This document shows positions 1 to 64,000 of a stretch of DNA of 64,000 bases, piece by piece. Below the pieces are notes generated by a model. It ran no database searches and was not told the origin of the DNA. It was given only the letters and a program-made list of their open reading frames with translations. How positions within the stretch are numbered: the stretch's first letter is position 1; each line of letters opens with the position of its first letter. Source of the stretch: Octopus vulgaris (taxonomy: Eukaryota); the NCBI GenBank assembly GCA_951406725.2, contig OX597816.1, forward strand, positions 100,812,001-100,876,000. Reading direction: 5' to 3'. The position numbers and the translations under genes were made by a program.

Positions 1-1033
1 TGCTTTCTTTTTTTCCTTTCATTCCTTCTACTAGTTTTATACAAATCAAAAGATGTCTTGTTTGATCAAATGTTAACTCTGAAAACTTTGTAAATGCGGT
101 TTTGTTAATTTTAATAAAAAAAAATTCATTAAAATAGCAGGTAATTCTCTCTCTCTCATTTTTTTCCCAGTATATTCCTATCAGTTTAGTTATCCTACAG
201 AATAATAGTGATTTTACAGAATAATGTTGCTTAAAGCACTTGCAGCCGAACTATAATTATTTTCTCATTTTACAGTGCTTTATTCAATGGAAATTTCATT
301 TAACAAAGAAACAATGAAGTTAAATGAAGAGAGTTTTATTTAGTATTTTGTTTTATCTGAAATAATTTTTTTCATATTGACTTCTTTTATTCTTTTTTAT
401 TATTTTGTTTTCTTAATTTATCATTATATTATATTTGATAGCCTATCTCCTTGTCCTGTACTTATTACTTTACTTATTTCTAAAGTCAAACTAATTTTGA
501 CTAAATAATACTTTGCTTAGTATCAAGATTATGACAGTAAAAATGCAACTCAGTACAACAGTTTTGATACAAGCAATAAGAATTAGATTGCCACCAATTT
601 AAAGGTTAATTTATTTGGGGCCAACCTGACTAATCATAGCTGCAGTGTATATGTTCAATCATTTTATGGCAAAAATGAGGATTTCTTCTTGAAAAACTCA
701 GTTTCTATAAAACTTTACTATACCTTTGCCATGGAAGTGCATAGATTTTTATCCACAAATATACCATCAAGCATGTTCATTTCTGTCTGTTACCTGTTAC
801 ATAAATACTGTGGATAGTTAGTGATATTAGCCGGAATATAATGACTAAAGGCAAAAAATTTTATCAATAGGCTTTCTAACTTCTTAAACTGAAACTTGTA
901 GATGTTTACATTTATATTCAGAAATAAATAACAATATCTTACTCTAAGCTGAATTACATACTCTAAATTGTACCATTGTCAAAATGGTGTTTACTATTCT
1001 TATTTCATCAGCATCATCTTCCTGCTATGGTCC

Positions 1034-2293
1034 ATTATCATCGTCATTGTTTAAAGTCCTTCCATGCTTCCATGCTTGCATGGTTTGAATAGTTTGACAG
1101 GAGCTGGCCAGGTGGAAGCCTGCACCATGCCTCTGTGTCTGTTTTGACATGGTTTTCATGGCTGGATGCCTTTCCTAACACCAACAACTCCATAGAGTGG
1201 GCTGAGTGCTTTTTAAGTGGCGAACATTTTATTGCTGGATGCCCTTCCAAATGCCAACCACTATATTGTGTGGACTGGGTGCTATTTAAGTGGCACCTGC
1301 ACTGGTGGGGTCACTAAGTGACTTTGCAACACAAAGAGTCTTTGAGATGAGAGGGGGGGGCATTGTGTCAGATGATGAAAGATTCGAGTGTAACAGAGAA
1401 GTAGAAACAGATATCATGCTGTAGAGGAGGTCTATGGCTACCCAGACAGAGAGAGGGAGAGAGAGAAGAGAAAGAGAGCAAGAATTAAAAAGAATGAGGG
1501 CAGAAACAGTTACCTGAAGAGAGAGAGAGAGGGAATTAACAAGAAAGAGTTGTATTGCTGTAAAGGAGATACATGGTTACCTAGCCAGTGGTAAGAGCAA
1601 GGGAAGGAGGGAGTGAAAATGATCTAGAATGACAGAAATGGGTTTATTGCTGTAGGGGAGATACATGATTACTCAGCCAGAGGAGACAGCAAGGGAAATG
1701 GAGAGAGAGTAGGAGACAGTAAGAGCAGGAGAGGGAAGGTGGGAAGTGCCATGGTATACTTGCAAGGAACAAGAGATCAGGGCATAGATGGGATGGTAGA
1801 GTTAGGAAGAGGGAGATGAATGGTGACAAGTGCTGGCAGGATGTTGCCAAGGAGTTGGAAGTGGGGGGGTGAAGGAATGTGGTGACTAGTGAGAATCTGG
1901 GTAGAAAGGGAGGGGACGGGGGAGGCAACAATACAGTTAGCAGGGTAGTGTGGATGGATTGGGGAGTGAGGAATGCTGTGACTGGTGAGAATCTGGAAAT
2001 GTGAGCAGGGTAGCAAGGACTGGATTGGAGAGTGGGAGATAATCATAGTGTATGAAGAGAAAATGTGAGGAAGAGAAGAGAAACAGTTTGGGAAGGGGAT
2101 ATAGTTTGGTTTGTTGGGGTAGGGTGTGTGAAAGTTTTATTGTAATGTGTGGGTGGGCACAATACTTCTAGAACTAACTCAGGTTTGCTGACCTGGGATG
2201 GGGATGTAGTTTGGTCTGTTGGGGTAGGGTGTGTGAAAGTTTTACTGTTGCATGTGGGTGGGACACAATACTTCTAGAATTCAGGTTTGCTGA
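1034..2293 (-). mobile_element. Old RTE-LINE-derived 3' fragment with purine-rich UTR
   Basis: Degenerate (CAT)n tail followed by the ggatgcccttcc...ccaaccact motif shared with the LINE at 43046; long GA-rich tract. Confidence 0.65.
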
Positions 2294-2320
2294 TATGTAT
2301 GTGTGTGTGTATATATATAT

Positions 2321-2323
<3 letters not shown>

Positions 2324-2352
<29 letters not shown>

Positions 2353-4010
2353 TATCATCATTGTTTAACATCCACCTTCTGTGCTGGCATGGGTGGGACA
2401 CATTAACAGGAGCCAGCCAAGTAGAAGCTAGAAGCCTGCACCAGACTTCTGTGATTGTTTTGGCAGGATTTTTAAAAATAGATGCCCTCCCTAATACCAA
2501 TCACCCAGTAGAGTGGACTTAGTGCTTTTTATGTGGCACAAGCACAGACAAGGTTCATTTTGGAAAGGTTTTTACAGCTGGATGCTCTTCCAAATGCCAA
2601 CCACTCAACAGTGTGGACTTTTTAATTTGCACCTGTTTTTTAATTTGCACCTGCACTGACAGGATCACCAAGTAACTTGCAAAACAAAAATCTTTTGAGA
2701 GGGGAGGGGGCACTGGAGGAGGTGATCTTGTATCAGATGATGAAAGGTTATATTGAGACAGAGAGACAGAAACAGGCATCTTGCTGTAGAGGAGGTATGA
2801 GGTTACTCTGCCCAAGAGAGAGAGAGAGAGAGCTGGGTCAGGAATGAGGACAGAAACAGGTATGCTGCTGCAAAGGAGATACAGAACCTGAAAGAAGTTC
2901 AGGAGGAGAGAGTGTGGGAGACATCAGGATAGAAATGGTGGCAAAGTGCTGGGTATACTCACATGGGACAAGGATCAGAATATAAATGGGATGATCAAGT
3001 AAAGGCAGAGAGGGATATAGATGGTGGCAAGTGCCAGGGCATACCCTTGAGGTTCGAAGGTCATAATATAAGTGGCAGGATAGAGCCAAAGAAGTGTGAT
3101 TAGAAAGTAGGGAATGGAAGTGAGTGATGAAAACCTGGGTATATAGAATGTGCAGTGGGGAGCACTGGAGAGCAATGATACAGAGAAACAGGGCTGTGAG
3201 GACAAGATGACAGGATTGGGGAGTGAGAGGTAGGCATAGGGCAAGGAGGAGGAAATGTGTGGAAGCGAAAAGATATAGATTGGTTTGTTGGAGTAGGGTA
3301 AGTGAAAAGTTTTCTTGTTACATGTGGGTGGAACACAAGTTGGGGGCTGGCAGATAGCAATGATACAGATGCAGTTTGGTTTGTTGAAGTACAGTGTGTA
3401 AGAACTTTTCTTATGTGTGGGTGGGACACACTGCTTCTAGAACTCAGTTTCACTGACTTAGGCAGGTCTCCTCAATCTTATATCGCCAGATATCTCATTC
3501 CATTTCCATTTCCTCTGTGAGACCCAACACCCTAAGATCTGTCCTTACCACTTCATCCCATGTTTTCCTGGGTCTCCCTCTTCCACAGGTACCATCCACT
3601 TTCAGTGATCAGGACTTCTTTATGCAATTGTCCTTATTCATACGCATCACATGTCCAAACCAATGTAGTCTTCTCTCTTGTATGTTACATTTGATTCTTC
3701 TTACACCCAACTTTTCTCTCAATACATTTGCACTTTGTTGTACATGCACACTGATGATGCACATTCAATGGAGTATACTGCCTTAATTTCTCTACAGTCT
3801 GCACATGTCTTCTCCATTCAAAGCCCATGTCTCACTACCATGGAGTATAGCTGTTTACGCACAAGCAACATACAGTCTACCTTTCACTCTGAAAGAGAGT
3901 CCTTTTATTGCCATCAAAGTTAAATAGCTCTCTGAAACTTCTTCCACCCTATTTTTATTCTAGAAACAATACTTTCAGAGCATCCTCCACCATTGCTAGT
4001 TTGGTTACCT
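2324..4010 (-). mobile_element. Old 5'-truncated RTE LINE (3' UTR plus decayed ORF end)
   Basis: (CAT)n tail at ~2324-2360; 3510-4000 aligns by eye to the ORF C-terminus of the young RTE (43730-44220). Confidence 0.75.
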
Positions 4011-7000
4011 TATATAATATGATATATATATATAAAGATTGATTACTCATTTCTCTGAATCTCAGAGAAAACAGTGGCTTATAGCTGTTTATAGTGTACA
4101 TCAACTTAGATAAGCTAATTTGGATGATAGTGAAAGTGCAAGCAACCTGATTTTTTGATTTACTATACAGTTTTTAAACAGGGATGTACCATATTACTTA
4201 CAATATGTATTTTTAGGGAACACATAACTTTTTAGCTTCACTTTTTTTTTTTATCCTAGCCACAGAGAGAAAATCATGGTATTTACTTTTCACTGCCAGG
4301 TGAAAATCATATACTTTCTAAAGATAAATATACACTCTAAGTTTACTTTTTATATCTCTATTTAGATTTCTAGATTTTTCTATTTTGTTTTCAACCTTTA
4401 CAAACTGGTAATGTAAAACTAATATTTTCAAAAGTAGCAATATTTGTTTCTTTATTTAAATGTGTATGATTTAAGTTCAAGATTTTGTAGTTCTATTTAC
4501 ATGAAATTATGTTGTATTATGGTCAAACACATCATATAATTTGGACAAGACATTGCATTTCTTCCTATAATAATAGGTGGCCCATTCAGCTAGGGCACCA
4601 GCATGTCACTGAAACTGAAAAATTCTGTTTTTCAGAAGACCCTTGAAAAATTTCTAAACCCTATAACTTTCCTTTTTACTTTCTTTGCCTATTACATTAT
4701 TTGTAATGCTAAAAGTACAGGAAAGGCACATCCTTGTTTAATACTGATGGCAAATTGTTATTACATTGATAAGTAAAAGACTGTATGATGTTATATGCAA
4801 ATATCTATTAGTCAAAGAAAACTCAGCGGAGAACTTAATGTGAAAAACTGTCCAAGTAAATATCAAGTGAAGTTTGTTCATTCCAAAGAATTATTTCAGT
4901 GTCAGCTATAACTCTGCAGTATCCCAATTCACATCTAACATGAAATAGCTTGCAAATTTATTCTTAGCACATTTTACAGTTTATTATTTAGTGTAATTAC
5001 TCATCTTCCAATCCACTGTAAATGACTTCAGTCTTTGGTATAGGTAACATGATCTCCATAACCTTTTGTCTTTACACATTGTTACTATACTTTCTATTTA
5101 CCTATTGTTATTTGCTTTCACTCATTATCTTTAATAGAAATTACTGCAAGTTATGTTGACAGATACAAAAGATGTTGAACTGATAGCTTTAAAACTACCA
5201 AATATCTAACAAATGTTTCTCTGTATAGTTTTAATTTACAAGTTTGTGAGTGTCTCAGAGAGTAAGTTTTCCCTAAATTCTAGTATTTCTTAATGGGTGG
5301 CTGGTATGTTGATTGATTTCTTGGGATAAGAGAAATTTCTGAGGGAGGGTGTAAGAAGGTGGTAAAATGTATGAACTAGAAATCAAAACATTGCTGTGGA
5401 CCCAAACTTACTGAGTTCTTAATATCAGACTGCATTACTTGTCACATGCTAAATATAAATAATAAATCTACTGACTAGTTTTCTCTATATATTTCTTGTT
5501 ATAAAATTGGCCATTTAATACTCATTCTTTCACTTTATTGATATCAGTACTTATTCAGTTCCTTACAGTTTCACTTTTGTGATAGAGATTAGATTAGTAT
5601 AATAAATCTCAATATTTTCTGCTTGCTGTTTTCAGAGCAACAGCTTATATTTTAACAATCACATTTTATTCTTTCCCTAAACTACAGAACTTGAAACAGA
5701 CTCTCCAATAAAAGTTTACTTAATCAACTGGATGAGATCAAGCATCCATTGTCTTTCATGTCTTTATGAGAATAATGGTTTCATGCAGCTGGGGATTTGT
5801 TTTCTTTTCTTTTCATCAATCTTACGGTCAATTCTGTATTTTATTCATAATCAGCTTGGATGATTTGTGCTTTGGGATTATATCCCTGTTGTGTTTTAGC
5901 TGTATTGCTGGCTATTTTTTCTGTGCATTTGAAATTATATTTATAATGTACATATTCCTTAGGGCAAAGCCCTACCCATTGATCTTGAAGCATTATTAGT
6001 AGTAATTGTAGCAGTAGCATTAAATAATGTTAGATCACTAATATATTAACTGTGAAACCTAATTAGAATAAGGAGCCAGAAACTTTAAAGGCTGCTTGCT
6101 TCTTTTGTTTTTAACTAGTAACATATCTTAGTAAAATTACTACTGCTGAGAGTTTAACACAAATATCCTGCTAGGAAACAATATTTGCAATACCAATTTT
6201 TACGGCAGCTACTATTATTGTTGTAGTCTTCATCATCAAATCGTAATCCAATATCAAGAACTTCTTGAACTGAACTTCTTGTCAGGTCCACATTTTGTAT
6301 ATTGACATAATTTCTGTCATTGAATTCTCAAGGGAAGACTGTCAAAAACGATAAACAAAAATGTTTCAAATATATTAATGGAACAGTATTGGGAACATGT
6401 GCTTCAAAGAAACAAAAAATTACATTTTCTCTCAATCAGTGGAGAATTTAGCTTATTTGACTATTGTATTGAAAGTAAGGAATAATGGTTTTACATTAAG
6501 CAAAAACGACAGTTGAATTTTGGTTTTAGTGGCATATCTGTAGTTACCAGTTATGTTCACCTTGTATTTGTAAATAAAAAACTACTTTGTTATAAATGGG
6601 TCCAGCTTTGGTAACTATGCATTTTAACAGCTTTGTTGTCATTCTAAGACTTAGTGCCCTATCAGTTTGTTGCATACGTTACTTCACATTATTTTTGTTT
6701 GAAGTCAACTGGCACTTTAAGTACACAGTTGCAAGTGACATAGGTCGCTGTTATCTACATAATACAATTATAAAGCAAAGAGTATGTTGGACTTAATGTT
6801 TACTGTAAAGCAAAGAAAAAGTTGATTCAAATACTAAGGCATGAGAAAGTTGTAGTATGCAAATGAACAAGTAGAGAACAAGAATAGAAATCACATTTTA
6901 TGAGTACACATATTTCAGAATTGTATAGGGTGACAAATAAATACATAACATATTATTTTTGGTTTCTTACATCTTTTTAGATTTGTGATCTCAAGATCAT

Positions 7001-7164
7001 TCTCTAGATCCTTATGTTTTCTAAGTAAAGTGACAAAGCCTTAAAACTCTGGCAATTATCAGTTACATTTCTCACTATTTTAAAATTTTTTTGTTAATCT
7101 TTATTCTGTATGTTGCAATGTCTACTCTTTAGTTTTATATATTAGCAGGGGCACTTGGTATTTA

Positions 7165-7562
7165 TTTTTACTCTTTTACACATTTCAGTCATTTGACTGT
7201 GGACATGCTAGAGCATCACCTTTAGTCAAAGAAATTGACCTCAGGACTTACTCTTTGTAAGCCTAGATTTTATTCTATCAGTCTCTTTTGCCTAACCGCT
7301 AAGGTTTGGGGACATAAACACACCTACATCAGTTTTCAAGCGATGGTGGGGGAACAAACACAGACACAAAGACACACACACATAAATATATATACTTATA
7401 TATATATACACGACGGGCTTCTTTCAGTTTCCATCTACTAAATCCACTCACAAGGCTTTGGTTGGCCCAAGGCTATAGTAGAAGATGCCCAAAGTGCCAT
7501 GCAGTGGGACTGAACCTAGAACTATGTTGTTGAGAAGCAAGCTTCTTACCACATAGCCATGC
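7165..7562 (-). mobile_element. tRNA-type SINE (family A)
   Basis: Reverse complement of the copy at 46236-46668, with an internal (CA)/(TA) microsatellite. Confidence 0.8.
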
Positions 7563-7989
7563 CTGAGGTTTTTGAAGAAGTGATATAGAATACCTTTTTG
7601 TACATTTCTTCTTTCGTGCAAAGACACTAAGTACTGAGGTGGCAATAGAGACTATGAAATATGTATTTCACTACCAATACTTTGAGCAATACTTTGATGT
7701 TGGTAGATCCTACTAATGATGTAATTAATTACACAATGCTTATATTCTAGCCAGTACAAAGTGTGGATGTGTGAAAATCCATGCCTGTGCCATTGAATGG
7801 AATTTGTATCACCTGCTATCTTTTAAGGGAGCACCTTTCACAAAAGCTAGTGGAATCTAAAGAGAATGTAAAATGCACTAGAATATTGCATAGTATGAGC
7901 ATACTGATTTTCATAGATTTTCATAAAGGCCCAGATGGCTCACTAGAAGTAGTTATTAGGTATTGATACCACTGAGATGTAATTAAATA

Positions 7990-8700
7990 TAGAAGTGTTG
8001 CTTTAAAAGTATAGTAGCCAGGGTAAGAATGGGTTCAAGAAAGTTCATGGAACTGCTATTGCTACTGGCAACAAAGGTCTTTTCCGAGTGAAGAACAAAT
8101 TGTATGACGCTTGCATTCAAATTGCAGTGCTGCATAGTAGTGGGTTGTTGAGAGAAAAAAAAGAGGAAGAGGAGTATGTAAGAAAGAAGGCTACATTGGT
8201 ATAGACATGTGATGTATATGGATGAGCACAGCTGTATAAAGAAGTACCAGTTGCTTAATATGGATGTATCTTGTGGAAGAGTGAGACTCAGGACCATGAC
8301 TCTCACAGATGATAAAAGACTGGAATGTGGTTCTTGAAAAGACCAGCTCAACTTAATGAAACTAAGTCTGGAACCACTGTGTGTGTATACATATGCAAAA
8401 CCAAACGCTTCATCCAATTTTCTCTTCAAGACAACCCCATGACCCATCTTCTCTTTAACCGCAGCTTTTCCTTGATATTCATCTTTCATCTTTAATACTG
8501 TCCTGTACACCCATGTTTTACATTTATCACCATCCCCTGAGACACAAAATTATCTCTCTTTCTCCACCACTACTCTCTTACAGCTACCAGCTACACATAT
8601 CATATCTCTCACCCTCTTTTTTATCCTTCCCCTACCTATTACATCATCAGTGATTTTCTACTGCTCTCCACCCTTGGTCACCTTTTGCCCCTTTTTAGAT
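7990..8700 (+). mobile_element. Decayed RTE LINE fragment, sense orientation
   Basis: Translates SIVARVRMGSRKFMELLLLLATK, homologous to [23 protein letters not shown] of the young RTE; followed by pyrimidine-rich UTR. Confidence 0.7.
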
Positions 8701-10699
8701 GCTTAAGGCTGGTTCTCATGAACCAGTATTCACAGCCAGTTATGTCATTTCCTATCATACTATAAAAATAAGAGTCTGTAAGAAGTATTTTATACAGCAA
8801 CTGTTCAGTGAAGCATTCTATGTATTGCTAAAATCTTTCTTTGGTGATCTGTGAAAGTTAACCCAACACTTTTAGTTTGACATTTGAAAATTTTAGTTAT
8901 TAAAAGTCAGTTTTGTAATATACTGTAGAATATAACTTTAAACTTAACTTAGAATGCAAAAACAATACACCTTTATTCTTTATTGAAGTATTGTTTCCTT
9001 TACTCATAATGTAATTATAAAGTGTGGTACTGTGAAATATGAAAAGTTAATTTTTCTCTTAGAGCTTTTTCTTGCATAATCAAAATAAAACTGGAATTAG
9101 AATCTATGAACTCTTCTATTTAAGTAGTATAATTTCATGAGGAAATAGATATACAAAAACGTGAATATAGAAATCATCCAAAAACAGTAAAAACAAGTCA
9201 ATTGATCATAGCAAACTGAGTTTAGTTTCAATTAGTAAGTTTAGTTATATGTGCTTTCAGGTGAATAAAATTTCACTTTATCAGTTCAGTCCTATAGTTT
9301 CAAATATATAAATATATTTAGAAATATTCATGAATTAAGAAAATGGAAGGAGTAGAGGCATCCGTTCCTATACACCTTTGGCCTCCTTAAGCTGTGTATT
9401 TTGACTGAATGATCTACTCATACTGAAGCAGACTAGTTAGTTTAAGATTTAACCTTGTATATTTTTCATACTTTATTCAATTTTCTTTATAAAACTGTGC
9501 TATTTGAATCAGATTGTCTATAACTTCTGACAGTTAGGGAACTATATTCTATTTTGATCTAAAACCAAATACATTTGAAAAATGTAACCACTGTGCATAC
9601 CCTGAAGTAGCTCAAGTAATATTTTTTCCTGCATTAAAAATATTGATGTTGTATTTGTAATCAAATTTAAAGAAAACAACTTGGTAACTATAAATATGCA
9701 TATATTTGGTGTATGTAAATGTTTAAATGTGCATTAAAGTGTGAAGAGGCAAAATTTCCATTTTTATGAGTATAGGATATACTTTTTAACAAAAACAGGC
9801 TTTCCTTTTACACATACAAATATGCAATTATAGTATGTATGGGAAAAGAATAAATATATTTTATTGGTAACAGTATACACTTGGTTACATATATATAAAT
9901 GTAACACTTGAAAACTGACATCAGGTATAAATATTTCAGATGACTGGGAAATGTTTTTTTTAATCTAGTATTTATTTGAATTAATTTCTTTAAAATACAT
10001 CTAAAATTACGATGTAATATATCTAGACTATTCTATGGGGGAAAGCAGACTTAATTTGTTGATATTAATATCATAGCAATTTATTCATACTGTAATTTAT
10101 TTATCTAAATGAAACAAATATTAATTTCTTATACAATTACAGTACTTTAAATTTATAAAGGTGTGATTTTGCTTCCCTTCCTCTGAAATATTATTGTTGA
10201 TTCTGCATGAATCATTGAGTCTACAAGAAAATGCTGAGATAGTAAAATATATGAGATAAATTATGACTATTCATCACATAATACAAAAATCTAAGCAAAA
10301 GACAATCTGATTCAGATAATAAATTTCACTAAGTACTTTTTCTCTCTCTTTTTATCTTACAGTGAAACTATTCTTCCATACATCAGATCTATTCTAAGCT
10401 CATATCAGAAATCTTTATAAAAGTTCATATTAGCTTTATGTATTTGCTTTTATAATCCTTTTATTGGCATTATATCAGTTCCTTGTTTTAGATTTTCAAC
10501 TCTTCAGAGATTTTGTCTACTATTTGCTTGATCAGTCGTTTGAAGTATTTCACCTCATTATATCACATTTGTGAGAGTCAACTATATTTTGTATTTAGAA
10601 TGCAGAATGCTCCTAAGATATTTCCCCTCAGGCATACTGTCGATATTTATAATTATCTATCTGTCTGTTTCTATACACCTATGTATAGACACAGGCACA

Positions 10700-11150
10700 T
10701 GCATGTCTGTGTAGTTAAGAAGTTCACTTTCCAACCTCATAGTTTTGGATTTAACCCCTCTCATGACAAGTGTCTTGTACTATAGTCACAAAGTGACCAA
10801 ATCCCTGTGGGTGTATTTGGTAGATAGAAATTGAAAGATGCCATTCATATATATTTATATATGTATGTACATATATATGTATAGTATGTGCGGATGTAAG
10901 TGCCTGTGTGTCAATGTGTATTTGTTTACAATTGCACTTTTCCAAAAATTGCCAAGCTACAATTGGCCATGTCATTGACATTTCGTCTGCCAGTAAATCA
11001 TCTGCTGGCTTCTCACCTTCAAAATCAAGTGTAATAAGAGATCCCTTGCGAGAAAAACAGGTGAAAGTTAGCAACAGGAAGGGTATTTGCCCATAAAGCA
11101 ATACCAGAATATATATTCGTGCCACCCATGCTGGCATGGAAAAATGAATT
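10700..11150 (+). mobile_element. Degenerate SINE with family A head and RTE-type 3' end
   Basis: Head resembles 46250-46400; ends cccatgctggcatggaaaa, the RTE 3'-end motif in + orientation. Confidence 0.55.
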
Positions 11151-12628
11151 TAAAAATTAAGCAAATATTAATCACTCTTAGTTTAGCCAACTGAACAGAG
11201 TATGCATTGATAAGTAGGTCTAATAAACCCGAAACATATCCATTGCTTTTATCAGTTAACTTTAGAGACCATATTAATTCTCTTCAATATTGATGGGTCC
11301 AAAACTTTTGATCTGCTAATCTTAAAGGAATTTTGCTTACTGATTGCTTTGATAATCACTGCTGAGCAAAGTTGTTCAACTTAATCTATTACATGTGTAT
11401 GATACAACTGTATGTATCAAGTATGCAGGCACCCCTGAGATAATTTCCTTCAGTCATTGTTATGACTAACATTCATTCAAACAACATACATTCAAATTTC
11501 CTATTACAATCTGATATTAAACAAAATGCTAAACTATGTTACATCAACATCATTTAATATCCGTTTTCTATGCTAGAGGCTTGACAGGAGATGACAAACC
11601 AGAGCTCTAAGTCTACTCTGGTGTGGATGTTCTTCCTACTGCCAACTTTCAATTAAGCTCATGGAAACAAAACTGAATTTTCACAATAATACACTAGAAT
11701 TACTGAGTTTCTGAAAGTATGTAAAAGTTTCAAAAATTTGATAGTGTAAAAATGTATTTCATTAAAATTTGCTTATTATAAGTAAGAAATTTATGAAAAT
11801 GAGATTAGAGCTTCAAGTAGTGGATAAAATAAACCCATACAGAAATTTATTTTCTTCATTTAAGATTTGCTTACCCAAACTTCAGCTCTTGTTGTTTATT
11901 AAGATAATTAACATTTTAGAAACTAGTTACTTTTTTAACCTGGGATAGATTATTACAGACATGAATTAACTATCTTCACTAAATCAATTTCTCTTTTTCT
12001 CTCACTCTCCATATGTGTGTGTGTTTATATTTTCAATTAAACAATGTCTCAAATATGCACAACAGTACAATTCAAGTTTAGTGGTTCCTCTTTATTGTTA
12101 AAAATATATTCAAAATTATTGATGGCAGCCAATGCTGTTATAGTGCATATATTTAAGCTTTGCTACATTGCACCAGTAGTAGCAGTTCATGCAGCATCCA
12201 TGAATCATATTGCAGCAACATATGTATTATTGAGAAACTGTTTCATTGATATAAATATTTGTGAATCTGTGCAATAAATGCCATGCTAGATATCTGCTAC
12301 CATAGCTGTTGTTTACAAGTAGTATTCATATGCTGCAACTATGGTCATTTTGCATTTAAGTAATCATTGCAGTAGCTATATCATCGTTTTTATGCAAGCA
12401 TTGTTCTGTAGTACCCACATTAGATTTGCTATTTTCAAAACATGTTAGCAATGTGCAGCTTCTAAGTAAGCATTGCTGTACACCTAATTCCAAAGCTTTA
12501 TTGTGAACTATCTATATATTAAATCCGATATTATATCTATATGCTATACATTATCTTCTGTTTTCAGTGGTTAAGCCAGCATCCCAAATTTGAATGCTTA
12601 TATCTAACTATTTCATATTTTCTTGCAG

Positions 12629-12787
12629 ACAATATTGGTTGGAGTGGATGAAAAGTCAACAGTTCAAGATCTCCTGGAATTTGTATGCTCAAAACGAGGT
12701 CTTAGTACAGCTGATCATTTTGTACGGTTACAAGTATCTCAGGGCAATTACAGCATCCCACATAGATGTGAACTAATAAAAAAGCTG
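12629..12787 (+). CDS. sif: sif/Tiam exon, Ras-binding (RBD) domain: [34 protein letters not shown]...IKKL
   Basis: tcttgcag acceptor, CTG|gtaagt donor, 159 nt, phase 0/0, RBD-like pattern. Confidence 0.88.
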
Positions 12788-15700
12788 GTAAGTTCTAAAG
12801 ATAATGATAATCCTTTCTACTATAGGCACAAGGCATGAGATTTGGGGGGAGGGGTACAAAAGCTGACATCGACTCTAGTGTTCAACTGATACTTATTTTA
12901 TCAAACTTGAAAGGATGTAAGGCAAAATTGACCTTGGCAGAATTTGAACTCAGCTACTAAGCATTTTGTCCAGTGTTCTAACTATCCTGCCACCTCACCA
13001 CCTTCTTAATAATAATAATGATAATAATAATAATTCTTCATTGGCCGCAAGAGCTACAAAAACATTTAAGACAATACAAAGACATTTAATTTTGGCATTT
13101 AAGAACAGCAACAGAAGGAAAAAGAATTATGCTTTCTCTTACTTCTACCAACTGAAGTAGTTAAGATCCTTAGATTACTCATGCCATATTTTTAGCAATA
13201 ACATCTGTTTATTCTCTTTTCATTTTCCTTTGACTGCAATCAGATCATATTCTACTAGAATATGTCGAAGTCAATACATCAGTGGTGGGGAGTCAATCAC
13301 CCTAACCATGGAATCTATACAAAGTATCTACTTTTTTGATGTTTTCTAACATATGAAGGTTCCTAATTAGAAACAATTGTGTTCTTGTTAAACTAACATC
13401 ATGGACATTGTATGATAATTATATAATGAACAGTATATCTGTTAGGTTATTTAGATATCACATATAAAATGGCTTAGAAGTCAAATTGACTGACTTACAC
13501 ATCAGAATATCCAGGTGTGTATTTTTTTCAGTTACCAATAGCAAGTTATCTTCATATACACTTTTTCTTTTCTTTCTTTCCTAACAGCAACTGAAAATGA
13601 TACCCATATTCTATTCTCATCCTTTATTTTGATTCTCAGTATGGCTATTGGTTGTGTGGTAAAGAAGTTTGTTTCACACCCACATGTTTTTGTGTGCAGT
13701 CTCAGTGTGGTACCCTAGGCAAATGTTTTCTTTTCTGGCCCTGAACCAGCCAAATCCTTGTGAGGGAATCTGGTAGAATGAAGCTGGGAGAAGCTCATTA
13801 TATATATATATCTATAGTATCCAGACAACTACCCAACTGACAAGTGCCTGACAGACAAATGCAATATATTTCATTAAATTTTGATTTTTGTTTTCATTTT
13901 GGATGAAGGCTGATGTTCTACCAGCATTTGGTTGATGATCGTGTCATTAAGTACTTGTTCAATCTTCAATACCTGAAGAAAATGCCAGATATTTGGATGA
14001 CTTGTCATTATATTCACCTGTAAATGGTTATGCCATCCCTTCAAGGAATTAATTATTTGTGGTAAATCACTACATATGCAGTCATACATGTTCCACATAC
14101 AAATAGGAAAGAGTGGGTTGCCTCTGTTAAACTGTTGTATTCTACCGATATAAGAATCTTCAAAGTAACCAATGACTGGATCTGCTTCATGGCACAAATT
14201 TTCTTATAATTGCTCAAATGCTGTTACAACATTGTCTGCTAGCGCAAAAGCCAAAGCCTTTCAACACTTGGTGGTTCTTTACTTCAGCTAAGTGATGAAA
14301 AATACAGTTTTTGAGTACAGGAAGATTCGCCCAAATGACAGATAAAGGTAATGTGAAAGTGTATGTTGGGGAGATCTATCGGGCAATTGTCCATCAGGCA
14401 ATTGCTCACCGGGCAGTTGACCTAGAACCATATATTACAAAAGATTAAGTAAACAAAGAGAGAAATTTTCATTAGGTTTCTATTTATGCCTCCAAGAAAA
14501 TAACAAATATAGAAGATTATTATTAGTTAATTTTAACAGTAAATTTTTTTATAACAACTAATTTGAATACATAAGAGTTGTTGTATTTACATATTTTTCT
14601 TGAAGTTACATGTAGAAGAAGACTTAGATGCTTAATTATATACATACATATATTATTATTGTATGTTGTGATGACCAGTGACTATCTTAAACATCAATGA
14701 GTTTCAATTGATATGTGTTTGAGATATAATGAAGTGAATTTCGATGATTGTGGATTGCACTTACTTGATTGTATCATCCATTAATTTGTTTTTGTTGCTT
14801 TTTAATTGTAATTGATGTAAGATTGAATAGGTAATGCTCACGCACATAACACATACATTTGAATTAATTTTTACAATCCAGCCATCCTTTCACACAGAAT
14901 TTCATCTCTCTGAACCAAGGACCATGAAGTGACTTGTATATAATGGAACTGTGATTATGTATATCAGGAAAAAATATATATATAAGTCAAAACAATTTGT
15001 TGGCCTTTTATGGGGTTTTTTATAGATATTTATATAATATTTTGTTGTCATATATTATATTCTTAGTATTTAATGTAAAATTGTAATATAAATAAATTAT
15101 TGGATTGTCAATAGAATATCTTTATATTTAAGTTATCTTTATATATCATCATCATTCTCATTTAAGTCCACTTTCCATGCTGGCATGAGTTGGATGGGTT
15201 GACTGGGGGTTGGCAAGCCAGAAGGCTGTACCAAGCTCCAGTCTGATCTGGCAAAGTTTCTACAGCTGGATGCCCTTCCTAATACCAACCACTCCAAGAG
15301 TGTAGTGAGTGCTTTTTACATGTCACTGGCACAAGTGCCAGTCAGGTGGTACAGGCATCGACCACGCTTGAATGGTACTTTTTACATGCCACCAGCACAG
15401 AACCCAGACAGGTAGCACTGGCAATAACCACGCTTGAATGGTGCTTATTATGTGCCACCAGCATGGAACCAGTCAACCGGCACTGGTATCGACCATGCTT
15501 GAATGTGCCACTGGCATGGGTGCCAATCAGGTGGTACTGTCATCGGCCATAACAATGGTTTCACTTGCCTCAACAGATCTTTGCAAGTGCAGTTTATTGC
15601 CCAATGATTGAAAGGTACTCTTAAATGGGCTGGTTATGGTGCACTGGCATAGGCCATGGTTAAGGACTCACTTGGTTTGGTGGGTCTTCTCAAGCACAGC

Positions 15701-15943
15701 ATATCTCCAAGGGTCTCAGCCATTGCCTCGGTGAGGCCCAATGTTCAAAGGTTGTGATTCACCACCTCATCCCAGGTCTTCCTGGGTCTACCTCTTCCAC
15801 AGGTTTCCACTACTGCTAGGGTGTGACACTTTTTCACACAGCTGTCCTCATCCATACACAACACATGACCATACCAACACAGTTGCCTCTCTTGCACACC
15901 ATATCTGATGCTTCTTGAGTGCAACTTTTCTCTCAGAGTACCT

Positions 15944-15980
<37 letters not shown>

Positions 15981-18900
15981 ATGCATGCCAAATGAGAGCT
16001 GGAAGAAACAAGAATTTTTATTAATCACTACAATTGTTTTGACACATCTAGCATTGATTGATCTCTCATGGGTGGGATTCTTGACAACTGGTTCAGGAGC
16101 ATCTAACAGTGCAGATGTGTCTCTTTGGGTGACAAATAGATATAACTCATTAAAATAACTGTTCTGCAATGTATCTTCTCATTTCATGTAAAGCACAGCA
16201 GCAAATTAAAGGATATAGCTTCATTTATATAGAAGACAATAATGAAATATCAGATGCAATAAAGAAACAAACAATACAGCAAAAAAAGTGCATATACACA
16301 CATAACCTCATTTTAGCATCCAGTTTCCAATACTTCCATGGGTCAGAGAGGATTTTTATTAAGGCTGATTTTCTACAGCCATATGCCTTTCCTGTCACCA
16401 AACATCACCTATTTTCAATTTAGGTGATATTTCCTCATGGCCAGACATAATTTCACAGAATATTGGAAATGGATGGTATGGCTTCTATGACAGTGAGAGT
16501 TATTTACAACTGTCATGCAATATATGCATGCATGTTTGTCTTGATATCACATGATAGTTGCAAGTGAGTGCTACCATCATTCAAACTTTGCCACTCATTT
16601 CCAGTCTTCCAAGGAAATATAACTAGACAAGGTGAAATGTCACCCTTCTTGGAAACAGCTGAAAGTTGGCAGCAGGAAAAGTATCCAGTCCAAGAAACAT
16701 TACCACCACAAATTCTGTATGACCTATGCAAGCACAGAAATGTAAACATTCAAATGATGATGACAAGATATATATCTAAATAAATGATAGAAGATAGTGA
16801 TAATTGAGGTCTAATGCACCATTCATTTCTTATGACCAGTAGGTGCTGCTAAAACATGGCAGTAATAGAGTTGTAGTTTTCATAATCAAGAGTTGATAAA
16901 CTGACACAAGAATCTAAATTGCTTTCTATCTGTGGGTATGAATGCCAATTCATCATTATCATCATCATTTAACGTCCGCTTTCCATGCTAGCATGGGTTG
17001 GACGATTTTGACTGAGGGCTGGCTAACCAGACGGCCGCACCAGGCTCTAATCTTGATCTGGCAGAGTTTCTACAGCTAGATGCCCTTCCTATTGCCAACC
17101 ACTCCAAGAGTGTAGTGGGTGATTTTTACGTGCCACCGGCACAGGGCCAGTCAGGCGGTACTGGCAATGACCTCGCTTGAATTCATGTTCTACAAATTTT
17201 GAAATCTCATCAATCTGAAAATCATTTATTTCATTATAGCTATCATTTTCCACCTCTTCATGCAATACCATATTTATTCTCTGCAACGCCATCATGAGTG
17301 ATACATTATTTGCATCATGTGGAAAATTTTCCACCAATATTATCCAAATATTATTATATACAACTCACCCAAGACTAGGCCCCTGTGTAATGCATTCCCT
17401 ACAAAGGTCAAGTTCACATAAGAACTTTGCAACACAATTTCTTCACTGCAAATGGGCCTTCTCTTTTCAATGCTATCCCGAAAGAAATTAAAGTAGAAAA
17501 AGGTCCAACAACTTTCAAACGGTACCTGGACAAATTCTTCCAGGAAATACCAGATAAGTCACCTACACCTGGATACATTTCAGCCAACAACAACAACTCT
17601 TTGCTTGAGTGGCCCATGGTGTCCCAAAACAATTAATTGAAAGACTTTGCAAGGTGGTGGTATTGAGTTAGTCATGGTTTGGACCATTAATGGCCGAAAC
17701 CAATCTAAGTTAAGTTATCTAAATTTGAACAAAAGAGGGAACATAGATAATAGAAAGTTGAGTCAGATACTTCACAGTTTCATGTTCAGTGCTGTTTGTT
17801 TGAGTTCAAATGTTGCAGGATTTAACTGTATCTTTCATCTGTATGTGTGTGTGTGTGGGGGGGGGGGTATATAAATGGGAGTAATATATGGGTAAGCTAA
17901 TTAACATCTTATTTTTTTTACAGTATTCTCATTTTAGTAATTTTTAATAAGCTAACATTTTTTTCTATCATCACTATAGTTTGTTTTTTTCCTTTATAGC
18001 AATGAAAAATTGCCTTGTAATATTTCTGTTTATGTATGTGTATGTTTTTACTTATTAATTTGTGTATCACTTTGTTTGTATTTACTCTGTTCTACATTTT
18101 TTTTTATCTTTGTTCTTATCTTCTTCAGAAATATGAAGCCATTGAAGTCTGCCAGAAAAGTTTGTTTCACATTGAACTAACGAAATCAGTGGCAGATCCT
18201 GAATTTGGCTTCCGAGTGGAGGCAGAATTATCAGATCACTATGATAAGGATGATGAATTACAAGTTTATGTATGTGAGATCAAACCAGGAGGTTTAGCTC
18301 ATCGGAAAGGTCATTAGAGTTTCATCTTTTATTATTAAAAATATATATTTGTGTGTGCATCTAATATTAGCCCTTTCTTAGTCAACATATGAAAGCTATT
18401 TTAATACAATGGCTTCATGTCATTCTTCACAAGCAAATCTTGTTAATAAGAGATAATTCATCATCATCATCATTTAGCGTCCGCTTTCCATGCTAGCATG
18501 GGTTGGACGGTTCAACTGGGGTCTGTGAAGCCAGAAGGCTGCATCAGGCCCAGTCTGATCTGGCAGTGTTTCTACAGCTGGATGCCCTTCCTAACGCCAA
18601 CCACTCCATGAGTGTAGTGGGTGCTTTTTACATGCCACTTGCACCGGTGCCAGACAGAGCTGGCAAACGGCCACGGACGGATGGTGCTTTTTACGTGCCA
18701 CCGGCACAGGGGGCCAAGCGAGGCTGGCAACGGCCACGAATGGATGGTGCTTTTTACGTGCCACTGGCACGGAGGCCAGTCAGGGCAGTGCTGGCAACGG
18801 CCACGATCGGATGGTTCGCTTACTTGTCACCGGCACTGGTATCACAGCTGCAATTTCTATTGATGTTGATCGACTTCGATTTTGGTTCTGCTTTCTGATA

Positions 18901-19126
18901 TCTGATTTGATTTGGTTTGATTTTGATTGTCAATATAAAACATTTTGAATAGCTTCCGCAAATCAAAGACTAAAACATTTATTATAAAAAAAAATTTTTC
19001 AGACTAATTTCATCTAATTTTAGAGATAGAAGATCTCATGAAATGGGAAAAAGTCAAAATCAAAAGTAAAACTGAAAAACATCACAGATGCAAATAACCA
19101 ACAGATAATTCTATCAAAATACATGG

Positions 19127-19161
<35 letters not shown>

Positions 19162-19885
19162 AATGTATGTATTTTTTCAATGTGTACAAATAACATGGAA
19201 AAAATAAATAGTTACCAGGGTAGCTAAAATTCACATAAGTACCATGGATGTTACACCATACTTATAAAGGTATAAATTCCAGGGTTAAGTGGAATGTTTT
19301 TGTATAACATAAATAAATTAAGAAATGGAGTTAAACGCAGATGTTTTTCAAATCTTTATACTTCCGACATATTTTTCGAAGAAAACATTGATATTATTCT
19401 GGAGGGAATAAAAATGATGTAAATCAATGCAATCATCTTGTCAGGGAAAAAAAGAGAAATAAAAAAGCACATCAGTAAGTCATTTTAACTGAATGTGATT
19501 ACGACATATATAATGAAGGGGAACACTGGCAAGTTATTTTTTAAAAAACTAATAGATTTAATGTCAAAGACAATTTAGAGAATTGCCTTTGACATTAAAT
19601 CTATTAACATTTTCTTAAAAAATAACTTGCCAGCATTCCACTTCATCATATATGTCGTAATCACATTCAGTTAAAATGACTTACTGCTGTGTTTTTTTTT
19701 TTTTACCCTGATGGGGTGATTGCATTGTTTTACATCATTTTATTCCCTCCAGAATAATATCAGTATTTTCTTTGAAACATATGTCGGAAGTATAAAGATT
19801 TGAATAACACCTCCATTTAACTCCATTTCTTAATTTATCAATGTATGTATGTATCTATCTATCTATCTATCTATATATATATTTA

Positions 19886-19922
<37 letters not shown>

Positions 19923-22900
19923 GTGTGTGTGTTTAATATTATTTCTTTATTTCACATAAATGAAATCTATAGAGAAGTATCAAATGCCTGTATGAAAGAC
20001 ATAAACAAAATATGTAACTATTCAAAACATATAACTCAGTGCATTGCAAATTTAGCTCACTTTTGCTTCTCTTCTAATACTCTATTTAATAATATTGCTA
20101 AAATGAAATGGTGCTCAACAAAAATATTATTGTAGTTGGCATAATATCAGAGTAAATTATTATTGAAAATTAACTCTAATCCTGAACTGAAGCAATATTA
20201 GTAAGGAGGTCCTATAAGAGAAAGGTTCAAACAGTATACAGGTCCAGAGCCCAAAAAGTTGAATAAGTTATGAATATCTGTCAGGCTGTTTTTTTTTTTT
20301 AATCATAAACCCAGGCTGCTTTTAATATCAAAGAGATATGGATCCCAACCAGTCCAGATTGAGCCTATACTGTCTTACTTCAATTAGATGTCATTATTTA
20401 GACAAATGCTATCAGCAGTAGCTGAAGCAGTTTAATGATAGATTTAGACTCTTGAAGTAATAGCTTGGCCAGTATGTTTTTAGTTTCAGTGGTTATGACA
20501 CTGAACATATCTATAATCTTTTCAGAAAAAAATATGAACATTTGGTAAGAATCATTAGTTTTCATATTGTATGTGAATTGCAAATCACTCCTAAATATGC
20601 AAGTTTTAGTTGTAAGATTTCTTTCTTACTCCATTCTGTGGTTCATCTGTCATTAATGACCATGGACAGGGTTCCTCGTTGTGCACCCTACTTGAACAGT
20701 GTTGTCTGTCACTGAACAGTTTGATCTGCAAATGGCAGCCTCTTTCACAAAAGCTGCAATTGTGACTCGTTCCAGTACTGTTTAAGTTGTTGTTTTTCCT
20801 TGGTCTTGTCTCTTCAGTATAGAATGTTCAATGGGATTCAGTCCTGGGTGATATGATATGGAAGACAGGTTTTTGCCTATGCAGCATGTTTTCCCTCTCC
20901 ACACTACTGATGCAGCCAATGGAACAGGTCGGCCATTACGATTTCACACTAGCGTCAACATAGGAGTTGCCAGAATGAGGTTGTTGACAACATTGGACTG
21001 CCTCTAAGACTCCAACTCCCAATTTTTTCTCTGGATTTACTCTCAAAGTCTTCCCCACAGCTGGATATGGCCACAAGGTGGTTGGGGTTTGGAATCAGAG
21101 TTTTCCTTCTTCTAGATGGGCTGCCAGCCCCTGAGCTAATGAGCTCTATCTGCCCTGACTGACTTGCTAATTAACCTTAGCTGAGACCTGACAGGTGTCA
21201 TTATTTCAGGTCAGGGTAGACCTGGGAACAATAGTGGCTAAGAGGTGGTTCCACAGCCCTCAAAACCTTGGGATTCCCAAACTAAGGCCCCACTACAGTG
21301 TTATCTTGCCTTTTACTTTTTTCTATCTTAAACAGTCATAGTGTATTTTCAGAGTTAGTGAGAAGAGTTTGAAGAGACTCCAGCAACTGGATTAGCTGTA
21401 AATTTAATTGCATTTGGAAATAATGGAAAGTGATTATCTGTTGTCATTGGATGTATTTTAGTTTCCGGCTTCACAACAATAAAATGTAGATTTACTTGGC
21501 CGTGAACATCTGTCAAAGTATCCAGAAATAAGTTGTTTATTTCTCTTTGTATGATCAAATATATTATCTGTTTATTTCATACACATTTGGAGTTTTTATT
21601 GGAAGATAATGCATTAAATTGTTAGTATCAAGTAAAATATTGGTTTTAGTTTTATTTCATTTATTTATCCTTTATTTTATCCTTTTTGTAGTTCTTATCC
21701 TTGTTTAGTTCTAGATTAGCCCTCATCAAGCAAACCTATGATCAAAGGCATTCCAGCTGTGACTTTCCATCTTTTGCTTAACATGTCTTTTTAAGACATA
21801 GGTATGATTAGAGGGAGATTAAGCTGCTATTTTTAGCAAGACAAATGATCTTGTAGCAGTTTATCTCTTTTCTTTCAGTGGATAAATATTTTACTTCTCT
21901 TTTTTGTTTTTAGGTTTTTGTAAGTAATGGTTAAGTTAAAAACACAAGAATTCTTTATAACTTTTAAGAGGTTGTGTCATTTCCAAATTGGGCTTATTTC
22001 TGATAGCGATGTTGGTTTTACTATCATAACTCACCAGTAGTATAATTATTACAATGATGTTGCTTAACTGTTGATCTGACATTCAGGTAAGAGTGAATGT
22101 TGATATTCTCTTATTCTTATATTGTTATTTATTTTCTTTCTTTGAGATCAATTGATATGGTGTTTTTCAATAGCTAACTTGTGTATTTATGAGAAGAATA
22201 TTCATGTATATGCATGCACATACACATGTCATTAATGTGTTCAGACACACAGTCACACATTTATACATATGTATGATGACATATTTCAATCCTATAGCAT
22301 TTATAATACTTTTAGAAACATGTTTACTCAAAAATGAACCATGCTTTTTCTCTTTTTTATTAATGTATCAGATGAAGCAGAGCAGTTTGCATGACCTTGC
22401 AGGCTCTTGCAAATTAGTGATATTGGTAGCTAATGTCTATTGACCTTCAGTATGTTAATATCTATTAGGAAAACATTAATTGAGGAGGTATTGTAAAAAG
22501 ACGCAGTGATATGGAAGAATGGCTAAGATTTTAGAGTGAGATATTGTAGGACACAACAGGAATGCTTAGGATATGGATGTGTGTAAGCTTTTTCATCATT
22601 GCTTCTAAGTTTTTTTTTTTATTTTCTTAATTTGCAGGGTTGATTCCTGGGGATGAAATTTTAATCATCAATGGAAAGATAGTCTCAGAGCTTGATATGG
22701 TATTCATTGAAGCCTTGCTTCATGAATCCCATTCTTTATGTATGACGGTTCAAACCTGTCGTGTTCAGGTTCCAACTGTGGTCAATGCAGGAGGGCCGTC
22801 AGCAGATACCAATGACAGCATTATCCAAAATACCATTGGCACTCCTCCACAGCCTAGAGACAAAGCCTTAGCTGATTTGTCTGTAGGCTCTCCAGGTAAT

Positions 22901-25900
22901 ATGTTTTCCATTACATATTTCATTTTCTTTCTGGATATGTTTTCATTTGTATATTAATGTTGCTTTCTATTCATTTCACTCTTATCCTGAAGCTGCTCCT
23001 TACAGAAACAGGTGATTCAATATGTTACTTTCTATGGTGCATATTTAAAAGCTAATAATTGAACAATATAATAACACTGTTAGAGGATGAAAAGTGTTGC
23101 TACTGTAGATATAGGCTGTTTATACATTAAGCGTAAGATTCAGCAGAGCATGAAAAATAGAGGTAGAAGCTGAAAAACATTATTTAAACTAAAGTCAGAA
23201 TGAGTAAAAGACGACATGGTCAGATGAAGTGTGAATAATATGCATTTGATAAACTAATACATAAATTACAAATCACAAAAATATGTAAAATTATGAAATA
23301 TTCAAATAATATATGGAAAAAGGATTTATTATTATTAACATACCCAAGCAGAATTCCTAGAGTTAAAGGAATAACCAACTAGACATTCCACCTGCAAGAA
23401 ATAGTAGTCAAGTCCCTTTTGAATTCCATCCTGTCTTATAGCATAGATATGCTGTTCCCAAAGAAAGTACAGTACAGTCATGGTTGGAACAGCTTTAATT
23501 ATTTGTTTACTATGTCACATGAATAGATATGTACTTGATAGTCACAACTGACTTCAACAAAAACAATTGCAAAGTGATTCTAGATATCTCAGGTTTTCAG
23601 TATTTCAAGGTTTTTACTCTACCTTAATATTAAGGAGTTATTGTTGAATATATTTGGTTTCAAAACTTCTTGTTTGTCATGATAAACACAATAGTTCACC
23701 TGTTTTCAGTTTTCTCTCATTCACTATTTTATCTGTGAGTTGTATCAGCTTTAAGCCAGGTGGTTATTAAACAGGTAAATTCAGTCAAACAAAAAGACAA
23801 GACTAAGTAATGTGATACATTAGTGTACTCATTCATGTGAACCAACTAAGAATATTATTGACATTTGAAGAAAACAATTGACTTTCATAATAATAGCTTG
23901 TTTCATGTAACAGTTACTACTAGACATCTGACATGAAATGTCAAGTTTTATCGAGCAAGGTGAGAAATATCATTGGACAAAAATGGATACAATTTTTGTT
24001 CTCTTCATAATATGCACCTTAACAAATAGTCAAAATATATTTCACTCCAGCTCTTCTTTTATTTCTGTTATCATAGGTCGAGATTCCAGACAGGGCACTT
24101 TGTCACCACGAAAATCACCATTACCACCAAAGCTCTCTCCAAAAGAGATTGATGTTCTTCTAAAGGTAAATGTTATTTTTTTAACTATTTCTGTTTACTC
24201 CTCTTTTCTATTTATAATTCTGTTTCTGATTGCTTTCATCAAATCTACACAACTTGAATTATTGTTAAATGTAAATATAATAGATACTACATATTGTGGA
24301 AATGTAATGTTATGAGTGTTGTACTTCTAAGCTGGTAGATATTAAAAGATTCAAATTTTCAACTTTTTTAAGGAATGTATAGTCTTATTAAAATTGCTTG
24401 TGTGTGTGTATAGTTGTTGGTATCAAGGTATCTTTTCTATATTTACAGACTACAAACTATCTATATCCCCAAAAAATTAACTTTAGGAAGTTTTCCTTAT
24501 TGTCTAAAAAGCTACATCCTGTACACACACACATATGTAGAATAGCAATATTATCTTATTATATACATAGAAACACAAATATATATATAATAAGTAATGT
24601 TTGTTGCCACTTCAACATTGCTGTTCCATACGCAACAATGTTACCACTCTTTTTTAACCCCAGGTGAACCCATGATATGGTAAACTTTTCGTTGCTATTT
24701 CTAGCAGGTCAAGCAACTACAAAAATTGTATGTATTTGTAGCACATGTGATGGCTTGATTGTATTGTGTTTGATTGATGTGGTGCTCATGATACATTTCT
24801 TGAGATGTCTAACATCTGCATTTTGGTCTTGATAATATCAACACATAATAGACACATACAGTAGGGATATAGGTAGAGTGTATTTAGTGTGATTTCAGAG
24901 ACACCCTTATGGTAGCATGTCGTTTCATGTAAAATGAGAATATTTTTCTAGTATGGAATTATCTTCCGCACTTGATTTGTGTTTCCATGAATCATATAAT
25001 TTTGATTGAACTTGCTATAGTGTTTGTTTAGCCACAGATCAGGCCTATTCTACTCGTGGTTAAAAGTATTCCAACATTCCCAATTTTTGTTTTTTCTTAG
25101 AAATATAGAACTACATTATTTAATATGTATTTCCCGTTTTGAAGTACATTATTCTGTGATATGGAAGTTATTTGAGTGTCTACATAAAGCTTTACTTATA
25201 GGCAAATTTATAATAATGAAATATAGCCTTATTGACAGATACCTCTTTCTAACAATATAGAAAATACCAGGTTTTTAAAGGCACTACTCAGTTGTTAACA
25301 GCTATTCTCTGAAAAAGTATATATCCTATGGAACATATGTTATCAGTCTTTATGTGATGAATATGTCCTCAGTTTTGTATTATAAACTGTACAGTTAAGA
25401 GGGAAAGTTGTTTGTGTTTTGAGAATTATATCTATTCAAAGCTGCGACATTAAATCCCCTAAGACTGGGCTTTTAAATTCATTTGCAAATAAAAACTGCT
25501 AAATTCCACTCTAGGATATCCTTTAACTAATGTTTTCATTATCATGGTTTAGTAAGGTAGCAAGCTGGCAGAATCATTAGCACACCCGGCAAAATGCTTA
25601 ACGCATTTTGTCCGTCTTTACATTCCGAGTTCAAATTCCACTGAGATTGACTTTACCCTGGCCTTGTGCGAAAATTTAGAATCATTATTATAGTTTAGTC
25701 AAGAGGAAGGAAATGTGCCTATGACTTCCATAGACCCAGTGATATTGATTCCATTAGTGCACTTTTTCAGTAGTTTTAAGTTGATAGCTGCAAGTAAAGC
25801 ATGTGCAGAGAGGAATTTCCAGAAAATGTTCTGAAGATGAAGGACTTTGTTATGTTGAGGACATATCCTCACTGGGAGTAATGCTTAGTAATGGTGAGGT

Positions 25901-28019
25901 TCAGCATTTGAAGAGTTTGTGAGGGTCCTAGTTGCATCTTGTTCTTGTTTTGGAAAGTGAGGCATTATAATACTTTGTGATTGTGTCTTTTTATTATTAA
26001 TAGAAACAAAATTGGTATAACTCCATTGGAAGATATTTGTAAGGTCTCTATCCATGGAGTCATTGCAGATTTGGTTTGAGGTGTCTAGCTTGTCTGTAGA
26101 CACTTGGGTGCTGAAGGTTAGAAGGAATGTAAAAAGGTATCATCTATGTAGGGGTGAGTTGTGCTTGGAGTGATAGCATGTAAGTCAGTGATGTGTATGA
26201 GTATGACAAACTCAAATCCTAGAGTACTCTAGAATTCATAGAATAAGGGTCAAAAACATCTCCATCAGCACATGTTTTGAGAACAATCTATGAATCCAAA
26301 AGACAAGAAATAGATGAAGTCCTTAAGCGACCAGTTTTATTAAGAGACTCACCTGGCAGATATGCTCAAAAGTTTTGCTAATGGGGAAAGCAACAACACT
26401 ACTTTCACCAAATTTCTCGAGCCACTGATGAGGGATATGAGAGAGTTATGTCTTGAGTAGATCCATATGGATGAACATTAAGGAGAGAAATTGAAGGTGT
26501 TGGAGAAGACTATTGTTGATGGCTGCTTCCATCATTTTTGAAACCTTGTAAGTGAGCAATAGGACAATAGTCTGCAAAGTCACAAAAATTGTCCTTCTTG
26601 AGAATGTAATGCACTGTCATGTTTTATACATGAGCATATTGCTGGAGAAAGAGAGAAACTGAATATTGTGGTAAGGTTACAAGCTCTTGGCACATTGTCT
26701 GAGAGTAATAGGAAATACATTATCAGGAGAGATGACCTTGTTGGCTTGATGCAAGTGGAGGTACTTTCAAAATTGGTATCTATGTATGTGTGTGTGTGTG
26801 TGTGTGTATGATGAAATCATTTTTGAGGGAAAAGAGATATTTTGAAGGAGATTTACCTGATGTATGCAGTATGTATTTGTATGTAAAGTGACATTGTCTG
26901 TAGGAATACTGCTCACACAACCATCATGGGTGAATAGTGCTGGAAGGGGAAATTCTGCAAAGTTATTAATGATTCATGTAGCATGGGATCAAAAGGATGA
27001 GCACAGTAGGAAGCATCCATCATGGTTTTTGTGAATTTGATACACAATTACGTATTTCTGAGGAACAGAAATGTGGTAGCAATAAAATTCAGAGAGGAGG
27101 CTGTATGTCTACAGGCAAGAAACTGTAGTGTTTGGTGCACTTCTTTTGCTAGTCAGTATGCTTTTGAATGCAGTCTAGAATATTTGTGGATTCCTAGATA
27201 CTTTATTTTATACCAAAATATATAGAAAAATTGCATTTAAGATTTTAAGCATTTTAAACAACACTCTGTAGCTAATAGATTTCACACTTCCTTCAAGTTC
27301 ACTTAAAATATTTTATTGCAAATGCAACTGATCTTACATGGTTTACCAAGAAAAAATGGAAATACATTTTACAGTATATACAAAAAAACATACAAATTAT
27401 CTGTTTTTAATACATGCACCAAGAAAGATAAGTTTCTGGAATAGTTGAATTTGATATGTATGTTAGTTTTTAGCATTTATTTCTCATGATTTCTGGTGAA
27501 ATTGGTTATACCACGATACAGTTGTTCTAATTTTATTAATTTTCTTCAGAATACTGAGCAGGTGACTGCAATGTGCCGTCTTCCTAATGAACCTTACCAG
27601 TTTGGAGAAACTCCTTCCAGACCCTTATCTGAAGCACAGAAGTTAAGGAAGGTCATCATGGAACTTCTGGAAACAGAGCGTGCCTATGTGAAGGTAATAT
27701 TAATATATTTTGAAATAGTTGAATTTGTAACTTGGAATGCCTCATCTATAATCAATTAAAGCAAAATAAATATAAGTGCTTCTTTTAAGAAAATTGCATA
27801 AGGCTTTTGATTATAACTTCTAATTCAATCATTGCTATTATCTTGATTACAAATAAATGGTTGACTATGTCTTCAGAATAACTTGTAAAAATAGTAAGTG
27901 TAATGCATTTAAATTGGCAAACCTCAGTTAACAGAACTGGAATTAATCATGTTCAGCTACAACGATGCTGAATTTGAAATATAAGGTTTCATAATAGCCA
28001 CAGCTAAAAAGTACTCATC

Positions 28020-28053
<34 letters not shown>

Positions 28054-31000
28054 TTAATGCTCATCTTCTATGCATGCATTGGTAGAACAGTTAACATGAG
28101 CTGGACAAGTAGATGACTACCCCAGACTACTGAGTCTGTTTTGGCAAGATTTTTATGGCTGGATGCCTTTCCTAATACTGACCACTCTGCACAGTAGACT
28201 CAGTGCTTTTTATATGGCACTATCACAGGCAAGATTAGTTTTGGCATCATTTTTACAGCTGGATGCCCTTCCAAATGCCAACCACTTTACAGTGTGGATT
28301 GGATGCTTTTTACATGGCACCAGCCCTGACAGAGTCATCAAGTAACTTGTAAGACAAGGAATTTTGAGAAGGGCAGGAACATTTGAGGATGGAACTTGTG
28401 CCAGAAGATGAAAGGTTAGAGTGTGATAGAGAGACAGAAATAGGTATCTTGCTATAACAGTGGGGGTGATCTGGTGTCAGATGATGAATGGTTAAAGCAT
28501 GACAGAGAAATAGAAAGGCAGAAACAAGTGTCTTGCTATAGAGGAGGTATATGGTTATCCAGCAAGAAAGAGAAAGTTGTGTTAGTGAGATATTGTCACA
28601 AATGCAACAGATGCACCTCAGTTTTTCTAACAAATAGTTTAATTGTAAAGTATCATCATAAATTAAATCTTAGAAACAGTTTTTGATTTATACCTCAATT
28701 AAATTGTTTCTTGTGGGAAATGATTTGAGAAGACATGTTAAATTTATTTGACTTCTAACTGAAAAACTGATTTCATATCTGCTGATCAATTATTCACCAA
28801 CCACTCACATGTGACTTTGGTCTAAAGTGGAGTTTTTTTTTTAATAATTTGTTATGTGCATGATAGTAAAAAAAATGTTAAGTTAATTCCAAATGTAAAT
28901 TATTGCTTATAAAAACACTATTTCCTTTCATTTTATTGTATACCACTTATATCATATCTGTACAGGACCTCAATGTGTTGATTGAGCGATATTTAAATCC
29001 TCTGAAGGCAGAGACACTCTTGACATCGGATGAGATAATGCAGTTGTTTGGTAATATCCAGGAGATTGTTCAATTTCAGGAACAATTTCTGCAAAGTTTA
29101 GAAGAAGCCATAGAGCTAGGGGGTGACTTCTTCACCCTTGATGACCCAAAGAAATTTCGGGTAAGTGAACCTTAAAACTAAAACCAAATGTGTTGTCATT
29201 TTCAGTAATGTTTTTGTTTGGTTTTCAAAAATACATTATTGTTTATTGCAACCAAGAACAGCAATTTATTAAACTTACCTTTCAGAATTATTGTTTCTGC
29301 AGTACACCATTTGCTTTTTGCTACCATTTATCTTTCAGCCTAATAACATTTTTCAACAATTCATCAGTCTGCTAGTAATATGTGAGATACAATAGCCAAC
29401 ATGGGCATTTACTGTTGAACTTAACTAAAAATTACACAATATTATGAAATTAATTTTTTTTTTTAGTGGGATGTTGTTTAGACAAATTAACCCTCTAAAA
29501 TTTGATACCTCACACAAACATTATCATGCTTCAAAAAATACTCATTAAATACATTGGGATTTAAGGATCATTGGTATCAACAATATAATGAATATTCTTT
29601 ATTTTATACTTTATCATAAGTAGGTTTATGTTTCCTTTCTAAATTTTAGCATTAGATCTTATGAGCCTGTCGTTTTCTTTTGTTCCTCATATTTGATAGC
29701 TTTTTCAAGGTTAAATTTTAGTATATCCAGACCAGTGTTTCTCTTTTATTCTGAGAAAAAATAGGAATGGAACCATAACTTTATGCTTAATAGAAAAGGA
29801 AAACAGATTCATTAACTATTTCCTATCAGAGTATCATATCACTAATCTATTTTATATATAAAAGATGTATTTAAAAAAGGGTACAAAACCATACTATCTA
29901 TTATTCATCATTGACTGAAAAATATTTTAAAGAAATTAAACATTTACTATCGGTCTTAAAAAGAAAGGTAATTTAATTGGAGACAATATGGAATTGTCTG
30001 CCTTAAAACATTTTATCTACATGAACTCCAGCTATGCCTACTAAATTGTTGCTATTTGTTTTACTCCAAAACTTATATTAGTCATGGAGTATCTTTATGA
30101 TGACTTATACTATCTAAAAAGTGCTGAGAGATCTCTGTATGATTTCATATTTGTATAGTAATTCTTTGTGTAAAATAAGGAGTCGCTTCTACTCTGCCTA
30201 TACACCAATACTTCTATATCTTATGACAAAGACACAGTACAAAACCGTGGGAGCAAGGAACTATTTACTTCAACACTACTATGTATATATAATACGATTA
30301 AATTTTGAATCTTTCAAAATGCTGCATTGCAAAAGACTATTGTAAATAATAACAAGATGTCTTTCTCTTAATCTGTCAAGTAGGAAATGATTGGTTAGTA
30401 TTTAAATGAAAATTGCTTTCATTTTTCATTTCACTATTTTCTTTCATTTCTTACCAATTCCTTAAAATCTTCACAAAAATGGATGCATGATATTGTTTGA
30501 AAAAATATTTGTTTTCATTCATTTTGATATTGTAATATAAAAGAAAGTCCACTCCTCCAGCTTACTGGCTGCTTTATAAATAAAATGTGTGAAAAGACTT
30601 TATAGGTTGTTGCAGGATTCTCTTTCACTAGCTGTGAATAATTCAACAATGAGTAAAAGTTAATTATTGTTTAAGAACAAAGTGTTTTCTCATTATTACC
30701 TCCACACTTTCTAGATCCATATACAGCTAAAAACCTGCAGAGTTATTCAAGTATTGCTGACATTTGCCACAGTTCACCACACACATACAGAACTGGAGAG
30801 AGCAATATTATTTCAGTAAAATATACTACACAGCATACTCAGAATGACAATAAATGTTAGCCTTTGAGCAGTGAAATCAGTGAGGCATAGCTACCTCTAC
30901 CTCATGCTGTCCACTGTTGTAATGAACTACTATTTGCCATTGGTATAAGCTATTTAAATAAATAATTAATTCTGGGATAGTCATTTTTATGAGGTTCCAT

Positions 31001-34000
31001 ATTTTTATGAATTTGTATATATGCTATGGACTAATTAAACTATCATCTTTATTATTGCCATCATCTCAATTTTTAAGAGTTTAGAATAGTATTAACATTT
31101 GGTTTATAGCAAAGTACAGTAGACTCATATTTTCAAAACTATACAAAATATATAATAAAATATTTTTCAAAATATATAGCAATTAGAGTGAAATGGTTAA
31201 AATTAGTTTATTGTGCAAATTTGTGTTTTTAAAATATCTCATATGATTTCTGTACCAGATTGGATTCTCACTGAAAAGATCTTTTGAAATATGAACAGTT
31301 CACCTATCACATAGGAAAGTTCTAACTGAACAATTCGCTAATATTAAGTTTTGCCCATGTTGACTTAATGAAATGAAAGATAAAGCCATTTTCACTTTTA
31401 CTCATTTGCTTTTTATTTATATTCTGGGTTGATTTTGTCTGCATTTCCCCTCATTCTTAATTTTACCTCATTGATCAAATTGTTTTTATTTTCGAAAAGA
31501 TAAAACTGTTTTACATTGTTCATTCATTATTTTCTTTCTGCTGTGTGTTTGTCCTACTAGGATGAAGAACTCAGGGTATGTACTAACATTATTAACTGTT
31601 GCATAAAAACAGTGACATTCGCATGGATTTTACTCTTTGTTTATCATTTTAATCTTTACCTCACTTATTAACCTCATGTGAAACCCATCGTTGACAGTTT
31701 ATTTTTCTCTGCTTGTTTGCGGCTACATTTTAAGAACTGTCTTTCTAGCAATGTACTGCGCTGAGATTGTTTTTACTGCTGTGACTACTGTTGTGGCTGC
31801 CATGTTTAGTGTACTTTTAACATATAACATCAACAATTAGAGCATTTCTTACTTGAAGTTTCATCTATATTAAGTACTTATAAAGAAATACTACCTTTTA
31901 TCTCCTCTCACTTCTCTGGCTGTACTTTTCTTATATAAAATAGATTTCTTTCATTCAAAATGCTTTGTATTCATTAGAAATATGTTTGTGTGTCTTTTTT
32001 TTTTACTTTAAAAAGTAATAGAATAGTTGTCTCTTTTTTTTCTTCATTTCATCATTGTGATGTCTAAGCATTTTTGATTTAGTTTTTTTTTTTTTTCTAA
32101 TAAGAATAACTTTAAGATTTTGCCATTAAAGTAAGTTTTTATTTATAATTTTTGCCAAATTAATGCTAAATGTTTAATATTTATAGGTGCCCTGTTTATT
32201 CAATACTTAATCTAGTGACTTCTTGTTTAAAAGTTACTGAAATTATTATCAGAAGATAAAGTTGCTTTTATACTGACCTCTTAAGGAATACACATTTTTA
32301 TTTAGATATATTTCAAATACAATTTAATGTTCAATACAATTATTGTCAAGATTTAGCCCCAATAACATAGATTTAACAAGGTGTTAATCAGAAGAATTAG
32401 ATTCAGTATTCCTCTGATATAATATTAAAAATCATATGCATCTTCAGTGATAGTGACTAGGGTTCTTATTTTTTTATGATTTTTTTGAAATCATAATAAA
32501 TTTACATTATTAGCTATTAAACTGATAAGAAAAATAACTTTTACATTGAAAAATGTCATTATGAATAGCTGATTTCTGCTGGAAATGTTTGCTATATGCT
32601 AATATGTTATAGTATCAAACTACTAAATTTCTAACAAATGTAGATAATAATTTGACAAGCATGAAAGTTTGATAGAATTTACATTTAGTAAATTTCAGCT
32701 TTATTACTCCATAAAAATTAAACTTTTCTTTAAATGTTGTCTTTTAGTTAATTCATATTTAACATGGCAAAATTTATCTGCAAAGATTGACATTAACTAA
32801 AATGTAGGTGCTACTACACAACTATTTGGTTATTAAAAATATTAATGTTGTATAAGATACATAGGTTATTTTTTCTTTCATCATTTCATTTAATATCATA
32901 CATATTCTTTATAAGATTATTAAGATGTGTCATTACATTGTCTAATGCAGTATTTAGAATTTAAGAGGACTGTGAAAAGGCTATACATAATTTCCATTAA
33001 AATTTTTTTAGAAAATTCAATCTACAAAATCTGTATAAAAACTCTAATCTACTAACAAACTAACAATTAGAAACTATCGAGCAGTTCTTAGTATAAGCAT
33101 AGAAAAAAGTTGTATAAATTATTGGTTAGAAAATGTTGGTATTAGATTGTTACCTGAAGCTGTTTCAGACAGTCACTAAAGAAATCATTTTAAAATCTTT
33201 ATCATCATCATTCATAATTGGTATGATTATTATTTCAGAGAATTAAGTAAATCAAATAATAGAATCCTTACATTTATATTATGTATAGCTGAGTGCTAAC
33301 ATAGAACTGTACCTTGGACATGAAATTTAACTACCTAGCAAAATGGATATAAGACCAAAATATGTCCATTGCTTTCCCTAGTTGGCTTCAATGACTAGAT
33401 TCACTCCAATTTATCCTATATTGTTCAAAACGTTTGATCAATTGATATTATTGGAGTTATTTCCCATGCAATCGTTTTAGATTTTAAATTCACTTTAAAG
33501 GAGTTTTAATCTCAGTTTTTCGACCCACTATATTGGTTCTTGAGTATGTTACAGTTAAAATCTTAGAAGTCCTTTATTTGGATTTTATGTAGAATGTATT
33601 CAATTCAATAATTTTAGTTAGAATGTACTCATTTAATTCACTTCCACTTAAAGAAATGCATTGTTGCCACAATATCCCACTTCACCTATCATATCATTAT
33701 AATTATCTCTATCATTATTCATATCATGATTTACTTCTGATTTTCAATCTTCACTAGTGTCATTTGCTGAATTTTTATAGCTAAAATCATTTTCTAAAGA
33801 GGTTTCAGATAACTCTTACCTTCATATAATAGTTAAGTACATATTCAGCTACAGGTAACCACTACAGATTTCATTAAAAAATTAAGTTTCAAGGTAATAT
33901 GCTTTATTAAGGGACCAAATACAATTTTACTGATAATGAAAATATGAAACCATTAATGTTAGCAAAATATTCTTCAAAATAAAGTTTGGTTTGCATTTAA

Positions 34001-37000
34001 TCCTTATCTCAGTTATGATGATAAAATTCAGACTGATATAAACAAACTAAATCATCATGTATCTTCTTCTCTCCAAATCTGCATCACCTTATTTAAAGTG
34101 CAATATGTTTAAAATATGACCTCCTTTCATATTTAAATATGTGCTACTCTCCAAAAATCATTTATGTGTTATGAAAAAAAAATTATTTTGATGTTGAATC
34201 ATAAGGCCAGCTCAATGGATTCCAAATATAAATACTTACACACTCATATACAAACAGTGAAAATCCTTCATATAATTTAAGTATTCTAGAGATCAGGAAA
34301 TGTACAAAGTTAAATTTATCTTGATAGAATCAAAATCCAAAACAAGTGACTCCCAAGCTTAAGTCAGCAAACCTATCTTAATTCTAAACTATATGTAAAA
34401 ACTAACATATGTCTGTAAATATAAATCATAGGTATAATGTTAGAAAGTTGATTTAAAAGTAATGTCTATAATAATAGTGCTTAAGCATTATTGACAACCA
34501 AAAGATTCTTTGAGTGTTAAAGATTAGTCATATTCTCTCTTTGCAATGACTGTTTATGAATTTTTAAAAGAAATTAGGTAAATATGATTTTAGAAGTTCA
34601 GATATTTAATAGATTTACTTCAGTTTAGCAGCTAGACTCTGGTTCAGCATTTAATCATAATTGATATATTTAAAAAAGAAGCTAACACTAAATTTGAAGC
34701 AACTTTTAATGGTTAACTGGATGTCTATAACATTATTATTATGAATACATAGTGTTATAGTCTATCCTTGCTATACTGAAATAATTCTGTCTTCAGTATT
34801 TGAGTCTTATAATCTGTTTCGAAGTATCATTAATTCTTTTTTCATTAGGTTTCATCACCATCCTCATTTAATATTTGTTTTCCGTGTTGGCATGTGTTGG
34901 ATGGTTTGAGAGGAGCTGGCAAAGCTGAAAGCCATACCAGGTTTCATTGCCAATTTTGGCATGGTTTCTACAGCTGGATACCCTTCTTAATGCCAACCAC
35001 TTAACCAGTGCTTCTTATGTGGCACCAGTACCTTGCAAGATAAAAACCTCTCAACTGGGAGGGAAGTAGTAGAATTGAGGGTGTATGGCTTTGAGCCAAT
35101 TGAGAGATTTAAGGTATAGAAGGGACTGATATAAATGTCTTGTAGAGCAGATACATGGATTCCCCAGTTGGAAAACAAAGCAAAGTGAGTTAGATAGTCA
35201 GAAAGCCAGGGTATGTAGTATGTGCTTAATGAACTATAGATATCCTTTGAAACTCATTTAGTTGTCCTTTTGTTAAAAATCAGATGAACTCTAACTTTTA
35301 TCTTATGAAAATCTTAACCCTTGGATTACACAACCATTGTTCTGACAATATACCGAAATAAGAAGTTGGATGAATACATACATATATATAAACACATCAT
35401 CATAAAAAAATTTCAATCATCATCAGAAATAAGAAATATGAAATGATACAAGATAACTATCTCATTCATTCATTCTTTTATCACCATTTAAAATCCATTT
35501 TTGCATGGTTTAGACAAAATTTCTTGAAACAGATTTTTCTACAGCTGAATGACCTTCCTGTCACCACCCCTCACCAGTTCAGACTGGAATGAACACTCCC
35601 ATTAGTATGACAGTGGGGCTCATTTACAACTATCACACGGTATCTAGTCATAGGTACAAGCAAAACACACACGCACATATATATGACAGGCTTCTTTCAG
35701 TTTCTGATTACCAAATCAGCTCTCAAGGCTTTGGTCAGAATGGGGCTATAATAGAAAACACTTGCCTAAAGTGCAATACAGTGGTACTGAACCTAAGATC
35801 ACATGGTCGAGAAGCAAGCCTAAATCACATCCATATTTAATTCAATGAAAAAAAAAAAGAAAAGAACTTATCATCATTGTACTAAATATGAATATGCTAA
35901 ACAAATCAGTAATCAAATATCTAGCCTTTCATTGTGAGAATAATTTCTAAACATATGTTATTTTATCCTTTATATCAAAGCTAATGTTAGTTTTGTATAA
36001 AATTGGTTTCAAATTTTGGCACAAGGCCAGTAATTTCGGGGTAGGAGTAAGCCAAGCATATCAACCTCAGTGCTCAACTGGAACCTATTTAATCAACCTT
36101 GAAGGGATGAAAGGGAAAGCTGACCTCTGCAGAATTTGAGCTCAGAATGTAAATACAGATGAAATACTGCTAATCATTTTGCCCAGCATGCTAATGATTC
36201 TGCCAGCTCACCACCTTAGTTTTGCAAAATTTTACAAAATATTTTTTATTGAGTTGCAAATAAAAGGCAATAAAATACAGAAAATTTTGATTGTTAGTAT
36301 TTCTACAGACTGTATTTTAATGTTTTCTCTTACCTCTTCACAAAGAAAATAACAAAGATACTTTACTTCAAATTTATGAAGATAAATTTAATAATATTGA
36401 CTCATTAGATACACATATAAAATGTTAAATAGAATGTAGTACTGGCAAGGGTAGAACAATGATTTTCCAATACTTTTGTAAAATCATGTTCTTCTATTAG
36501 ATTGTTTAATTTCTTGAATGTGGCATTGCATATTCTTGTGACTATATGCATGTATACACAAATGCTTATTTAGCTCTAAAATCAACTATCTAAAATCCAT
36601 TATACAAACATGCACTTACAGACAATAACATATAATCTCTTCAGCAGAATAGCATTTTTAAAGGAACTAAGTGTTTTTATCAGCATTTTCCATCTTAAGA
36701 AAATTGGTGGGAAGTTGTCTATTGAGTTAACAAGTAAGGTTAAAAACTATTTTAACAGAGAAACTCGAATGTAAGAACATAGGACTTAAATTCTGCAATA
36801 CAGTACCCCTAGATTTGTAAAGCAACAAAGAATTCATTGTTTCCAGACAAAGTGTAAAACCGGAAGAAAAGTTCTAAGTATGTATATTTATACACACCAG
36901 TGGAAATGGGCTTTAGGAACTAATGGTATACCTGAGAGGTTAAATGTGGGAATGTGGGTGTTAGATGCTCTATGAACTTATGAACTGGTAATCACTGTTC

Positions 37001-40000
37001 ACAAATGTATACACCACTGTATATCTTCACAACACTTTAAGTATATATATCTGGACATTTTTGTCTCAACAAATAAGAAATATCTTTAGAGTAATTAAGT
37101 TTGTCTTTTTCTTTTAGTTTTTTTTTTTTTTTTTTGTGGTTGTTTTCATGTTCTTCTACCTCCCCATTGCCATCAATAATGATTCTGCCTTTCTTTTTGC
37201 ACACAGCACCATTTTACTCACTGGGCTTCATAATTTAGGTTATACAAGTCACATGCTTCGCAAAAGTTCACTTTACACTCAAACCTTTGTTAAATCAAGA
37301 TTCACTTTTCCAAAAAGTGTTTTTCACCTATTTTTCACCTCCACACTTAAGATGAAAGATCAATCTTCTAAATTTAATTCATTTATCATTATCATTATAC
37401 TCATTATTGTCTTGTATTGAAATAGTTGATAAAATGCATTATCTATTCTTATTATAATTGTATATCTAATACTCTCTAATACTTTGAATTTAGAGGGAAA
37501 TTTTCCCTCATTTATGATAATTGCAATGCTGCTCTTTGAGGAGGCTTTGAATTCTGTATAAGATTTACAGTAGTGACATTTGTTCAATATTGCAAAGAAA
37601 TACATTTAACTCCATTGTACTAATTTAGGCTATACAAAAAAAAAAAACATAAATGCATGACTAAACATACTATCTGGTGATATTTCAAACTTGGTAGCAA
37701 CTAGAATATGCTTGCAATTCTTTGTTGAAAATATAGAAATAAGCTTCTAAAAAGTTTTATGTTAAATTAGCTAGTAATACTGACAAATATGAAATTTTCA
37801 TTGAAATGTCCCTATATATTATAATTGTGTGTGTATATATATGCACTACATGTATGTGTGTCTGTCAGTGTGTATGTATGTACAATTAGTTCATGCAACA
37901 GTGTCTATGTTTGAGATACTCTCTGTTCAAAATGCATATAATTTGAAACTATCTTAAGATAATTTCAACAAAATACATTGTAAATAAGTAATTTTATTTA
38001 GTAATTTTTATGTTATTGTCTGTTAAATTGAAAATGATATGGAATAAACTGAAGTAAAATAATCCAAGATTGCAAATATAAAGAACAATTGTTAAGTTTA
38101 ACTTATTTCTAAATTTCCTGAACATTGTAACTTACTATATTTTTTTCACAATCTGATAAGGCCTATATGTGTTATGTAGTGTGTCTATGACACACTCTTA
38201 AATTTAAGTTCATTAAATTTCACTAAAATGTTGAAGACATATTTGAAAAAAAAATGAAAACCATTTAAAATGCTTTTAATTTATTGATTAATGCTTAGAT
38301 GGCATTCTAGGAAAGCTGAAGAGAGATATTGAATAGGTCTTTATGGTCAGTCAAATATTTGGACAGGAACAATTTGATTAACTATTGAAAATGTACATCA
38401 GTACTAAAGTGACTCATTAAATTTGATGGTGGAGGGAAGTCCATCCTTATTTACTGACTTACCAACAGACTAATTACCTCAAACATCTAAAGTAAAAGTT
38501 GTTCAGAAAAATATTGTCTATTGATATTCAATATTGCTGAAATAATTTGTATTTATAAAGGACAGTATCAAAAAGGAAATTTTAAACATTTCTTTCTCAT
38601 AGCTATCAGATATTCAGATATTTCATGGCTCAGTCCTTCTTTCTCTTGTTGTCTTGCTAACTGTTATTCTTGTAGTTTCAAAACAACATACTGAAAAGAG
38701 GAATATAGTTAGTAAAAGAACATCCTCTATTCTAAGAACATTCTATTTGAAACATGAGACATTTCTGTCCTTGGCTCTAAGAATTCAAAACTTGCCTTTG
38801 ATATTTTTTCACATCATAGGATAATTTTTGAAAGGTTGTCAATTTGCAGTTAGTCAATTGTGTCACTGGAAAAATGAAGGCAATGCAACAAAAGCTATTT
38901 GATTAGCAGAAAAGAACTGATGTCAAAGTTTTCATTAATCATGATCTATTATCGCTCTGTTACAGTGACTATATTAAAAATCTTAGGATTGTTTACACTT
39001 TAGCTAACTTTTAAAAGCTTTAGAAGAGATAAGTCTTTACGACCCATTACTCATGTTATGCCTTGAAAGAGAAGAAATTTCAATTCTCATTTCTTTTGAA
39101 TGTTGGTCAATTGATAGATTTATCATCATCATCATCATAATTTTTATCATCATTTTAGTCACCACGCTGGAATGGTTTGAATAAGTTTTCTGAGATAGTA
39201 TTCAATGATTGGAAATCTTTCCTGTCGCCAACCATTTTAGTTGCTTCTTACAACAATAGGACCCACGTGTCTTTTCTAAAACTATGGTATACATAGTAAG
39301 TTACTTAGTAAACTATATAACATTTTCACTTAAAAGTGTAACCCATAGAATGTATCTGCCTTGATGTCAAAGTGTCTATAAGTTGTGTACTGAGTGAACA
39401 TTTTCATTTGATTTCCTCTGTCATTATCCCTATCACCAGTTGTTATTTTAATTGAATATACATTTTTTCTATGAGTCATTAAAATATTATCTGTGTTATT
39501 AACAGGAACAATATTTATGCACCATTTTGTACACAAAATCACACTTGCACAATCTAAATAAGTAATTACACACAAACATTACTTTACAAAAAACATATAT
39601 GTATGTTATTCATGTATACATCTGTATCGTGTAGGTTGTTTGTCATCTCATGTATATAAAACATAGCCAACCAAAGGCCTGAATAATTAGAAAGAACAAA
39701 GAAATTTTCAAATATATTGCTTTTGTTTTCTATTACAGCGTGTTCTGTTTTCTCTGGGTGGCTCTTTTCTGTATTATGCCAACCATTTCAAGGTGTACAG
39801 TTCCTTCTGTGCTAGTCATTCAAGGTCGCAAAAGATCCTCAACCCAGGTAAGTGATAGATATTGTGAGATTATTTGAAAGATTACTCCACTTCAACACAT
39901 GTATACTCTTTACCATATACTCATAACACACTTTTATATGATTATATATATGACATACATGTACTGCTTTAAATCTACTTAAAGCTCACTATACATATAT

Positions 40001-43000
40001 GTGTTCTGTAACATTCCTAAGTCTCGCAATACCTTTGGATTTGTCCAAATTCAATCTCTCCAGCTATTACCTTTATTACAAGCCACCACCCTTTAACTCA
40101 CTCTCCTTCTCTGTCTTACCATCATTTATCATTACTATTACTCATTTCTCAGTCTCTCTATCACATTACTCTTTTCTTTATCACTCATTGTTAACATCCA
40201 TCACTTTTGTTGTCTCCTATTACTGTCTCCCTCTCATTTTTATTACTCTCTCTCTCTCTCTCTTCAATTGGCCTTCTTCCTATCAGTTCGTATCTCCCTT
40301 CTTTCCTTCCCCTCTATCACTTTCTAGCCCTAGTTTTCTCTCTTTTATCACTCTTCTATTCACATCTTGATCATGTTGCCTTGATCAAACAGAAACAATA
40401 TTTTGTAGAGAGTACTCTGTAGTGTTACTACAAACATAACCTTTCCATACGATGTCATGATAAAGTGCTTCCAGTACACACTGTAAAATTGTTAGCATTA
40501 GAAAGACCAATCAATATAAAAAGTGTGCTTGATTCATCTAGGTGAGCAGAAAATCCAGAGCAGAACTGACTTGGACCACAATGACCTGATCAAACTATGC
40601 TAGCATTGAAAAGTGATGAAGTGAAGATGATAATGATGAAGAAGAGAATTATATGTGTGGTCGTCATCATCATCATCGTTTAATATCTACTTTTCATGCT
40701 GGCATGAGTTGGTTGACTTATCATAGTCTGAATCAATGTATATGCAAAGTTACTGTCCTTTTAGATGGCTCAGAGAAGTATGTCTGGTTTATATATTTTG
40801 TTTGGCATGGTTTCTGAAGCTGAATGTCCTTCATAGAACCAACCATTTTACGGAGTACACTGGGAACATTTAATCCTAGGAGGTTGTCATGTTCTCCACT
40901 GGTCAAGACTAAAAGGTCCTTTCAACTTTGTAACTGATCACACACTTTACAGAAAGTACTGGGTGTACTTTATTATGGTACCAGCACAAATGAGATTTCT
41001 TCTATGTGATGAAGAGAGAATGAATATAAAAGAAGAACTAGGGTGAGACGTGGAAAGAAGCAAAAGTATGTTGTACAATACAAAGTGATCCAGTGTCATT
41101 TTGCCATTATTGTCTCCCCTTCCACTGTATGGAAAGAGAAAGACAGCAATAATATTGAGAGGTGGTAACAGCAGAAGGTATTGATAGAGAAAGAGAAGAC
41201 TCTCCTGGTAACTACATGTTTGTTGGTAAGAGAGTGTGACAGATGTCAGTAATGAATCAGTTGGGAGAGAAAGAATGATGGCTGGCACTATAGAAACGTA
41301 ATGCTACCAGAAAAAGCATGAGTAATGGATAGTCAAAAAGGTAAAAGTAGGAAAGTGTGGGACATCTGAGGAAATGATAGCTGGTAGTACTAGAAGATGA
41401 ATTAGAGGTTTTTTTTCAGATACCAGTAGATCCAGTAGTCTCTTGTTACTCAGGCATTAATTTGGAAGGAAGAGAGGATGGTTTTAATGATATGGAAAGC
41501 GGTAGTTAGGGAATAAGTATGATTATAGCTAATGTTTTCTCTGATGACATGAGTACCATGGTGCGGTAAATAGGCAAGGAGGTGATAGTGAAAGATAAGA
41601 AAGTATTGAATAGACAAAAAGAGCTGCAGAAGGAGAGTAGCAGGTACAAAATTGGCAAAACTCCCAGATAATTTATATATATTTATATATATATATATAT
41701 ATAAATATAAATAACCCACCCTCCATCATTATTCCCATCTTGATATCGAAATATTGATATTTTAATATTGAAATAAAACCTCTGCCTGTTTGTCTGGTCA
41801 CTTTACCAGTGTAAATTATTGATATTTGTTGAACCAACAAGGGAACTGCTATGTAGTCTCTTAACTAATAGCCAAATCTCTCTCTCTCTCTCAAATTGCA
41901 TTCTGCCATCATAAAGAAAGAAGGATACATTGCAGAACATAGTTTTTTTAGCTCAGGAAAAAAATGTCAGAATAGCCATGGTTACAATACCATTGGTCAT
42001 AAGTTTGCTCCTTTAAGGCAAACCTAGGGCAAAAAACAAAAAAAATTATTTGTCATCAGAGTGAGTGTTTTACCACTATATCATGGCCAGGTTGGTGAAC
42101 TTACTGATGATGCCTTACAAGTTTGCATCCATTTACAAATTTAATATCTAGTCTTGATTAATTACTCTAATGTTTCTTGTTTCTTACAAAAGAAAACGTT
42201 CAATACATTGTGCTGCACTGTAACATTATAAACATTTCATTTTAGACGCTAATGCAGCCTTGAAGGAATTTCTATTGTCAAGAAACCCCAAGCAACAACA
42301 CTCTTGCACTTTAGAGTCATTTTTAATTAAACCGATCCAGCGAATTTTGAAATATCCACTTCTATTACAACAGTTGTGCCAACTGACTGATCCAGAGACA
42401 GACGAACATTACCATCTCTCAGGTATTCACTCTTAAAGATCTCCTTTTCACAGTTCATTCCAAAACTAAAAAGATGTTATCACCTCATATTAAATATTTT
42501 GGTTATCAAAATGCCTTATGTCAAAAACTAAGATTAAAACATAAGGAAGAAGGAAGAGGAAGATTTGAAAAATAGCTTCATATATTTTTATTTTCTTGCA
42601 GAGGCCCTTCGTGGAATGGAAGCTGTAGCAGAACATATCAATGAGATGCAGAAAATTTATGAGGAGTATGGTTACTCTTTCGATGAACTATCTCGTATGT
42701 ACAAAGAACATCATCCACACAATAAAGTAAGTTGTTACAATTGCTATTCAACATTAGAGAAGTTCAATTGAAAGTGACAATCTTTGTGGTAACTTTGTCA
42801 TAACACCTTCCTTGGCTAACTACTAAACAATATGTGCAAATGAGAGAGATTTTACATGGTTTCTGTATCTACTAGAAATAACAGCCAGATCTCTCAAATT
42901 ACATTTTACCATCTTTAGTTTAAAAAAAGATATGTTAAGTAATGTAACCTGAGATAAACTATTTTTTAAATAATTTAATCATAGGTCTGCTCCATCAGGG

Positions 43001-46000
43001 CTAATTGGTACTAAATGTCAACAATATAACAATAAGATATTGTCTCATCATCATCATCATCATCATCATTTAGCGTCCGTTTTCCATGCTAGCATGGGTT
43101 GGACGGTTCTGCTGGGGTCTGTGAAGCCAGAAGGCTTCATCAGGCCCAGTCAAATCTGGCAGTGTTTCTACGGCTGGATGCCCTTCCTAACGCCAACCAC
43201 TCCGTGAGTGTAGTGGGTGCTTTTTACGTGCCACCCGCACTGGTGCCAGCCAGAGCTGGCAAACGGCCACGAACGGATGGTGTTTTTTATGTGCCACCGG
43301 CACGAGGGCCAGGCGAGGCTGGCAACGAACACGAAACGGGGCGGTGCTGGCAACGGTCGCGAAACGGAAGGTTCTCTTACATGCCACCGGCACTGGTAAC
43401 ACATCTGCAATTTCCATTGATCGATTTCCATTGATCGATTTCGATTCTGATCCTCACTTGCCTCAATGGGTCTTCACAAGCAGAGTTTCGACATGCCACC
43501 GGCACTGGTAGCACATCCGCAATTTCCATTGATCGATTTCGATTCTGATCCTCACTTGCCTCAACACGTCTTCACAAGTAGAGTTTTGTGTCCCAAGAAG
43601 GGAAGGTATGCATACGTAGGCTGGCTCCATCCCATGTAGAAGGCCATGGGTTGTGGACTCACTTGTCCTGCCGGGTCTTCTCGCGCACAGCACACTTCCA
43701 GAGGTCTCGGTCTCTAGTCATTTCCTCGGTGAGACCTAAAGTTCGAAGGTCGTGCTTCACCACCTCGTCCCAGGTTTTCCTGGGTCTGCCTCTTCCACAG
43801 GTTCCCTCAACCGCTAGGGTGTGGCACTTTTTCACACAACTATCTTCATCCATTCTCGCCACATGACCATACCAGCGCAAACGTCTCTCTTGCACACCAC
43901 AACTGATGCTTCTTAGGTCCAGCTTTTCTCTCAAGGTACTTACACTCTGCCGAGTGTGAGTACTGGCATTACACATCCATCGGAGCATACTGGCTTCATT
44001 TCTAGCGAGCTTACGCATATCCTCAGCAGTCACGGCCCATGTTTCACTGCCATGTAGCATGGCTGTTCGTACACACGCATCATACAGTCTGCCTTTCACT
44101 CTGTGCGAGAGGCCTTTTGTCACCAGCAGAGGTAAGAGCTCTCTGAACTTTGCCCAAGCTATTCTTACTCTAGCAGTTACACTTTCAGCACACCCGCCCC
44201 CGCTGCTGACTTGGTCACCTAGGTAACGGAAACTATCAACTATTTCTAGTTTTTCTCCCTGGAAAGTGACAGAAGTTGGTCTCAGAGCATTTTCAGTGTT
44301 TATTGTTCCTGAGCATCTGCCACATACAAAAACCATCTTCCTAGTTAGCCTTCCTTTGACATTGCTGCATCTCTTATGTGTCCATAGCTTACACTTGGTG
44401 CATCTTATAGAGTTTCTACCTACACCTTTTCTACAGATCGAGCAGGGCCATCTACCTGAAGGTGTTTGTGATTTGTCTACCTTCCTACTGATTACGACTT
44501 TGGTTTTAGCTAGATTGACTCTGAGGCCCTTCGATTCTAATCCTTGTTTCCACACCTGAAACTTCTCCTCCAGTTCTGATAGCGACTCAGCAATTAGAGC
44601 AAGGTCATCAGCATAGAGGAGCTCCCAAGGGCATCCTGTCTTGAATTCCTCCGTTATTGCCTGGAGGACTATGATAAATAGGAGGGGCTGAGTACTGAGC
44701 CTTGGTGGACCCCTACCTCTACCCGGAATTCTTCACTGTACTCATTTCCAACCCTCACCCTACTAGCGGCGTCCCTATACATGGCCCGCACAGCTCTCAC
44801 TAACCATTCATCTATCCCTAGTTTTCTCATTGCCCACCAGATAAGGGATCGGGGGACCCTGTCGAAGGCTTTCTCCATGTCAACAAAAGCCAGGTACAGG
44901 GGCTTATCTTTGGCTAGGTATTTCTCCTGCAGCTGCCTTACCAGGAATATAGCATCAGTAGTACTTTTCCCTGGCACAAACCCAAACTGCATCTCATCTA
45001 AACTAACTCTCTCTCTAATTAGTTGGGCTATGACCCTCTCCGTAACCTTCATCACCTGGTCCAACAGCTTGATACCTCTGTAGTTGTTTGTATCTAGGGC
45101 ATCACCTTTACCTTTGTAGCAGTTGACTATTATACTGCTACACCAGTCATTGGGTATGACCCCTTTGTGTATCACCTGATTAACTATATGGGTGACTAGG
45201 CTATAGCCGACACTACCAGACATTTTGAGCATCTCTGCAGTGATTCCTGATGGGCCTGGGGCTTTCCCTGTCTTCATGCTTCTAATTGCCTTAGCTACCA
45301 CAGAACTATCAACTCGGATAGCTGGTCCCTCTGTTGGGTCAACATTCGGCAGACTCTCTTTATCCCATTCATTTTCTTCATTCAGCAACCTTTCATAGTG
45401 GCATCTCCAAACCTCTCTCTTTGCATCCTCATTTAGCGCAAGTGAACCATCTTCCATGCGAACACACTTCTCTCCTACCACATCACGATTCTCTCTCACA
45501 CACTGTCTTGCAACACGAAACACCTCCAGTCTTTGGTCCTCACGGCGCAGAACATTGGCAAATTTTTTCTTATCTGCTTCCCCTCTGGCTAAATAAACCT
45601 GTCTCCTAGCTTCTCTTTTGGCAGTCTGATACAATTCCCTGCTACCCCCATTTTTCCAGACCTTCCAAGCCTGTCTCTTTTCTCTAATAGCCCTGTCTAC
45701 AATATTGTTCCACCACCACGTTATTCTAGGTCGAGAGGGGACTTTGCACCAGCCACAGATCTGGTCAGTGGCTCTCAGCAGGTTGTCCCTTAGAAACGTC
45801 CAGCTGTCTTCTACCCCCTGTGATGCTCTATCCCCTTCTACTTCGTCAGAGGCTTCAAGTAATATGTCCCTAAATCTCTGTCCATTTGCAGGATCTTTAA
45901 GCTTCCAGATCCTTCTTCTCCATATTTGTCGTCTTCTGGTTGTCCTCCTAGTCCTGATCCTAAAGTCACTAACTACCAGTCTATGTTGTGGGGTACATTC

Positions 46001-46398
46001 TTCACCTGGGAAGGTTTTGGCATTTATAAGCAGCCATCTCTCCCTTTGCCTTGTAAGGATGTAGTCAATTTGGCTGGTATGTTGGCCCGATTGGTAAGTG
46101 ACTAGGTGGCTGGTAGGTTTCCTGAAGTTATGGTTTTTATTGTAGAAATGCAAAGACACCAGAGCTGTAGTTATAAACATGTTTTTTGGTTTCATGGAAT
46201 TTAAACTGAATTAGAAATATTTTAAGAAAAGACATAGGTGCAGCAGTGGGCATGTGGTAAGTAGCTTGCTTACCAACCATATGGTTCTGGGTTCAGTCCC
46301 AATGTGTAGCACCTTAAGCAAGTGTCTTCTACTACAGCCTCGGGCTGCCCAAAGCCTTGTGAGTGGATTTGGTAGATGGAAACTGAAAGAAGCCCATC

Positions 46399-46443
<45 letters not shown>

Positions 46444-49400
46444 TGTAATGTATGTGTGTGCAGTAGTGTATCAGTGTTTGTCCCCCCAACTTCACTTGAC
46501 AACCGATGCTGGTGTGTTTACATACCCGTAATTTAGTGGTTCAGCAAAAAAATTGATAGAATAAGTACTAGGCTTACAAAGAATAAGTCCTGGGGTCAAT
46601 TTGCTCGACTAAAGGCAGTACTCCAGCATGGCCGCAGTCAAATGACTGAAACAAATAAAAGAATAAAATAATAGTAAATTATTTTAGACTGGGAATTATC
46701 AGTTGCAAACTAAGCATTTATCAATTTTTTTTGTTTATGCATAAATGTTTACCTAGATGTTCTGTACATGTTTTCATATGTATTATTTAAGGTAACATGT
46801 AAATTGATTTCAATAACAGAATGGAAAGACACTAGAATTGTTCTTATAACCACAAATGGAATCACTTTTAGTGTTGTGTTTAATGTTCCAGAAACATACT
46901 AATTTAAATTATCACCATTTGTTATTTATGATTTCTGTACTTTTGAAGCACTACTCAACAAAGCAAATATATTTCTGTTGGTTTTGACAGATAAATTTCA
47001 TATTCATTGCATCAGTGTGTAAGCAGCTGAGTATTCCTCAGAAACTTGTATACTTAATATACTTCTCAGACAGAATCAGCCTGACATAGTGTGCGACAAG
47101 GATGGTCCTTTGAATTACAGATAAAATTCATCCAACAGGCTTCCATAAGGTTCCCATCTGCCCAATCTCACTAACAAGGCTTGAGTTGACCTGAGGCTAT
47201 GTTAACAGACACTCGCTCAAGATACCATACAGTGGGAGTGAAACCAAGCCCTTATGATTACAAAGCAAACTTTCTAACTCTTTTGGCCATTAGATACACT
47301 TGTGCACATAGACACATTTTATAACTGAGAGTATAGATGTCCAAGATGGTAGATATTGAGGTTGGTAGTTTGTCTTCTGTCACTTCCACTGTATTTTGCC
47401 CATGTCCAAGACTCTGTGACTGAGCTCACCTCTTTAAAAGTCATGCACCACTGTAAGCAATGATAACAATCTTAAAATTCACAAAAGTTTGATAGCTTTC
47501 CTGGGGACCTGCATAGGACTGTGGGAAATCACTCTAGTCTTATTTCATTAAATAACTACATGGGTCTCTAGTATCATTAGAATTTAGGTACAAACTACCA
47601 AAACCTGCAGCTATATGATCAGTACAAGACGTGTGTAAAAAAATTTTTTATAAAGATACAAAGATTTATTTAGTGTGTTATGTTTTACTATAAATATTGC
47701 AAGTACTTCCTTATTTTGCTAGCTGCATACACACTTCTATGTGAATTTAATGCTCTAGCATTATTCTCTTTTTCACTAAAGTATAAATTGGAGATGAAAT
47801 TTTCATATACGATGTTCTACTTTCAGCCGGTAGACTTGAGTGTTGGAGAACTGCAAATGTATGGGACTGTACAATGGTGCAATGCTATAGATTTCCTTGG
47901 GAAGATCAAGAAAGGGACAGACCTGGAGAATGTTGTGTTCGTTTTTAAAACTGGAATTGTCTTTCTGTGCCGTGAGAGGGTGAAGAGAAAATTGAAGAAG
48001 GTAAATAATACACTTACAATTATAATAAAAAGACAATTGACATTTTTAGAAGTCGTGTATAACAATGACTAATCCTTACTTTTTTTTAACAGAGCAGTAA
48101 CAGCCGGAATGCTCCCATGTCTGAGGGCTATGATGCCATACCCCGTTTCCGCACCCTAATCCCTGTACATGAGGTGCAAGTTGTAAGCGGCTCACGGGCA
48201 GATTGTGAGAGGCACTATTGGTGGCAGCTAATCCATTCCAAGTCTGAGGTAGAAGGCCGGCCAGAGAGGCTGTACCAATTTTGCAACTGGTAAGTTAGTC
48301 TCAATGATGTTATCAGTGATGTAAACCTGATTATATGCACTAAACTGTGTGAGACAACAGATCTGAGTGTATTATGGCAGTCATTTGCATTAAATGTTTG
48401 GTGTATATACTACCAACCCTGCTAGAAATGTATGTCACATATAAGAACTGCTACAAATAAATAGCAAGAACTGACTTTTTTCCATAAACCACTCTGATCC
48501 GATACATCACTATCAAACATTTGCATTTTTTCTTTTTGTTAGATCAGTAATTCTCAACCATATGACCCCTGGGGATCCATATAAAGTTTTGTGGGGGTCC
48601 ATACTTGCAAAATAGTAAATTGAGGATCCACAGTAGTATGTTAAGGTTCCATGAAAAACTTTTGCTTTAGGTGTATTTATTGAAAGAAACAGATTTCTTT
48701 CTCTAATGTTTTACATGATTTAACCTACACAAGTGAATGTGTGGAAAGCAAAATAGGAATTTTGAAAGAAGATTTTATAAAACTAGTTTTTAAACATTGA
48801 ATGGCATAAGAATAGTAATCAGATGGGTCCATACATAAAAAATTGTTGAGAACCACTGCCCTAGATGTTAAGTTTAAATCCCAATATTTATTGTTGTATA
48901 TAAGGTTTTTTGGGGAAAAAAATTTGACAGTAATGACAAAGAATGGAGCAATTGATGTTGACAATCTCTGGGTTCCTACAACATTTTACATTTATGAAGT
49001 GGTTTCTAATAGAAAACCTGTAACCGTTTTTGAACCAGTGTTATTAAAGAGAGACAGTGAGTGGGGCTTGTAATCATATTGATGCTAATTTAGGTCTCGT
49101 GCAAAATAGAGTTGTTTTCTTTCACTCAGAAAATTTCATGCTGCTGTTTCTCAACATCAGTTATTCCATTTTCTCTCATAATTGTCAAATTTTATTTCCC
49201 AAAAACCCTTATGAACAATAATGAATAATATGATTTAAACTTGACATCTAGGACAGTGGTTCTCAACAATTTTTTCACATATGGACCTGCCTAATTACTA
49301 TAGTATCTGTCATTATATAACATGGTGTGCATTCTATTTTGATCTCTATCCAATCTAGTTCCATTTTGTTTTGTTATGATGCTTTCTATTACTTTCTCAG

Positions 49401-50808
49401 TTTGATTCATTGACTTAAAACTTCTTGGTTTCCTGAATTTATTCATTTTCTTTACCATGTGTATTAATTCACAATGGTAATGTTTTCAGTTACCTGTAAT
49501 GGCAAAATTCCTGTACAATTTGATTTGCTGAAAAAAAAGCAATGCGAATGAGACCAGCCATTCTGGTATTTACATCTCAGTAATTATTGCTGAAGATGTT
49601 GCATCATATCTTGTTTTTTTTTTGTGTCCTTAATCATTTCACTATAAAATGTTTTTCATACCTGGCTACTCTCTTGTCATCATGAAAACAAACTCTTCCA
49701 TGTCATTTTTAATCTTTATCTGATAGTGAGCTCTAAAAATTACTTATCCTCTTGCAACTAAAAAGTTATAATTATTGATAATTTTAATAGCATTTCTGTA
49801 TCTATTAACGTAGCTCAATTAAGTAATATAGTAAAGATAACATGTTACCAGTATTTTATTTTATGTTCACATTTTCATATCAATAGACATCATATTACTC
49901 TTAGCTAACCACACTAAGATTACAGTAAACTGTAAAAAGAAATATTCCAAGTGATTGTAAGACATTGTAAATATTACTGTTGCTGATAATGTTATTGTTG
50001 TTTATGTTTCTTCCTTTAAAACATGCTTTTTCTTTTTGTTTTATACTAATTGACATTATATTTCTTTTTTTCAATTTTCTTTAGCACATCTGAGGCTAAA
50101 ACGGATTTCATGAAAGTTATCAGACAGACTATTAGAGACAGTGTTCGAAAAATGGCCGTGCCATCAGCACGGCAGACTGCCAAAACCAAATACATTCCAT
50201 TTGGTGGTAAGCGGCTTGAGTGTCTGGGAGCTAACCCACGCACTCTCAGTAAGATGCGTGGTGGATTAAAGGCTCCAGAGGTCGAAAGACATTCAGTGGA
50301 TTTTGAGGAAAACTTCAACAACTGCGAGTACGACAGCATGTTTAGGACAAGAAGCAAAACAATAGGCAACCTGAATGAGGTGGCACAAGGAGAAGACAAG
50401 AATGAGAAAATAGCTGACCAGGTACCAGCCCGACCAGCTTCATCTATTGCTAACCCTTATAGCACAGCGCCTCATGGAATGTCTAGCCGGCATCTAAGAG
50501 CTGCTGCACGAGAGCAGTCAGGTTCCAGGCCAACCTCACCAAGGCCCACCAGTGGGTCCCCAGTTTGGAAACCACGCCAGGACCCCAGTGGCTTTGGCAT
50601 TTCAGGTACAAGCAAACCGGGGACACCAACGCAAGTTCTGCCCTCACATGCTGTTGCCAGTGCACTAAGCAGCTCTGAGGCTTCAACACCAACTACATCA
50701 TCAGCATATGGAGATTACTCTGATGTTGTCTACCGGGCTGATACCCCTAGTCGGGTGATCACGCACCAGCCCTCCCATTGCATCGCCTACAAGGACACTG
50801 AGTGCTGA
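12629..50808 (+). CDS. sif: Tiam1/2-like (still life) Rac guanine nucleotide exchange factor, 5'-partial, spliced: 12629-12787, 18129-18309, 22638-22895, 24077-24165, 27550-27693, 28966-29160, 39739-39847, 42246-42422, 42602-42726, 47827-48000, 48093-48289, 50085-50808
   Basis: All introns are GT-AG and exon phases join (0,1,1,0,0,0,1,1,0,0,2) into 2532 nt of open frame. Domain order RBD-PDZ-DH-PH and motifs [64 protein letters not shown] and [12 protein letters not shown] are characteristic of Tiam1/SIF. Confidence 0.93.
12810..13005 (-). mobile_element. SINE (family B)
   Basis: Similar to 36000-36220 and to the reverse complement of 25553-25680 (gagttcaaatt B-box-like motif). Confidence 0.65.
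13640..13800 (+). mobile_element. Degenerate family A SINE head
   Basis: gtgtggtaaagaagtttgtttc...ccttgtgagggaatctggtaga resembles 46253-46396. Confidence 0.55.
13816..14429 (-). mobile_element. Internally deleted Mutator/MULE-like DNA transposon relic
   Basis: ORF 13874-14197 (YFEDSYIGR...PLFP...MWN...[14 protein letters not shown]...HPNIWHFL) matches the MULE transposase C-terminal pattern RTNNxxEGWH; imperfect ~48-bp TIRs of gacaaNtgcc units. Confidence 0.75.
15145..15945 (-). mobile_element. 5'-truncated RTE LINE copy
   Basis: Colinear with 43046-43945, including the 3' UTR tandem units and the ORF end. Confidence 0.85.
16305..16765. mobile_element. Two degenerate SINE/RTE 3' ends in inverted arrangement
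   Basis: 16305-16540 has the RTE 3'-end motif on -; 16545-16765 has the mirror motif on +, ending atgatgatga. Confidence 0.55.
16950..17181 (-). mobile_element. RTE LINE 3'-end fragment
   Basis: catcatcatttaacgtccgctttccatgctagcatgggttggacg is nearly identical to 43061-43105. Confidence 0.85.
17182..17722 (+). mobile_element. CR1/L2-group LINE 3' fragment
   Basis: Decayed [18 protein letters not shown] (LYSLQRRRERY motif) and [13 protein letters not shown]...[14 protein letters not shown]...NSL, a typical CR1-group ORF2 C-terminus. Confidence 0.75.
18129..18309 (+). CDS. sif: sif/Tiam exon, end of RBD and first half of PDZ: [10 protein letters not shown]...PEFGFRV...[15 protein letters not shown]
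   Basis: ttcttcag acceptor, AAG|gtcatt donor, 181 nt; FGF carboxylate-binding loop and PGGLA helix motif. Confidence 0.88.
18459..18900 (-). mobile_element. Young RTE LINE 3'-end fragment
   Basis: (CAT)5 tail; first ~200 nt nearly identical to 43055-43290. Confidence 0.88.
19362..19448 (-). ncRNA. Degenerate minimal type I hammerhead ribozyme motif, - arm
   Basis: On - strand: ttcc-CTGACAA-g...cattgat...atcaatg...c-GAAAA-ATAT-GTC-ggaa (G8 and C15.2 mutated; stem I ttcc/ggaa intact). Confidence 0.55.
19704..19789 (+). ncRNA. Degenerate minimal type I hammerhead ribozyme motif, + arm
   Basis: cc-CTGATGG (19708-19714; A9 changed to G) ... GAAAC-ATAT-GTC (19774-19785)-ggaa. Confidence 0.6.
20600..21300 (-). 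mobile_element. Degenerate RTE/BovB-related element
   Basis: - strand reads ggcagcccatctagaagaaggaaaactctgattccaaacc, resembling the conserved 5' region of RTE/BovB-type elements; GC-richer than flanks. Confidence 0.45.
21700..21860 (-). mobile_element. Ancient SINE-like repeat (family C); related copies near 23380-23520 (+), 24620-24720 (-), 41840-42030 (+), 42870-43020 (+), 52560-52750 (+)
   Basis: Shared motifs ctagaaatagcagccaaatctc and ggaatgcctttgatcataggt recognisable in degenerate form in several places. Confidence 0.55.
22638..22895 (+). CDS. sif: sif/Tiam exon, second half of PDZ and linker: [14 protein letters not shown]...
   Basis: tttgcag acceptor, CAG|gtaata donor, 258 nt, phase 1/1; PDZ motif L-x-PGD-x-I-x-x-ING. 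Confidence 0.9.
24077..24165 (+). CDS. sif: sif/Tiam linker exon: [30 protein letters not shown]
   Basis: tcatag acceptor, AAG|gtaaat donor, 89 nt; needed to bridge phase 1 to phase 0. Confidence 0.8.
25553..25680 (+). mobile_element. SINE (family B) head
   Basis: gctggcagaatcattagcac...gagttcaaattcc, A/B-box-like; reverse complement of 36120-36218. Confidence 0.65.
25880..27180 (-). mobile_element. Heavily decayed CR1/Jockey-group LINE reverse transcriptase region
   Basis: Remnant peptides [18 protein letters not shown] (cf. IPKKGD..DP.NYRPI) and [27 protein letters not shown] (RT palm/thumb). Confidence 0.65.
27550..27693 (+). CDS. sif: sif/Tiam exon, start of DH domain: [10 protein letters not shown]...[23 protein letters not shown]
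   Basis: cttcag acceptor, AAG|gtaata donor, 144 nt; DH conserved region 1. Confidence 0.93.
28021..28575 (-). mobile_element. Old RTE 3' fragment
   Basis: (CAT)11 tail; body colinear with the 1034 and 2324 copies. Confidence 0.75.
28966..29160 (+). CDS. sif: sif/Tiam DH exon: [13 protein letters not shown]...[21 protein letters not shown]...KKFR
   Basis: tacag acceptor, CGG|gtaagt donor, 195 nt. Confidence 0.93.
31561..31575 (+). CDS. sif: Candidate 15-nt alternative microexon (DEELR) within the DH domain
   Basis: tttctttctgctgtgtgtttgtcctactag|GATGAAGAACTCAGG|gtatgt; frame-preserving and stop-free in a phase-0 intron. Confidence 0.6.
34853..35175 (-). mobile_element. Old RTE 3' fragment
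   Basis: Degenerate CAT tail and ggtttctacagctggatacccttcttaatgccaaccac motif. Confidence 0.7.
35480..35835 (-). mobile_element. Degenerate SINE (family A head plus RTE-type tail)
   Basis: 35690-35830 resembles 7410-7560; 35480-35580 resembles the RTE 3' end. Confidence 0.6.
36000..36220 (-). mobile_element. SINE (family B)
   Basis: Similar to 12810-13005. Confidence 0.7.
39739..39847 (+). CDS. sif: sif/Tiam DH exon: [36 protein letters not shown]
   Basis: tattacag acceptor, CAG|gtaagt donor, 109 nt; translated by hand (not in ORF track). Confidence 0.92.
40000..41450. mobile_element. Tail-to-tail pair of old RTE 3' fragments
   Basis: Pyrimidine tract then + strand tail (gatgataatgatgaag, ~40640); then (CAT)n at 40665, - strand body and purine tract. 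Confidence 0.55.
42246..42422 (+). CDS. sif: sif/Tiam DH exon: [44 protein letters not shown]...HYHLS
   Basis: ttttag acceptor, CAG|gtattc donor, 177 nt; DH conserved region 3; translated by hand. Confidence 0.93.
42602..42726 (+). CDS. sif: sif/Tiam exon, end of DH: [24 protein letters not shown]...HNK
   Basis: cttgcag acceptor, AAA|gtaagt donor, 125 nt; HINEMQ motif. Confidence 0.92.
43046..46131 (-). mobile_element. Young 5'-truncated RTE-clade LINE: APE C-terminus, RT, PHD finger, 3' UTR, (ATG)n tail
   Basis: SQIDYIL and QHRLV (endonuclease end), [43 protein letters not shown] (44604-44615), FRYLG; one 1-nt frameshift at the G run 44684-44687; (CAT)8 at 43046-43069. Confidence 0.96.
46236..46668 (+). 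mobile_element. tRNA-type SINE (family A), near full length
   Basis: tgtggtaagtagc and ggttcagtccc Pol III box-like motifs, central (TA)n, A-rich tail. Confidence 0.82.
47827..48000 (+). CDS. sif: sif/Tiam exon, C-terminal PH domain, first part: [17 protein letters not shown]...[12 protein letters not shown]...KLKK
   Basis: tttcag acceptor, AAG|gtaaat donor, 174 nt. Confidence 0.91.
48093..48289 (+). CDS. sif: sif/Tiam exon, PH domain, second part: SSNSRN...RFRTLIPV...[22 protein letters not shown]
   Basis: ttttaacag acceptor after a 92-nt intron, CTG|gtaagt donor, 197 nt; translated by hand. Confidence 0.91.
48545..48858. mobile_element. hAT-type MITE
   Basis: TIRs cagtaattctcaac / gttgagaaccactg; 8-bp flanks tgttagat and ccctagat look like a decayed TSD at a CTAG-type hAT target. 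Confidence 0.75.
50085..50808 (+). CDS. sif: sif/Tiam last coding exon: PH C-terminal helix plus disordered S/P-rich tail ending ...YKDTEC*
   Basis: ttttctttag acceptor, phase 2; matches ORF 50050..50808; GC-richer coding-like composition; TGA at 50806-50808. Confidence 0.9.
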
Positions 50809-51056
50809 GCCAGAAGAATGGGAATTGATTAATCAATTAATTAACCATAGTAACACATCTTTAACATCACAGGGAAATTAAAGCAAAGAAAATAATTAAT
50901 TTCCCTGGAATAGTGTGGGTTTTTTTCTTCAGTATTTGTTGAAAAAGAAAAGAAAGAACAACAAAAAAAAACCCCAAAGACTGTGTGTTTCTTCTGAGTC
51001 ATGTTTTCAATGTACTCCACGACTGATGAACACTGGGAGTTGCTGGAGCAAAGTAT

Positions 51057-51075
51057 TCTCTCTCTCTCTCTCTCT

Positions 51076-51113
<38 letters not shown>
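51057..51113. repeat. (CT)n microsatellite in the proximal 3' UTR
   Basis: Direct reading. Confidence 0.95.
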
Positions 51114-51116
<3 letters not shown>

Positions 51117-51193
51117 TGCTGTCACACAAATGTACATACACACATTCACATGTGCATATGTGTGTGTAATGAGATGAGACATCATGTAAAGAC

Positions 51194-51195
51194 AT

Positions 51196-51230
<35 letters not shown>

Positions 51231-51232
51231 TT
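51194..51232 (+). repeat. (ATTT)n tract, overlapping AUUUA pentamers
   Basis: About nine ATTT units ~385 nt after the stop codon. Confidence 0.9.
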
Positions 51233-51462
51233 ACTGTTAACTATGTCATATTTTCAGTAAAAAATCCCAATGAGATTAGTGATGTTGTATAAATGGTGAT
51301 AAATGACATATAACCTACATGTTCTATAATGGTAACTGCATAGATACATGCAAGGTGAACAACTCTTTCAATATACTTAGTATATTTAGTTAGTGGATTT
51401 TTTTTCTCAATATGCACCATGGAAAATAATGTAAAACCTCACAGCCATAGAATTAGCTAAGG

Positions 51463-51626
51463 TATATATATATATACACATACATATATAATATATACGC
51501 ATATATATATAATATATAATATATATATACACATATATAAATATTATATATATATACACATATATATATTATATATATATATACATATATATAATATACA
51601 TATATGTGTGTGTGTATACATATATA
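51463..51626. repeat. Compound (TA)/(CA) microsatellite
   Basis: Direct reading. Confidence 0.9.
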
Positions 51627-53745
51627 GATAAAAGATATTGTTCTTGTTTTAGAGGACTGTATTGTATTATATGAAGAGGTGCTGAGCTAGAATTATGAAA
51701 TCCCTTTTCTCTGAGGTAGTATGGATTTAATGAGATGAAAGTGACAAATAGCTATCTCAGAAGAAAAATTGATATTAACTCTTTCTTAAGTGTGTGCAAA
51801 TAGAACAGACTACACTTAATCTTTAAAGAGGGTAGGTAATCTGGAAGTTGGTTTCCTTTTAATCTCTAATAAGATGGTTCTTTTTTATTCTATGAAAAAA
51901 TATCCCTAAATTATTCATTTTTTTTTTACTTTTAACCTTGGCAGCAAAATTTATGATTCAAGTCTTAAGCGATGATTATGTCAAAAATAAGTTAAATTGA
52001 ATTAAGTTTTTGAATGTTAACTATGATAAAATAATTCTTAGAAAACTATTTTCATGTTTAGCAGAAGAAAAAGATCATTATTATTAGTGGTAACAATACC
52101 TAATATTTCACAAACACAAATGAAACTACTTTATTTCAATGATGCTATACCATAAAACTTCAATGAGTTTTTAATTGTGCAGTGGTTCTTTAAAATTGAC
52201 TGCTCTCTATTTATTAGCATCATCTCACAATATTCCTACTGATTTATTTAATATATCTTTGTCAGATTCCTTAAGTAGAATAGATAAATAGCCTGGAAAA
52301 TAGATGTTGAATGTAATAAATATCAAATTGTTGATATACTAAATGGAATGAAAAATCCATTCCTTATATATTCTTAGATTAGATTTGTACTGATAGACTT
52401 GATATAAATTAGAGTTTGTAAAATGGAAATTTGCCACAGATCAGAGACAAGAGTTAATTCCATTTTGCTATCTTAAAATCAAAATATTTTTTTGAGTTTA
52501 CAAAAGTACAATTAATCTTGTATTAATGCTATGATAAGAATAGTATTCACCTCTAACTGAAGGAGTCTCTATGCAGTTACTCAGCCTGTTAGAAATATAA
52601 ACCAAATTTCTCAAATCCACATCCTACTTACTATAACATAGAAAGGATATACTGACTAATGTTATCCTGCATATATAAAAAGATTGTCTAAAATGGAACA
52701 TCTTTGATCATAAGTCTACTCAACAAGGTTTGAGCTGGGACTAAATACAGTAACAAAATAATAGCTTTTAAAATATGTATAAAATTGATACTGCATTAAT
52801 TTTTTAAGTTATCAATAGGAACATTTTTTAAAGCTTATAAATATATGTTTGGCAATTTTATTAATTAATTTCAATAGATTTACGAATATTGAAAATATCA
52901 GATAGAAAATACTTTTCTCACTTAATTATTTCATATAGCATATATCTGGCATAGATTAAGGATATATGAGAAATGTATGCATGTGTGTATTGAAATAGCT
53001 AATAGAAACACTAGAATAATTACTGCTGAGGTAAAAGTGTTTTATTCTAAGGGAGAAATGAGAATTGAGAAAGATAAGAAAAATTATTTTATATATCAGA
53101 TGTTGTTGGTAAAAAAGGATGGAATTCATAACATTAAAACTATCGTTTTCTGGAACAAACCATATAGTAAGGAATACCAAAATACCTAAAACAGCCTGGG
53201 AAAAAAATTATTAGCAGAAGCCACTCCATATTTCTATCAAGACGTTGCCTGCATCTATTAAATATTGATTTCGAAAAGAAAGAGCAAAATGAAAATAACG
53301 TCAAGTGATATGCAAAAATAGCTTTCATATTTTTCACAAGTCATTCTTAAGCTAAAACTGATAATTCATTGACAATTCTAAAACAAATTCAGATAATGAT
53401 GGGCATTGTTCCTGACGCCCCTGGCATTAAAAACGTTTCAAAGCGATTTTTGATAGTTTTTTTACTTTTTTTTCACAAGGGACGTAACTTAGCATGTTTC
53501 TCTGATTTAATTTTATAAACTTTTCTTTGCTAAGCTGCAATCAAAAGTGAAAATCTTAGAATAATAAAATTTGTTTTCATTGTAGATATCTAAAATAAAA
53601 GTTCTATGTGAGAAAATTAGAATTATTTAAAGAGTAATGCATTTAGTTGGTTAAAAAGATGTTCATACATTGATGATAGATATTGTTTTACAATTATAGC
53701 TGCTATTCTTTTATACTAGTTTCTAATTGATAATTTGATTTATCA

Positions 53746-53799
53746 ATCTTGATAATCTAGTGAGATAATTTATCAATTATCTCACTAGATTATCAAGAT
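53746..53799. repeat. Perfect 25-bp inverted repeat with 4-nt loop
   Basis: atcttgataatctagtgagataatt-tatc-aattatctcactagattatcaagat. Confidence 0.95.
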
Positions 53800-56700
53800 A
53801 TATAATTCTATAAAATTTTAGAGAATAAAAGCAATGAAAACTTATGAAAAATAGGTATGGAAATTATTTTTGAAGGTTCATTCTTCTTAATCAATGCTGA
53901 TTATTAAAAACCAGGAGAGAACACTGCTGTTACAAAACCAGGTAACAAAATTATAATTTCAAGGAAACTCAATAGAAAATGAACAATAATAAGATTTAAC
54001 ATTAATTTGAAAGAGTAAATTACATATAGTTTTAATCCAATGCAAGATTAAAATATCATTTTACATGTTACTAGAAATTTTTGTCTAACTTTAGATTATT
54101 CTTTTATTAGTTCCAACCAGGTCGATGTGGTCATGCTGGAAGTATTGTCAAAGTCTAATTGAATTCCTGATATTTTATTCTATGCTATTCTTGTATGCTC
54201 AGAATATTTTGTAAAGAAATCGAAACAAGTGATTTGTATAGAATAATCAATGTTGGTTCAAAACTTGGACTTGAAATAAAAAAAGAAATATCACTAAAAT
54301 ATCTTACATTTAAAACTGATACCAAAACAGAACAATATCTAAAAATAAATAAACATTTTTACTTTACTATTTTTATGATATAATTGACATGGTAAGAAAT
54401 TTTAGGTTTTTCTCCAAATATTCTGAAGTTATTAAATGTAGAAAATTGTAATTAAGGTATCCCATGCATTAACTCAGTAAGAAATAAACTATAAATCAAA
54501 CATTTCAAACACTGTTTAAAAGAAGTAAATAAAATAAAATATATGTTATTTAAGGTAGTCAGGAGATGATTAAAAGATGTTGTATGCTTATGTATTTTTA
54601 TTGTGTTGGTGAGTAACTTATTGATTTCAGTTGTTCTTCATTCATGCTATTGGATAAATGATAATATTTATAATTATTAATCAACTTTAAATACATGTGT
54701 AAATAGACATGCATTTTCAAACAAATTTTAGTCTAATACCTATATACTGAATATATTACAAAGTCTATGTTAAAATGTTTCTTGTTCTAAATAATAACTA
54801 AAACTTTCTGTCAATATTGCTAAAGCTCCACTGCAGTAATGAAGGACTATTGTGACTGTGAACATTGTTCCTTGAAGTACATGAACTGCATAAAACATAA
54901 AACAAATGTGAACTGCATAAAACAAAATACAAAAATCCCTGTTATTATTGAGTTTAAAAAAGAAAGGATACTATGTTTAAAAGATAAAAATTCAATTGTT
55001 TAAAAAACTGAAAATAAATAACAAAATCTCTAAAAGTATTTGTTATTCCATTGTCAATAAAGCATGATTTTTAAGAGAGATATGCATGTATTAAAAGAAA
55101 AATTAACATAGCATACATCCTAAAAGAAGCAAAGACAAGCAGGAAAGGAAAACATAGCTAAAATGAAAATTTTCTTTTAATTATCATTTTTACATAGTTT
55201 TGTTTTGTTTTGTTTTAACTCTGAAAGAAGATTTACCAATATAATAATGATAATGAGTAAAGAAATGTTTGGTTGGATTTTATTGCCCTTTCCTACACAC
55301 CTATCTTCATAAAGATGAATTCCTTTTCTGCTTACTTAAATATCCTTCCCTAAAATTTTTCCTTATTTCCCTCCTGAAATCTAACTTCAATTTTTATTAA
55401 TTTTTCGTACAGGAATCAGTGTTGATTTTGAAAGCCTTAGGATCTTTCGTAGACATATTGTAATAAAAGTATATTTCTGCTTTGCAACTCTTTAAAAGTA
55501 CAATAAAATGTATTCTAAACTGAAAGACTATCTCACAGTGTATGGTTAAGAGAAGGAAATATTTCTTAAATATCCTCACTCTTCCACTTGGTGTTCGTGT
55601 AAACACATTTCTCCTGCCACAGATTACCTGGCGTCATTAAAATATATTCAACCCAAATATGCACATGCATGAACCTGATTATGTTCACATTTCCCATTTC
55701 AATGTTCTATAAATGCATGGTTACCCTAAATTTAAATAAATTTTCCACTAAGAAAGTATCATTTACATTAAGGTTTACTATTGCTGTTTCTAACTTACAA
55801 CTAGCTTTAAAGTTTCAAATCCCTCATTAGTAACACTTTATCCTGTAATTATTGCTGTCATCAATATCAAATATTAATAATATTATAACTAACTAAATTT
55901 AGTCGCTATAAAATCTATTAACCATGAATGCTAATGCTAATTTTAAAAATTAAAACAAAAGTTATCAATAAATTGAAATAGAAATAAAATTTACAAACTA
56001 CTTAGTGAGTTTCTTTGAAATTATGATGTAACTAATAAACATTTAAGTGCATTTGAAAAGTAAAAATCAATTGATATGATGTTTCTTAAAAATATTTTAC
56101 ACCTCTAAAAACAGCATGATTTCACTTATTCTTGTTTTGCACTAACCTTATTTTGTGCTCTGGCACATTCCACCTGTTACCTGGTGTTAAAGCAGTTTGT
56201 CATTAGTTTAGTAATATATTAAATTTTGTTGATGTTTGATCCTTCTACCTAAACTGTACAATTGTATATTTTATACTTTTTTTAATGCCTTGTTTGCCAT
56301 ACAGAATATCAGATGTTAATGACATACTGATTGCAAAAAATGATGCCTTTATATATACGTCATTCTTATTATCAGAATTAGCATCGACTAGAAAGAAATG
56401 GGGGAAGATTTAGATTTGAAATTATTGTTAAAAAACAAAAACTTTTTTTTTTTGTCAGAGCAGATTATTTTGATGAGTTGTAGTGCACATGAGCACTATA
56501 TACAATAATTTTATTATTATGATTATTATTATTATAAAACAGAGAAAAAATTTGTTTGTTTTTTTAAAAACAAAAAATTGAAAGTTGGATATCTCGTTTT
56601 CCTATACTTAAATAAGAATAGCTGATTAAAGCATTGTTTGTTAATGTAAGAACAAGAGAAAATACTAACGTTGGACTTAGGAACAACATTAACTCGATGA

Positions 56701-59700
56701 GAGATCATATTTAAAGGGAAATAATTAGAATAGTAATTCGGAGAGTTACTTCCCGTGTTGACCTTTTCGTTTCTTTTTTAGCATCTCTTACATAATTTTT
56801 TAATACATTTTACTCAGGAAAAAATATATTTTACATAACTATTACCCAACTATTATTATTTTCCAAAGTATTTTTCTTTCGAGCGTTATTTTAGGTCTTC
56901 TTTTCCAATGCATTAATTTTAAGTATATTTAAAATTTTTTAGAATGTATTTACAAAAATTCAATATTCAGTTTCAATTTTGTTTAGCTACTTATGCAGCT
57001 CCAACTAAATTGGTTCACATTGATAACTTAATGGGTTATTTTGTTAATTGATATAATTAAATTATTTCATGTGCTTCACTTTATTTGAAAGAAGGAATTA
57101 TTTAAGAAAATTCTATGACTGCTATTAGTTTGACTATCTCTACACAGTGTCAACTTCTATTATCCAGCTTGGGTACATGATTTCACACATGTGTAAGTGT
57201 AAATCAGGAAGAGGAGAAATGAAGTTACTTTCAGTTAATCAAATATAAACATGACATATGCTAAAGTAGTGATAAAAAACACCCTCTTTGCTAAGGACTC
57301 TGCAACCTCAATAAATAATCTTTGGGATAAACTGCCAACAGATTTGACTGAGCTTTTAAATATAGAAAAATTAAAGAATATTTTCCAAAATTTAAACATG
57401 TTTTAGTATCAAACATAGACAGAAAATTTTTCTATATAGATATAACATTTAATAACTGATGTATATATATATATATATATGTATACTGATAGAGCTGAGC
57501 AACATAATTTTCTTAGCTTGTTGAATAAGTCAATTGGAATTATTATCTACCTCAATGCGAATGTTTGACAATGATAAATGAATCTTATATGCAACTGCAG
57601 AAGGAATGCAAAGAACCATGCCTATCTAAATTCCTATACAATAAGTTATTCTAAATTGACTATTTAGAAAAACAAAGTCTGTCTTTATTTGTAAGAGATT
57701 ATTTTCATGTTTTTTTTTATCAGTATCACAAGTTTTTATTAGGGTTTTAATTTGCACATGCTTTTAAAAATTGATATGCATTGATGATATGTAGAACTAT
57801 GCAGATAAATATATTTCAACAATGAATAATGAAAATAATTAGCACAGTTGATTTTAGTTTCATCTGGATACTGATGCTTTTTCTAAATGCACTAATTGCT
57901 ATATAAGAATGTTTGATTTAAGCTAAAGAATCAAGCAATTTGTTGTAGTTAATTATTTTCATATTCATTGCTTTCTTTAAATTTAAGTAAATCCATAAAT
58001 TCTTTCAATATCACTAATTACTTCATTGGTAGCTGGAAAGCAATCTAAAGAGAGAGAGAGGGAAGAATTCAAATGCTGTGTTGCATATAAAAGTCCAGTA
58101 GATATACATGTACCCAACTACCAACTAATATGTATATGTATATATAAGTTCCTGTACATTTATAACTATTAATATACACATAGTTTTGTTGGTATGTATA
58201 TCCAGAGGGTTCTTCGATGCAGGTCACACTGTCTACATTAGATGTACCATGTCATTTCAGAAAGTATGTCACTCGTTGCTATGATTTGGGACCTAATGAC
58301 AGAAGTCTCTTCGTGCAAGGAAGGATGTTGTTTTTTTCTTCTATGAAATAATAGCCAAATGACGACTATTATGAAATCAACTAACCTTGTAAAGAAATCT
58401 AAGAGAAACCATCCATTATATTGAGGATCGTATCTGGATGGAAGTAAAATTTTATTGAAAAAGTTTGACATATCAAACAAAAGCACAGTTGGTTCTGTAC
58501 ACCATGAAATGGAACACAAACAGTATCAAATTCAGAAATAATAACTAATAAATATGTTAAATAAATATACAAATAAAAATGCATAATTTTTCTATCAGAG
58601 TTTTAATAGGGGAAATTTAAAGGAGCTTTCACCTTAAATATTGGGTAAAATTGCAAGAAATAAAATGCATCGGCAAGTAATGATGTGATACAGATTGTTA
58701 AGATTGTTCATGAGCTCCTCATGAAATGCTGGTCATTTGGAGTTATTTATGCTACATTGCAGGAAAGAAAGTAAAACTATTGGTGGGAAAAGCCAAAGAG
58801 GGAGTATTATTTAATAAAACTCCCACAACAAAGTATAAACTTTGAAGTGATATAACTTTCTTTTTGCTAATTATTTTTATACTGGTTCAATAAAACAAAT
58901 TATCATCTAAAAACATACAGGCAATAAAAAATAGCTGAAGCAATTAGTTGAAATAGTCACTGTCTGTCTCTGTATATCTATAAATACAGTTACACAGCTT
59001 GACATGACATCTATGTGGCAGGTGAATATCACACAAACATGCAAAAGGTAATGGCATGAATTCATGATGGGATCATTTGAGAGATTAATTTGCTGGGTTT
59101 TTTGTTTTTTTGTTTTTTTTTCTGTGGTTTATTACTAATACAGCATGAACATTACACCAACGCTAGGTAAAAATTAACTGCAAACTACTGACAGAAAAAC
59201 ATTATTTACCATCAGATATTAGATTCTGATTCAAAATGATTAAACAGAAAAAGTATAGTCAAGTAATTTAGCAAAAGATTATGATATTTCAAATGTGTTT
59301 CAATCTTATGTGAAATCTCACAGAATATCTTTGAACTGTATATCCATGAACCATTAATATTCTAAAATACCAAAGAGTATTTTTACTGTAATGTATTACC
59401 TCTCTTTATTCAGAAATCACGGAATGTATTGTTTAAAAAAAGTGTTTTGTAATCCAGCATGTCTTAACTATGTTAAGCAGTAATGTTTCTTTTCTTTAAT
59501 TTTTTTTTAATGCTTGCTACCTTACCCTGCAAGTCACTGATTGTTTTCAATGTTCAATTTACTATCATCATCATCATTACCATCACCATCCATGTCGTTG
59601 TTATTCTCCTCCTTATCATTGTCATCATTTCATTTTTTTTTATCAGCAAACTTTTTATCATCATCAATTACATTAATTTCAAATATGCAAGTTTCCCTAC

Positions 59701-59770
59701 ATTATAAATATCATTAGTAAGTACTCTTTCAAGTATCTAAATAGAATTCATTTCCAAGAAATCTTTTAAA

Positions 59771-59773
<3 letters not shown>

Positions 59774-59845
<72 letters not shown>

Positions 59846-59956
59846 CTCTCTCTCTCTCTCTCTCTCTTTCTTCTCTCTCTCTCTCTCTTTCTTCACCTCT
59901 CTCTCTCTCTCTCTCTTTCTTCACCTCTCTCTCTCTCTTTCTTCTCTCTCTCTCTC
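59774..59956. repeat. Long (CT)n microsatellite with recurring tttcttc interruptions
   Basis: Direct reading. Confidence 0.95.
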
Positions 59957-60277
59957 ATTATTATGAGGACATTCCTGGAGAAAGAAGGTGCTGAATATTA
60001 TGAGACAGCTACAATGATTTTAATGTTGAGATTTAAATAATCAATAAGTATCCAGATTCATCCTCCCCATGCCATGAGATTAGACATTTGTGGTTAACAG
60101 GAATATCCCATATATTTGATTCATTTATAAAAAGTTATTTAAAAAAAGCTATATTACTATTTCAATATTCATTCTCCTCATTTAAAACTTAGCATTTCTA
60201 AAAAGTAAAATAGAGGAAGGGAAGCTTGTGTAATTGCAACAAAAACACAAGAAAATAACCCTTGAATTGAATTATAA

Positions 60278-60429
60278 ATGTGTGTGTGTGTGTGTGTGTG
60301 TGTTGGCGTTGGCTTGGTTGCCTAGCCAGCAGGATGGCATCATTCAAAAGCTAAAATGATGCAAACTACATCTGATAGTCTAATCCAACATGTGAGAATG
60401 TGATAATATGTGCGAATGTGTGTGTATCA

Positions 60430-60504
<75 letters not shown>

Positions 60505-60536
60505 CATCTCATATATCTTATGTAGATATCTATATA

Positions 60537-60584
<48 letters not shown>

Positions 60585-60725
60585 CATGTGTGTGTCTGTA
60601 GATATGTTCAACATAGATATATATTGTATTTGCGTGCATATATGTATATATATTTACTCACACATCATATAGATATATATATATTCATATACATTTATTC
60701 ATGTGTGTGTGTATCTATGTATAAA
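60278..60725. repeat. (TG)n, (TA)n and (CT)n microsatellite cluster
   Basis: Direct reading; explains the YIYI-type ORFs here. Confidence 0.9.
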
Positions 60726-63122
60726 TATATAAGACATTTGTTTCATGTTCTTGGAGGGTTGGATATTGCAAGTTATTTGTTGTCCCTGCCCCTTGTCCAG
60801 TATTCTTAATTCAAAAGCTACCCATATCATCTTTACCTTTCACACTTTTAGTGTTGATAGAAGTTGCAGCGTTTGTGCAAAGTTTCAGAGAATACATTTC
60901 TGTTCTCTACAGCTGCAATAAATTATTGACCAAGTCAATTAAATTATTGGCACATTCTGTAGTGATCTCATCTCAGCTATCCCATGTCAAGATAGATAAT
61001 TTTAAACTTTGGATGATGATGAAGATGGTGATGATGTTAATTCCATATTGCATATATGTCTACATATACATGTATTTATGTTTTTAAGTATATAAGAGCT
61101 TTGTGATTCACTAAAAAGTTTAACCAGTTTTCAACATTTTGTCCATCAATCTTATTTTGGTTTCAAAATGTCATTGAAAAATTACATACCAAAGTTACTT
61201 AAATAAGAGATGCTCAGTACTTTTATATGTTAGTTACAAAGAATGAAGTCAGAAAACTCTTTCATTCCTGTTCAATCTCTAAATCTTTGTATTGAAAGAA
61301 TGTATTTCTTAGATTTATTTTCATACTATCTTAAATTTCATATAGCATATATTTTCAAGTTCAATATCTATATTGTCTGGTATTGTCAAAAAATGCAACA
61401 GAAGCATATACTAAATAGTTTAGAATTGTTTGAATTATTTAGTTTCTCCCAAAATGGAAAGCTGAATGTCACTTAGCATAATTTGCTGACAAGTTTAAAT
61501 GAATTAGACTTGATATGGAACTGAAGAAATTCCCTAATATCTTAAAGCAAAATATTACTCTTGCTTTAGAGGTTGAATATCTCAAACAGCTTTCTTTAAA
61601 ATTATTATGTGGATATGAATACTAGCACAGGGTGTTTATTGCTAATTGGTGTAAGAATTGACCACTCATGGGCATATCTCCATGATCCCAGCTCTAAATT
61701 CAAAATTCCTTCTTATTGTATCAAGAGTAGTTAAAACAATGTTATATTTCTAGTATCAAACACAGTAAAAATCATTTTGCACGGTGGTACAAATAATTAA
61801 GAAAAAGAGTAACAAAAGAAAGATTACAAGAGTGAGCATCACTTTTACTTTCATTTCAAAATGTTTCTGTAAGAAGGGTTATACAATAATTTGATTGTTT
61901 ATTAATTTATTAAACTACTGATACCTTTAGATTAAAGCTTGTTAATGGTTTTGGACCTTTATAAGATATTCTCCTAAAAATAAAGTGAAATATATAGATA
62001 TATTCATAAGTCAAACTATTGTAAATAACAGTTTGTGAAGGTGGATGAACAAGACAATGACAGTTCAATTTTCTTATCAGTTGTGCATTAATTGGCAGCA
62101 TTTTTTATAAACAGTTTCCTCAGTACATTATTTACTGCAACAACTGATCATACCAACTGAAGCAATGTGACAATATCAGAAAACTTTCTAAACTTGATAA
62201 AAATTTTAATTTTTCTTTTTTATCATCATCAAGGAGGTTTCAAGTTGATAAATACAATGTAGAACATCCTTTATTGACCGACAGCTAAAACAAAAGAAAA
62301 AAAAAAAGAAAAATCTGCAAAGTGTTGTATATTCAATAGGTGAATTTATATTTCATGTTGTGCAATTATATATTTGTGCAGCAATCAACAGTGTGCATAT
62401 AATGTATGTGCAGTGAGTGCATGTATGTATAGCTTGTATGTTCAATCTTAGTGGAGAATAATGATTAAAATTAAGGAAGAAACACTGAAGTTATCCTGTG
62501 ATATTAGAGGTTGGGTTTCTCTTAAGTTCTTGGTTAACTTATTTCATTTGATAGTTATTCTCTATCAAAGCTTTACTGCTATCATTCTGCTGACAGAACC
62601 TCATATTCCTATTTCTTCCAGAGAATTTTTATATTTCTCTGTTTCGATCCCTGGAAGATCAAATCTTGAAGATCATTTCATTATTGCGATTAGCTTTGTT
62701 TTCAATATTTTAACTCTCCTGGTTGAATTTTAGTTTCATAAATAGTTATTTAAGAAAGAAACCTATGTAGGTGAAATTATCTATCAGTATCATCTGAAAT
62801 ATATTAAAGAAAAGTTTTGATACCAGCAGACTGAACTGGAAATTAACTTCTGTTCTTCTTTGTATTAATATTTTTATATTTTTTAAAAAAGAATATCATA
62901 TTTTCAGGAGGTATTTCACAAATCAAAGACAAAAAAGTAATCATAATTTCCAGATGGAAACAAACTTTTAGGAAATGAATTTTTAAAAATTTATATTAAC
63001 AAATACATTGGGATAGATTGCAAAGAGTTTAACATGAGACATCATGCAGAAAATTAAGTGTTTCATTAATTGTCTTCTCTTTTTATATATAATGTTAGTA
63101 TGTATGTGTACATATACATATG

Positions 63123-63162
<40 letters not shown>

Positions 63163-63749
63163 TGTATTACAGTTTGGTGTATTTTTTCAATGACTGCTTG
63201 ACCATTAAAAATTTGCCACCAAAATCAACATCATGTATTGCTAGTCTTTAGAGAACATAATTGTTTGTTCTGTTGTGTAAATTTATTTGATTTTGTGGAA
63301 AGTTTCTGGGCATGTCTACCCTTGTATGTATGTTTAAAACAATGTTACATTCCTGAATACTGACTGTACATAATTTATATGAAATATTTACTGTCAGTTT
63401 TTCATCTGTATCTGTCCCAAGTTTTCTTGCAGTATTCTTTATCTTGTTTTTCTTCTGTGTTTTCACCTGCCTTTGTCATGTTCTTTATCAAGCTATTGAT
63501 TCAGCTTTACAAATGTGGGATTCATTGCAAACCAAAATAGTTTATGTTTAATCATGGTGGGAGATGAAACAAAAACTATACTGTAGGAAATTATTTTAAA
63601 ATGACAAAATAATTACACAAACAAAATATATTACTTGAAGTAATCAAAATCTTGCTTAAAATAGATTAGCCTTTGACTTGCAACCATGACAGAAACTGGT
63701 GATGTGTCACATTAAGTAGATGAGTGCACATCCATAGTGATATATAACT

Positions 63750-63766
63750 GTATGTGTATATATATG

Positions 63767-63823
<57 letters not shown>

Positions 63824-63843
63824 GTAAATACATAAATATATAT
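63750..63843. repeat. (TA)n microsatellite
   Basis: Direct reading. Confidence 0.9.
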
Positions 63844-64000
63844 TTGTTCATCCCAAATAGAATGAAAATAAGCATGTCTTATTTAAGGTTTGGTTTTGTG
63901 CAATAAAATCTGTATTCAGTGTACTTCATGAGTATTTTTAAGAGAAAAAAAATGAAAGCTGGCATTTTTTTAAATCTCACACTTAATATCGGTTTGCATG

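Follow-up and report, generated by a model that had tools for sequence, protein, structure and literature searches.

Our analysis of a 64-kb stretch of Octopus vulgaris DNA (64,000 nucleotides of contig OX597816.1, hereafter the window) indicates that an intron of a Tiam/sif-like gene very probably carries a single decayed insertion, in which two 5'-shortened ends of a hammerhead repeat family lie head to head in a microsatellite target. The insert is likely the product of a Penelope-like reverse transcriptase/endonuclease and is predicted to be catalytically dead. A first-pass annotation, made from the letters of the window, had placed two mirror-image minimal hammerhead ribozymes of a Penelope-derived element at 19362-19789.

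Layout of the insert and its host intron

The insert spans 19173-19839, more than the interval first reported, and consists of two head-to-head arms of about 403 and 259 nt (Table 1). The palindrome, too, is wider than was noted, running from 19307 to 19844, and the left arm extends on from it to about 19173. When the arms are aligned to each other, 23 of 255 columns differ, plus three indels. In each arm the hammerhead-sense strand points outward, which makes the two a head-to-head pair, and the whole palindrome taken as RNA is predicted to form one long hairpin (-321.7 kcal/mol, z -39). The window contains no second copy of the arm.

Table 1. Features of the insert and of the intron that holds it (positions in the window)
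Feature	Position	Strand	Remarks
Left direct-repeat copy, 11 bp	19162..19172	+	End of a (TA)n(CA)n microsatellite; this context weakens the duplication reading
3' tail, about 134-140 nt, left arm only	19173..19306	-	Covered by family contigs; left end placed from the direct repeat
Left palindrome arm, 5' end at centre	19307..19575	-	
Left type I hammerhead motif	19361..19449	-	Antisense to host transcript; 5-bp helix I and arm II intact; G8A, C15.2A
Spacer at head-to-head junction, 5 nt	19576..19580	.	
Right arm, to the family's common short end	19581..19839	+	End set independently by family contig ends at 19838-19839
Right type I hammerhead motif	19703..19790	+	A9G, A10.2G, C11.1U; helix I broken at 19705; nominal cut after 19785
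Right direct-repeat copy, 11 bp	19840..19850	+	Runs into a TATG/TATC/TA microsatellite
Host intron, 4.3 kb, GT..AG, phase-compatible	18310..22637	+	Tiam/sif-like RhoGEF gene; splice sites read from sequence

The two arms are flanked, as a unit, by an exact 11-bp direct repeat. We regard it as a candidate target-site duplication, a reading that its letters fit though they lie in microsatellite DNA. With this repeat, and with family ends that run into (TA)n, the insert matches the short target duplication and the microsatellite target of a Penelope-like element. It also has the form of an inverted, 5'-truncated head-to-head copy with a tail at one end, as such elements do, although the tail exceeds the published length. 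Of the family's two ends, the right arm has the short one, and it is the left arm that carries the tail.

The position within an intron of a Tiam/sif-like gene, already proposed in the first-pass annotation, is upheld by Pfam matches to RBD, RhoGEF and PH_Tiam1 in other exons and by phase-compatible splice sites, the GT at 18310 joining the AG at 22636-22637 in phase. The intron splits what appears by eye to be a PDZ domain; a Pfam search of either flanking PDZ half gave no match. For the host, the insert would mean a predicted duplex of about 260 bp added to the Tiam/sif-like pre-mRNA, which could be a substrate for RNA editing.

The hammerhead motifs and their repeat family

The motif letters that had been quoted are all found where they were placed. 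In the plus arm C3 is 19708, with CUGAUGG at 19708-19714, GAAAC-AUAU-GUC at 19774-19785 and ggaa at 19786-19789; in the minus arm C3 is 19444, the motif opens with CUGACAA, and GAAAA-AUAU-GUC ends at 19366. Neither copy has an intact type I core, the plus copy having A9G and the minus copy G8A together with C15.2A. The sense copy does differ at A9, as had been said, and it is damaged further by C11.1U, A10.2G, two changes in the partner of CAUUG and an A at 19705 in helix I. In the left copy that helix, UUUCC/GGAAG, is whole; the right copy has it broken at 19705. Helix III consists of A15.1-U16.1 plus one C-G pair, and with the closing AUAU it forms the self-complementary ACAUAUGU. The palindrome is intact at 19777-19784 in the right copy; its duplex is calculated at -7.0 kcal/mol, and that of the left-copy variant at -1.4 kcal/mol. 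A one-pair helix III with a palindromic loop is a feature of the minimal hammerheads of Penelope-like elements (PLEs), and the tiny helix III that the first-pass annotation described is the majority state of the family. Its cut site after 19785 in the sense copy agrees, nominally, with the geometry.

The word 'minimal' has to be given up, since arm II spans 59-60 nt. Beyond a base helix GA(A/U)GA/UCUUC come an internal loop rich in U, the CAUUG/CAAUG helix, then a large loop and finally a distal hairpin, which has 6 bp at this locus and would have 7 bp with the family's G at 19751. The stem II earlier given as cauugau/aucaaug stands for the left copy only (19424 is private to it and 19391 a minority letter); the family keeps just CAUUG/CAAUG. 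Metazoan PLE hammerheads, in the portions of Cervera and de la Pena (2014, PMC4209133) that describe them, share with our motifs the type I order, a helix I of 4-5 bp, G10.1-C11.1, the one-pair helix III with its palindromic loop, a dispersed multi-copy family and opposite-strand pairs 100-700 bp apart. Their arm II, however, is a helix of 7-8 bp, and a base between 9 and 10.1 is left unpaired. Here arm II takes up 59-60 nt, including internal loops and a 6-7-bp hairpin at its distal part, and G10.1-C11.1 follows directly after A9. Folded alone, the left copy is predicted to form arm II with pair probabilities of 0.76-0.97 and, in part, helix I with 0.42-0.53. For the right copy, alone or within the palindrome, the pair probabilities of helices I and II are 0.00.

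How much of this could be expected by chance can be judged from the window itself. Rfam gave no match at gathering score across the whole 64 kb, and its 32 matches within 18800-20400 at E up to 10 include no hammerhead. A relaxed hammerhead descriptor found 4 matches; 30 shuffles averaged 0.77 (range 0-5). A descriptor requiring a 4-bp helix I found 2, against 0.1 in shuffles; the plus arm fails the stricter form. From the window alone, then, the motif is modestly above chance, and this is no proof of a ribozyme. We nevertheless count it as real because the majority letters of its family restore the broken core positions.

These letters come from contigs of public runs aligned to each arm at 80% likeness. 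They are depth-weighted and reference-biased, their columns are unlinked, and values for the left arm come from the 40 of 95 rows listed. The family is multi-copy: each presumed-DNA run yields 1,125-2,067 contigs, and the runs bear four organism labels. The left arm and its extension attract 1,583-2,067 contigs per run in all four runs, one for each of four organism labels, and the right-arm motif 1,125 and 1,156 in two DNA-type runs. In two runs guessed to be RNA, 87 and 8 contigs resemble the family at the right-arm motif, from which neither transcription nor cleavage of this locus follows. In the two DNA-type runs the majority letter is A9 at 97 and 99% of depth, A10.2 at 99 and 97% and C11.1 at 58 and 80%; in the four runs, among the rows listed, it is G8 at 86-90% and C15.2 at 94-99%. 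The majority state is therefore a CUGANGA / GAAA / NUH core in type I order. It had been predicted that a consensus of the two arms would rebuild a full core, and the family does so at A9, G8, C15.2 and C11.1. A family consensus without the CUGANGA/GAAAC-GUC core had been named as grounds for rejection; on checking, the majority letters carry the core complete. Behind 19413, the loose contig ends have the consensus CUGAUGAG on the ribozyme strand in all four runs. The majority letters allow the helices to pair, and a minority change from G-U to A-U at 19722 (10-23% of depth) is compatible with pairing; no compensatory pair was seen among these unlinked columns.

The contigs also show where the family ends. 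Behind 19838, 45 and 40 contigs of the two DNA-type runs enter (TA)n, which marks a short end. A long end is seen in contigs that run on into the tail, 27 and 19 of them behind 19839 and 16 and 23 behind 19844. The short end recurs on the left arm as (TA)n before 19309 in four of four runs. Opposite-strand joints occur at varying places in other copies (4 of 15 and 1 of 4 joints among those listed), and because their places differ between copies we take the fold point not to be fixed. At 19391, 19400, 19475 and 19504 both arms share letters where, among the rows listed, 60-95% of family depth differs. Such common letters fit an origin of both arms from one template, although later gene conversion could give them as well. 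Summed contig depth drops towards the centre and across the cut site, and depth provides no ranking of the parts of the stretch.

Two local features of the family deserve mention. Within the tail, contig depth at 19201-19241 far exceeds that on either side, with many contigs diverging beyond 19241, which suggests a motif common to a larger related subfamily. Just 3' of helix I, at 19793-19797, a subvariant with three linked-looking changes makes up 10-34% of depth in the two DNA-type runs; it would reshape the helix I bulge.

Origin of the insert and rival explanations

From its layout and the literature, a Penelope-type reverse transcriptase/endonuclease is the most likely source of the insert. 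The earlier identification of an inverted pair of Penelope type agrees with the arrangements in the available text of PMC3846280 (head-to-head inverted pLTRs, a one-sided tail, target duplications of 8-10 bp) and PMC8557442 (an inverted 5'-truncated copy, a tail, a bias to microsatellites). We picture the event as follows. The endonuclease would nick AT-rich DNA on both strands, at points about 11 bp from each other, and reverse transcription would be primed at two internal sites of the element RNA, which correspond to the short end (19839) and to the tail end (19173); cleavage of both strands and two internal start sites of reverse transcription are described in excerpts of PMC11167929. Each cDNA would come to an end some 130 nt upstream of the ribozyme core, the two would be joined at the centre, and both arms would afterwards decay neutrally. 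For the ribozyme of the parent family we would expect cleavage in tandem or multimeric RNA, as a dimer formed through ACAUAUGU. Parts of PMC4209133 report weak dimer cleavage by minimal hammerheads with palindromic loops, and opposite-strand pairs of minimal hammerheads 100-700 bp apart; the dimer model is treated in the review sections of PMC6765202. In the excerpts of PMC11167929, a PLE hammerhead is assisted by protein, and its activity is dispensable for insertion in vitro.

The inverted pLTRs of endonuclease-bearing PLEs, as the available parts of PMC3846280, PMC8557442 and PMC11167929 present them, resemble our insert in their head-to-head arms, the tail at one end, two alternative 3' ends, a short target duplication and an AT-rich microsatellite target. 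They differ in having tails of 30-40 nt, against about 135 nt here, and this locus has no ORF or direct pLTR pair. The length of the tail counts against a Penelope origin, as do the microsatellite DNA in which the direct repeat sits and the outcome of protein searches with two tail reading frames, which matched no protein and linked no reverse transcriptase or GIY-YIG sequence.

Could the palindrome have some other history? An ordinary single insertion might have been turned into a palindrome later, by fold-back repair or replication, or a MITE or foldback DNA element might carry the motif by accident. A near-perfect palindrome with a spacer of 5 nt and arms from one template is what such a history would leave behind. 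It would not readily account for unequal arms of which the shorter stops at the family's own common end, for a direct repeat that surrounds both arms jointly, or for fold points that vary between copies in the joints listed, and we consider it improbable. A MITE or foldback element with symmetric, fixed terminal inverted repeats was set aside as a class: the arms measure 403 and 259 nt, fold points vary and there are two alternative ends. That the hammerhead likeness itself is a chance product of an AT-rich palindrome seems scarcely credible. The silence of Rfam, the up to 5 matches of the relaxed descriptor in shuffles and the weak fold z-scores (-1.5 left, +0.1 to +0.8 right) would suit chance; the letters of an independent family restore exactly the four broken core/closing positions, and in light of them the chance reading appears already largely refuted.

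Very unlikely, too, is the proposal that the sense copy works, or once worked, as an intronic ribozyme cutting the host pre-mRNA, with inactivation selected by the host or a switch provided by the antisense arm. The helix III palindrome is kept in the sense copy, the insert does lie in an intron, and 4 of 16 core-plus-closing-pair columns differ between the arms (p = 0.044, for a set defined post hoc that includes one CpG site). In the strict core, by contrast, 2 of 12 columns differ, against 21 of 243 elsewhere (p = 0.30), and for the whole motif the enrichment of differences gives p = 0.23. Mutation is not clearly enriched in the core, so neutral decay suffices. Moreover, the antisense copy is equally damaged, and of the differences that the rows listed allow to be polarised the left arm has 8 to itself and the right arm 7. 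Transcription reaches the left arm first, and this arm is predicted to pair with the entire motif; since the sense copy would thus be locked in the long pre-mRNA hairpin, selected inactivation is unnecessary. We therefore drop the first-pass reading of the A9 change as an inactivation in the sense of a selected event, given a core p of 0.30, an antisense arm similarly decayed and a sense copy predicted to be sequestered. The dimer of these two copies has to be dropped as well: the motifs lie on opposite strands, neither has a dimer partner on its own strand, and they cannot dimerise with each other.

Returning to a decayed Penelope-type insertion, we predict that neither copy at the locus would cut. 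A9G and G8A would be expected to inactivate the hammerhead core. Our literature search found nothing relevant on A9G and G8A hammerhead mutants; in the available text of PMC11167929 single changes at C3 or G8 (C3G, G8C) abolish cleavage by a PLE hammerhead, G8A not being among those tested there.

The parent element and other repeats of the window

What kind of element left these ends behind? We put the chance that the parent was a non-coding passenger of retrozyme type at about even, and consider it more likely than the pLTR of a coding element. By the same mechanism of insertion, the parent could possibly have been a coding Penelope-like element with an ORF that opens within the ribozyme or beyond it, as Poseidon_Ac and Adineta Pen2a have, a reading to which we give well under an even chance and which is a sub-case of our preferred explanation, its share being counted within it. 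Excerpts of PMC11167929 describe an ORF that starts in stem II and a coding tail, and in those of PMC3846280 the first 12 codons lie inside the pLTR. Here, however, all three ribozyme-sense frames of both arms contain stops, across the motif and the tail. Two tail frames, with X at stops, yielded 0 matches in a search of 1.84 billion representative proteins and 0 among longer proteins (10 candidates), weak evidence against a coding parent as the query is decayed and has 73-103 residues. Motif scans of metagenome contigs returned 0 loci.

Metazoan non-LTR retrozymes are likewise small, apparently non-coding, AT-rich repeats with type I hammerheads, and their movement by PLE enzymes has been proposed, according to the accessible portions of PMC7229834 and bioRxiv 10.64898/2026.07.22.740005. 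They are defined there by tandem monomers and circular RNA, whereas this locus holds one partial unit per strand and no tandem monomers. The locus thus behaves as a Penelope-mobilised inverted end, and we file it neither as a retrozyme nor as a proven pLTR. We entertain, as a speculation with well under an even chance of being right, a more specific parent: a non-coding retrozyme with a conserved 59-nt, two-tier arm II, common to several related species, whose twin priming starts at two fixed sites of the RNA, separated by about 135 nt. If this were true, the long arm would be a protein-docking or tertiary-contact module of a protein-assisted ribozyme, and the locus one old footprint of an element whose priming-site gap is four times the published Penelope tail.

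Among the papers listed on hammerheads in octopus Penelope elements and on cephalopod retrotransposons, none concerns this family by its title or the start of its abstract; the giant squid genome paper and supplements may hold such families. So far as the main texts at hand go, published descriptions are departed from only in the long arm II and in the long tail, and these too may already be contained in supplements. The locus itself is a remnant, predicted to be dead, with a layout known since 2013-2014, and it is a further example that speaks for two-site priming by enzymes of Penelope type. Of the family's features, the long arm II alone merits bench work, which would be better done on a young, intact copy.

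The window holds several other repeats. A compact hammerhead-like descriptor match at 24937-24968 on the minus strand, mismatched at two core positions and with a helix I of 5 bp, is not distinguished from chance. The 72-bp palindrome at 53737-53808 (89%) was searched for an exact hammerhead half-site and has none, and the same holds for a MITE-like inverted pair of 154 bp (82%) at 48812-48964 and 49148-49301, separated by a 183-bp spacer. In a later intron of the host gene, 43662-46210 on the minus strand is a large remnant of a reverse transcriptase of non-LTR type, which we take to be RTE-like; it has two overlapping frames (513 and 357 codons) with RVT_1 matches and a weak PHD/C1-like match, and no relation to the hammerhead insert was seen. 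Finally, a dispersed repeat family of 75-85% identity with a 63-bp internal tandem unit occurs at 18458-18884, 15146-15475, 16950-17182 and 43051-43449, among other places.
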